From Guillardia theta CCMP2712 (taxonomy: Eukaryota > Protista > Cryptophyta), in assembly GCF_000315625.1 (NCBI RefSeq), contig NW_005434669.1:62001-126000 (forward strand): a stretch of DNA of 64,000 nucleotides, written 5' to 3'. A model generated the notes under the pieces. That model did not search any database, had not been told where the DNA came from, and saw only the letters and a list, made by a program, of their open reading frames with translations. This document shows, piece after piece, positions 1-64,000 of the stretch (the stretch's first letter is position 1; the number at the start of each line of letters is the position of its first letter). The position numbers and the translations under genes are program-made.

Positions 1-897
1 TTCGACGACAACCATCTTCGCATTCTATAGAGGTTTCCAGGTTTTGCTTCATCAAAGATGGGTTTACTCGGCTTAATGCTGTCCAACGGCAAGATCTCCA
101 TGGCCGATGCTTTCGAGGCTGGAGGTAGAGGGTTGGAATATGCAGGGGAGTTATGTGGCTCAATGTTTGAAGGTATGGTGCTGCTGCTAACGATGTGGTC
201 ACGGATGCTTCTGCTATGCCGTGACTTTGTGGCTCTATCGGGCTCCTTGATGTGCTGCCTTGTTGTGCTACGGACGCTGTTCGCTCTTGGTGTGTGGCGA
301 AGGAGGAGAAAACAAATTGCTGCAGGGTGTGGAGCGTAGGAGAATATGAGGAGGTAATCCGCCTCCTTTGAGGGGTCCGTGATGTTTACTACAAAATTCC
401 TGACACTCGTGATTTTAGAAACCTGGCGTGAGTGAAGGAGGTCATCTCGATATTTCATAAATATGAGCTATAGCAAAGATTAGTTATTCCATAAACAGAT
501 ACGCCATGTATCGATAGAATAAGTCAGCAAGCTCACATGTTCCTTTTCCTTGTAAGCATCGCACTGTCAGCATATCACAATGAAACCGAAAAAGTATGTT
601 TTCGTGAGCATAAGTCTTGATGACAACGACAATCTGAGCCGGACGAAACGATGAGATAATTTGGAGTACCCCAGAGGCTCCGGAAACATGAAGGAAGGGG
701 GTTGCCATATATCACCTTCATCAGTCCCGAGGAATTAGACTTCCCTCATGTGTTCAGTGTTGCAGATAATACAAGGAACAGTAGTAAAATCATCACGAGG
801 ATGGCAACAGTCATCACTTACATACCCACGTGTGTTTGATGACAATGATGACATCATCAAGACCAAAAATATTTATTTTCATTAGTCTTGTCGCCAT
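1..897 (-). CDS. Hypothetical multi-exon protein, 3' part outside window
   Basis: Minus-strand frame open from the ...cacgccag acceptor (~424) to position 1 (VSKITSVRNFVV...IFDEAKPGNLYRMRR). Small upstream exons with GT-AG borders; possible ATG near 897. No recognisable domain. Confidence 0.35.
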
Positions 898-973
898 TCA
901 ATTTTGCTTCCGATATGAAATCTCTCATGTTCGTGTCTAACTGTGTCAGCATGCTTTTGCGAACCAGTCCACA

Positions 974-1011
974 AAAGTTTGAAAGTTTCTCCCCCCGAAC
1001 TTTCAAACTTT
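974..1011. promoter_or_regulatory. Perfect 14-bp inverted repeat in a divergent intergenic region
   Basis: AAAGTTTGAAAGTT (974-987) / AACTTTCAAACTTT (998-1011), 10-nt loop. Regulatory role is inferred from position only. Confidence 0.5.
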
Positions 1012-1163
1012 AAAGTTTCTAGCAAGGCCTGTTGCCAGGCTACAAATTTCTGTGGGATATCTAGCTAGGAGGGCAGGAGGGAGCGAGGAGGGAAAGAGGA
1101 GGCAGAGGAGAGAATGTTGCAGAATCGAATGATGCGCTTATCACTGGATGGATCGAACGGAGC

Positions 1164-2613
1164 ATGGCTAGGCTGGAGATGGACAAAGGAAGGTCGAACG
1201 CGAAGTACATATTCGTGTTGCTCCTACTTTTCTTGACGCCAACGGGTGCAGCATGGAGGAATGGTGGACCGCGAGGCCTTCCCTCCCTTGTTGCCATGAC
1301 GATCATGGCAAGTAACCTGACAAGGTGAGGATGGTGGACAGAAAAGTTTGCTCATGACTTCTCCCTGCAGAGTTTCATACAGTAGCAGCGTCAGATCCGT
1401 CCAGGAAAGGTTCGTTGTGTACCCGTCTGGTCAAGAAAACCTCTGAGAGCAATTGATGAAGGTTGAAGCAGGCGGACGTGTTCTGCTTTGACGTTGACAG
1501 TACGCTCATCACCACGGAGAGTATCGTAGAGCTAGCGAAGTGCAAGAGGGTGCACCAGGAGGTTTCGCAGCTGACAAGGAGCGCTATGAATGGCGAGCTT
1601 TCGTTTCATGAGGCGCTTTCACGGAGGTTGAAGATCATGAAACCTTCCCGGCAAGATGTGAGCCAGTCGATGCATGATGTGATGTCATGTGAAATGTTGT
1701 GATGTTGCCGTGTCTCTGACAGGTAGCCGACTTAATAGCGGGGGACAGTATCAAACTCACTCCTAATGTAGAGCCACTCTTTCATTCGTTGAGGCAGAGG
1801 TCCCTGCCTCCTCTGCCTTAGCTCTTCTGACGCAGCTCAGGAACAAGAGCATCTGCATCCTCAGCGGAGGCTTCTGGGAGCTAATAGACCCGCTCGCTCG
1901 TCAGCTGCAGCTGAGCAGGGAGCAAGTCTACTGTAACTCGCTCCTCTTCGACGATGCCGGCGCATACGCTGGTTTCGATCCACAGGTGCTTGTTTTTAAG
2001 AGACAGAAGAGGAGTGGATGGAGGAGTTGGGGGGGGGGGGGGGGGGGGGGGGGGGGAAGGAGGGAGCGAGGGGGGAGCGAGGGGGGGGGAGGAGGAGGGG
2101 TTGAAAGGAGGAGGACGCTAAGAGGCAGCAGGCATGGACTGCCACTCAAGGAGGGAAGAAACGAGCAGTGGAGCATATCCGGGAGTTGACAAACAGCAAG
2201 ACCATCGTGATGGTGGGGGATGGCGCGACAGACTTGGAAGCTCGAGACGTCGGTGACGGCAAGGTTGCTTCCTCCTCCCCCAGCCACCCACCCAGCCACC
2301 CAACCCCACCCCATACACACCACCCACGCACACCACCGCCCACTTGCCCTACTCCTCTCTCTCCTATGACTCCCCCACGTTCCCTTCCCTCCTCTCCCTC
2401 CCTCTCGTTATCTCCCTTGATGTATCCGCTCATCACATGCATGAGCAGGGTGGAGCAGACCTCTTTGTGGGATACGGAGGAGTGGAGGTTCGAAAGAGGT
2501 TTCTGTCCTCCTCTGCTTGCACTTTTTGAAAGTTTCTGCTCAGAATACAAGAGGAGGCTGATTGGTACATCTACGACTTCCAGGAACTGGTGGAAGCGAT
2601 AGAGGGAAGTTGA
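1164..2613 (+). CDS. PSPH: Phosphoserine phosphatase (HAD family) with N-terminal signal/transit-like leader
   Basis: Spliced product has HAD motif I FDVDSTL, T-x-x-AMNG..F..AL..RL, ILSGGF, GGK, MVGDGATDLEA, FVGYGG and ADWYIYDFQEL. Seven exons; stop TGA at 2611-2613. Confidence 0.92.
2029..2056. repeat. Poly-G tract (~28 nt) in a PSPH intron
   Basis: Directly visible homopolymer followed by a G-rich purine tract. Confidence 0.95.
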
Positions 2614-2652
2614 AGGAGACAAGTCGTGGAAGAGAAGTATGACCAACTCCTT

Positions 2653-4060
2653 TCACTTGGACGCAGTAAACTGCTTCTGTCTCTGTCTTCTGTCGCCGTT
2701 CTTGCTCTTTTTCTCATCTTTCTGCTGCCATCGCTCCATATTATCCAGAACGACACTTGCATTCGCACCCATCTCTTTGAGCTTTTTCTGCAAGACATCC
2801 AGTCATCATCTTTCCGCACATTCCCTGAATGACCTGAAGATGCACAGTCCGGTAAAAACTCTTCTTGGCTATTCTTCTTCCATACAATCTTGACCGTAAC
2901 TGCTCAACATTTCAGCTCTTCTTCCAGAAAATGTCCCAACACATCCTTGAACCTTCACATCACATCACATCACATCACATCACATCACATCACATCACAT
3001 CACATCACATCACATCACATCACATCACATCACATCACATCACATCACATCACTCATTCTCCAGTTTTGTCGTCCACTTACCTCTAGCAAGGACTGCAAG
3101 CAGGTTTTGGTCTTCTTATCTTCTGTGCACTTCAACAATCCGTTCTCCACGGCTCCCGCAACTTTTGCTGTGAGAGTTTCTCAGCCGCCTCTCAAGCTCC
3201 TTCTGCTCTCACCCTTCCTAATGGCCTGCCTAGCAAAGTCTCTCCATCTCCCCGGGGGGCCGATGACCATTGCCACCGCCCACTGCGGCATGCTGGAATG
3301 AGGACAAGGAGAAAGCAGAGAGCGAGAGAGTCTCACGTCGCAAGCCTTGCGCTTGACGGCGATGTTAGTAGGAAAGGTTTCGAGCGACTTCACGAGGAAT
3401 TTGATGCCTCCGTTCTTGAGCAGCTTCGCGGGATCAAACGCATGAGACAACAGAGACAAAGCAAACCTCGATCTTTTTTTCGCTTGCCTGTAGATCATGT
3501 CACCCGACGCACTAACAATCATCTTGTGTTCACCTCCTCATTTCTGCAGTGAGAGAAATGCTCGAGGGCTTCAAGAACGGTCTCAACGACTGTCTCATTG
3601 TCTTGAAACAACTTTCCAAGCTGGACCAGCTGTTCCATTACCTGACACATGAGCTCACTACCCCTCCTGCTGGATTCGCTTCAGCTTGTCTACCCCCATC
3701 TTCACCATCTTCCATCGGAGCCGTGGACATGAAAGTGAAACTCCGACCAACATCCTAGGAGATGGATTAGCTTCCTACTGGAGACAACCTTCTGCTAGCT
3801 TCTTTGACCCTTCCTCCCTCCTCCCACTCCCTCAGCTTCCGCCCACAACTCACTTGCACCCTCCCATCGAAAGTTTCTTGTTTGCCTGCGAACAAGTCGA
3901 TCACGGCCCCTCTGCCTGACTTCCAGGGATCCACTCACCTTTCGCGGCCCTGCGCCCTTCATCGTCCCTCGGTTCCCAAAGGGATTGGTCCCTTTGGGTT
4001 TACGAAGCACGTGCCTTCCTCCTCCTGCAACCCAGTGAATCATCGGGGATAAAGACATAA
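2653..4060 (-). CDS. Hypothetical helical/armadillo-like repeat protein
   Basis: Spliced exons include LLKNGGIKFLVKSLETFPTNIAVKRKACD, AKVAGAVENGLLKCTED and a last exon KKLKEMGANASVVLDNMERWQQK...FTASK*. Stop at 2653-2655; start uncertain. Confidence 0.5.
2956..3050. repeat. (CACAT)19 microsatellite, intronic
   Basis: Perfect pentanucleotide array. Confidence 0.97.
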
Positions 4061-4499
4061 GGAGCAGGAGCACCGATCAGCCCGAGGTAGACGACTGACT
4101 TCACTCCACCGAGCTGGAGGAGTCTGCAGAGGAGGCAATGGTCAAGGTCGCAAGGGAGAGGTAGAGCGAAAAAAGGACCGTCGCTGCAGCTGAGGGGCGG
4201 AGCACTTGTGCCCGAAGTATGTCATGAGGTCGGCAAGTTCTTGCTCTTGAGCTTTCGACGCTCTGAATCTCAGATGTTAGAGATTGAAAGTGGTTGCGAG
4301 CGTGTGACATCATAATAGAAGCTTTGGGCAGGATTAGTAGGAGCGGGAGCGGGAGCGGGAGCGGGAGCAGCATGACAAGCAGGAGCAGGAACAGAAAGAG
4401 AGGGGAGGGGGGGGGAGTACTTGATTGGGTCAAACACAATCTTGCGAGTCAAATACAAATTCCTGCATCATACTCGTCAGCTAAAAAAATTGAAAACCA

Positions 4500-5647
4500 T
4501 CACATGCTGACTTGTCGAATTCCAGATCATCCCTCCTGTTGTAAGAGTCTCGGTTGCGAAGTGAATACGGAACCTGCAAAAAACGTGTCAATCTCCAAAC
4601 ATGTCAATCTCTTTCGAACACAGGGGCCCTACCGTATGCGCAGTCATATTCTTCCACACATTAGTCCCGTAGACGAGATCCTATTGAAGCATGTCAGAGT
4701 GTGAAGCAAGAGCAGAAATCAGCCAGCCACCTTGTACTTGATGAGTTCATGCTCTACTTTCAAAAGAAGCCTTGAATGCTCCTTGATCTCTTCCGCGGAT
4801 GTGCCGTTTTGCTTCATCTACCAAAGTTACACGTTATCAACAGGAATAATTAACGGAGAAATGTACCGCAAGATTCTCCTCCTTCATCTTGTTTATCAGT
4901 CTGACTCGTTTTCTCACTCCCTGTTCAGCTTCCTTTGCTCTTGTCAAATTTTGTCAGCCCAACACTGCTTGCATCTTGAAACCAAATTACTTCCTGGCAG
5001 CTTGTGCACGTAACTTCATCGCTCGCTTGCTGTTCAGGATAAGAAGTCAACATGATATCAGATAAGATTGGAGATGTACCTTGTCGCAATTCCCCAATTC
5101 AGAACGTGATTTCCCTCTTTCGTCATCTTTCTGACTTCCAATCTCTGCAGGCAAGTGAACAGCAGGAGGTGAAGTGTATTCCACCCACCCCTCCCTTTGG
5201 CGCGCCACCAGCCTGCCAGGGGCTCTTCCTCCTCCTCCTTGGCGTCCTGCCCTTGAGTCTCTCTAGTTTCTCCTGGGAAAAATACTTTCGATTCGACTCC
5301 ATCTCCTTCGCCAGCTTGTTCATCGGATGTCTCGGACGGAATTTTTTCAGCAGCTTCCTTCCTTGCTTTTGGGCTACGTCTGCATTCTGTCCTCCTCGAA
5401 GACGGCTGAGCCTCCAAGGAAACTCGACGAGCGAATATCTCTGTCTACACGTCTCTGCAGTCCCTTGACGCTGAGGGATCAAGCACGTGAACTTAGGAGA
5501 AGGCTCCAACCCAGTCAGGGTCGAGGATCCCGACCAACTGAACCAGTCGCATGCCGACAAGAGCATCGTAACCCATAACATCTTCCTCAGCCATGGTAGG
5601 TGTGGCCATGCTAGCCTCACAAGGGGCATGCTCGCCTTTGGGTTCAA
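4500..5647 (-). CDS. Hypothetical basic protein with hydrophobic leader followed by an RLRGG motif
   Basis: ORF 5123-5647 (..WLRKMLWVTMLLSACDWF..RLSRLRGG..KKFRPRHPMNK) splices into K/R-rich helical exons (KRAMKLRAQAARKAKEAEQGVRKRVRLINK). Both ends approximate. Confidence 0.5.
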
Positions 5648-6418
5648 GGAATCTTCTTCGAGAGCATGAGTGCACGTGCGTTGAGCAGGTCGAAAAGTCC
5701 AGTGATGCTTGCCATCAGGAACCTACCATCCCCAGCTACTCATCGCCATGTCAACATACTACTAACCACCGTTCTTACACTTCAGAGCTTTCCCTGCATA
5801 CGAGAGCGTGGAGGCTATCCGTAATGGCCCTCTCCACGACAGCGCCTAGTTTGGGAGAGGCAGCAGAAGAGGGAGAGGAGAGGAGAGGAGATGAAGGAAG
5901 ATTGCAGGTATTGAAGGGGATAGAATCATACTGAGAGATAACTCATGGTAGAGACAGCAAGTGGCGCCGGAAGGGGAGGGGTCGAGCGAGCGGACATGCT
6001 TTCGGCGGCTTTATGACCGTCGGCCTGCGGTCGCATTGCTTGTGATTTCAGAAAAAATCCTTTAGAGCTCATCAGCCGAAATTAATTCCTTCAGCTAAAA
6101 GAGTAATACCTACCACTTATCAGGCACGGTGTTGCCTGTTCTGCCGTCCCCTCCAACATGACCAGTTGTCCAGAGGAAGGAGGGGCGATAAAAAATGGGA
6201 GGAGGAGAAGGACAAGGGGAAGGGACAAGGACGAGGGGAAGGAAGAGGGAGAGATGGTGGTTGGAATCAGCAGATCACTCAGCTCAGTATGCTAAATTCA
6301 GTTGAATGGTAAGAAAGGGCTGTGCAAGGACAGAAGGATTCATGTGAATTTACTGAAACACGATATCATGTCTTGCTCTTATGATCACTGAAATAAGTCT
6401 GGCAGTTCCGGGGGCGCC

Positions 6419-7244
6419 ATGGACGAGTTGGATAGAATGAGTACAACTGACATGAAAGAAGAGATCCTCCAGCTTCGCCTCGACAAGAAGGTTTGGGTGA
6501 GATGATGGCAGCGCTGTAAACTCATACACCATGTTAGAACCTTGTACATGCCCTTACGGCGAAGCAAGAAGAAATCGAAAACGTAAGAATGTTACGTAGA
6601 ATGAATGCGAGGTTGAGTTGCACATTTAGATGAAGAGGTCAAGAACAGCGATCATCGAAGCAAGAGAGCAGAACATAAAGAGTCAGATCCACGTAGCCAT
6701 GCAGAACAATGAGAAGGTAAGACGCTTCCGGGCGTGGTTTGCAGCTGAAACTTCGACTGTCAGCTTGAAAAGGATTACGAGAAGTTGAATCTTCACGCGA
6801 AGCAGTTGACAGCGGCAGTGCAGAAGGTTATTGCCCTTCGTTCATCCTCCTAATTTCTCCCCCTAATCCCCCCTCCAAACCCTTCTACCCATCCTTCCCA
6901 TCATCCTCATATCATCCTTCTTCCTCCTAAACTCCGACAAAGGTTGTTCAAGAAAGAAAGCTTCTTGAGACGCAAATTCTCGGTAAGAAAATTGTTTGTT
7001 ACAAATTACGCGGAGTTTCTGTTCGGAAAAACGTGACAAGAGGGATTCCACAGCTTTGGAGAGTGCAAACAAGAAAAATACGCAGAGCTCAGAACATCAT
7101 ACAACTACATTGCAGACCGATATGAATGTGAGAGTCCATGAATTCAGTGGAGGTCGATGTTTGAATTTAACAAGCGCAATTCAGATCAACGAGGCCAGGC
7201 AAGAAAACGACACACCACTCAGCATATGCGACACCATGTGTTGA
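6419..7244 (+). CDS. Small coiled-coil hypothetical protein
   Basis: Six exons joined by clean short GT-AG introns: MDELDRMSTTDMKEEILQLRLDKK/NLVHALTAKQEEIEN/MKRSR..NNEK/LEKDYEKLNLHAKQL... Start may lie further upstream. Confidence 0.6.
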
Positions 7245-7356
7245 GTGTTTAGCTGCGCATGTACAATATTACAAGACTATTTTGAAATCCAGGATCTGCC
7301 CATGATTGTACTATAATCAGTACATCCGATACCTGCTGACGCTTCTCTCACTTTTT

Positions 7357-7734
7357 TTAACGTCGCTGTCGCTGCGGTCTGTGTTGACGAGCCCTGATCT
7401 GTCGCACGTATCTGTGCTCAACCTGGGCAAGCATCCTCCTCAAGAGAAATGCGAGAACGAGGATGACGAGGCAAGTGTAGATGAGGAGAAACATCCACCA
7501 GGGTGGAGCCATGGGATGTCGATTCTTGTGTGGGGAGCTGAAGATCGCGAAAATTTCTCTAAAAATCTGAAGAGCATGTCCTGTCGGATCCCTTGCAACT
7601 TGTCCCAACGGTCCCTCGTGCCAGTGCTCATACTCGCTCGCTGGGATCCACTTGCCATCCTTTGACCACCTGCCAGCTTGAGCAAGAGGGAAAGCCAAAC
7701 AGCACAGCAGAGTAAGTGCTCGACTCGCTTTCAT
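7357..7734 (-). CDS. Small single-pass membrane protein (signal peptide + one TM helix + basic tail)
   Basis: Intronless 125-aa ORF: signal MKASRALTLLCCLAFPLAQA, TM WWMFLLIYTCLVILVLAFLL, Arg-rich C-terminus (positive-inside). Confidence 0.65.
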   Translation of the reverse strand: MKASRALTLLCCLAFPLAQAGRWSKDGKWIPASEYEHWHEGPLGQVARDPTGHALQIFREIFAIFSSPHKNRHPMAPPWWMFLLIYTCLVILVLAFLLRRMLAQVEHRYVRQIRARQHRPQRQRR

Positions 7735-8099
7735 GCTCGACCTTGATTCTTTGGCATTCCTTGATAGCGATCCTGGTGAGTCAAGAATGTTTCAGCAAAC
7801 TTTTGGATCATCTCAGAATGTTGTTTCCATATGCAGTTTCAATAATATACACTATGTCATTCCACATGATGAGGACCGGGGGCACCTCATGAAGGCTCAT
7901 CATTGCATCGTTAAAAGAACCTGGAATCTTGTTATTCGTCTACAAGGCTCAACTTCATGGCTCATCAATATCACTACCTATGATACCATACAGTGTTGTC
8001 AACCATCTCTGCTACTACTGCTCTACTGACTCTGACAGCTCTCTCTCTATGTGTTGAAGCTGCCAGGCTGTTTTTGTGGGTGGCAACGGCTAGTCAAAG

Positions 8100-8560
8100 C
8101 TTGAAAGATTTTTGAATTGCCGGCCGCCGCCACAGTCACGGTGATGGCGGTGAGTTTTTCAGTTACAGTTTCAGTTTCAAAACCGATCGGACTCGGAGTC
8201 ACTGGGCCGTGGCCACTGCAACTGAGGCGGAGCAGCGGCCGCACAGCCGGGGCCCCGGGGCCGGCTGACTGAGTCAGTGACTCACGACCCACGGTCTCAG
8301 TGCCGCGCTCGCCCGATCACCGGAGTGAGTCATCAGCCACTGGGCCAGCCAGGCTGTGACTTTTTACTCAAAGTTAACTATGACTGACACTGTGAGCCTC
8401 GGAGCCTGGAGAACGGTCGGTCCGAGTCCGTCACTGTACCGGCCGGGCCGCGGGCCGGCGGGCCCGGGGGGGGGGGGGGCCGCGGCCGGGCGGCACCGTC
8501 ACTGCAGGTACGGTCAGATCGGATCATCATTGCGGCGGTGGGCCCGGACCGCCGAGATTT
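8100..8560. repeat. GC/CpG-rich intergenic low-complexity block (GTCACGG, TGAGTCA, CCGGGCC words)
   Basis: Same vocabulary recurs at about 30130-30960, 34430-34970 and 43950-44500. Confidence 0.6.
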
Positions 8561-8607
8561 TTTTGTTTTTTTGCCAGCTGTGTAAAAGGTGTCACGGTGG
8601 AATAAGA

Positions 8608-10177
8608 ATGGCACGTATCCTGCTCGTGTCAACCATAGTCCTCGTCCTCGCGATCGCCGTCCCCTTCCTGGTATCTCCTGCTCTCTCCTGTCTGCTCCCT
8701 CCTCCCTACTCCCTCCTTCCTCCTTCCTCCTCCCCCCTCCCCCCTCCCTCCTCCCTACTCCCTACTCCCTGCCCCCTCCTTTCCCCTCAACTTTCGCTAC
8801 CCCCTCCCCATTCAACGAACATCTTTTCGTTCATTGTAATCAGTATCTCCTTCTCCCTTGCCTGGATAGCTTCGATTGCCCTCCTTTTTTGAAGTTCAAT
8901 TGCTTGTCTTCCTTCGTATCCCCTCCAGCATGTATTGGGGTCTCTTTCTAATCCTGTGCATGAACCTCTGCGCCTGCGTCATGTGACTTGCTGCAACTTG
9001 TGTAAAGAGCTTCGTTGACAAAGTCTTGCCAGACCCCGAAAACTGTGTTCGATGAGAAGAAACTGGCTGAGGTGACTTGTCGAGAGTATTTCCACTATGA
9101 GGATGACTGTGAGTTTTAGATTGCAAGGAAAGCACTGGCCAAAGAGTCTAAGAATGCAACTCGCATCATCAACAACGTCATCGACCTGATGCGAAAAGAG
9201 TATCCGGTTGGCTCCCCATGTGGTGCGGCAACGCTTCTGATCCTCTCTCCAGGACTACATCGAGAAAGGCGACAAATGGCTGTTCAACAATGCAGGAGGA
9301 GCCATGGGCTCCATGACAGTCTTGCACGCCTCCTTCTCCGAGTACGTCATCATCTTCGGATCGGCCATCGGCACTGAGGGGCACACGGGTCCGTTGCTGT
9401 TCCGTTGCTGCCATGCTGTCCTTCATATGACAAACTTTGTTCAGGGAGGTTCTTAGCGGATGACTGGTTTACCATCCTGTACGGCGAGCAGGTTGATTTC
9501 GTGGACTTTCTTTTTGTCTAAACATACTCCTATGTTTCTCCTCCTCTCCTCTCCTCCCCTCCCCTCCCCTCCCCTCCCCTCTCCTCTCCTCTCCTCTCCT
9601 CTCCTCTCCTCTCCTCTCCTCTCCTCTCCTCTCCTCTCCTCTCCTCTCCTCTCCTCTCCTCTCCTCTCCTCCCCTCCCCTCCTCTCACGTGATCGTGTGC
9701 AGTGGGCGTACAAGGCAGGAGCTATCGAGCGCGAAGTCTACAAGCCTGGTGACCAGCACCACCTGCCCTTTGGAGTTGCCAAGGGCTACCGCATGCCTGT
9801 GCTCTCGATTCCTCTTCCTCGACCACGAGACTGAGCTGTACAGCAGGAAGCGTGCTGGGCGCTGGAGTACGCCCGGGGCAACATCTTGAGCATGATGCCG
9901 TTCGGCATCTTTGACACTTTCTCGAGTGAGGGAGAGGGAGAGGGAGAGGAGAGGAGCTGATGGCTGGCAGGCACTCTTGACTTGTGGACCCTGTGGGAGA
10001 CTGTGGAGGTTTCAGGGACTCAGATGATAAGTGAGTCACGATGTGCATCCAGACATTTCAATCATATCGCATGTTACATGTTACAGTGTCTTACTCCATT
10101 AGTGTTTTTCATCATACTTAAACTTGATTTGCATCCTGACATTGTTCACAGAGAACCTTCTCCGCGGAAAGATCTAA
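8608..10177 (+). CDS. ERG2: C-8 sterol isomerase / sigma-1 receptor family
   Basis: Spliced: N-terminal [82 protein letters not shown], ending KNLLRGKI*. Confidence 0.95.
9538..9686. repeat. (CTCCT)n/(CCCCT)n pyrimidine tract in an ERG2 intron
   Basis: Directly visible. Confidence 0.95.
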
Positions 10178-13100
10178 GCTCTGCTTCCTCGCTTTGCGGT
10201 GGTCTGGAAGGGAGAGTGACGAGTCAGGGGAGCAAGGAGGAGGGAGCGTACCTGTGGAGTGAACTCGAAACCGTATCTGCTTGAGAGTTGCATGAGAAGA
10301 GCTTCGTATCGATCCACCAGCTTCGTCATCTCGTTATGGTTGTACTTGAGGTCTTCGATTTCATCGAAGAATGCCTGTAACGAAATGTTACTCTCCACCC
10401 CCCCCTGCCTTCACCTCGCGCACCGGATCGAAGCAGTTCAGCTCTCCCTTGAGATCTTCGTTCTCTGTCTCCAGGTCTCTGATCTTGTCCCGCAGCTTCT
10501 TCATCTCCTCAAGGTCGCCATGGCTCGACATCTGCCCAGCTGTCTTGGGCAGCCTGCGCATCTCCTCCTCCAGCCGCTGCATGCATTCCTCCGCACGCTT
10601 CTCTGCTAGCCGCAAGTCGCGTCTGCTCTCGTCCCTCTCCTTCTCCAGGGCGACTTTCTCTCGTTCCGCTGCTCTCAGCTTGCTCCTCAACGCCTCTGCC
10701 TCCTCGATTGCCTCCCGCACCCTGTCAGACAAGGCCCCGTCTCCCCCAGCTGACTCCCGAGCTGAGGCCAAGTCGGACTCAAGACGGTTGACTCGCCGGC
10801 TCTTCTCTGTCAATCTGACAGCAAGTCAAGAGCCTTGATTCACTTTCTTCTCGTCCCCCCCTGCCCCTCATCCATACTACCTCCGACTCTCATCACTCCC
10901 TCCTGGTCCATCTCCCGTCCTTCCTCTCCACTCCCCTCCTTCCCTTCCTCTCCTCTCCCCTCCTCCCACAGATCCCGACTTTCCACTCCCCTTTCCCTTC
11001 CTCAACTCCTCACCTGTCCTGAAGGTCTTTGGAGGTCTCTTGTTCCGCTGGAATACAGTCAGCTCTCCTCCTCTGAGCAGGCGGCTGCCTGACCTTTGAG
11101 CTGTCGCTCTAAGCTCCGAACCTTCTCGTCAAGTTTTGCCTTCTTCTCCACCTGCAGGTCCATGAGGACACAGTAGGACGAGAAAGCGCTAGTAAGGAGG
11201 AAGGAGGAGGGGGTGAAAGAGGGTTTGCAGGCATGAGGAGGAGAGGGGAGACAAGAGGGCAGGGCAGGGCAGGGGAAGTCGAAGGAGAGTCGACGACCTG
11301 GTCCTTCATATTCAAAAGTCTTTCGTTGAGCGATGAAATCTCTTTATCCCTCTCTGCCAAAGCCTGAAAGCAGCTCAGTGCACCAACATGACCCGGCGAC
11401 GTGTACAAGCTTCAGACTCTTCGCCTCTCTGTGAAAACAGAGTCAGGGGTGTGAAGGGAAAACAAATGGAATGCTCACCTCACGCTGTCCATGTACTTGA
11501 CGTTGGTTGCACTATTTGCTTTCAAGCTCTCGTTCTCACTGGGAGCAGGAAGTCAGCCTCACATCGAGAATGAAACTCCTCACCGATGAAGCTTCTCCAT
11601 CGCAATCTTCGTCGACCGCACGAATCGCTCCATCTCCTCCTCCTCCTTCGTCTTCTTCTTCCCGGGCTGCTGCAAGTGAGGGGAGCGGGCAAGAACAACG
11701 GACCTCACCTTGGAGTCAAGACCCTCCGCCTTCCCCACAGCAAGAGGAAGCGCCTCCAGCTCCCGAACGCGTCGTTTCCATCGCTCGAGTCGGAGGTCAG
11801 AGTGCTCAGTCTCGAAGCGAAGTCGGACAAGCTCGTTCTGAGCCCCGAGAAGCTCGTTCTCCAAGTTCTCGTTCCTCGTCCTCAGCTCTGCGATCGATGT
11901 CTCGAGGCGCTTCATCTGCATTTGCCCTCAGCGCGAGTACATGGAGGAAGGGGCAGGAAGAAGAGGGAGGTTTCGGAAAGGGGGTTCGAGACTGAAGGGG
12001 AGGGCAGAGGAGGAGCAAGAGACTGAGTGCGTTTAAAGACCTCTCGTGACTTCTCTCGCATGTAGGAATTCTCATCATCGATCGCTCGCAGCTGCTGTGC
12101 TTGCGATTGGTTTGTCTCCTGCAGCTCCTTGATTTGCTTCTCTAGCATGTTCACCGTCTGCCTTTGCTGTTCCACCTTGATCTTCCTGCAACGCTCCTGT
12201 TACTCCCTTCCCACGCTGAGCATCATGTCTTACCCTTCAACGTTGAGCTCTTTCAGCAATTGATCGTTTCGCTCCTCGACCTCCATCACTTTCCTCTCTG
12301 CCTCTCTCACCCTCGCCAGGACTTCGTCGGAGTCTGCGGGCTGTCCGGCACCACGTAATTGAGCTCGGAGCTGCTTCTTGTCCTCTTCAAGGATCTCAGC
12401 TCTCTGCCGAAGTCTCTCGGCTTCTTTCTCCATCCTCTCTTTGTCAACTGCCACCAAGTCAGAGGATGAAGGCAGGAAGAGAAGCTGGAGCACCTGCATG
12501 CTGCTTCTCCAGCGTCTCGTTCTGCTTGCGAGCATTTTGCAAAGAATTTTGCAGCTTCTCAACTTTCGCTTCCAGTCGTTTCTCGGACTCCCACTTTCGC
12601 ATCGCGTTCTCTCTCTCCCCCTCCGCTCCTCCTCGTGCCGGCTCAGGCACTGTGCTCGGCCTCTCGGCCCGGGAAGAAGTCGCTTCTCGGATCTTCTTTT
12701 CCAGCTCTAGGATCTTGCTCGTGTCTTGCTGGGTAGAATTCTCGAGCCTCTTGACAGCCTCCTGGGCTTCTCTCTGCAGCCTCTGCGCCTTCTTGAGGTC
12801 TGTAGCTTGACGGCGGATGGTCGACTCTAGAGACTCTTTCTCCTTGACGAGATTGGAGCTCTTCGTCTGCTCCTCCTCCAGCTGTTTCTTCACATCGCTG
12901 AACCTTGACCTGAGGGACGTCAACTTTGACTCCAGCGCGTCAACTTGCTCTTTGAGCTTCGCCGACTGCGCGACCAGGGCAGCATCCGTTCCATCCCCTG
13001 CGGGACCTCGCATCCCTTCCACCTCAGCCTTCGCCTTCACCTCGGCAGCATCGAGCATTTCCTGTTTGAGCGATGCGATGGCAGATTTCATTTCCTGTCG

Positions 13101-16100
13101 AGAGGAAGATGAGCAGGGGGAGGGGAAGAGACGATGAGATTACCTGCTGCTTCTTGTCCTTCTCTGCCAGCTGATTCTTGAGCTTCAGGACCAAAGTTTC
13201 CAGCACCTGCCATGCAAGGTCAGCGCAAGCGGAGGTATATGCAGAAGAGACTCACCTGACTTGGCTTACGGCCCTCCGACTTCTTGATTTCTTCATCTTT
13301 GATCTTTATCTCCTCTTCCTTCATCTTGAGGTTCTCTTCCAGCCTCTCCTTCGTGCGTGAAAGCTCTTCGTTCCTCCTGTTGAGACTCTGCAGTTCGCCG
13401 TTGAGGGCAGAGATGACCTGATCCTTCTCAGCAAAGATGGCATCAGCATCAGCAGAGGCTGTGCTGTGGAGAATGTTGATGTTTCCATGCCCGGCCGTGC
13501 GAGACCGCAGGTTAGAAAGCGCTTCCTGTGTCTTTGCAGCCAACTTCTCCCTCAGCTCCTCGATCGTCGCGTTGTCCAGCTCCTTCTGGCTCATGTACTC
13601 TTCTCTCGCTTGTCGGAGCTGCTCCTGGTACTTGGTGATCATCTCGTTCTTCCTCTTGTTGTTCTTCTCGAGCCTCTCAATCGTCAGCCTCGCCACCTCC
13701 TGCGTGTGTTGAGCGGCTTCTGTGAGACCTGCCTGACTGTCGCCCATGTCAAACTTCGACTTTACCTCGCTCTCTCCTCGATAGGAAACATCCTCAAGAT
13801 CCTTGTTGAGCCTTTCGATCTCGTCCTCCTTGTCCTTGAGCTTCTCCGTTAGGGCGATCAGCTCGTTTCTCATCGCTATGATGGCTTCATGGTCCATCGC
13901 TCGCGCCTCAGCTGCTGAAAGTTCCGGCGGCACCTCGACCTTACTCTTGGAGGAGTGAGAGGAGGGGACTCTACGTAGCGTTGCCCTGCCCTCCATCGCA
14001 TGAGACATCATCGAGCCCTTCCCAGGCATCATGTCTTCTCTCGCTGCGAGCTCCAGCTCCTTGATCTTGCTCTTCAACGCCTCCATTTCAGTCGCTCTCT
14101 TGGCTTCAGCTCCATCCTTCTCCGCCTGCAGGATTATCACCTGCTCCTCAAGCTTTCTCACTTCCTTCTCATTTTGCTGGCACAAGTGTTCCAGATGATT
14201 CTCACGCTCTTGCATCTGACGGACTTGCCGTGAAAGCCGAAGACTCTCGAGCTTGTAGCTTGTCAGCTCGTCTGTCTGTTGGGACAGGCGTTGGAGCACA
14301 GGCTGCATGTTGGAGCTACCGGAAGCACCGCCAGCTTCCCGCAGCTGCTCCATCAGCTGCTTAGCAAACGCCTTCTGATCGTCCAGCTGCACCTTGAGCG
14401 AGGCCGCCTTGTGCTCAGCATCCTCGATCTTCTTCTTCGCGTCCGTCAGATCTTCTAGAGCCTTCTGCTTCTGGTCCGTCAGGTCTCGCAGACTCTGCGC
14501 CCACTCGTCCGCCTGGTCGAGGGAGATGGAGCCGGCAAGTCGTGCCCTCTGCTCCTCCACTTGGCGCTCAAGGGCTCGAATGGTGTTGTGCGACTCGTCG
14601 GAGATCGAGAAGACTTGACTGCTCTTCTTCTCCAGCATCTCCTCCAGGCGGATCGCGTAATCGTCCATGCGAGCAAGTTCCTTGTCCAGGTTGGAGAGCT
14701 TCGACTTCATCTCGTGGATCTGCCGCTCGCGGTCCATCACCTGCCGCTGCAGAGCTCCAGTCTCTGCGCTCTCATCGGACTCGGAGTGGAGCCGGGAGAG
14801 GCACTGACGGAGGGCGTCAAGCTCCTCCGCATGCGCCATGTGCAGCTCCTCCATTGCCTTCGCCTGATCAGTCGCGAGGTCCGCGATCTCTTGCAGCTGG
14901 CTGACTTTGATGTTGAGCTCCGAGATTTCTCCCTCCTGCGCCTGCATTTTAGTTTTCCACTCCTTGGCCTGCTCGGCGGAGATGCTTCCCTCCATCCTCT
15001 GCCTCAGCTCGTTCTCAGTCTCCTCCAGCTCGTGGATGCGAGAGACGTGCTCGATGGACTCGTCCTCTAGAGCCGCGATCCTCTCCTGGATCCTCAGGTT
15101 GTCCTTCTCCATACTCTGCATCCTCTCCAGCGCCAACTCCGCTCGGCGGACGGCATTTCTCTCGGAGACCTCAAGCTTGATCACTTTCTGCGAGAGAGCA
15201 GCGAGCTGCTGCTGGTTCTGGTTGGAATCTCCTGTTGCCAGCTGCTCCAGGCGGGACTCCAACGACGAGGCCTTCTCGCTTGCCTCCTGCAACTTCACTT
15301 TCATCTCCGACATGTCCTGCTCAGTCCTCTCCGCACGTTTCCTGAACGCCTCCACAGAGGCGCGCTCCAGCAGAGCCTTGCTCTCTCGGCTCAGGATGGC
15401 TTTGTGCTTCTCTTGCAAGATGATGTGATCATACTTCAGCTTGTTCCATTCCTCCTTGCTCACGGTCTCAGTGAACCTTCGCTGGAACTCGTTCAATCTC
15501 CTCTCATCCGCTCTCTTGGTCCTCTCAAGGACGCCAATACGATGCTTCAGCCTTTGTTCTTGCCTCGACATCTCGATCACCAGCTCATCGTATCTGTTCC
15601 TCAGCTGCCTTGCCTCTTCGCTCTTTAGCTTCGCAACTCGATCAGCAGTGTCCTGGTCAGCTTGAATGAGAATCAGGTTCCTCTCCGACTCAATCAATTT
15701 CCTTTTCACATCGTCTGGATGAAGATTTTCAGAGAGGTCTTGAAACTTCCTCAAAGCTGAAAACGCTTTCTTGCTCTCTTGCTCGCTCTTGTCTCGCTCT
15801 GTCGCTAATTTCTTCCGCAAGGCTTCAATCTCTGACTCAAGTCCTCCGACCTTCTGTGCGTATTCTTTGTAGATCAGGAGCTGTTGAGTCTTGATAACGT
15901 CGAGATCTTCTCTGTTTCTCTTCATCTCCTCCTTGCTCTTGGCGAGCTCATCTTCCTTGTTGCCAAGATCATCCAAAGTTTGTATCAAGTATGCGTTCAG
16001 GTTTCCAATCTCCTGATTGAGCTTCTGCACAACTTCGTAAGACTCCTGAGACACGACCTCAGCAGTTTGCAACGACGTTGCCCCTAACGTCGCCTCCTTC

Positions 16101-19100
16101 GACGTCTCTTGCGGAGTCGAAACGCTTCGAGCTGGTTGGAAGGCTACCTGTGTGGAAGCAATGCCAGCATTCATTCTGATCTTCTTCAGTTGATCCCTTG
16201 CATCGTCCCTCTCTGACCTCACTTCCACCAGATCTTCAGTCTTCCGTGTCAAGTCCTCGTTCAACCTGCGGATTTCTGACTCGCGCGACTCGATTCTTTC
16301 CTTTGCAATGTCGTAGAGGTTCTGCAAGTTCTCCAGCTGTTTCTCAAGTTGCGCCACTTTCTTCTTCGGTGCTTCAACGAATTCAACCGTCAGGTCAATC
16401 TGACTCTTGCGCGAGTCTCCGGGAGACGCGTACACCGCATTCCCGTTGCTATCAAGCAGATCAAACCAGCCACTTGTGGATCCTCCCCAAACTTCCTTGT
16501 CCAACTTGCCAAAGTCAGAGACGCGAAGCTCGACTTTGCCGAGCAATTGACTGTCGTCTTGAAGATTTTGGGGTCCGACTTCAAAGACATTCACAACCAT
16601 GACATCTGTATTCCGGTTCTGCACGACGAAACTGAACGACTCGTCGAAGGACGGATTGTTGGTGTTCGACTGCGTCTGGCTCTTTCGAGTGTCTCTTGAC
16701 TGCTTCGTCGAAAGACTCAAGTAGCACCTCTGTCTTGGCAGATTCTTGCAAGACCTTACATGCACCTGAAGGCTAGCTTCGTTTCCTAACTCTCCTTCCC
16801 TTAGCGCCTTGGACAGCTGCTCTACAATATTGTTCGATCCGAACAGCATCGGAGGAGGTACGTAAGACATAGCAGCACGAGACGGTGTCCCCTGCAACAG
16901 CGGCTGGCCCTTGGAAGCTTCTGGCTTCCCCGTGCTAGATCCTCCTGATGGTGTTCGAGTGCCCCGCCCACCTCCCGACTGTGAACCAGCAGCAGTAGAT
17001 GAAGAAGACTGACCATCACCAGCCGGTTGCAAACCTGAGGAAGCAGCTTGAGGAGCAGCTGAAGGAGCAGCTTGAGGAGCAGCTGAAGAAGCAGCTTGAG
17101 AAGCAGCTGAAGGAGCAGCTTGAGAAGCAGCTGAAGGAGCAGCTTGAGGAGCAGCTGGAGGTTTTCCAGCAGCACGGGAGGGCTGGTTTCCTTCGCTGAC
17201 ATCCATAGCATCGGTAGCTGCTGCAGCTTCCTCTGGTAGAGCTTGTTCTTGCACGTAAGGACCAGATTGAGAGAGTTGTTCCATGTAAGCGAACTGCTGG
17301 GAGTAGGCCTGTGACAAGCCATCCTTAAGAGCTTGCAGGTCTTGAATAGCTCCTCGAATCGTATTTTTACTCCTGAGGTCGTCTTCAAGAGCCTCGTTCT
17401 TCTCTAGAGCGTCTGAGAGAGCTTTCTGGGTCTCCTTCAGCTCTCTCTCTTTCTCCTCCAGCCTCTGTTCCAGCTTGCGCACCCTGTTCTTCTCCCCAGC
17501 TGAAGGTCCCGAGTCCATCAGAGGCCCGTCGATCCCACTCTTGAGCTGTTCAGCGAATGCATCGAGCTTTTCAATGTCAGCAGCCGACATTCCGAGCCGA
17601 GCAGCTCGTTCTCCCCGCTGCAGAGACAAATGTCGAAGTTGCGATTTCATCTCCAACCGCTCAGTCTCGAGGGCCTCAACTTCTCGCTCGAGCTGCAAGG
17701 TAGCTGCTTTCGCCTTCTCCAGTTCCATCGCAGTCTTCACCTTGTACGCTGAGATGTCCAGGCGGAAACCTGGTTTGTGATCAGTCCATTCAAGTTCACT
17801 GCCTTGATCGAGCTCGTTGACAGGCAAGAAGTCCACGTTCTTGAGAGAAGGGTCGATGCGCTTTAGCTGATCTCGAAGTAATCTGACCTCTTCGTACAAG
17901 TCTTCGATCTTCCTCCACGACTCATTCAGATCCTTCATACGGGAACTGATCTTTCCATGAGAGGTCTCGAGCTCACGTTTGAGCTCCCTAATCTTACTCA
18001 TTGCATCAGACAAGCCAAAGGTCCCACTCTCGAGCTTGGAAATGTGGCTCTCCAACTCAAGGATCTGGTTTTGAGCATCGGCAAGCTGATTCTCCAGGTC
18101 TGATTTTCTCCTCTCTGCTTCGTTCATCTCCTCTTGACGCGCAAAGAAAGCAGTCCGAACTTCATTCTCACGAGCACGATAATGCATCTGCATCCGTTTT
18201 TCAACTTTCTTCTCTTCTTCAGCAGCTTTGTTCAACTGAGTTCGAATGGTCTTGTTTTCTTTTTGCAGCTGGACGTATTTATCAAGCAGCTCACTCTTCT
18301 CTGATTGCAACTGCTCGATCTGATTCTGCATTTCTTCTCGTCTACGTTCAGCCTCATTGTGCTTCTTCTCAGCTTCCATCTTTCGGATTGTGGACAGCGC
18401 TTTCTGAAGTTCAGCTTCTCGTGCGGCAAGTTCGCCAGCTCTGTGGGCGGACTCTTCCTTCAAAGACTTCACCTTTTGAGAGATCTGCTGCATGAGAGCC
18501 TCGTGGTCTTCTTCCCGCTGATCTTCTCGAACCGTCAACTCCGCAACTTTGTCTCTCAGCTGCCTGTTCTCGGACTCCAGATCTTCTTTTGTCTTCGTGA
18601 CTTTATCCAGAGCTGTTCGAGTGGTTTCCAGCTGCTCACTGACTGACGCACGATCCATTGTGATTAATTCCAGCTCATCTTTCGTAGTTTTCAAGGCATC
18701 TTCAAGTTCGCCATTTTTCTCAGTAATCGCCTGGATTTCCTTGATATACTTGAGGACGTTCTTGGTAGATTTCTGCTTGAGTTCATTCGCTTTTGCGCCC
18801 TTCCTCTGGAGATCTTGCTTTTCTACTGTGAGATCCTCTACCTGAGTCTCCAGCTCCCTGATTTGACTCTTCAGATCATCAAGGTCTCTCCGGGCCTTGC
18901 TCAGTTCAGAGTCCAAATCTTTAGTTTTACCAACCTCGTTTGCCAAGTTCCTCTTTGCAGTATTGAGCTCTTCCTTGGTTGACTCAAGTTGTCTCTCAAG
19001 TATCTTGACTTCTGTGTCTGACCTCAGTGTGGACGATTGGAGAGGAGTATCGCCTCTAGTGCGACTAGCGGCGTTTGTTGTGTACGCTGCTTCCAGCTCT

Positions 19101-19949
19101 TGTGTATAGCTCGACATCTCTTCGTCCATTTCAGCGATTTTCTCCAACTGAATTCGGTTCTCATCCTTCGCTTTCTTCAATTCGTCCTTGGTCTTCTTCA
19201 ATTTCTTCTTCGTGTCGGCATGTCCGTCCTCCTCTTCCTGGAGCTTGACGGATTTGATCTCCATGATGACCTGAGCAAGTTGGAACAAGTAAAGAGCATC
19301 GTCGATTCCCAGTTTCTGTTCTTCCTCAGAAATCTTCCATGAAGAAACAGAGTCAAAGAAGCCTTCTGCTTCGTCCATGAGTTTGTCGCGGAGATCAGCA
19401 TTCTGATTCGAATCTGCTTCTAGGAGCTTTGCAATGAGGTCTTTGTCGTTCCTTAGCTGCTGTACAAGCTGCACATCCACGTTTTTCGTTTTCTTTACGA
19501 AAACAGTCTCGTCTGCTTCTGACGACATCCTTGTCTACAGAAGCTCGATCTTTTCAAACGAAGAAAACACCTGTGGAGCAAAACCGTTCAGAAATGCAAG
19601 ACAACCGACAAACCCCACTACACTCGCTACCTCCTTGCAGAATTACTTGGAGATTGATAACACTATTTCTCGTAAAGATGCAACATCTCCACATACTACA
19701 ATTATCTTACCCTCATGCATTCTCGCAACTCAACATTTGAGAGTACTCCAGATAAGACCTCAGTATTGTTATCGTACACTTTCCGCTACTGCACCCAATC
19801 TTACAATGTTCTCCCTCCAGTTTCTTTCTCATGCTCCTTCTGCTCTACCTCCTGATACCCCTGATCCTGCTTCTCATCCTGTCCCTCCTTGCCCTCCTCC
19901 TGCTGCTCCTCCTGCGCCTCATCCGATCACTAGCCAACTTACCCGCCAT
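10174..19949 (-). CDS. CEP290: CEP290/NPHP6-like ciliary transition-zone coiled-coil protein with an internal C2 domain
   Basis: More than 2600 aa, mostly coiled coil. C-terminal signature LNCFDP|AFFDEIEDLKYNH; internal motifs ESGTFGLSDAM and LETERLEMK..LR resemble CEP290. One ~6.3-kb exon (13255-19530) plus several 3' exons. 5' micro-exons uncertain (ATG GCG G|gtaag at 19949). Confidence 0.85.
17036..17161 (-). repeat. In-frame 24-nt minisatellite encoding (AA[P/S]QAA[P/S]S)~5
   Basis: GAAGCAGCTTGAGGAGCAGCTGAA-type units inside the large CEP290 exon. Confidence 0.9.
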
Positions 19950-20419
19950 TATGGCGCCTTCAAACCGGGGGCCCACCCCTGACCCACCCCTGGATTTCCA
20001 TTTGCATTGCGGGGTACTGAATGCCCTGGACAGTGAGCTATGAGAGTAGGGGGTGATAGTTGGTACCTTTAGGGGTAGTGGATCTAAGGGTGGTTTTCAA
20101 ACTCTCGGAGCTACAAGCATGCCTCAGTGTCTCAGCTCAGGATCGACAAATTGTGCTGCCTTATGATTTGTGTAGTAATCTCTCCTGAGGCGGATTTGAT
20201 AGTTCTTTTATTTTAGTTAGAACTGCTACTGCAGGATCTTTTACCCCGATGATGAGTAAAAATGTTCTAACATCGCATGAAGTTTGTTGCATACCAGGAA
20301 GGGGGAGAGGGAGGCATGTGGGGATGGAAAAGAAACAGCAGCAGGCACATTTGAATCATACCACGTACATCACAACAATCTCAATCATATGATGCTCATG
20401 CTGTCATGATCGATTGCAT

Positions 20420-23400
20420 GATGATCATCTCCCCATCTTCATCAAACATTACAGATGCAAGTTGAGTTCATAGCTCGCTTTGCAGATGCTTTGGTAATGC
20501 TTCGTTATCAGCTCTCACGCCATCTTCCAGGATGTCGATATCTTGAGGAAGCGAACCTTGTGCATATCGGGTGAACTCGCAAGGCAATCAGCGCAAAGAT
20601 GAGGGATGGGTTCTTAGAGGCCGTTCGTTCAAGGTGACCTTTGGCTTCACGCATGGCTTCTACTTTTACATGTAACCGATCGAAACTGGCAGGAACGCCG
20701 TCTACCAGGAGAGCAGCTCCTTTGTCACGGACAATCAACGTCTGATACAACAGGTCGAGGGCCTCAAGAGGCAACTTCACAAGTACGAGCATGCTTCTCT
20801 CTCAGCTGCTCCAGTTCCCGCGTTGCGATCTGGTCCAGACGAGCTCGAAGACTGCATGAAGCTCTCCCCCCTCCTTTGGCCTCGTCTGGCATTCGGAATG
20901 CTGCAGAAACTACCGCAGATTCAGGATGCAGAGTTCGTTGAAGCGGTGCGAGCAGTCTGTGCTGAAGCGCAGGAGCAGTGGCAACGGGAGGCGGAGGGAG
21001 GGAAGCAGCATGATGGAGATGCGTCTCGCTCATGCTCTCCTGCTTCTGTTGGTGAAGTGATGAACAAGTTCGCTACGCACATGGCCAAGTGCATGATGCT
21101 GCGGGGTGATGTCAACCTGCACATGTTGCAGCGAGGATTGGTAGGAGTACCGTGCATGATATATCCCCTCCTTACACTGCATCGCAGAAACGTTTCAGGC
21201 AGCTCATGCTCGAGATCTGCTGGTCCAGAGCATCTGAGAGTGACCAGACCCTGGAAGCCTCGCAGATGGGGGGGAGAAAGGAAGTTGCACCAAACCTGAG
21301 GGTGCAAATGAGCGGAGAGTATCTAGAGACGCACCAGAAAGTCGCGCAGCTAGAGATGACGCTGTTCAGTACTCAGTCTGAACTCTTCTCTACATACCAA
21401 CAGCTTGCAAAGAGTGGGAAAGAGATCGCAGCGTTGAGGAAACAGCTGTCCTCCTTGCGAGCTGACATGATCATCATGCAGAAGCAGCTGGCAGATGAGA
21501 TCGACCTGTTCAGCCAAGTGAAGGAGGAAAACAAGGTTCAAGCTGAGATCATCAAAACTCACACCATCGTTGCTCAACAGCAGACGGCTCTCAAGGAAGA
21601 AATCGCGCTGCTCTCCGAGGATCTCGCCGCTGCAAACTCAAAGAGCAGCCTACACGAACGGAACCATCACACCGTGACTCAATGTCAACATGAGTACTCC
21701 CTTCTCTGTGATAAGTTGATGTCTCTCAGCAAGAGCTCGATCCACGAGCTTGTCAAGTGCAAGTCTTGTCAGTACGACATCTACAACCTTCAGGCAAAGT
21801 TGCAGAACTTCATCGTGGAGAATCTGTCGCAAGATCAGCAGCAGGTCGTGGAGTTTCTAAAGCAGGAAGTGTTTTCCCTCCTCCTCCGATACGACAAGGA
21901 GGATGCTCAACGGGACCCAGAAGACGCAGAGGTGTCTCTTGACAAGCTCTGGCAGGCGCTGGAAGACATCGAGCTCGATAGGAATCACATTGACAGGACT
22001 TTGAGGAAAAATCTAGCAGATGCAGAAGAGGAGAGCAAGCAGATGTCGGATCGTCTCTACACCAACTCCTCTCTCCGCAAGGAAACTCGTAGCATCTCCC
22101 TCCCCAGCGCACCCAGGTTGTGCCTCCTCCTCCTCCTCCTCCTCCTCCTCCTCCTCCTCCTCCTCCTCCTCCTCCTCCTCCTCCTCCTCCTCCTCCTCAT
22201 GAGTGGTCTCACCTAACCTGCTCCTCGTCCACCAGCTCAGTTTCAGACGGCGACGAAATTCCACGTTATGAGGCAGAGCGACAAGGAGGGATTGGAATGT
22301 CGTTCAGCACTGGGCAGGACGGGAATTTCTACATCATGGGGTTGAGAAACGGCTCGCCAGCTGCTGTTTGTGGGCAGATCAAGGTGGGAAACGAGCTGAA
22401 GGAGAGCTGAGAGGAGGAGATGAGGTAACTGCTCGCTGTCTTTGACAGGCGGGGGATATTCTCCTCAATGTCGATGGGGTCGACGTGGATAGAGCAAGCA
22501 GATCATACGGTGAATGTCATGCTCCTGATGGTGATGGCGATGTTAATTTTAATGTTGATGGTGATGGTGATGGTGATGGTGATGGAGAGAGGATGTTTGT
22601 TATGGGACAAAGCATACATTAGAGAGGTGGCATGTGACATTGTCGATGTCAGGAAAACATCTTTCACAGCTGGACGTTGCGAATCTTCTACGTGGGCCGG
22701 TAAACATCTGGAGATTGTGGAGGAGGAGGAGGAGGAGGAGGAGGAGGATTGGTCATGAAGATAACGATTTGACAAAGGTTGGATCGAAAGTGAGAATGAA
22801 ACTTTCAAGAAAAGCAGGCGAAGGTGAAAAACTACCTTGTCTTTAGACGTCTTCCCCACCTTGCTTCTTCTTTTCTTTCGTTCTGACTTGATTACTTGAA
22901 TAGATGCAGATGACGGTCAGTGATCGATCCATCACTTTCCCCCACTCTCTCTCACTCTTTCATCCCCCTCCTCCATCCTCTCTTGTACGTCACTCTTCCT
23001 TCACCTCCTCCCTCCTCCCTCTTCGTTTCCCCACTTCATTTCTCATTTCTCTAAATTGCCGTTGCATATGCGTCTCCAGTGTCTGGATGTTACGAAGTTA
23101 CTCTCATCAGAGTTCCGCTCGATGGTGTACGGAGTGCAGGTGCAACAATCTCCTTCCTCCCTCCGCCCTCCCCACCTCCCCTTCCCTCCTCCTCCTCTTA
23201 TCTCTCTCCTCTCTCCTCTCTCCTCTCTCCTCTCTCCTCTCTCCTCTCTCCGCTCGCCTCTCTTCTCCTCCTCCCCTTCCTTCTCCTCCTGCTTCCCTCT
23301 TCCCCCACCTCTACACGCTTCCTCGTTCTCTCCTCCGTCTTCCCTCATATCTCTACAGGAGTGAACTCTCCTCGGCACCCCGGCCCATCTCTTCATCGCA

Positions 23401-23534
23401 GGCCTCGTGGGCTCTTTGCCTTGCAGCACTCGCACAGCTCCTCATCCATCTCACCTTCTCCGCTTCAGAGGAGGTGCCAGTCCTTACAACTTTGTTCACT
23501 CCTCCGTTCCACCTGCTGTGTTACATTCCCTCTA

Positions 23535-23623
<89 letters not shown>

Positions 23624-23784
23624 TGCTCCTGCTCCTGCTCTGTTTTGTCGTGCCCTGTTGTTCTCTTGGTGTACTTCATGTACATATTTCAACTTCATCG
23701 TTCATCTCCTCCTCTCACCCTCCTCTCTTCTCGCTGACTCCTATCTCTCGCAGTGACGATCAAAAGCGACACTCTAAGTCATGA
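20420..23784 (+). CDS. Coiled-coil protein with C-terminal PDZ domain
   Basis: Coiled-coil exon 21300-22115, then GGIGMSFSTGQDGNFYIMGLRNGSPAAVCGQIK|AGDILLNVDGVD...LDVANLLRGP|VGSKVRMKLSR, a typical PDZ pattern. Start approximate. Confidence 0.75.
22123..22198. repeat. (CCT)~25 microsatellite, intronic
   Basis: Follows the CCAG|gttgtg donor; produces spurious poly-L/P/E ORFs. Confidence 0.95.
23536..23640. repeat. (CTCCTG)n microsatellite, intronic
   Basis: Directly visible hexamer array. Confidence 0.95.
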
Positions 23785-23868
23785 AGCTTCATTGTCTCAT
23801 CTCTCCTTCAATCTCGTCTTATGTTCGCATCTCATAATAATTCTCTCCCATCCTTGTCCAGCTACTCC

Positions 23869-24978
23869 CTAGCTCATCTGCAGGGAGAGTATAAGGGTCC
23901 AACACCTGCATTCCATTCTCAAAACACAATGCTGGCAAGTGTCGAGCGTTTTCTTACAGCGCAACGAGATTCATGTAGAGAAGCTGTTTGTAATGAGATT
24001 GTTAGATCAAACACGTCAGCTGCTCAAAGTGACTTCACCTGCAATTCTGGCGGAATGAAGTTAAAGTTGATGTATTGCGCAATCGGCCAAATCTTCCAGT
24101 TCAAAACCTGAGACGACGAGAAAAAGTTGAGAACAATTAAAGTCTGCTACATCTCCACCTGTGCTGCCCAAAATGTTTTCTTCAAGCTCTCAAACACCTT
24201 GTGGGATGTCATTAACAACAGCAACTCAATCTATCTTCGACTCACTCCCTTCCAACTCTGACCCGAAATTTTGTATACAAAACTCATCATGATCGCATTG
24301 AACATTGGCCCGTATAGAAATCTGTCAAGGATGATCTGACAACAAACGTCACAAGAACAAACCGCACGAGCTCTCAGAGAAGCATATCAATCAGCGTCGA
24401 CTACCTTGTATAAGATAAGAAGTTGACCCTTGATCCTCACTTTATGGCCGTTGAGAAATTTCAGCCATGCATGTCCCATAGGACCACTGAGGAAAGTGCC
24501 GAAGAAAACAAAGGCAAGCAGCTGAAGACACAAAGTCATCCATGAGACGAGGAGACTGCTGCCTGCATGTCACCTTGCGATAGATGAAGCCCTTCTGCTT
24601 CCCTTTCATCATCATGATTGCCTGCGCTCCACAATTCCCCGTAGCCATGAGGACTCCTGCAACAGGTCACGTCAGAACATGGCGCCAAAACTCCACATGG
24701 CCACCTGTCGTCAAGCACTTTGTCCTGAGAGGATGCGTCTTGTTCGCGTTCACATACTTCTGCCATAATGCCAACCAGACGTTGTTGTCCGACACTTCTA
24801 TCACCCTCCGCCCCTCCTTCGCCGCCTTTTCCCCTGCCACATTCCGCTGCCTGACATCGCTCGGCTCCCCTGCATTGCTCGTTGACATCAGGGAGGATCT
24901 GCCATGGCAACAAGTCACGAGACAACATGACCAACTCAGAAAGGTGTCCGCAACGACTCCGTCAGCCATCTCGAACAT
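23869..24978 (-). CDS. Mpv17/PMP22 family membrane protein
   Basis: WQKYVNANKTHPLRTKCLTTG, GHAWLKFL, ILDRFLYGPMFN, VLNWKIWPIAQYINFNFIPPELQLLYMNLVALCWTLILS*. Confidence 0.9.
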
Positions 24979-25283
24979 GATTTTCAAACTGCCCCCTTTA
25001 GAAATTTTTCTCCCTCAATTCCCTTCTCTCCTCTCCTTGCCTTCTCTTCCCTTCCCCTTCTCTCCTCTCCTTCCCCCTCTTCTTCTGATCTCCTCTCCTG
25101 ACCCTCTCACACGTTCTCCTGTCTTCCTCCTCGTCGTCTCCCCCCCCCTCCCCCCCCCCAACTTGTTTCCTGTCCATTTTCGGCTACGTACCTGAGCACA
25201 CCTGCTTGTATCTCCTACTGCCCTGCCGTCCCTCTAATGGAAAACTGAATTTCTCTGCTGTCCTCCTGGTGTCCCTCCACGCC

Positions 25284-27254
25284 ATGGCCGAACTCAAGGC
25301 GCTCGGGGAAGCGCATGGCGTTATGCTGCGGTGAGAGATGGAGCAGCAGGAGGGAGAGCAGGAGGGAGAGCAGGAGGGAGAGTAGGAGGGGAAGCAAGTG
25401 AGCAAGAGCAAGAGCAAGAGGGGCAAGCATGACCTCTCGCTGCAGAGCATCGCTGGGGAACGGGACGCGGGGAAGAGGGATGTTTGCTGACGAGGACATG
25501 TCACCGGGAGAAGTTGTGATCTCGGTCGTCATGGCTCGATCTTGAAGCTTGAGGGTGACGAGGACGTCCAGGTCCCTTTGGATCTGTGCATCATCAAGCA
25601 GCTGGATGCGGCGGATTCAGGTGAGGACCTGGAGAATGGAGGGAGGTTGAGGGATCATGCAGAAGGGCCGTCGGAGGGGACGAAGAGAGAAACGGAGTAC
25701 GAGCTGAGTGAGCAGGAGAGGAAGAGCATGACCTGGGTCGCCGAGCTCTTCTTGACTGCTGACCTGCTCTCCGCCATCTTCTCCGATGATGGTTAAGTCT
25801 CTTGTCCTTGCCCCCCTCGCTGCCCCCACCCCCTCCTTGCTTATCCTCCCTCTCCGTCCTCGTCCTCCCTCCTCATTTATCTGCCGGTATGGAACAGCCC
25901 TCCCGCTCCGTTCCCTCCGATTCTTCCTCCTGCAGATTTCCCGACCCTCCTCTTGTTCGTGACTCTCCGTTGCCGTCCCCAGATTCAAACTTCTGGAAGG
26001 AGTACGCGAAGATGCTTCCTCCTCCTGACTCGCCGTTTCCTCTCCTCATGCCCAAGGAAGATCTCGCTGCTCTGTCAGCTTGCGACTCCGTCCTGGTGGA
26101 CACGATAAACAGCCATCGGAAGAAGCTCAAAGGTGGTGGTCGCCCTGCGGTGATGCAAGTGAGACTAACGGGTGGAGGAAGAGGGATGGGAGAAGCAGTT
26201 CGATATGCCCTGTCCTCCTCCTCTCCTGTGGCTCAATGCCTGCGTCATTTCTCGCTGCTTCCACATCTGGAACAAGGACGCGGTAGATTGACAAGTAAGA
26301 TGCCAGGAAGTCTCTGTCGTAATAGACGGCAGGTGATGGCGTGGATGACGCCGTTTGTTGACATGGTCAATCATTCGTATGACAAGAACTGTGTTCTTGC
26401 AACGAGTGACAATGCCATTGAGATCAAAACGGACAAGGCTGTGAGTCGTTTGACTTGTACATGTCAAGAGAGTGACTCTTCTGCCAGATCAAGAAAGGCG
26501 ACGAGATTCTCTTCTCCTACGCTCACTTCCCAAACTCTCACTTTTACTGGAGGTAATCCTGTAAGATGCTCTTCCACAGCACAATCATAACGGGGATCGA
26601 GATGAAGGGAAACTTACAGCAGCATGTAACAGGTATGCCTTCTGCCTGGAGGAGAACGAGTCGGATGTCCTTGAAATAGAAGGTCAGGATGTGACAACTT
26701 TGCTTCTGCTCGTGATCGATACGAACAGGCGGGATCAGAGCTCACCAAGTCCTCTTTGACAACTTCCTGACAACTCGCTCTCCCCCCCCTCCTGTCCTTC
26801 AGCAGTCGATCAAGCTGGTTGAGCTCCTCCACTACCTTGAATGTCGCAGAGTGATTGAGTGACAGAAGACTTGTCCTTCCAATGTCTCAGAGGAGGTGCA
26901 GGAGCAGGAACGAACCTCAGTACAGCAGGTGAGAAGGGATGAGGGCGAGAGCGGGGGTCGGAGGAGAAATGACATGACTGGCAGACGATGGAGAAGATAG
27001 ATTCGCTAGTGGGAGCATGCGATGAGTTTTTGAAGACTCGAGAAGATAAACGAGAGGTCGCCCTCCTCCTTGCTTGTCCTCCCCTTGGTCATCCTCCTCC
27101 TCTTCAACCTCCTCTTCAACCTCCTCGCTGGTTCACACGTTTGCACCCGCAGGTGTGTGAATATGTGAGGTTGAGGAGAGGCTTGCTGGAGTCCTGTAGA
27201 GATCTGCTGGGGGGGTATGAAAAGTTCTTGTCAGGAGAAGGAACAAAGGAGTGA
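25284..27254 (+). CDS. SET-domain lysine methyltransferase (Rubisco-LSMT/SETD3-like)
   Basis: GRGMFADEDMSPGEVVISV.PLDL, SNFWKEYAKMLP, PFVDMVNHS, IKKGDEILFSY, Y.F motif. Confidence 0.88.
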
Positions 27255-27357
27255 GTTAAGCGAAGGAGAAGTAGAAATAAGTTCTCTGATGGAAATTTTT
27301 CAACGGTTCTGTAATTACACAAATGTACACTCCGAATGCAAAGAAGGAGGACGGGAG

Positions 27358-29531
27358 TCAAAAGACGTCGTCAAACACAGGGTCAACCTCGATGCGGTAA
27401 TCGATCGATTTTGATCGAAGTTTGCTGACGATCACAGTTAAATGAAGGACAGTCGACTTCATCACAAAGAACAATACAGCAACAACCGTACAACCAAGAA
27501 GATCCTTACCTGTGCGTGTTGTCAAAACTGACAACAAGTTCCCCGCGAACTGGAAGCTCCATCGTTCCCGAAGCGCTCCCGTTCTGCGAGCAGGTGACCA
27601 GAGACCGAGCCGTTGCTTCGTCACCTCAGCCTTGAGCTTCGTCATCTCCATAACACACAAAGGCGGGCCCCCCTCTGCAGGATGCAAGAACGCCTCCATC
27701 CCGATGCCAAAATCGTCGACGACAACCTAACGCCTCCTCCTTCACTTCCCGCATGCCACAAGAAGGATACCGCATCACCTCCCATGCCGCTCTCAGTCCG
27801 TTGCAGGGAATATCGATATGCAGCTGCTCCTTGCTTCTCGCATTCACCTTGATCTGTCCAACGTCATCCCTCTTCCTCCAGATTCGCAACTTTACCTTGA
27901 CCATGTCCGACTGTGAAGAAGATGATTTGGTACCTTCCGACTCCACCAACCCGCCAAGCTCGGTTGGAAGGAGCTTCCAAGCATCTGGCCCGGCTGCACT
28001 CCTAAGGAAGGGGCAGGTGGAGGCGGTCTGCAGAGAGTTAGAGAGAATAAAAGAGGCGAAAATACTGTGCTCACCATCGATGGCGTCAAACCTTGATGAG
28101 AGGGGCAGATCACAATCTTTTCCACGAAGTTCCTACACGAGCAGTTTACGAGCATCAACTCAACAAGGAAAGAGTTCTTACTTCGACATGAAGAACGAAA
28201 AAGCATTCATGACAACCCTCATGTACCTTGGAGCGTTCATGATGAGAACTCTCCCTAACAGTTGGGGGTGAATCAACGAAGAGTACTGCAAATTCCAGAA
28301 ATCAAGGATTAAAAATCCGATCGGAGGCATTTTCAAACCTTGGAGGCCTCTCCTGCAGCCTGTTCTCGCAAAACGCGATTACTTGAGAAAACAAGTGGGA
28401 AAATATTTTCCTCTTTTACCTTGGCAAATCTGCCATCCCTCCGAAAAATGGAGAAGTTGTCAAAGTCTAAGATCGCAATTATCTTGATCAGCTTTCTTGT
28501 TTGCCTTGTCCTTGCATCACACAATTGGAACAAGAATTCCTGCAAGATTTTCTTTGAGAAAAACAGAATCACATAACAACAAGGGATAATCTTACTCGGC
28601 CAAGGCTTATGTAGTTGACAACTTGCTCATGTGTGTAAATATTCATGATCCCCTTTGAATTGAAGTGACCGATCCGAAACTGCAAAACGAGCAATATGGA
28701 ACGTGAGATGGCTCTTCAACATATCCACAAAATTACGTAGATCAGTGGTTCTTTGCCGTCAAGGTCTCCAATGTGCGAGATCTTCACAAAAGTCATTTCT
28801 CATTTTACAAGGATTAAACAACCTTGAATTCATCGAGTTTCTCAACATTCGGCATAACCTTGGTGCTGATGATCTACCTATGAAATCAGTTCTTGTACTG
28901 AAGGAAAAGGGTGCGGGAGGGGCAACCTCTTGGATGCATGCATCGTTCTCCTTTCTAAACTTAATTCTCTCTCTGATGGCTTTCTCCGCAGCTGTGAGCC
29001 CCTCTCTGTCAACGTCTGGGATTCAAGCAATCAGCTAGGTTGAGAGGAGAGCGCTGCTTAGATAAGGGGTTAATCTCACATGACAAAACATAACGCAAGA
29101 TGAATATCTCGTCGAACTCTTTTGTCTTAGGCAATATGTCTGAGACCTGTTGGATTCGTTTAGTTTCAACCCCCCTCGAACACATGCCATACTTTCTGTT
29201 GGAGGAATTCTATCTGGCTGCGGTAGTTGCTGAGAAGCTGCATTGAACGTCAACAAAGTCAGCGGAGTTCTGTGCTACACACCGCGTCTACGTCTTGCCG
29301 TTGATGCATGGATCCCTTGGCTTGCTCTAGCAAAACTTGTTGATAGCGCAACCCCTCGTCCAGGGGTGACATGAAGAGAAATAGCAAGAAGGGCAGGGGT
29401 TCAAGACATATCAGTTCATGGCGAGGAGGGAGAAAGGGGGAGGAAAGGGGTGGAGAGCGAGGAGAGCGATTGGAAGGGGGACAGGAAAGGAGCTCGACGA
29501 GCGTATTCCCCTTGGGACGTGACTCAGTCAT
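27358..29531 (-). CDS. SEC14/CRAL-TRIO lipid-binding protein with C-terminal GOLD domain
   Basis: DEIFILRYVL (CRAL-TRIO N), IIAILDFDNF, HPQLLGRVLIMNAP, and GOLD-like GELVVSFDNTHSKLRSKSIDYRIEV. Start at 29531 or ~29372. Confidence 0.82.
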
Positions 29532-30656
29532 GAGAGGATGACGATGTGGTCAGCACTTCCTTTTTTTTTTAGAGTACCTGTGCATAAAACAGGGATTTCG
29601 TGGGGGAAGGACCGGGGTAGTCATGTCTAAAACTTGAGAAAAAAGCATTTGTTCGGAATATTTTTAAATCGTTTTATAAGACTCGAGAGGGAAAACCGAA
29701 AAATAAAGGACCTCTCTACCACCCCTGGTATCGATCGTTTCCAATGCTCCTGGTTCCCAGTAGACTTAAAGGGGTGATTAAACTATGGTTGGTAAGGGTA
29801 GTATTGACTACCCCACCCTACATTTTTGGCCCATGACTCCAAACATGACTCGTCTCATGACTAGTAACTCTCCAATACAATTTAAAAAATAATTTCGGGG
29901 TTCCCGTATTTAGTTCTCCAATTTTCAGGAAATTGCGCCAGATTATTTTCAAATAATAAGAGATTTACTGAAAGACTTACCTCAAATAAAACGAGAAGCA
30001 AAAGAACACTTTGAAAGTTGTCCCATGACTCCTTTCAAAAATTGTCAATCTAAAAATAAACCAAGTTTCCCTAGCAATTTTGAAAAACTATATGATTCAG
30101 TTCAAATATAAGTCAAATAATATCAACTTTTGAGTCCACTTTCCGATTCTCGGACTCTCGGACGGCATGCCACCGTCCGAGGCGGGCCGAGTAGTGACAG
30201 TGACCGGCTGAGTGGCCCGGGCGCCGCGCCGCAACGTGACGGACTGTCCTCCCGGGCGCCGTGTTCCGAAGTTGAATCATCAACTTCAACTTGGCTTTGG
30301 GCTATGGCACCGTCCAACGGCGAGAAGAGAAAAGACAGCGAGAACCAAACCCAATCCTGCCGACTGCTGTCCCCCAAACTTAACTGATACGTCAAGTTCA
30401 ATGTGACTTGGCGAGGCCCTCAGCAAACAACTTCAAGCCCGGGCCTGCCAGGCCCAATTGAAGAGGCCGGGCTCAGCGGCTACTACGCCGGTCCTGCCCG
30501 GCCAGTCCTGGCACTGCGGCCGGGCGCGGCGGCGCCGCACCGTGAGGCATCCCGCCGTGAGGACGGAAAGTCACGCCGCCCGGCCGGCCGCCGGGCGCCG
30601 GGCCCTGAGTCACGGTGCCCCGGCCGGGCGGAGCCTTCAACGTGACGGATGGTTCC

Positions 30657-30692
30657 AGACCGTACGGTCACAACGAACCGTACGGTCACAAC
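30657..30692. repeat. Two tandem 18-bp units, each containing the palindrome ACCGTACGGT
   Basis: gACCGTACGGTCACAACGaACCGTACGGTCACAACG. Confidence 0.85.
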
Positions 30693-31136
30693 GCCGTGGA
30701 ATCATCGAGTCGATCCGACCTGAGCTTCGGAATATTATAGATGGGACTTGCCAGAGATAGACTCGGACCCGGGATCTCGGAGGCTCGTCGGATCGGACCG
30801 CCGGTCCCGGCGTCGACGGTCTCAGTCTCACGGTCACTGAGTTGAGGCTGTGCCGCGACAAGACAGAGTACTGGAGTTTGCGACTACTATCCTGCCTCAC
30901 ACAGTACACTGAGTGCACCTGATCTCCATCGCCGGAGACTGGCAGGCTTGTTCCCGGAGCAATAAGTAAAGTGTTACCCGTAGAAATAGTAACTACAGTA
31001 CCAGACTTGTACAGAGTCTGCCATGCTATGATGCTAAGAGTTTAGCGGCATCGAGCAGCAAGATAATTACTTCAACATTCTTTCCGAGTCACCGACAACT
31101 AACCCGGCCCGGGCTACTAGTAGGCCGCTACCACCC

Positions 31137-32589
31137 GAAATGAATCTTTCAGAGATGTAATTTAATGATCGCGCACTGAGTTTTTCCACAAATATACGAC
31201 ACTGTCTACACTACATTGATACAGAACTACAAACGGTTCGAAGCCAGCAACGTGCACCCAATTATCAATGGTACTCATGCTCCCCAGAACAATTCTCATA
31301 TGAGTCGTCCTCAAACGCAGCACTGCACTTCTCCGCAGCGAGCCTAGAGACCGACTGAGAGTAGCCCTTGTCCTCGTCGTAGGACTCCGCGGCCATGAAG
31401 CACGGCTCGTTTGCCGATTACGATGTACAGGAGTGAGGCGCTGCCCGCGTGTTGTGCCGCTCAGTGAAACTTACCCTCTGCCATGCATCCAGTCAGCCCT
31501 CACAACTTGACCACTTCCCACCATCGCAGACGAGACAACAGCTGTCATCAGACTCTCGGATGCCGCCCCCCTCCCGCCCCCTCCCCTTCTCTGCTCCCCA
31601 CAACCACGAGTCAAGTCATCCTCTGCCCGGCCGGGGGCTCTAACCCCCTCGCCCTCATGAAGCATCAAGCACACTGGCAGCCGGCTTATTACCTTTGACT
31701 GTGTTGAAGCCTACCCGGTTGTCTGTCCTGCAAAGCCGGCATCATTCACTTGCAGCGCTATGAGGCGGCTGAGGGGGAGACATACTCGTAGGCCTTCTTC
31801 CGGATGATGGAGTCGCGGATCACCTTGTCCGTTAGTGAGGCGACCGTGTCGATCTCTTCCTCTATCACAGATTGCCGTCAGTGCGTCAGATCCAGCATGG
31901 CTGAAAGCCATCGACGTCTTACCGGAGAGCCCACGGCGGCCGAAGTTGGCGGAAGCTCGCTGGGGTGCGAGGAGAGATTTCTTGAACGCACTAGAGCGAG
32001 AGCCGTTCCTCCCAGACACATCAGTGACGACGATGCCGCCAGTGCGAAGCTCCCAGTTGGAGTCTTGGCCCTTGGACGAGCCGAGAATAGCATTGGCTGT
32101 AGCTGGTGGGCAAGGCATGTGTGAATGCTTGAACGATGTAGCGATAAAGCATACATGGCAGGGCGGCGGCGCCGAGCAGCATGGCGCCCAAGACAGCTCG
32201 CCGAGAGAGAGCGGCAGAGTCATCGTCTGATGAGCTCATGACCGGGCCACGGCAGAGCGAGGTAGAGCTCTACGTCACCAAATCGTTAAGCAAGTCACCA
32301 CATGAGACCAAGCATGTTCCAGCACGCGGTGTGTGTGTGGATGATACCTGTCGGAGCTTGAGGGAGGCTCCATCAAGGGAGGGCGAGAGGGAGAAAGAGG
32401 CAGCAGAGGCCACGAGGGCGGCGAGGGCGGCAGATCGGAGCATGGAACGAAGCGTGTGGTGCGGGAGGGGAGAGGGCATTTCTTTTTATAGATGGGTGAG
32501 CAGGGAAGCAAGCCTGGTGGAGGAAATGGAGAAAAGGGGGGTGGTAACGAGGAGGGTGGGGTCCGAAAGATGAGAAAAGCAAGGGTGGT
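31137..32589 (-). repeat. Left arm of ~1.45-kb inverted segmental duplication
   Basis: Reverse complement of 32936-34427. Mirrored ORFs (31711-32223 vs 33302-33814) have coordinates summing to 65525. Confidence 0.98.
31655..32443 (-). CDS. Small thylakoid-lumen-targeted protein of unknown function, copy 1
   Basis: Signal peptide MLRSAALAALVASAAS|F, transit peptide, twin-arginine SRRAVLGAMLLGAAALPSTANA|. C-terminal exon uncertain. Confidence 0.8.
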
Positions 32590-33034
32590 TGTCAGCACAA
32601 GGTTGGAATCACTTTCAAAGCAGAGCTTTATTAGAGGGTCCGATCAGAGTGACTGTCACGTACTGTATTATTAGTCGGGCGGCGACGGCTTACGTGATCG
32701 GCGATCTACTACTGGTGACCGGGCCCCGGTTCACCGTGGCACACCACTGAGCAGCTTACTTGATCGTACTGATGACCGCCAGCCTAGCCTTACTAGTGCT
32801 GAGGAACTTGATTGCGGCTTTATGAATTCAGATATCAGATACAGTCTAGTCTCATTACATTTGAAGATCATGAGTCAGACGGGGCAACTTGATAAGCCAG
32901 AGTAAGCCGAGTCAGATGACTTACGGTTAGGGACCACCACCCTTGCTTTTCTCATCTTTCGGACCCCACCCTCCTCGTTACCACCCCCCTTTTCTCCATT
33001 TCCTCCACCAGGCTTGCTTCCCTGCTCACCCATC

Positions 33035-33041
33035 TATAAAA
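33035..33041 (+). promoter_or_regulatory. TATA box (TATAAAA), mirrored at 32484-32490 on the minus strand
   Basis: Canonical TATAAAA starting 47 nt upstream of each ATG. Confidence 0.65.
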
Positions 33042-33081
33042 AGAAATGCCCTCTCCCCTCCCGCACCACACGCTTCGTTCC

Positions 33082-33870
33082 ATGCTCCGATCTGCCGCCC
33101 TCGCCGCCCTCGTGGCCTCTGCTGCCTCTTTCTCCCTCTCGCCTTCCCTTGATGGAGCCTCCCTCAAGCTCCGACAGGTATCATCCACACACACACCGCG
33201 TGCTGGAACATGCTTGGTCTCATGTGGTGACTTGCTTAACGATTTGGTGACGTAGAGCTCTACCTCGCTCTGCCGTGGCCCGGTCATGAGCTCATCAGAC
33301 GATGACTCTGCCGCTCTCTCTCGGCGAGCTGTCTTGGGCGCCATGCTGCTCGGCGCCGCCGCCCTGCCATGTATGCTTTATCGCTACATCGTTCAAGCAT
33401 TCACACATGCCTTGCCCACCAGCTACAGCCAATGCTATTCTCGGCTCGTCCAAGGGCCAAGACTCCAACTGGGAGCTTCGCACTGGCGGCATCGTCGTCA
33501 CTGATGTGTCTGGGAGGAACGGCTCTCGCTCTAGTGCGTTCAAGAAATCTCTCCTCGCACCCCAGCGAGCTTCCGCCAACTTCGGCCGCCGTGGGCTCTC
33601 CGGTAAGACGTCGATGGCTTTCAGCCATGCTGGATCTGACGCACTGACGGCAATCTGTGATAGAGGAAGAGATCGACACGGTCGCCTCACTAACGGACAA
33701 GGTGATCCGCGACTCCATCATCCGGAAGAAGGCTTACGAGTATGTCTCCCCCTCAGCCGCCTCATAGCGCTGCAAGTGAATGATGCCGGCTTTGCAGGAC
33801 AGACAACCGGGTAGGCTTCAACACAGTCAAAGGTAATAAGCCGGCTGCCAGTGTGCTTGATGCTTCATGA
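33082..33870 (+). CDS. Small thylakoid-lumen-targeted protein of unknown function, copy 2
   Basis: Same protein as copy 1 with 4-5 short introns. May end near 34027 if a further purine-rich intron is spliced. Confidence 0.8.
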
Positions 33871-35528
33871 GGGCGAGGGGGGTTAGAGGCCCCCGGCCGG
33901 GCAGAGGATGACTTGACTCGTGGTTGTGGGGAGCAGAGAAGGGGAGGGGGCGGGAGGGGGGCGGCATCCGAGAGTCTGATGACAGCTGTTGTCTCGTCTG
34001 CGATGGTGGGAAGTGGTCAAGTTGTGAGGGCTGACTGGATGCATGGCAGAGGGTAAGTTTCACTGAGCGGCACAACACGCGGGCAGCGCCTCACTCCTGT
34101 ACTTCGTAATCGGCAAACGAGCCGTGCTTCATGGCGGAATTTGTTCCTTGCGCTTGGCCGCGGAGTCCTACGACGAGGACAAGGGCTACTCTCAGTCTCA
34201 GTCGGTCTCTAGGCTCGCTGCGGAGAAGTGCAGTGCTGCGTTTGAGGACGACTCATATGAGTATTGTTCTGGGGAGCATGCCATGATGAGTACCATTGAT
34301 AATTGGGTGCACGTTGCTGGCTTCGAACCGTTTGTAGTTCTGTATCAATGTAGTGTAGACAGTGTCGTATATTTGTGGAAAAACTCAGTGCGCGATCATT
34401 AAATTACATCTCTGAAAGATTCATTTCAGTCGACTGCAATCCTGCATCAGCCGCGACACGAGGTCGGATGGTACCGTGGCACCTTGCCTGAGTTTTCTAG
34501 CCGGGTCAGGTGTCTGACGGTGAGAAAGAATGTTACTAGTTAAACTTGCCGGCGTCACTGTCAGTTGCAACGTAATCATACACTACTAGGCTAAATATAA
34601 GTCGGACGTTGGTTCTCGCTGTCTTTTCTCTTCTCGCCGTTTGGCCTGTGCGACAGTGTCAGGGTCAAGCCTCCTCGTCTCTCCTGATTGTCCTCGTACT
34701 GCTTTTTAACTTACCTTTGAGTAAAGGCCTGAGGGCCTCGAGTGGACTCCGGAACAGTTTTCGACGTCTGTGAAACTCAACTCAGGGAAAGTTGAATCGA
34801 CTCAGCCTTGTGAAAATCATCATCGGCGGGCCATCGGGCCCACCCGGGGCTCACGGGCCCCGGCCTGGGGGGACTCCCGGTGACGGTCGGACTCCAAACG
34901 AACTCCGAGGTCAACCCCGGGCCGGGCTCATGTACTTCTGATTGATCCGTTACGTACAGTAGAGGCCTCACTCAAAAATAGTGAAAACCTCTACCCCCTA
35001 CCCAACCGGTTGATATAGCCACTACCCCCTTGATTCCCATCTTTTTCAGCATAGGGTGGGATATATCACCCTACCCATTTTGACAAGCCATAGACCTACC
35101 CGTAGCAGGCTCTCAAGGCCCCAGAAGGGGGGTGATCGGATCATCGGACACTCACTTAGTACTGATTTTGACCCACCCCACCCCCAGAGCCCATTGAAGA
35201 CCCGGTAGAAAGTCACGTTGGATGGCGGGTCACCGGGTTGAAGTTGAAAGATGCTGCGCAATGGTCCCTGGCATGATGGAGTTAGCGATGAGGGAGAGGA
35301 GAGGAGAACGAAGAAGTAGCTGCAGATGGGTGGAGATATTCAAAGCCTGAAGCAGTGGGGGATGGACCTAATAAGGGAAGGGCGAGGGATGGGGTGATAG
35401 CCAGAGGAAAGGAAGGAGTCTGAAGGTTTGAAGAGCGGAGGAGAGCCTTATGGGTTTCTGCAGGCATCTGCTTCGTCTTGCCGTCGATCTCCTGAGCCTT
35501 TGAATGTGCTCTGGCTGAAGTATCAGCC

Positions 35529-38414
35529 ATGACCAGTCGCGACGTTCCGCTTCCTTTCATGCAGGAGCTCCCGAGATTTCCATACGTGGCCGATGAAATG
35601 GTGAATCACTCAAGGTTCTCAACTTCGGAGGGGTATCCGTACCGTGGGCTTCGAGGTGGTTCTGTACCATTGTACGATACACCAGCACAGGATAACATCA
35701 ACTATTCCACATTGCCTTCTGTGCCAATATTCCCTTCAAGCCAGGAGAGATTTGGAGTCGATTATTGGCCGCAAAGGTTCCCCAAGAGATCTTTCTTTGA
35801 CAACAAAGGAAAGGTTTTCGGCGATGAAGCCAGCCTGCTTGGTGATCCCGCTAGCTTCAGTTCCTCACCTCTGGTCTTCTGGCTTACTATGGTTTAGATG
35901 CCATGCAACTCAGGCGATATGTCGACAGGAAGTTCAGATCCAGCGAGCAGGTAAGCGTTTCCCTTCTTGAATCATCAAGAGAGGCAGAGGTGCTGAATGT
36001 CTTGGAATCAGCTCGATACCTTTTACAGCAATTTCTTCGACGATTCTGCGCTCTTTGGGGATAGATTCACAAGTCAACCTGACACCTTCGAATCGCTCGA
36101 AGGCAAACTTAGCCTTGCACTGCAGATGCTCCGTGAATGGTAATCAAAACCTCCTGCAAAAATGTTGCGGTCGGTTGTTGCTGATACATTCTGTCATCAA
36201 AGCATGAGAGAGAAGGAGAAGATGTCAATGGAGTTCAATGAGTTGCACAACGGTTCTTCTGGTATGTTGTTCAACTGAGGGAGAACATGGCTGAGCAAAT
36301 GGAGCAGAGAGCCGCTTGAGCGTACAGAGAGAAAAGGAGCAAGTTGAGCGTGAGCTGATCTCAGCAAAGAATTCTCTTGATGAGCTGCTGAAGGTCAGCT
36401 CAGTCAAGATTCTTGACAGAGCGAGATTCTGTGACCCCGCTTACAGGAAGCTCAATACTTGCGTTCAGAGCTCAAGAAGAAAACGTTCTCATCCGACTCC
36501 CGGAGGATCGTCGCTCGAATCAACACGCAAGGATCAGGATGGGATAGTCAAAAGGAGGAGGTTGGTGATGGCGGCTAGATATTGGTTTTAAGTTGACTGC
36601 TGTGAAGATCTTCGTCAAGAATCTGGCGGGAATAGCCGGGATATCTGAAGAAGATGTACACATTCTCGAGTCGGATGGAGCTGGGCTATTACATTTCATC
36701 TTGGACATGAAGGAGGAACCGCTTGCCGAGCTTCTAGCCAAGGTTTCCGTAATCTGTATGTCTTGAGTTCTGAATTTTGAGCTCAAGATTCGGAAGGAGA
36801 TGTCAGACAGTTCGAGCTTCCTGATGCGAGCGCTCAAGATCGAATGGATTCGTCCTCCTGAGTTCCTCAGGGTGACCGAGGCGGAGAAGACGATTCAGCA
36901 GCTTAGAATGCAGCTTATGCAGAAAGAACACGAACAAAAGGATGACGTAAGGCTCGACCTCCTCATCTTCTCTTCCTTGCTCTTGCATTTGGCCTTAGTC
37001 CATTCTTTTGCTTCTCTGGGACTTTCCTGGCACCTTTTGTTTCGAACCTCCTTGTGTGATGCTTTGTCACAGAAAGAGAGGCTGGAAAAAGCTCTTGCAA
37101 GAGAAAAGGGGCTGCAAGCAAATCTAGAGGAGGTAATTCGGGCTTCAAAGAATCAGTCTGACCTTCTGGCACAAGTAATATCCTATATTGCCTTTGCCTT
37201 CGTCCTGTCTTGGTCTTCGTCCTTGAATGTCTATCTTGCGTATCATGACCGATCGTGTGATCTTTTGTGACAGAGCACGGCCAAACAAGAAGAGTTGGAG
37301 AGAAGGTTGCATGCTGAAGTGAAGCACAGCACAGAGGTTTGAGATCTCTTGTCCTCTCAAACAAACGTCTGCTTGCTGACGGTCTCATATCAGATGAAGA
37401 ATTACTTCGATGAGATGAACCCCTCCAAACTGCAGAAGATGGAAGAAGACATGTTCCAGAAGCTCGACTACGAAAGCAAGCGAGCTCAACATTACGAGGA
37501 GGAGTGCAAACGCCTTGCGGGAGAAAACAAGAAATTGCTGCAGGCAGCTCGGGAATCGAAAAGCCTTGATCTCACGATCGCCGACCACCAGCAGAGGAGG
37601 GACAGTCTGATCAAAGACAACAGCGTCTTGCAGAACAGGATCGACAGCCTCGAGGCTCAAGTGCATGAGAAGACGCGGGAGTTGATGGATGCAGAAAGGA
37701 CGATTGCAGAGTTGCGAAGGGAGAAAGATGAGAGTGACAGGAAGATCCAAAGCTTACAGGACAAGGTTGAGGAGCAGGAGCGTGAGATCCGCAGTAAGAA
37801 CTCGAGTGTCACCAGTCAGACAAGACAAATCAATCTTCTGTCCTCCAAGTTGCAATCTCTTGAAGAAGACAAGAAGGAATCTCAGCGTTCGGAATATTCC
37901 AGAGCGAGGAAGTTGGAGGCCGATCTTGAGGATTGCGCATCAAAGGTCTAATTGCATGTTTTGTTGAGATGTTGCGTGAACGATTGTGCCAGCTGGCTGA
38001 GAAAGAATCGATCATCTCGGACTTGGACAGGGAAATCAACAAGCTGAAAGAGCTTGTACGTCTGGTAAGATTGATGAACATTACATGTCAACTTTCTCAT
38101 GCTTTACTTTCAGAAAACAACAGCTGCTTACAATTCAAGTGCTGAAGCTGACAAGTTGAGGTCTGGAACTTGAATCGCACTTATATCTCGCTGATTCAAC
38201 AGTTTCAAATAGAGAAGAGAACGAACAGATGCAGGAAGCGCTTGCCAAGGTGAAGAGACGAAAGTGAAAACCATCTGATGACCTTCTTATTTAACAGGGT
38301 GGATTGGACAAGATCAACAAGGACAAACAAGCTTACATCACAGAGATTGAAGAGCTGAAGACGAAGAATCGCGCATTGCTCAACCGCCTGATTGACATCG
38401 ATGAACAAAAGTAG
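35529..38414 (+). CDS. Long coiled-coil hypothetical protein
   Basis: Many short GT-AG introns joining heptad-rich exons (e.g. 37394-37946); ends ..NRLIDIDEQK* (TAG 38412-38414). Confidence 0.7.
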
Positions 38415-39148
38415 TCTAAAGATGTTTGATGATGAAAACTCTGACCCACTTACAGACGTTGACAATACAAGGGCACTCCTACGATCTACATATCTCCCGT
38501 CGTATCTCACATGATTTGAATAATGAATATTGCAGTACTATCTTGGTCATGTTTCATATCCGATGCTTTCGTGGATCCTCTTTTCTCCATCATCGCCCAC
38601 AATTTTGATACTCTTGCCCTCCTCTCCTCTCCCTTATCTCCCCTTATCTCCCCTCCCCTCCCCTCCTCTCCCTCCTCTCCCTCCTCCCCCCTTTCCCTTC
38701 CCTCCTCTCCCTCTCCTCTCCTCTCCCTCCTCCTCTTCCCCTCCCCTCCCTCTGTCTCACGTCCTCGCCCTCGCCAGTGTTTTGGACATTCCCCCCGACT
38801 TCGACAGCCTGTACTCTGGTTAGAACCAAAAGGGGGTAGAGGGCCGAAAATTTGATTACTACCGGTACTTTTAAGCTACGAAGCTCTACGGAAATCAAGG
38901 GTGGGGTCATATTTCGTTCTTGCCAGGGTAGTAGGGTAGTCCACATACAAACTCGAATCCAATGATTGAGGTGGAGGGAGAAACAGGAGGAGGAAGGAGG
39001 AGGGCAAACATGAACACGAAGGAGAGGGTTGAAATCCGTTTCAGAACTAGATGTTTGTCGTTTCTGTAGAGTCCTCAACTCTTTCATTTCGATTTTCTCC
39101 TCTTACTTCAAGAATTCGCAGAAACACGACAAGAAAAATCAAATCTGT

Positions 39149-40489
39149 ATGGATTTGGATCTGAACAAGTAAAACCCATCATGTTCATCCTATCCTGCAT
39201 CCTTTGACGTTTCTTCCAGAGCTGCCTCCCGACTGAAGAAGGAGCAGAAAGTGCGTGCTGGGAACGATCCATAGTCTTGTTCATCCTGACGTTGTGAAAT
39301 CCCAGAGTTTGCAAGAGAAGGAGAAGGAGAGGAAACTCAAAGAAAAGTGAGGTTTGATGATCGCAACTCGCGGTTCTGATGTTGTCTCTCAGAAAAATCC
39401 AAGAGGAAGTGAGGAGAAAGAATCAAGAACTTGAAGAGCAGGTGCGAAGGAGGCGATTTGGTGTCGATCCTGGTGTTCACAGCATGCAGGCCAAGCGGCG
39501 TAGGGAGGAGATTCTGAAGAAAGAGGCCGAGCTCGAGGTTGATCTCTGACGTGCGACAGACCGATCGTAGCTAAACCCTCTCGATGCTCCTGTCAGGCCG
39601 AGAAGCAGAAACAATATGAGAAAACAGGGGGGGTTGACTTCGTTGAAACGTACAGGTCGGTTTCTTGAGTGACAGCATCGAGCGCTTGAGACTTCGAACA
39701 ACTTCTGATCATGGTCTGTAGAGCTGTAGTTCTGGCACGAGAGGAATGGAGCCATAGCGACCGAGTTACCCTCCCTCCCTCTGCCTTGAACGCGTTGCAA
39801 GTGAGTATAAAAGGATGTCTGCGTCGTTGTCATTCCTGTGCTTGCAGTTCAAGGGAGCAATAGATGTTGGCGGACCTCTGTTCTTCGAGCTCACAACAAA
39901 GTCTGGCGACGATGATAGTTGAGTTGTCTCTGAATTGCCTTGATGTCTTCAGGGAGGGAGGAAGAACACACTGCGGTGTGCTCGAGTTTGTCGCGGAAGA
40001 AGAGACTATTGGGATTCCTCCTAAAGTGATATTTGAAACCCGTTGACTCTGATAATATGTCTTGTTTGTGATGATGATGATGATGATGAAAACGATGATG
40101 ATGATGATGAAAACGATGATGATGATGATGAAAACGATGTAGATGATGAAAACGATGATGATGGTTATGATAGTTGTTGATGATGATCTCATTGACATTT
40201 GTTTTTCCAGGTGCAGATGTGCTTGGGCGCAGTAACTGAAGCCAACGAGACGATTGAGGTGAAATAAAAACCAGAGAAGAGAAAGAGGAGGGGAATAGAA
40301 GGTGAAAATATCAGCTGAGAACGCGACAGGGGGGATTTAGCACTAGGATTCAAACGAAGTATGTGAGATTGCCAAAAGGTCAATGCTTCATAATCATACT
40401 CATTTGTAACTTCGTGCAAACAGGAGAGTCCGTCAGCTTACAACCTCGGAACAAGTAATGATGATGACGATGGAGATGATGATGATGGA

Positions 40490-40529
<40 letters not shown>

Positions 40530-42776
40530 GGCATGATGGTGATGCTGGAGATGATGAATTTGATGATTATGACAGCCATTCGGATGATAGCGATTGTTGT
40601 GATGTTTCCCATGATGAATCTGTGTGTTGTTGTGAATGTTATTTGACATGGACACAAAAGATCTTTCTCGGACTACATGTCATCTCTTGACATGAAACAA
40701 TCCAAACCCGTTTACGATTCGTCGCGCGGAAAGTGAGAGATTGTAACCTGGATGGATATTTGAACTTGCTCATTCCAACATGTTCAGATGGGTTTTACCA
40801 GGATTAGAGGGGGTTTTACACACAGCTCTCCAGGTTCTTTCCCTTCTTCATTCCTCTGTCATATTCTTTCTCTCTGTGATGACTCCGCTTCCTCCTATTC
40901 TTGCCCTACCCCTGTCCTCTTCTCCTTCTTTCTCCCTCTTCTCTCCTCTTACCCTCCTCGTACTCTCCTCCTGATCTCTCCTCCTACTCGTGTTCTTTGC
41001 TTCCTGCTCCCCCTGTCTTGAGCTCTCGTGACTTGATCGGTGATTCACGTTTCCTGCACTTTTTCCATCAATCGATCAGTCTCTACCTCTCAGTCCATCC
41101 TTCTCCTCCTTCCTTGCACTTTCTTACGTCTCTCTTACTAGGGGCTCTCAACCCTGACTGTCGGAGATGTCGTGAAGGTAACTACCACAAGAACAATGTT
41201 TTTCCTCTCAACTCTGACGGACACGTCTAGGTTGTGCACAACGACAAAGAGTTCGAGCTGCAAGTCCTTCAGGTCTGACGCTTTACAGCTCCAAACCCTG
41301 TGCGCTTTTGACATTCCCAAAGTTGCAACCTGAAGATGCGGTGATGCTTGTCGATACCGACATTCAGGTTTACATGGATTCCTACTCCTGCTCCTCCTGC
41401 CCCTGCTCTTGCTCCTGCTCTTGCTCCTGCTGTTTTGGCCCGCTCCTCTTCCTCCTCCTCTTCCTGCCCTGGTCCCCGCTCCTGCTTCTCCAGATCTTCA
41501 AAGAACATTCCAATTTATCTCCTTCGTCTCCTTCCTCTCCCTTCCTTGTTCCCCCCCGCTGCTTTTCACTTGCTTCTACAGGTAGACATCACGCCTTCCA
41601 AAGCTGAGGTAGACGAGATGGAAGCAGAGGAGGTGAGAGAGAAGAACTTACTCAGTTGACACAAGTCAATGACCACGTGCGAAGGCAAGAAAGCGAAGAG
41701 AAGCGGAAGAGAATGAGAAGAAAGAAAGGTCAGACTCCTCCTCCTCCTCCTCCTCCTCCTCCTCCTCCTCCTCCTCCTCCTCCTCCCATCCTCCTCCCAT
41801 CCTCCTCCCATCCTCCTCCCATCCTCCTGCCTCTCGATCGCATCGTCGAGAATGAGCTCTCATACAATCAGAACTGTATTGTTCACTTGTTTTCACTTCA
41901 CTCCAACCTTCTTGTGACATCTTGTCGTCGCTTCACTGCAGCATCTCCTCCATTTTCTTCTCACATCTGTCTTCTCCGAATCTTCTCTCTTACTCTCATT
42001 CTCCTTTCCTCTCTCACACCTCGCTCCGCTACCCTCCAGGATCATCGCAGACAGAAAGAAGTCCGCTCAGTCCAGGTTGACACCCGAGCCAGCTGGAAAT
42101 GAGGCCGAGGTGAGGAAATCTCAACAACATAATGGCTGACAGGAAGCTTGTCAGATGAGCTTGATAGCTGTGAAACTTCCTAACGGCAAAAGAATTCAAC
42201 GACGCTTTCTCCGTTCATCCACTCTCCAGGTATTTACACATAGTCGTCGTCGTCGTCGTCCTCCTCCTCCTCCTCCCCCCCCCCCCTCCCCCTCCTCCTT
42301 GTCACTTCGTCTTCCCTCTTCCCCTCACTTTCATACATTCCACGACTTGTCTTCTCTCGCTCTTCTTTCTCACACCTCTGCTTCAGAATCTCTTCGACTT
42401 CATCGATGCAGAGAGCGATTTTGCATGCCCCAAGTACAATGTCTGCACAGCGTTTCCTCGAAAGGTACCTTCCTCCTCCCCCACCAATTCAACCTCCTTT
42501 TACTCCCGCAGTCTGTTTCTGACTTCCACCAGGTTTTCAGCGAGGACATGGCAGCACAAACTTTTGAACTTGTCGGCCTAGTCCTTCCCCAGGCATGTAG
42601 ATCGTACCTGAGTTGTGATGCTATGTATTTCCTCTTCCTCCTTCTCTTCTTTCCTTCTCTCTCGCTTTATCCCTCCTCCCTCGCCCATGTCGCTGAAATC
42701 TCTCGCGTTGTCGCGTGATCGCTCTAACTCAAACGTTTCACAGGAAGTAGTCATGGTAGAGCCAATCGATTCCTAA
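39149..42776 (+). CDS. UFD1-domain protein with N-terminal coiled coil and C-terminal UBX domain
   Basis: SDRVTLPPSALNAL, GPLFFEL, THCGVLEFVAEEETIGIPPKV, STLTVGD, AVMLVDTDIQVD (UFD1). IAVKLPNGKRIQRRFLRSSTLQNLFDFID...TAFPRKVF...FELVGL (UBX). Confidence 0.88.
40070..40600. repeat. (GAT)n microsatellite clusters in UFD1-UBX introns (40070-40190, 40458-40560)
   Basis: Directly visible; source of poly-M/H/I artefact ORFs. Confidence 0.9.
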
Positions 42777-43099
42777 TAAAATGAAATTGAGTCATACCGA
42801 TGACTGATGATGACTCAGTGAAGATCGGTCGGACCGTGATCATTCAACTCAGCCTGCCGATGATGATAATGTGATCAGTAATCAGTGATGATGGCCCGGT
42901 ACTTTAGCCTGGCAACTGTGCCACGCCGCCGGGTGTGACCTACTAAATGTATAACTTACACACAAAGATCAATTTACTACGTAAATACAGTCTGAATTGT
43001 ACTAGTGACACCAGTTTTCACAGTCAGGTCGACGTCCGACTATCAGTAGTGATACCCCCTGACTGTCATACACTCTCTGACTCAGAGCCAGTGTTCCGT

Positions 43100-43928
43100 T
43101 CAGCAGCCGGATTCCAACGTCTTCCCACTGACAGGAGCGATTGGTATGTCTCCCGTCACATAGGTATTGATTTGTCCTATCTCAGAGCCAACCACCTGTA
43201 GTCCGAGAGTTGCTGTCGCCTGTTGTCTACCATTCGCAGCCGGCGGATTGATGTTGGTCGGATCCTGTTCTTCGTGAGAACAGCAAACCGCACACAGAAC
43301 AACGGATAAAGCGAATTGGTAGAATGCCAGTAGCACGTTCAAGAGAGCGATGGTCAAAACGCTTCCCTTGTATCTGGTGCAGAAGTCGGAATATCTGTTT
43401 TCAGACCTATCTAGAAAAGGATTTCACGAAACAAAGTAGCAATGCATGCTTGTACTAACCACAGAATTGGGTCGCTTCTAGCTTGTCATCTGAAGACAAA
43501 CTCCCTCCGTTGAGGGCCAAGATAGTCCCCACAATGAACAACGCAAGCAGACCTCCCGTTCCTGCTGTTTTCTTTGTTTTCTCGACGAACGCACCAACGA
43601 TACCGGAAACGATGGGGAAAATAGCAGGAAAGAATCCACAGGCAGAGAGAAGTTCAAGAAAGTGAATTGTTGCTCTGCGGTTGTCTTTACATTGTTGGTA
43701 TTCGGTTTTAGGTGTAAAGATACTAAGAAAATCAGCGTAATCAGCGCTGTAATCAGAGGAAGGGTCCGTGGGAGATTTGTAGATATAACACCTGTCGTCA
43801 GGGATCTTGAGGGTGGACACCGTGACGATTCCTGCAATGAGGAGAGCTAAGCCGAAGACAGCATTGAGGAGGCACAGAGGAAGGATGTGAGTTTGAACCA
43901 CGGATGGTGCGATGCAGCAATTGCACAT
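43100..43928 (-). CDS. Four-TM membrane protein with Cys-containing loops (tetraspan-like topology)
   Basis: Two exons (ORFs 43455-43940 and 43100-43357), four hydrophobic segments, Cys clusters near the membrane ends. Confidence 0.7.
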
Positions 43929-44771
43929 GGCGTTGAGCACAGGCTAGTTCTCAGCAGGCGGATCGGCGGCCGCTGGTCGGAGTCACCGTGGCACGTAGTA
44001 CCATACGGGTCGAGGGGGTCTGCCGTACTACCGGGGCTCTCGCTGAGTCAGTGAACCCAGAGCGGCTCAGTGGGGGGTGGGGGTCCGTCGGCAAATGACC
44101 GTAGGGGGTAGGGTAGCGGTAACGTGCTTTGTCAAACAAGCTGCCAGTGACTCCCGAACTTGAAGGGGACGGGATCACTGGGCCACTTTACTCATGACAG
44201 TCTCTTTACTCAAAGTTAAGTTAAAAATCAGTACGAGATGGCATGACAGTCAGTACAACTTGGGTGAGTCGCGGTCGGTACTGCCCGTACGTTCACTCCC
44301 GAGTCCACTGGCAGTGGGCCCGCCGGTCACCGGTTGCGGCCAACGCCGGTAGTACTATAGTACCGCGCGGCATCACGGCCATACGAGGGCCATGAAGCAG
44401 GCCATCACCCGGCGGCCCATCACCCGGCCTCATGCCTTCGCTGTTGAACGGTTCATTGCCATGTTCGGCATCGCCGGCGAGATCTAGGCTACTAGGCTCC
44501 GAGGCCAGCTCCGAGGCTCCTTGACCGTATCTTTGTTCTGAGAAATTGAGGCGGGCCCGGTAGGCGAATACCAATCAGGTTGCAGAAAGCGGAGGGAGTG
44601 GCGAGAAGGGAAGGAGGAGGATAACTATGTACTTGAAGACAGTCAGCAAACAGCACGATGGTTGTAATTTGTTGTGAATGATTGTGAAAGCACACAACTG
44701 CATTCTTTCATATCGTGAGAATTGGTTTGCACAGGGTGGTTTGATCACAGACGGTTGAGCGAGAGGAAGAG

Positions 44772-45802
44772 ATGATGAAAATCGTGCTGCTCCTGCTCGC
44801 CCTCGCCGTCACCTCAGCTAGTGACGTCGTCGTCCTGGATTCGGACAACTTCGACAGGTTGCCCGACCTCTCATTCCTGTCATCAGCGACGAGGAAGTCT
44901 GTTTAACTTGTGTTTGTACGTCTGTTTGCTTGCAGATTGACAAAGGAAGGTGTATGGTTCATCAAATTTTATGCACCGTGATTTCTCTTTCCCTTGGCCG
45001 TGCCTTCACTCGTAACATGACAGAGCAGATGGTGCGTTCATTGCAAGCGTTTGGCTCCTGTGTGGGAGAAGCTAGCGAAGGAATTGAAGGGAACGCCCGT
45101 CAGGTGACAAGACTTGTGATGGAAGATATCTCACAAGGACACCCTAGAGTCGGGAAAGTAGATGCGGATTCAGATTCAGAACTCGCTGAGAGGTTTGCTA
45201 TTCAGCATTATCCCACTTTGAAGATCGTGGGTAAGATAAGTTCTATTTGCTCCAAGGATCCAACGACCTTGTTTTGACGTGCACGTCGGAAAGATGGCAA
45301 GAAGATCTCCGATTACTCGGGCGAGAACAGTTTCGAAGCGGTGATCGCAGCTGTGCTTGCGCCAATTGGTACTGACAGCTCGGCAAACGCTTCAGCTTCA
45401 CAAACATGTGCACGATTATTTGCAGAAGAACAAGTCCATTCTCAACCCCAGCAAACAAACTAGGTCGGGGAACCTCCTGTCCTCGATCAGGTGAAGTTAT
45501 GCAGGAGATACATGTTGTTCGGTGACAATCATGTTGGCAGAGATTTTGCTGAGCAGCTTGCAAGCGACTCCATAGGCTTGTAAGTGATGATGATGATGAT
45601 GATGGAGATGATGATGGAGATGATGAGATGCCCTCAAATTTTCAACTGACATGGTGAGACACAGATATACGACCATAGTCTTCTTCGTCGGCTTCTTCAT
45701 TGGCGTACAAGCTCGTATGTGTCAGTATGTCTTTCTTGACATCCCCTGCAGGTGCTTGCTGGAGTTCTGTTTGCAGTGCGCGAGAAAGACAAGATTATGT
45801 AA
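44772..45802 (+). CDS. TMX/PDI-family thioredoxin, type I ER membrane protein
   Basis: Signal peptide, [33 protein letters not shown], C-terminal TM and KDKIM* (KxKxx ER-retrieval signal). Confidence 0.9.
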
Positions 45803-45815
45803 ACTAGCATGGAAT

Positions 45816-46408
45816 TTTAATGTTGTGAATGCAACACGCATGACTGAACGTGGTTGAAACTGAATGCTGTTCTTGCTATCTCCTGTTCCGCAATGATCAG
45901 AAAGTTCAGCTTGTAGCAAGTAGAATATAAGGCTGGTATCTGTCCATACGCGTTGATTTACCGCCGTATGGCCATCAGCAGCCGGATATCTAGCACATCA
46001 CAACATGCCATGAACCGAACTTGAGCTCAGGCCACGTCGATGCGTGCACGAGTGAAGAACATCTTGTAGAAACTTTCATACCTGTTGGTCTCACTGATCG
46101 ATGAAAAAGACAGGAGAAGATTAATCCTTCTGAACACCAATAGAAGAGAACACGCTCTCAACTTTTCAGTTCCCACCGGTCATCACTTGTTCATCTCTCC
46201 TCTGATCTGTGCTTGTCTTCTCCCTCCTCTCCCTCCTCTCCTCTTCCTCAAATCTCCTTCTTCCTCCTCTCCCTCCTTTCCTCTTCCTCAAATCTCCTTC
46301 TTCTTCTTCCTCCTCCTCCTCCCCTCAACCCTCCTCCCCTCAACCCTCCTCCCCTCTACGTCTTCTCCTTATCCACATTTCTGCATCGTCACTAGTACTC
46401 TCGCCATT
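45816..46408 (-). CDS. Possible small multi-exon hypothetical gene
   Basis: Series of short GT..AG-bounded segments after an ATG near 46408. No recognisable domain. Confidence 0.25.
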
Positions 46409-46610
46409 GCAACGGTGCAAATTGTATGTGACCCTCCCCGAGAAACACTGAAGGGCATGGGCCAAGGTGAAATGTTTTATAATTGAGGCATTAAGACAAT
46501 ATACCATAGGTCGTGTGTTAGTGGTCCTGGGTCGTGGGAGAGACGAAGGCGACCCTGCTCCCAGCTTTTACTCTGGGCGGGTCAGAAGGGAGAGGAGGGA
46601 AGGAGAGGAA

Positions 46611-49600
46611 ATGAGCAAGCAGTACAACCTCAAGGGATTGAAAGGTTGCTTGCTGCTCTGTTGTGAGATGTGCTGCTCATGCTTCTCTTGCAGACTCGAA
46701 CTCTGACGACGAGTTCTTCGTCGTTACAACACCATCGACCAACAAGAGCAAGCATGCTGCTAGGAGACTTGAAAGCAGCGACGAAGACTCTCCTCGTGAT
46801 GTTTTCTCCCTCTCCTCTCTCTTCCTCTCATGCTTCTGCTCTTCAGAGGCGAAGCCTTCAAGCTTCAGGAACCGACCGGCCCCGAGGGACGCAGCATCGT
46901 CCCCTGAGTCCGACGTTCCGCTGTCGCAAAGGAGCACGACCAAGAAGCAGCACACAAGTCAGTCGAGGACGGAAGAGAGCACGCCTACGAGAGTGATGCC
47001 GAAGAGAAGCTCTGCCATCAAGAAGAAGCAGGATCAAGACTTTGTCATGCTTTCCTCTGATCCTGAGGTATTCTGCCCTCTCAAGGGTGAGCACCCGACT
47101 GAGTGCAGCTCTGCAGGAGGAGGAGGAGGAAGAGGAGAAGGTCAGAAGCAAGAACAAGAAGGGCAAGCGCAATGGAGAGGTGGACACAGAACTCAAGCTG
47201 CTCCTATCGTTTGATGCCCTTGCTAGGAAAGTGCTTCGTCGGAGGACTGGAGGCCAGACAGCGATGAGGAGGAGGAAGACCGCCATGCACGAAGGAGGAA
47301 GGAAGCAGCACCAGGCCGAAGGGAGCAGCTGCAGGCCAGCCGCAGGTCCCTCTCTCTCGTGACTTGCTTATTGCAATCTCACACAACCTTGCAGAAGCTC
47401 AACAAAGTCAGACAAGTCGCACAAAGTACCTCAGAGCAAAGGCGACAAGTGAACGATGTCTGATTGGTCTGACAGGTGTCTTCCAAGGGAGCATCTTCCA
47501 GCAACAGAGGTGCATGAGAGCATTCGCTCAAAGATCTCCTTCGTACACTGAACTTGCGTTACAGCGAGCGGCTCACGATCCCGACGATCGACCGGGACGG
47601 CGCAGGCGAGGAGGGACAGGGTCAGCTCAGTGTTGGAGGCCGCCAGGAGGAGGAAGAGGAGCGATACTTCTAGTGATGAATCTAGCGAGGAAGCTTCAGT
47701 CGTGTTGGACACAAGTGACGGAGGTTGCTGCTGCTCCTCGATAGTCCTCGTTTTCTGACGTGTTCTTGCTATCAGAGGTTGTCGAGATTGCTTCCTCGTC
47801 GAAGCCATTCTCAGGTCTCAGCTGGAAGATCTGTGGCTCTTTGTTACCGCACTTGACGTGGCATGCAGGGTCAGGTTTCTCCGATGCGATCATTGAGCCA
47901 GGAAAGAAGAAGAATTCCAGCATCATATCATCGAAACAGGTACTTGTGACAATCATGTTGCTCTCAATCCGTTGAACTTCCCTATTTAGCTGCCTGTCTG
48001 CACCATCTGCTACAAGAAGCTTTTAGAACACATTCCAGGAGCAGAAAAGGGGCAGTCCTTTGAAATGCCGAAGAATCAAGACCCGATGGATGTCATCATG
48101 AAGCTTGTTTGGAACTTGTATGCTTCTCTTCCTGTTTCTGACTTTCACTGGAACCAGGGCAAGTCAAAGATCCCAGCCTTCATCTTTCCCGGGGCTCGCG
48201 AGTTCCGCGCGCATTACAAGGAAGTCCATCGAGCCTCCCATTGTCCCGAAGTCTCTCAGAACTACCTGAAGCAGTTGGTGTACAACTACCTGACGTCGTC
48301 AAACCGAGAGAAGAATTATTCGAGGATGAAGACGTCAACAGGCAACCAGGTGATCACTTCCGCTCCTCTGCCTTGCTCCCTTGATCTCGATCCGTCTCTC
48401 ACCCCGCTAAGCAGCAGGAGGAGTGGGACTCTGAAGACGAGCAGAAGATGCTCAAGAGCCATGCGATCAAGTCCGACGGAGAATTGATCAGGGACTATTG
48501 GGGAGCAAACAACCACAAGAGAGCGATGAAGTACAACTCGGTCGTGGAGACAGTGATTGAGGGGAATGGAAGCTTTTCTCCCATCCTCAAAGACGAATCG
48601 GATTCGGCTGCTGAGAGCTCGGCTGAGAGTTCCGACATCAATGATTTCATCGCGTCAGATAACGAATCTCTCAGCGAGGACGAGGACGAGGAGGAAGAGG
48701 TTGTGAGCGAGAGCAGCGGGGATAGGAGGATGAACAGGGGGAAGAAGAAGAATTCAAGGAGGCGGAAGGAGGACAGTGACGAATCGGAGTCGGAGGAAGA
48801 AGTCGAAAGGAGGAGGGGCAGAGGAACGAAGGCAAAGGAGAGGACTCGTCCTCCAAGAATCTCAATCCTGGCAGATCTCGAGCAAGAGAATCAGTCGAGG
48901 GAGGAGAGGAGAACTCGCGTTCCTCCCGAACCACAAGTGGGGGCCAGGTAATTTGTGCATCCTCCTCCTCACTCTGTCGCTCCTCATCTTGCCTGCAGCT
49001 CAAAACCCGATGGTTCAGCGTCTCCCGAGATCTCTCTGGGCAAGAAGCCAACAAGGAGCATCATGGAGGAGAGCGACGAGGAGAGTATGTCGGTGATATC
49101 TCCTCGAGTGACATCTTCCAACAAGTGAGTTGCTGAGTCACTTGTTACTGAATGCACACCAGCTTGCCTCCCTGACATGTCTTGCCAGGAAAAAACGAAT
49201 TCTGGACAGCGATGACGAGACTGCGGCATGCGTGGACAGCAAGGAGGGCAAGGAGAACAGCGAGAGCGACGGAGTCTCGTCCTCGCCAGTGAAAAGATCG
49301 CGGATTCGTCCTGCCAAGTTGGAGGAGGAGGAGGAGGAGGAGGAGGAGAACGCAGAGCAGCAAAAAGCTGCCAAGGGCTCGAGGTACGGCCTGCGAGAGA
49401 GGGTGACGAAAGAGGAGAAGTCAAGAGAAGAGTGGCACAGCATGCTGAAGGAGAGGAATCGCACCATCTTAAAGGATATGGAAGAGAAGCAGGAGGCAGT
49501 CTACATCAGCGATGATTCCCTTGGCGACTTTGTTGTGGAAGACGATTCTGCTATGCACTCCCAGGACTGGAGGCTGGCGATTGCGAGGGAGTCAGACTCA

Positions 49601-52522
49601 TCAGGCGAGGAGGACGGGGCAGCGGCAGCCTCCAAACGGAAGAAGAAGGAGGAGGAAGAGTCCAAGGAATCCTCCTCCAAGGACCCACTTGTGCTTGCTC
49701 TGCATGCCGGAGACCTGGAACAAGTTCGGCTGCTCCTTAAGAAGGAGCCTCAGAATCTCCGCACCATCCGCACTCACGATGTGCTCCATGCAGCCATCGA
49801 GGGCAAATCCCTGGAGTGCGTGAAGGAGATTTTCGGAAGAGGAGCAGACGTGAACTCACGGCAGGGCAAGTCGGAAGTGACGCCACTGCTGCTCGCGCTG
49901 TCGTTGAGAGAGGAGAGCATCGCGAGCTACCTGCTCGAGAGGAATGCTGATGTCTTCCGGAGCGATGCTGATGGAACCTTGCCGCTCCACATGGCAGCTG
50001 CTGCATGTGGCATACCGTGAGACTCTTTCTCAACTTCCGTGCTGTTCTCCCTCACTCTCCTCCTCCTCATTGTCCTCCTCCTGAAAATCCTTTGTTTTTG
50101 CGTATCATGCTCTGACTTTCTCTTTAGTGTTGTACAGAATATTATCTTTCAAATGAACAAGTTGAAGCCGTCCTCGAAGAATGCTTCGAGGACAGACAAG
50201 CGAGGGCAGCAAGCTCTGCACTATGCGGCGGCAGAGGGGAACATGGAGGTGATGTTGCATCTGGTGAACCAGCACAAGGTAGAGGTAGACTGTCTGGACT
50301 CCCACGACATCTCTCCTCTCCACATCCTGTCCATGTCAGGGCACGTTGACTGCATCCTTCCCTGGATTCAGCAGCACGCGGCAAAGCCTCAGCTAGAGGA
50401 CAAGGACGGTATGAGTGCGCTACATCATGCTGCCCATGCCGGACATGCCGGATGCATCGCCCCGCTCATCAGCATGGGATGTGCTGTGAACAAGCCGCTT
50501 CCTACATCTACCTCCCTCGTCCCAGGAGCGACTCCACTACATCTGGCAGCATGCGGAGGTCACGTGGACTGCGTGAAGGTGCTGATTGAGCATGGTGCTA
50601 ACGTGGACCAAAGGGACTCGCAAGGCTGGAGCCCCCTGCTGTACGCAGACTTCATGAAGAACCGCTCGTGTGTGGTAGCGATGCTCCAGCCCGAGAACGC
50701 TGAGGTCTGTGCGGCGCAGCTGAAGAACCTTGCTTCCCTGATGCTCAGCGATCATGGCGAGACGCTGGAGAGAGTCGTCAAGGTTGTCGAGTACGCAGCC
50801 ACCATCCCCGAGTTCTATGAGGCGATCAACCGGCTGGTCCAGTCAGACCCGGAGGCTCTTGCTGGCTGCATGTCCTTCCTCCTGCGGAACAGCTCGCTGC
50901 TGTCGTATCAGAGCAAAGTCTCGTGGCTGCGGCGAGAGATTAACCGTACCACTACTAAGGGCCTGATCTTCCACTGGGGCAGGATCGACTGCAAGCTCTT
51001 GATTGACAGGAGCAGGATCGTGGAGTCGAGCATCGGAGCTCTGATCGGCCAGAGCGAGGAAAGCTGCAGGAGCAGGCACTTTGAAGTGAACTTCTTGGGA
51101 GAGGAGGGGACTGGCACCGGCCCACAGAGAGAGTACTTTGCAGTCGCCTCGAAGAAGTTTGTGTGTGAAGATTACGGGCTGTTCGGCCTGAGCTCGGGCA
51201 CGAGAGTGTACCACCCTCTAGCGGGAGACTTGTCGAGGAAACTTCAATGGAAATCAAGAAACGATGACGCCGCTGACTGCGTCATTCTCGACTATCCCTC
51301 AGGTGCTCTTACGGCTCAAAGCGGGATGTTTGCCTTCGGCAGGCTGCTCGGCCTTGCCATCCGTCATCAGAGCCTGGTAGACGTGAAGTTCAGCAGAGCA
51401 TTCCTGCGAATGATTGTGGGAGGGAAACTTGAATTGGAGATGCTCGAGGAGATCGAACCAGATCTCTACCGCAACTTGTGCGCGCTGAAAGGGCACCAAG
51501 ACCACGAGGCCATGGACCTTGACTTCACCATCTTGACTGACTACCAACGTGCAGGGGATGAGTTGAACGGTGATACAGTTGAGATCTAAGAGTGTAGGAG
51601 GGGGTTGACGAGGATTGCAGAACAAGGCAAAGTTCAAGCCAGCAAGCAGAAGGTGGAGTTGATGGAGAATGGAGAGAACATCAAAGTGGACAGCACTAAC
51701 ATTGTAAGTGAATGAGACTCCATTCATCATTCTCCTCATCATCCTTGGCAGGAGAAGTACGTCGAACTCTACATCTTGTACAAACTTCGCGATGGTGCCA
51801 AGAAGCTGATGGACAGGCTGCTACATGGGTTCTTCGAGGTCGTGCCCAAGGTCCCTCCCTCCCGTCCTCATCTCCTCCCTGCTCACGCATGCTTCAGCCT
51901 GCCATTCGAATCTTCTCCGACCAAGAGCTCGACCTCCTCCTTTGCGGGCTCCCCAAGATAGACGTGGACGACTGGCGGCGATGGTGCCGATACTCCGGTG
52001 ACTGGCTACTCCATTCTCAGACAACTCCAGCTGAGACTGAGCTGCTAGGGACGAGTCAGGGCGAGCAGCTTTGTGAGACTAGCCAGCTCTCTCTGTGGTT
52101 CTGGGAGTTTGTCTGCTCGAAGGAGGAAGCTGAACGTGCTCTGCTGCTCAAGTTCTGCACTGGGAGCTCAGTGGTACCCGATGAGTTTCGCTGCTTTCAG
52201 TGACCCCCTGACTCCACTCATAGTCTCCTTCCGTGGGCTTTGAAAACCTCCCTGGCCTCAGCTCCATCTGTCGGTTTACGCTGGCGTGCACTCAAGAGGG
52301 TAGAGCAGGCTGCGACGTGTCAAAGGAAGTGACTTGAAGCAGGTGACGATCGGCTGCCCACTGCAAGCACCTGCTTCAACCTGCTCAAGATCCCCGACTA
52401 CTCCAGCAAGGAGGTTGCTGCTTCTCCAACTACAAAGCATGAACTGATACACCTGGCAGATCCTGGAGGAGAGGTTCCACGTAGCGTTACATTATGGTAG
52501 CGAGGGCTTTTCCTTCTCCTAA
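46611..52522 (+). CDS. Ankyrin-repeat HECT E3 ubiquitin ligase (HACE1-like) with long acidic N-terminal extension
   Basis: Ankyrin repeats (GATPLHLAACGGHVDCVKVLIEHGANVD). HECT motifs FLGEEGTGTGPQREYF, FGRLLGLAI, LLKFCTGSS and catalytic RLPTASTCFNLLKIPDYSS..GSEGFSFS*. Confidence 0.92.
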
Positions 52523-53940
52523 GTGAACTCTGTCCTTGGCTGCGAGACTCAACCTCCACTCTCCCTCTCCCTTCTTCCGTTACTCACTCCTCTTCTTCCC
52601 TATCTTCACCGCCTCCTTCTCTTCTCTCCTCTCCTCTCCTCTCATCCCTTCCCCTCCCTTTTCTCTCCTCTCCTCAACCCATCTTGCTGTTCTTTATAAC
52701 AGACATCGAATAGAAGGAGTGATTGATTGGCATGAAAAGTGAGAGTCAGGGTACACAGTTCATTTGCAAACAAGCACGTTCGCGAGCTGCCAACAACTCA
52801 CCCGCACCCATCTACCCACCAACACGCGTTCTACCCGCGTCTCCTCCTTGAAATGAGCAAGTATTCCTGTCCTCGTTCAGCTTCCCACTTCTTCCATGCA
52901 CGCTCTTGCCGTGAGCGTGAGGGTAGCAGACATGTTCTCCAGGATGCTACTCTATTTCTGACGACGATTCCCCTTGAATGAAAGTAGAGCCCACGATCGT
53001 CCTCTACTTGTAGCCAATCTTTTTCATCTGGAGAGTGTCCTGTTCTTTTCGAGAAGTGTCTTTGTCCACGTTCTTGTTCCTGCATCCTCGTCCATGCTGC
53101 CCCTGCCCCTGCCCCTGCCTTTAGGGCGTCTCTGTCCATGGCTACTTGATGAACAAAAAAAAAGCACAAGTCTGCCTCAGTATTCTTCTATTTGTTCTGT
53201 GAGGGGCAGCAAATCTCTTCGCTGTTTCTGTCGTAAAGCAAAGGTGGGTCACAAATACATTTCCGTTTGCTATAATATTATATATATATAACATTATAGG
53301 TAACATGACTCCTTGTATTGCAACGAGCCAAATTGGGGCACTTCAGGGAATTTCTTTGGGGATAATGGGGGTAGTCATACCAGGGTAGTATGGGTCGTAT
53401 TTCGTTTTTTAATTGATTATGAAAATATATCTTTTCGGAATGGAGATTCGATCTCCCAGTAGTGCACGTCTTCTGGTACCCGATCGTGTCTCCCCTTTGC
53501 TGACAGTTCTAAATTGTTTTTAAAAATTCTTTTTGACGGGTTTACGACCCCCACTGCCCTCAAAATGAAATAGTACCCCTTCTGTTAGGTTCAAATACAT
53601 GGACAAATGACCGGTATTGTGTCAACTCTTCTCGAACCACCCCCAGTCGCGGTCCAGGTGTGTGAATTGTACGATGGCCGCGCCGCGCACGAGGGGAGAA
53701 AACGCGAGGAGAGGGGGAATGGGGAAGAGAGAGAGGAAGGAGAGGAGAGGGCCAGACTTTGATGGGCAGAGAAGAGAGGACGAAGTAGAAGCAAACAGAG
53801 GACAAAGGAGATGGAGAGAGCGAGACGGGGTAACAGGAGAAGTGTTGTAATTGAATGTTTGGCAGTCGTTCTATGGAGGACAGGAACAATCATGTGAGAC
53901 GTTGATAGACAAAATTTGAAAGAGAAAGCTGTTAGTTAGA

Positions 53941-54027
53941 AGATCATGAGTTATGCTATGGTTCGGTCATTTTATCGTAAGGTCATGAGTTTTGCTCTGG
54001 CTCGGTTATTTCATCATAAGATCATGA
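53941..54027. repeat. Degenerate 39-bp tandem repeat (~2.2 copies)
   Basis: AGATCATGAGTTATGCTATGGTTCGGTCATTTTATCGTA / AGGTCATGAGTTTTGCTCTGGCTCGGTTATTTCATCATA / AGATCATGA. Confidence 0.8.
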
Positions 54028-54117
54028 AACATCATAGTTATTTTATACTGATTGTTGTGTTTGCAGTACAGCGACTGGTATTCATGCCGATGAATCTTAA
54101 TCTTCAGTTGGGTTGAC

Positions 54118-55074
54118 ATGAAAAGCAAGATCTTGAGTTTCTTGTTTGGAAACCCAAGAATGAGAAGATTTGAACCCGCACAACACCAAAGGGAGGAAAA
54201 AACGTGCCTCTCCGGCTCGTTTAAAGTGATTCAGAGTGGGGAAAAGGCAACTTCTTCGAAGCAGATCTATGCCTTGTGGTTTGATATGACATTCAGTCAG
54301 AATTACACAGGGGGTGGAACCTTCTTGAGTTGGAACTCAACAGGGGACAGGGAGAGGAGTTCGACTTTTCAGAGCTTTCAGCTCTTTGAAATGAATGTAG
54401 AGAGAGAAGGTTTTCTCGGCATGCCTGCTGTCTTGACACCTTGGCTGGAAGCGTTCTATCTTGTTCAAGATTGTGTCAACGCTTTCAACTGCATATTCAA
54501 GGAGAGATCGCTGGACTTCTCCTACTCTTACAACTTCTCAAACCTGGAAGATTCTCTTCCAGTCAGGAAGGGAGGCGATTCCGTCAAGGACGAGGAGGAG
54601 GACTCGTTGAGCGGAGCTTTCAGTCACTTCTCATGGTTGATCAGTGGCGGCAGGTTCTTGATCGAGTTCAAGCGCAAGTCCATGGAGGACTGTTGCCTTT
54701 CAAGCTTTGTGCATTGTAACGACGACGATCTGTGCTGCGGGCCAATGAACGAAGGGATGGCTGGTGTTCGACAATTCTTCCGCGTGCACAAATGCTCGAG
54801 CGAGTGCAAGGTCATGTCAGAGCGACTGAAGACAAGAGTCTGCTGGCTGCAGAGAGATCACAAGGAGCTGAAAAACACAGCGAGATTTCAAGCAGAAGAT
54901 CTGGCAAAAAGGTTGACGCATGCGATGGAACAGGAGCTGGTGAATGAGAAACAAAGGAGAAGTAGTGACCAAGTAGACAGCACACAGAAAGATGAGACTC
55001 ATCGTAAACGGAGGCCGAGATCATCGAGTCCTGTCCAGTCTTCACGGAGGTTGAGTCCGAGCATATCAGACTAG
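54118..55074 (+). CDS. Divergent alpha-kinase (eEF2K/MHCK-like) domain protein, probably catalytically dead
   Basis: 318-aa ORF with AFSHFSW..SGG.FLI, G..N.G..GVRQFFRVHKCSSEC (zinc-site H/H/C/C retained), followed by a short coiled coil. Confidence 0.72.
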   Translation: MKSKILSFLFGNPRMRRFEPAQHQREEKTCLSGSFKVIQSGEKATSSKQIYALWFDMTFSQNYTGGGTFLSWNSTGDRERSSTFQSFQLFEMNVEREGFLGMPAVLTPWLEAFYLVQDCVNAFNCIFKERSLDFSYSYNFSNLEDSLPVRKGGDSVKDEEEDSLSGAFSHFSWLISGGRFLIEFKRKSMEDCCLSSFVHCNDDDLCCGPMNEGMAGVRQFFRVHKCSSECKVMSERLKTRVCWLQRDHKELKNTARFQAEDLAKRLTHAMEQELVNEKQRRSSDQVDSTQKDETHRKRRPRSSSPVQSSRRLSPSISD

Positions 55075-55129
55075 AAAACTGTCAAGAGTGTATGTTACCC
55101 TTCACTGTATTTTTATCGAACACCAAAAG

Positions 55130-58100
55130 AATAATGAATGAATGTATTTACACCTTACATATCACTTCTCGGCTTTATGTGTCTGTGAGGAGGGTCAGAT
55201 GATGGACACGCTGAGTGGCAGATACCTCGGCATCTCTCTATCAAAATCTGAGACAAGACGCTCCTGTCTGGAGTAATTGTCTTCAGCTACCTCTTCGATC
55301 TTCCTGCCATCATGTGGTCTCACATCAAGAAACATCTCACTCTCTCTCTGTCGCACTTCACATGCTCGTGTTTGATGAGGTCAGGAAAGGACTTGACACT
55401 CTCTTCGATATCCAGCAGCGTCGCTTGAAGCTCTCGGTGCATCTTGTCTTTCAAGGCCTCCAGTTTCTCCTCAACCTTGCAGATGAAACGCAAGTCAGCA
55501 ACGTCGCTGACTTGCGTTCCAAGGAACCGGCCGTTCTCACCTCTTTTGACTGGTGCGATAGCGAGGAGACTATCCATTGCGTTCGGAGCTCTTCCTTCTG
55601 CAGTTGGGATCGGTGTATCGATTGGATCTGATCTTTGATCTAATAGGCAAGAATGCATCATGATTTGAATGTACACCGACGGCCTCCCGAGCTCACACCT
55701 TTGCAATGTCAGCACGACTGCTCAAATCAAGCGCTTTTTCTCTCATCCGAGGCTTGAAAATCATGATTCAGAGCGATCTCAATGAACTAATTGATCAAAC
55801 CAGAATTTGTCTCCCATCCAACTTGGTCAAAGAGGGGAAGCTGTTGAGAACAGTTGCCTGATGAAGCATACTGTCACCTTGTAGGTCGTTCTCTATTAGA
55901 TTTAATTCTGTCAAGGCTGGTTTGATGTTTCAGAGAGTTGTGAAACACGGAGAGATCAAAACTTCACATGAGGTACAGGTTGAAAGAGGCTCCAAGATTT
56001 GTTCGAGATGTGAGAATCTGGCGAATTGGTAACTTCTCGATCAACGACAAACGACTGCTACTTGTTTGTTTCAAGATCAATCAAGAGCAGTCTGTTGAGA
56101 TGGTTAAGAAAATCATCAGAGATGCTATTAAACCTGTTGGAGAGATGAGCTCGATGGTAGCGAACGGTTTTGTCCTCCGGGAAATGTCACAGAAAGAAAA
56201 ACATTCCGTGAAACTACATCTTGCTGTAATGATCCTGAGTTGGAGCTCTTGGTTGTAGAAAGCTCCCTGTCAATGAAATGAGAAATGAAACTTTTCTTTG
56301 TTCAAGAACCTCAACAAGTTTTGTCTTGCAGACAGCACTTGTAGACTTGGTAGCCTTTGGTCCAGTCAGGGGGGCATGTTGAGAATGAACTATAACCTCT
56401 CCAGACCAGCCAAAGTTTCTAGTTGATTCGCATCCAACCTGAAACAGGATGTCCTTACAAGATTCACTTGTGAAGATCAAGCCAACCTCAAGTCAGTCAG
56501 GCTGCTCATTGAAAAGACATCAGAGACTTGTTTCAAATAGTTGTAGGACAGGTTGAGAATCTAATGCCGACATTAGCTGCTATCAGTCAAAGTTACGGTC
56601 GCAATCACCCGCAAGCTTTTGAGCTTCTCAAGACCTCCGTATGAGAGAATCGACTCTCGATTGCCCGAGAAGCAATTTGAAATGTCTGTGTCATGCCCTG
56701 GACGTCAATCGCATTTCAACAGATGATCGAATAGATCTTGCATGTTGCAAACCAAGTCGATTATAGGACAAGTTGACTTCAACAGCGTTTGGGACTGCTC
56801 CGAGGCCATCGAGATGTGAGATACAGTTGCAAGACAGGTCTGCAAAGATCAAAGTTCAGCTCATGAAGCATTGGATGCTCTTCACCGAGCTTCCGAAGGT
56901 GAATGAAGGCAGCCAGTCCTCCGTTTGAGAGCATTGAGATATTATTTACTGCCCCATGAGAATTAGAGTCTGCCGACCAAAAGTCCTCAAGGTCTGCAGA
57001 CAGACCTGAAAGGTCCAGTGATAAGATTGTATGCCCATTGTATTGAGAACCATCATTCAGCTTTTCGCCCTGGGATATTAAGAAATATCGTCAGGATTTC
57101 GAATCCTTTGAGGGCTTTGTGCGTACCAGCCGAGGGTCGCTTTCAGCATCAAAATCTTTCAGATCGAAGCATGCGGAAACAAATGGAATCTACAGGACAA
57201 GAAAACGAGCACGTTGAGAGGAAGATCGTCAGTTGATTATGATGGATTATCATATTCCGACCTGACAACAGCGAAGATTTGCATAATACCACTTCACTTT
57301 CCTGCCCCGAAGACCCGCACTACCTTGCACCTTTATCCTGTTGATGCCTGAAGCAGATGTTACGCGCTTTGAAGCATCAACCAGATGCATGACTCACTCC
57401 AACTGTCTGGGAAGTCATGCAGCTGAGAAACTTTGCTGTGCAGATCAGGGACGATACAAGCAAGCTTGTTTTCGGAGAGAACGTAATATTTCTCGTGTGC
57501 ACTCTTCTGCAAGTGCAACTAGATCAGATCGGAGATGTCAAGTGCTGATGATACCGTAGAAGGAGCTCGTTGAAAGGCTTCGTCTTGCTTCAAGGGATCA
57601 ACCTTTCATCGGAGAGCTTCCGTCAAGACCGTCTCCAAGTAAAGAGGGCCGTACCTGCACGATCTCTTTTCTGCTTTGTTTGATCAGCTTGTGGTACTCA
57701 TCCATGTAAGGGCTTTGCCATATCGTCTGCTTTGTGGCTGCATTGGAATAGTATATTCGGCCATTCTTGTCTCTGAACTTCCCCCAGGGTGGAAGTATTC
57801 TGTCATTGGCGGCTTTTTCAGCTATCCACATGAGCTTGTCATCCTGGGGACACAGACATTCAGGCAAGAAGCAGAGGAGGTGTCTCTTCCTGTACCTTGT
57901 CAGGATTCAGTCCGAGCTGTTTTGCATGGAACAGAACTTCCTTGGGGTAGTTGACTTTCTTCCTGGCTTCACCTCCATTCCCTTCCTTGGACCTGTTCCG
58001 ATCAGCCGCCCTCTCTCTCGCTGCTGCCCCACCATGAGGAGCTCTGTCTGCGGCGTGTACTCCTTCCTTCTTCGCTCCTTCATTCTCATTCTCAGCATCG

Positions 58101-58141
58101 CTGCCTTGCAGCTCCCGCGGCCGAGACCTGCCACCTCCCAT
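55130..58141 (-). CDS. Protein with CEP164-like N-terminal WW module, leucine-rich repeats and C-terminal coiled coil
   Basis: EVLFHAKQLGLNPDK|DDKLMWIAEKA..LPPWGKFRDKNGRIYYSNAATKQTIWQSP. Downstream DLSCNCISHLDGL, VNLSYNRL, LNLSYNYLKQV, LDANQLETLAGL. Joining into one gene is inferred. Confidence 0.6.
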
Positions 58142-58419
58142 TCTTCAAGCCATGTCGAGGACCGTTGATCGAAACCAGGAAGCCGGATGACCATTACCTG
58201 CCCAATTCGGTTAAAATCGCAACTTTGCTTGATTTAAACCGAGGAAATCCCTTTGCCGGAAATATGGGGTATGGCGAGGGCGCGAGAAGCTGAGGGGGGC
58301 GAGAAGAGGATGTAACGCGCAGCATCGGCGATGGCGAGTGAGTCGCACTAGGGATGAACTTCTCGCAAGCTGCTTGATAGCGCAGGCAACACCCCTGAGA
58401 GAGACAGAGTGCAGGAAGA

Positions 58420-61400
58420 ATGCAGAGTATACTGAGCTCGCGCAGCAAGGTAGGGAGTGAGCTCTTCACGAACAGAACAGAGCACAGCTTCGGTGCTGAG
58501 TCTCTGCAATTCGGTGTCCAGCACAGCAATGACAAGGAGACGCCATGCGTGTGTCTCGGTGATGTGCTGTCATTGTACTTCGACGACCTGGGTAGCTGCA
58601 TATCTTCCGATGGCTTTGTAGACGAGGACTGCGAAGTACCTAAACTCTCCGTTATGGACTCGTTGAGAGTGGATGGGACCCTTTTCCGGGTCGTTGCAAA
58701 GCAGCTGTACACGTTCCAGAAGAAGCTGAACAGCAAGGTGAAGAAGATCATACAGACGACGCACCCTGTAGGAGGCGATGAGGTACTGAACTTCGAGGAG
58801 GTGCTTCCGGAAGAGAGGCATTTCCTAGAAAAGCTGAATGCTGAGGCCGAGGCTGAAAAGAACCACAACATGTCTGAGTGCACGAGGACTCTTGGTGCGA
58901 TCGTCAACTACGGGCAGGTGATACAACTCCAGCACCTCAAGAGCGGCAAGTTCCTCGCAATCAAACCTAAGGAGGTAGCGGAGATAGATAGCAACTGCCA
59001 CAGGGTAGTGTTGACAGATCAAGGTAGCCAGGAGGTCTGGTGGATCCTTGAGCCTCGATACAAGCTGCAGAACACGATAGAGTCGATCAACTACGGTGAC
59101 TCGATCTGTCTGGCGTCCGTGAAAGTGTCTGGGCAGTACTTGCACTGTGCGCATGAAGTGAAAAGCAACGTGATATCTTCTGGGACGGCCCTGAGCAAGT
59201 ATGAAGTCAACGCCTCCGATGTGAGAATATCCTGGAAGCTCAAGCTCTACACGAGCTGGCAGCCTGGGCTGGATCATGTGGTGAAGGGTGGAGACCTGCT
59301 GCAAATCTCACATGTGGAGAGCGAATCTTACCTTTCGTACGGGATGGAGAAGTCGGGGCTGTGTCTGGACAAGTCAAAGCATCTCAAGATCGCCAAGGGG
59401 TACACGAAGAAGAGGGAGCACATCGACGTCTACTCGTTGTGGCAGATCGAGCAGCCAGAATGTGGCGACGGGGGGTTCTTTCAGTTCGGCGGGTCTTTTC
59501 GGCTAAGGCACATAGCTACCAACACTTACCTTGCAGTTCGGAGGATTCGAGATGAAGGTGTGCCATCTATGATCTCAGAACCGATCCCACAGACTCTCTT
59601 CAAGATCCACAATGCAGGACAGTTCGCCTCCAACACGATCGTGTGGGACACGATCGCCTACCTCCAGTGTACCAGCTCGAGTGGATTTCTTCACCCTGAG
59701 CCGGACTCGCACAAGAAGAACATAATGCAGCTGCAGACTGGGAGGGAGGCTTCAATGTGCGACACGTTCCGCCTCAATCGTGTAGACCCGGTGATCGCCT
59801 CGGTCTTCTACGAGGTACATGGCTGGGAAGCCGATGTGTCCTTTGTCCCTTGCTGATCCCTTGAAAACAGATTGAAAGCTATAGAAACGTGCTCCTCTCC
59901 CTCCTCCCACCTGACTTCGGGAATGACAGCTCGGATTTTTTCTTGAACAATCTTGATAGGGCAATGTACAGGTATCGTTTGTAGTGGATGAGAGATGCTA
60001 TGTTGCTGACTGCTGCGGATGCAGAACCTTTGTGAAGACCTTGAAGGGGATAGAAACGTTCTGTTCTTTCCGTCGTAACCATGCAAACACTGTCGTCTCA
60101 ACATCTTTCCGCCTCGAGAGTGTGCAGCTGTCGTGGGCGAACGCCGTCACCAACATCGTTCTTCGGCAGCTGTTTGTTCATGAGATGGGAGTGCTACAGC
60201 TTGTCATCAAGATGACAAACTCTTTGCAAAAGGCGATCAAGAACCTGTCAAATGATCCTGATCAGTCGATGCTTCTGTCTGCCAGTCCACGTGGTGCTCT
60301 CAAGAGCTTCCGTGACAGTGTTCTGCAAACTCCAGGGCGGGAGGCGACTTACTCCAAGTACCAGCACATCATCCACCTGTTTCAGTTGTCTCATCGCGCA
60401 CTCTCGGCCTCGTTGAGCAACAACAAAGAGACTGTGAATGCTCTCGGTGACGACATGTTGCTCATCATGCAGCAACTTTCGTTGGACCCTCGGTTTGCGA
60501 AGTATGTTCTGCAAACAGTCACGACGATCTTATCGGCCAAATCCCATTTTGTTGAGCTTATGAATCCATCCATCTTGGAGCACGTGCTTACGTCCATAGA
60601 CACGCACACCACAGACCGTCCTGTCTACGTCGACCTCCTTTCGCAGTTTTTGAAGAATCAGAATCGTGGGATTGCGAGGAATCAATGTTTGGTTCTTAAG
60701 CGGTTTATCATGGACAAGAGGAGGAGACAGTATCTCTACGAGACGTTCTCTCCTGATCAAGGGATCATCATGATCAAGAACTGTATTGATCCGAAGCAGA
60801 AGGATGTGACGGCCAAGACTTACGACCTTGAGGCCCTGGCAGCAGGAGCTGACGATGATGTCTTGAGGATGTACACCTCGACAGTGGAGCTCTTGGATGC
60901 TCTTTGTACAGGAGACAACCATGCGTCTCGTGTCATGATAACGGGAGGAGTGTACAGATTTGCAGACTTCAGCACAATCATGCAGTGCATTGGGAACGAG
61001 CGGCTTCCGTACAACCTGAGGACTCTCTACTCGCGCCTGATGAATCACCTGTACTTCAAACCGAACCTCGTCTGCAGTGAAACAACATTGAAGACAGTGT
61101 TCACCATCGAAGATCTCGGAGCCGATCCGTTTGCCGTGTTTGACATCGAGGAGAAATACGCCGACATGCATCGGGAGCTGAAGCGAGAACTGCTGGCGCT
61201 GTTCGGCAACCATTCCTCCTTCTTTGTCCCAGAGGTTGAGAAGGGTTCCAATGAGTTCTCCATGAGTCTTATCCAGCTCTGCTACTCGCTCATCACTAAC
61301 GGAGCCTTCCGGTCGGAGTCGGAGATCCAGCAGGAGCTCGTTCCTGTCCTCATCTGCCTCCTGGAGCCTTCGACAGATGAGGTGAAGCAATCGGAGATGA

Positions 61401-64000
61401 AGAACACTTTCTCCAAGTTCGCTCCGGTGGGGCCTGACAGTCAGGAGCTCGCCATGGAGCTGGTGGCAAAGTGCAAGGCCGTCCTGTGCGACATGCTCCT
61501 GTTCTTGTTCAAACTGCAAGTCGCAGTGAGGACCCGCAAACTTCTCGCCATCTGCCATGAGTTGACTCCCTTCACCACCTCTGCCAACACAAGAAGGATG
61601 TCCTGCTCTGACCCGAGGATCTCGGCGAGGAGCTCCAAGAACACCCTGCTTAAGAGGAGGGCGAGCAGCTTCATTTGGTTCAACACGTTCAAACCTGGCG
61701 AATCAACCATGGAAGCCGATCCTTGTCACCAGCTGCTTGAGAAGATGAGAGATGTAAAGGTGTTCCAGCGGATAACAGAGGCGACAACAACTCTCAACCT
61801 TGTTTTTGACACTGAGAGGGTCTTGTTCCTGTCTCCGTGTCTCCTGTCCTCATTTTCCTCTGCAGGAGCGCCTCAGCAGGATACTCGTGGAGCTCTGGAA
61901 GTATAAGGACCCGCAGCTTGCTTTCAAAACTTTCCAAGTCCTCCTCCGCTGCAACTCCCCGACTCTCGATCTTTACCTCCAGGTCTCTCGAGACTGCGAA
62001 AAACTTGAGAAGGCTGATGTACTTGATGCAGATATTTGACGTTCAGGTGCTGTCACAAGACACTTCGATGAGAGACTACAAGATGGCGACAAGTTTGTTT
62101 CAAGACCTCAAGCGAATGTTCCCTGCCTTCCGCCTCCTTGCGTTGCCTAACAACGACTTGAACTTCTTCGACGCATCGCAACGATCTCAGTTCGTCTCCT
62201 GCATCACATCTCTTGCCGACATGTGCAAGATACGAGGAACTATCGCTGAGTTCGAGAGTCAGAGGTTCACCAATCAACAAGTGAGCCGTCACATGCTGTC
62301 TTCTGCTCTCTGACATGTCTGATGCCAGATGTTGAGGCGTCTCGGAGTACATACTTTCATCCTGGATGTGATCAAGTCGTTGATCTTGCCACATGAGCAA
62401 CACTCAGAAGACTTTGTCAAGAGAATCGAGCATGGGTCCACCTTTTACGAACCTGCTGTCCGTTCCTGGATAGTTGACGAGTTGCTACCTGCTTGCTTTA
62501 GCTTCATCGAGTTCTTCTCCAGTGGGATGAAACGGAATCAGCATTTCTGGTAAGAACCGTCAATTTCTGATTGTGAATGTTGAACTTTGCGTGTAGGGGA
62601 GACCATACACGTCTGCTGTCGAGGTTTTTCCGTGCTGGAATATCCGTAGCTGGAGCCCTTTCAGGGATCTTTTGTGGAAATGAGAAACTTTGTCAGAGGT
62701 CAGAGGAGGAGAGGAGAGGGGAAGGGAGAGAGGGAGAGAGGGAAGAGGGAGAGGGAGGGAGGGAGGGAGGGAGGGAGGGAGGGAGGGAAGAGGGAGAGAG
62801 AGGGAGGGAGGGAGGGAGGGAGGGGGAGAGACAGAAAGAGAGGAGAAGGGAAGGGATCGGGGGCTGAGCAAGGATAGGAAGAGGAGGATGTTGCTCTTGA
62901 GTTTGACTTGTTGGTGAAGGCTGGACTTGAACATCATAGATGAAGTCCTGAGGTTCATCTCAAACGAGAGCAACAAAGACGAGCAGGGTAGAGATGAGAA
63001 GAACTACTCGTCTCACATATCTTGCGTCCACTTCCTTGAAGTTGCCTTCATGGTGGACGGGAAAGGTCGTTCAATACCTTGCTCTTCCTCACTGACTCTC
63101 TTCCAGTTGTTCGACGCACTCAGGCGTACATCTTGCAATCTTTGTCAGGGACTGTGAAGCATGAAGAGGATGGTGGGCGTGAGGAAGCGCAGGAAGGAAG
63201 TGCTCCTTTTGGAGAGGACGCAAACAGGCCGCTGGTGCTGTTTCGAGGTGAGCGGGAACCGTTTCTCAAGAGGTCAAGATCCAAGTTAGACAAGGCGAAG
63301 CTGCAACCCAACAACAACATCGTGGAGTACAACATGTCGATCCTCCGTTTGCTGCGATTTCTTGCCACGGATGCCGGACCCGGTGACATGTCCATCATCC
63401 GTAGCATCCTTCCAGTGGACAGGCTGGTTCAAGACATCACAGGTATTCCTCCTCCTCCTCCCTCCCTCCCCTCCCTCCCTCCCTCCCTCCCTCCCTCCCT
63501 CGCCCTCCTTCTCTGGCTGGCATTGACTCGCTTGCAAGGGAATTACTGCATTTCCCGAGCCAAAGGAGAAATGCTCCATCTATTTCGCATCATCTACCTA
63601 CAGAATCACTCGGACACGAGGTGCTATGGCTTCACTTACAGCCTCAGCTTGTGGTCCATCCTCCACCACCTCTCCCAGCTCCTCCAGCGCTGTGACCCCT
63701 TCTCCCTCCTCACCGTCCCCGACCGCTCCCACGGAGGAGACACTTTCAACAGCCTGACAGACTCTGATGTGGTGATGATGGAGCTGGAGATGCTGTTTGC
63801 CGACCACTGGGTGCCTATCTTGGACGTCTTGATGGACGAGCCGATCTTGTGGTACTCGCTGACTGATCAGGCTCGGGTCGATGTTGAGATCATTTTTTGC
63901 AAACTTGCCAAGATGCTCGAAGTAGCTGATGTGCAGAAACAGAACCTTCTGAAAGCACACAAGTACGAGGAAACTCCTGAGATCGTTCAAGAGTTTCGTG
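58420..64000 (+). CDS. ITPR: Inositol 1,4,5-trisphosphate/ryanodine receptor family Ca2+ channel, 5' part
   Basis: GDVLSLY..ISSDGF, G..VNYGQVIQLQHLKSGKFL, MIR repeats (VKGGDLLQISH, SLWQIE, FRLRHIATNTYL), RIH-like helices (GIARNQCLV, ELLDALCTGDN, LPYNLR..Y). Runs off the window. Confidence 0.92.
62703..62830. repeat. (GGGA)n purine tract in an ITPR intron; a (CCCT)n tract lies in a later intron (63448-63508)
   Basis: Directly visible. Confidence 0.9.

What the first reader, a model, noticed from the sequence alone, without database searches (positions are those of the whole stretch)
31137..34427. Head-to-head inverted gene pair encoding an unrecognised thylakoid-lumen (Tat) protein
Seen: two ~1.45-kb near-identical inverted arms around a unique 346-bp spacer, each with a TATA box and a gene pointing outward. 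The spliced product has a signal peptide ending ASAAS|F, a transit peptide, then SRRAVLGAMLLGAAALPSTANA| and a ~85-aa mature part (ILGSSKGQDSNWELRTGGIVVTDRASANFGRRGLSEEEIDTVASLTDKVIRDSIIRKKAYETDNRVGFNTVKG...). Established: ASA-F leaders target complex plastids, and RR + hydrophobic + AxA is a Tat lumen signal. Cryptophytes keep their phycobiliprotein antenna in the lumen, and their alpha-subunit genes often occur as divergent pairs. Inference: a dosage-amplified, lineage-specific lumenal photosystem/antenna accessory or linker protein. It has no Cys, so it is not itself a bilin carrier.
Basis: partly seen in the sequence, partly recalled or inferred. Interest (0 to 1): 0.82.

Follow-up and report, generated by a model that had tools for sequence, protein, structure and literature searches.

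The report
Duplicated cryptophyte gene for lumen protein
Two head-to-head, near-identical copies of a small Guillardia theta gene encode a basic, cysteine-free 10-kDa protein addressed to the thylakoid lumen; it belongs to an undescribed family seen only in cryptophyte algae, and its function is still unknown.

Summary
The inverted duplication is real. The arms are 31137-32593 and 32932-34427, with a 338-nt unique spacer. Two independent DNA data sets show the arms at about twice the spacer depth, and both outer junctions are present.

Each arm carries a complete six-exon gene.
- The proposed 60-nt intron is coding.
- A missed 217-nt last intron gives the C-terminus ...NTVKEGKFH.
- The precursor is 172 aa and the predicted mature part is 97 aa.

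The public model GUITHDRAFT_132668 skips the twin-arginine exon. The leader (signal peptide AAS|F, transit peptide, SRR + hydrophobic core + ANA) is conserved in every relative that covers it.

Exhaustive searches found about 25 relatives. All look cryptophyte, and the two named ones are Rhodomonas and Hemiselmis. There is also a 53%-identical paralog on another contig, probably this scan's note s1-437460. Nothing matches Pfam, PDB or the phycoerythrin alpha family.

The window genes sit on a long branch and lack the family's conserved C-terminal motif. They are still under purifying selection: 7 synonymous and 0 replacement changes against a wild ortholog.

Mature proteins are basic (pI about 10), have no membrane segment, and are predicted to be mostly disordered with one helix. 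Expression looks low or conditional. A role as an antenna or photosystem adaptor remains an untested inference.

The parts
31137..32593 (-). Left arm of the inverted duplication (1457 nt). It carries gene copy 1, transcribed leftward.
   Evidence: the junction into the left flank is seen as a loose end in X1 and X2
32594..32931 (.). Unique 338-nt spacer between the two divergent promoters
   Evidence: single-depth unitig covering 32560-32965 in X1 and X2
32932..34427 (+). Right arm of the inverted duplication (1496 nt). It carries gene copy 2, transcribed rightward.
   Evidence: arm unitig at about twice the spacer depth
33035..33043 (+). TATA box of the right copy, 47 nt before the ATG
   Evidence: read from the sequence
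32482..32490 (-). TATA box of the left copy (mirror image of the right one)
   Evidence: read from the sequence
33082..33177 (+). Right exon 1: ER signal peptide (..VASAAS|F) and the start of the transit peptide
   Evidence: splice joint 33177/33256 in an X7 contig; translation
33256..33370 (+). Right exon 2: rest of the transit peptide, the SRR twin-arginine motif and the hydrophobic core. The public model P0001 omits this exon.
   Evidence: X7 contig covering 33254-33370; translation; P0001 sequence
33423..33602 (+). Right exon 3: (S)TANA| cleavage site plus the first 54 residues and the first base of residue 55 of the mature protein.
   Evidence: X7 contig continuous over 33419-33601 and joined to 33663; translation; conserved in the family
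33664..33739 (+). Right exon 4: the predicted amphipathic helix (EEEIDTVASLTDKVIRDSIIRKKAY)
   Evidence: joints 33602/33664 and 33739/33798; translation; AF2 helix at residues 56-77
33798..33832 (+). Right exon 5 (TDNRVGFNTVK)
   Evidence: joints at both ends; translation
34050..34066 (+). Right exon 6, coding part: (E)GKFH plus the TGA stop. The 3' UTR follows to about 34100-34170.
   Evidence: joint 33832/34050 skipping 217 nt, GT..AG; translation
32348..32443 (-). Left exon 1
   Evidence: mirror of the right copy with one synonymous difference
32155..32269 (-). Left exon 2
   Evidence: identical to the right copy
31923..32102 (-). Left exon 3
   Evidence: identical to the right copy
31786..31861 (-). 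Left exon 4
   Evidence: one synonymous difference from the right copy. The left-copy allele (C at the position matching 33734) makes up 14.4 of 19.1 depth in the X7 RNA contigs, so both copies are transcribed.
31693..31727 (-). Left exon 5
31461..31477 (-). Left exon 6, coding part plus stop

Best explanation
Shown:
- A 1.46-kb segment of the Guillardia theta nuclear genome carries a complete TATA-driven six-exon gene. It is present as two head-to-head copies that are almost identical, either because the duplication is recent or because gene conversion keeps them alike.
- Both copies are transcribed and spliced.
- Both encode the same 172-aa precursor.

Read from the sequence and conserved in all relatives:
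- An ER signal peptide is cut before a phenylalanine. A Ser/Thr-rich plastid transit peptide follows. Then comes a twin-arginine lumen-targeting domain (SRRAVL, a Gly/Ala-rich hydrophobic core, and ANA).
- The protein should therefore cross the four plastid envelope membranes, enter the thylakoid lumen by the Tat route, and be trimmed to a 97-aa mature protein.
- The mature protein is basic (pI about 10), hydrophilic and free of cysteine.

Family placement:
- It belongs to an uncharacterised family found only in cryptophytes. Typical members are 105-110 aa and end in a conserved GINPxFGGSSG..TGA motif.
- The window genes are a fast-evolved sister of the G. theta paralog on contig 32. They have replaced that C-terminal motif with a short tail created by a new last intron.

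Inferred, not shown:
- The protein is mostly disordered with one amphipathic helix, carries no membrane segment or cofactor motif, and is basic in a lumen packed with acidic phycobiliproteins.
- It therefore most likely acts as a small extrinsic adaptor that folds on binding a lumenal partner. That partner could be phycobiliprotein, or the lumenal face of a photosystem or chlorophyll a/c antenna.
- The truncated, weakly expressed window pair would be a conditional or modulating variant of the canonical paralog.
For: Duplication:
- Arms and their differences.
- Double depth and both outer junctions in two DNA runs.

Gene model:
- Four GT..AG joints in X7 contigs, plus a contig end consistent with the fifth.
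- Both copies give identical products with canonical splice sites.
- Both alleles at 33734 are present in the RNA contigs.

Identity:
- The public model is P0001 = GUITHDRAFT_132668 of Guillardia theta CCMP2712.

Selection:
- A wild ortholog on metagenome contig L004 is 91% identical in DNA, with introns 90-95% identical.
- Its mature protein is identical: 7 synonymous and 0 replacement changes. The leader has 2 synonymous and 3 conservative replacements.

Family:
- phmmer over 1.84 billion representatives returned five relatives beyond the query's own public model, plus one chance hit.
- Word and profile searches returned about 25 clusters. The two named ones are Rhodomonas abbreviata and Hemiselmis andersenii.
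- RR plus AxA is present in every sequence that covers the leader intact.
- A paralog lies on G000:C32.
- The tree joins the window gene and the C32 type with support 87/87, with a long branch of 0.54 for the window gene.

Properties:
- pI 9.4-10 and no Cys.
- No membrane segment (maximum KD19 0.16-0.38), hydrophobic moment 0.51 over the helix, and 35-41% G/S/T/N.
- AF2 pLDDT is about 55, with a single helix.

Open question it bears on:
- Where phycobiliproteins dock in the lumen is unknown (PMC11088674, PMC10643455).
Against: - No experiment or data set here shows the protein, its location or a partner.
- Expression looks low. There were no reads in a 6% sample of raw RNA run X12. Next to no words were found in 12 other RNA-like runs. 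No transcript-derived protein for the window-type gene is in the databases, whereas a close relative's counterpart of the C32 paralog has one.
- The window genes lack the most conserved block of the family, so they may not share its function.
- Sequence-assigned chains of the cryptophyte PSI and PSII cryo-EM structures do not include this family.
- The unassigned PSII chains Unk1-3 are transmembrane helices (PMC11133340). The mature protein has no such helix.
- Basic charge and restriction to cryptophytes fit many other lumenal roles.
Confidence: 0.6

Rival explanations
1. The protein is lumenal but has nothing to do with light harvesting. It could be, for example, a stress, assembly or ion-related factor peculiar to cryptophytes. 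The pair would be just a recent neutral duplication.
For: - No pigment-binding residue or motif.
- Low or conditional expression.
- Absent from all sequence-assigned photosystem and antenna structures.
- Other cryptophyte genomic contigs carry single copies.
Against: The family's distribution matches that of the lumenal phycobiliprotein antenna. It is basic and disordered like known antenna linkers (the linker comparison rests on my own knowledge). Neither point is specific.
Confidence: 0.25
2. The twin-arginine domain is not cleaved. It stays as a single membrane anchor, as in the Rieske protein, so the product is a thylakoid membrane protein with a lumenal tail. It might be one of the unassigned single-helix chains in cryptophyte PSII maps.
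For: - A sub-threshold Pfam match of the RR region to the PetC (Rieske) anchor: E 0.004, 17 bits against a cut-off of 37.
- Unk1-3 in the Chroomonas PSII-ACPII structure are unidentified single helices (PMC11133340).
- The leader's hydrophobic window reaches KD19 1.57.
Against: - Small residues at -3 and -1 (ANA, ASA, AGA, AHA, VNA) are kept in every member, which is what a cleaved signal needs.
- The core is Gly/Ala-rich and only moderately hydrophobic.
- The Pfam score is far below its threshold.
Confidence: 0.08
3. The window pair is a decaying or functionless offshoot of the family: truncated, fast-evolving and barely expressed.
For: Long branch, loss of the conserved C-terminal motif, and weak RNA evidence.
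Against: - The mature protein is identical in a wild relative whose introns differ by 5-10%, with 7 synonymous and 0 replacement changes. By my estimate the chance of that under neutrality is about 1 in 10,000.
- Both copies are intact, with canonical splice sites, and both are transcribed.
Confidence: 0.05
4. The inverted pair is an assembly artefact, for example two alleles or a fold-back chimera.
For: The arms are nearly identical, and palindromic joins are a known artefact type.
Against: - Arm depth is about twice the spacer depth in two DNA runs from different years.
- Both arm-flank junctions and both arm variants (with and without the 23-, 6- and 8-nt stretches) are recovered.
Confidence: 0.02

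Closest known systems
Cryptophyte phycoerythrin alpha subunits, alpha-1 type (CpeA, Pfam PF02972)
   Same: - Nuclear genes found only in cryptophytes.
- Small (8-10 kDa) lumenal products.
- The same tripartite leader with a twin-arginine domain.
- Genes arranged as divergently transcribed pairs (PMC5784005).
   Different: - No sequence or profile similarity.
- No FDHRGC motif and no cysteine, so no bilin attachment.
- The alpha pairs combine one gene with and one without the lumen signal. Here the two genes are identical.
PsaQ, the cryptophyte-specific lumenal PSI subunit (PDB 8WM6)
   Same: Restricted to cryptophytes, extrinsic on the lumenal side, and proposed to help phycobiliprotein docking (PMC11088674).
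   Different: PsaQ is a four-helix, PsbQ-like protein with two chlorophylls, extending to at least residue 234 (PMC11088674). This family is about 100 aa, mostly disordered, and has no PDB match.
Phycobilisome linker polypeptides of red algae and cyanobacteria
   Same: Basic, largely colourless proteins with disordered stretches that fold onto acidic phycobiliproteins. This comparison rests on my own knowledge. It is a resemblance in how the protein might work.
   Different: No homology to any linker chain in solved phycobilisome structures. Linkers act on the stromal side. No binding has been shown here.
Psb-gamma / CCPII-S / CAL-II, the cryptophyte PSII antenna linker
   Same: Cryptophyte-specific, thread-like protein that stitches complexes together (PMC11169493, PMC11316039).
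   Different: That linker has a transmembrane helix and binds chlorophyll. The mature protein here has no hydrophobic segment and no sequence match.
Plant Tat-imported lumenal extrinsic subunits (PsbP, PsbQ, PsaN)
   Same: Same import route. Small, basic extrinsic proteins (from my own knowledge).
   Different: No Pfam or PDB similarity.

Membership tests
Complex-plastid (cryptophyte) stromal import leader | N-terminal ER signal peptide with an AxA-type cleavage site followed by an aromatic residue (F) at +1 of the transit peptide | tested here: met
   ..VASAAS|FSLSP in both copies. The motif is ASA|F or AAA|F in all full-length relatives.
Thylakoid Tat (twin-arginine) substrates | Invariant RR before a moderately hydrophobic core that ends in AxA | tested here: met
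   SRRAVLGAMLLGAAALPSTANA in the window. RR and small residues at -3 and -1 are kept in every relative that covers the region, while the rest of the leader varies.
Thylakoid Tat (twin-arginine) substrates | Import that depends on the pH gradient and on RR; protein found in the lumen | not testable with these tools
   Needs an import assay or proteomics.
Cryptophyte phycoerythrin alpha subunit (PF02972) | Match to the Pfam model, or profile similarity to the G. theta alpha subunits | tested here: not met
   No Pfam hit at E up to 10. hhalign probability 0.3%. The same model finds 24 matching stretches elsewhere in this genome.
Cryptophyte phycoerythrin alpha subunit (PF02972) | Conserved bilin-binding cysteine in the FDHRGC motif | tested here: not met
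   No Cys in any of the six full-length members' mature parts checked or in any aligned mature stretch.
Known PSII/PSI lumenal extrinsic families (PsbQ/PsbQ', PsbU, PsbP, Psb31, PsaQ) | Sequence or profile match to Pfam models or to chains of solved photosystem structures | tested here: not met
   nothing better than E 0.4, and those are chance hits (arylmalonate decarboxylase, Sed5).
Undescribed cryptophyte lumenal basic 11-kDa family (defined here) | N-terminal block N(W)QL..GG..T.V, central block G.R.S.F, and helix block L(T).K...S.I.K | tested here: met
   E 1.5e-12 to P0003 and 1e-8 to fragments of the C32 paralog. Alignments A2 and A5.
Undescribed cryptophyte lumenal basic 11-kDa family (defined here) | Conserved C-terminal GINPxFGGSSG(I/V)(F/M)TGA(K/E) block | tested here: not met
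   The window genes end ..VGFNTVKEGKFH after a lineage-specific last intron. They are a truncated subtype.

The most novel reading that the evidence does not exclude
The family is the missing lumenal docking factor of the cryptophyte antenna. It would be a basic protein that folds on binding and tethers acidic phycobiliprotein tetramers to the lumenal face of the photosystems or the chlorophyll a/c antenna. That makes it a functional analogue of phycobilisome linkers, invented after the phycobilisome was lost. The duplicated, C-terminally truncated window genes would encode a variant that binds one partner but not the other, and so tunes coupling.
Probability: 0.15. Interest if true: 0.8.

Novelty: new member of a known kind. 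Interest (0 to 1): 0.45.

Why it matters
How the soluble phycobiliproteins in the cryptophyte lumen are positioned, and how they pass energy to the photosystems, is an acknowledged open question (PMC10643455, PMC11088674). Few cryptophyte-only lumenal proteins are known.

This work adds a conserved, previously unnoticed family of small Tat-routed lumen proteins, with corrected gene models. The reference annotation had lost the targeting exon, so proteome searches and localisation predictions would have missed it. The family is now a concrete candidate to look for in lumen proteomes and in unassigned cryo-EM density.

The locus is also a clean example of a young inverted gene duplication in G. 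theta, with evidence that both copies are transcribed.

Tried and rejected
- The exon-4 queries were one base out of frame. The NMDA-receptor hits are meaningless. The frame was corrected, and exon 4 was then covered through P0001.
- **Exon-wise and whole-model Pfam and PDB searches.** Nothing found.
- **Profile searches against PDB.** They gave only chance hits at E 0.4-1.2. The C-terminal motif searched alone gave nothing.
- **ESM Atlas.** The best feature score was 0.77, for a cluster auto-named 'RxLR effector'. That is below the level reached by shuffled sequences. The structure hits come from an Atlas model with pLDDT 0.44. Both were disregarded. The canonical member gave no usable hit.
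- **P0007.** This repeat protein matched only through an NGGIVITDVSG-like word, which is chance.
- **AlphaFold.** Both models (window protein with 14 aligned sequences, canonical paralog with 21) had pLDDT of about 55. I did not run fold search, because low-confidence models give meaningless matches.
- **Raw RNA run X12.** No read fell on the gene in the 6% of the run that was read, so transcript ends and expression level could not be measured.
- **Upstream part of the wild ortholog contig (L004:1-715).** It matches nothing in G. theta, so the ancestral arrangement could not be reconstructed.
- **Literature.** No paper names GUITHDRAFT_132668. The proteomics paper has no supplement held here.
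- **Outer-arm ORF at 34124-34402.** The left arm has 23- and 8-nt deletions that break the frame, so it is not coding.
- **Joining exons.** The complete 172-aa product was never assembled or searched. Searches used exon references, the stop-free genomic ORF with a region restriction, and the public model P0001, which already joins exons 3-5.
Full report
**Observation**

The window is part of Guillardia theta CCMP2712. G000 has 87.1 Mb in 669 contigs, and the protein encoded here is NCBI's GUITHDRAFT_132668.

The inverted repeat is real. The arms are 31137-32593 and 32932-34427, around a 338-nt unique spacer. They differ by:
- two substitutions inside the coding sequence, at 33144 and 33734, both synonymous;
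- two substitutions in the 3' region, at 34103 and 34262;
- a small complex 2-nt indel patch in the last intron;
- 23-, 6- and 8-nt stretches missing from the left arm's 3' region.

Contigs of two DNA runs, from 2021 and 2011, were laid on the right arm. They give a single-depth spacer unitig (65 and 7.2) and an arm unitig at about double depth (115 and 12). Loose ends at 34427 continue into the reverse complement of the left flank, and other contigs continue into the right flank. Two copies therefore exist in the DNA, and an assembly artefact is excluded for practical purposes.

**Gene model**

Run X7 holds spliced contigs, so it contains RNA-derived sequence. Its joints give four GT..AG introns, and a contig end is consistent with a fifth (33371-33422). 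The exons on the right arm are:
- 33082-33177
- 33256-33370
- 33423-33602
- 33664-33739
- 33798-33832
- 34050-34066 (including the stop)

One contig is continuous over 33419-33601, and this stretch encodes the SAFKKS block that is conserved in the paralog and the family.

The precursor is 172 aa and the predicted mature part is 97 aa. The left copy has the same exons, canonical splice sites and an identical product. Both alleles at 33734 occur in the X7 contigs: 14.4 of 19.1 depth is the left-copy allele. So both copies are transcribed.

The public model P0001 (149 aa) skips exon 2, which holds the twin-arginine motif, and reads through the last intron.

Searches used exon references, the stop-free genomic ORF with a region restriction, and parts of P0001, which already joins exons 3-5.

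**Coding constraint**

A 2-kb metagenome contig (L004, ENA ERZ930064) carries an ortholog that is 91% identical in DNA. Its introns are 90-95% identical, and all five intron boundaries are kept. The mature protein is identical, with 7 synonymous and 0 replacement changes. The leader has 2 synonymous and 3 conservative replacements.

If roughly a quarter of random changes are synonymous, seven out of seven has a chance near 1 in 10,000 (my estimate). The gene is therefore under purifying selection.

Homology between L004 and the window begins at 32927, right at the inner edge of the arm. The 715 nt upstream in L004 hold no inverted copy and match nothing in G. theta. Genomic contigs of two other cryptophyte relatives also carry single copies. 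The head-to-head duplication is therefore a local feature of this locus. The complete identity of introns 1-4 between the arms points to recency or gene conversion.

**Family**

- Pfam gives nothing at E up to 10 for the window protein or six relatives, apart from sub-threshold noise.
- PDB sequence and profile searches give nothing.
- phmmer of the mature part against 1.84 billion cluster representatives found only seven proteins at E of 0.001 or better. One of them is a chance hit.
- Word and profile searches of 5.8 billion proteins raised this to about 25 clusters. All are cryptophyte-like, and the two that carry organism names are Rhodomonas abbreviata and Hemiselmis andersenii.
- Every sequence that covers the N-terminus intact has the same three-part leader, with an invariant RR and small residues at -3 and -1 of the predicted cut.
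- G. theta has one more paralog, on contig 32 (L003:1503-2343, 53% identical over exon 3). It has the same first four intron positions.
- In a maximum-likelihood tree the window gene is sister to that paralog type (support 87/87) but sits on a long branch: 0.54 against a median of 0.10.
- Typical members end in a strongly conserved GINPxFGGSSG..TGA block. The window genes lack it.

**Relation to known lumen proteins**

- The cryptophyte phycoerythrin alpha model PF02972 finds 24 matching stretches in this genome, several in divergent pairs, and none at this locus.
- A profile of eight G. theta alpha subunits shows no similarity to the family (hhalign probability 0.3%).
- PsaQ, Psb-gamma/CCPII-S/CAL-II, PsbQ', PsbU and PsbO are all sequence-assigned chains in cryptophyte cryo-EM entries and do not match (PMC11088674, PMC11169493, PMC11316039, PMC12695738).
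- The unassigned chains Unk1-3 of Chroomonas PSII are single transmembrane helices (PMC11133340). The mature protein has no hydrophobic segment.

**Properties and likely mode of action**

Mature family members:
- are 10-11 kDa;
- have pI 9.4-10 and a net charge of +4 to +7;
- contain 35-41% Gly/Ser/Thr/Asn;
- have no Cys.

AlphaFold2 models built with 14 and 21 aligned sequences have pLDDT of about 55, with one helix (mature residues 56-77) of moderate amphipathicity. I did not run a fold search on such models.

The best reading is a small extrinsic lumenal protein that is disordered alone and folds on a partner. The restriction to cryptophytes and the basic charge make the phycobiliprotein antenna, or the lumenal face of the photosystems, the most attractive partner. 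This remains an inference.

Several points weigh against an abundant structural role for the window genes. Spliced contigs appear in one RNA-like run only. Twelve other runs of the same species label hold almost none of the words. A 6% sample of a raw RNA run gave no read. No transcript-derived protein of the window type is in the databases, whereas a close relative's counterpart of the contig-32 paralog has one.

**Verdict**

The targeting inference is well supported by conservation. The protein is a new, unannotated cryptophyte-only family member, not a known lumen family. The proposed antenna or linker function is plausible but untested.

This scan's note s1-437460 reads 'apparently highly expressed, unrecognised Tat-targeted thylakoid-lumen protein', spans 841 letters and lies on another piece. 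It has exactly the ATG-to-stop length of the contig-32 paralog, so it is probably the same family seen independently on other DNA. I could not verify this.

Noticed in passing
window 30316-30348 and 34609-34641: Two perfectly complementary 33-nt copies of a very abundant short dispersed repeat bracket the gene pair, 790 nt left and 182 nt right of the arms. The repeat gave at least 369 first-look candidates in the genome. Its depth was about 49,000 against 65 for unique DNA in X1, and it is also present in RNA runs. It looks like the 37-46-nt repeat of scan notes s1-437115 and s1-441241. Whether it played a part in the duplication is unknown.
   Followed up: partly
G000:C32:556884-557724 (L003:1503-2343): A divergent paralog of the window gene (53% identical over exon 3) with the same leader and the same first four intron positions. 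It keeps the family's conserved C-terminal motif. Its transcript-like counterpart P0009 comes from a close relative. Its ATG-to-stop length of 841 nt equals that of scan note s1-437460.
   Followed up: partly
window 33082-34066 and the public model P0001: The NCBI/JGI model GUITHDRAFT_132668 is wrong in two places. It skips exon 2 (the transit peptide end and the twin-arginine motif), inserting 9 intron-derived residues instead. It also reads through the last intron, which adds 12 false C-terminal residues.
   Followed up: yes
L004:1-715 against window 32927: Homology between the wild ortholog contig and G. theta stops within 5 nt of the inner edge of the duplicated arm. The relative's upstream DNA matches nothing in G. 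theta. The duplication breakpoint therefore coincides with a break in synteny between the species, or the metagenome contig is chimeric.
   Followed up: partly
window 34124-34402 and mirror 31160-31400: A 92-aa ORF in the outer part of the right arm, acidic with two Cys. It is broken in the left arm by 23- and 8-nt deletions and lies beyond the RNA contig coverage. It is most likely non-coding 3' flank.
   Followed up: partly
window 38617-38763: A CT-rich low-complexity tract of overlapping CCCTCC/TCTCC units, about 150 nt long.
   Followed up: no
window 13220-19528: An uninterrupted 2102-aa ORF on the minus strand. A first-reader note (s1-453523) calls it CEP290 with an inserted C2 domain. 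I did not examine it.
   Followed up: no
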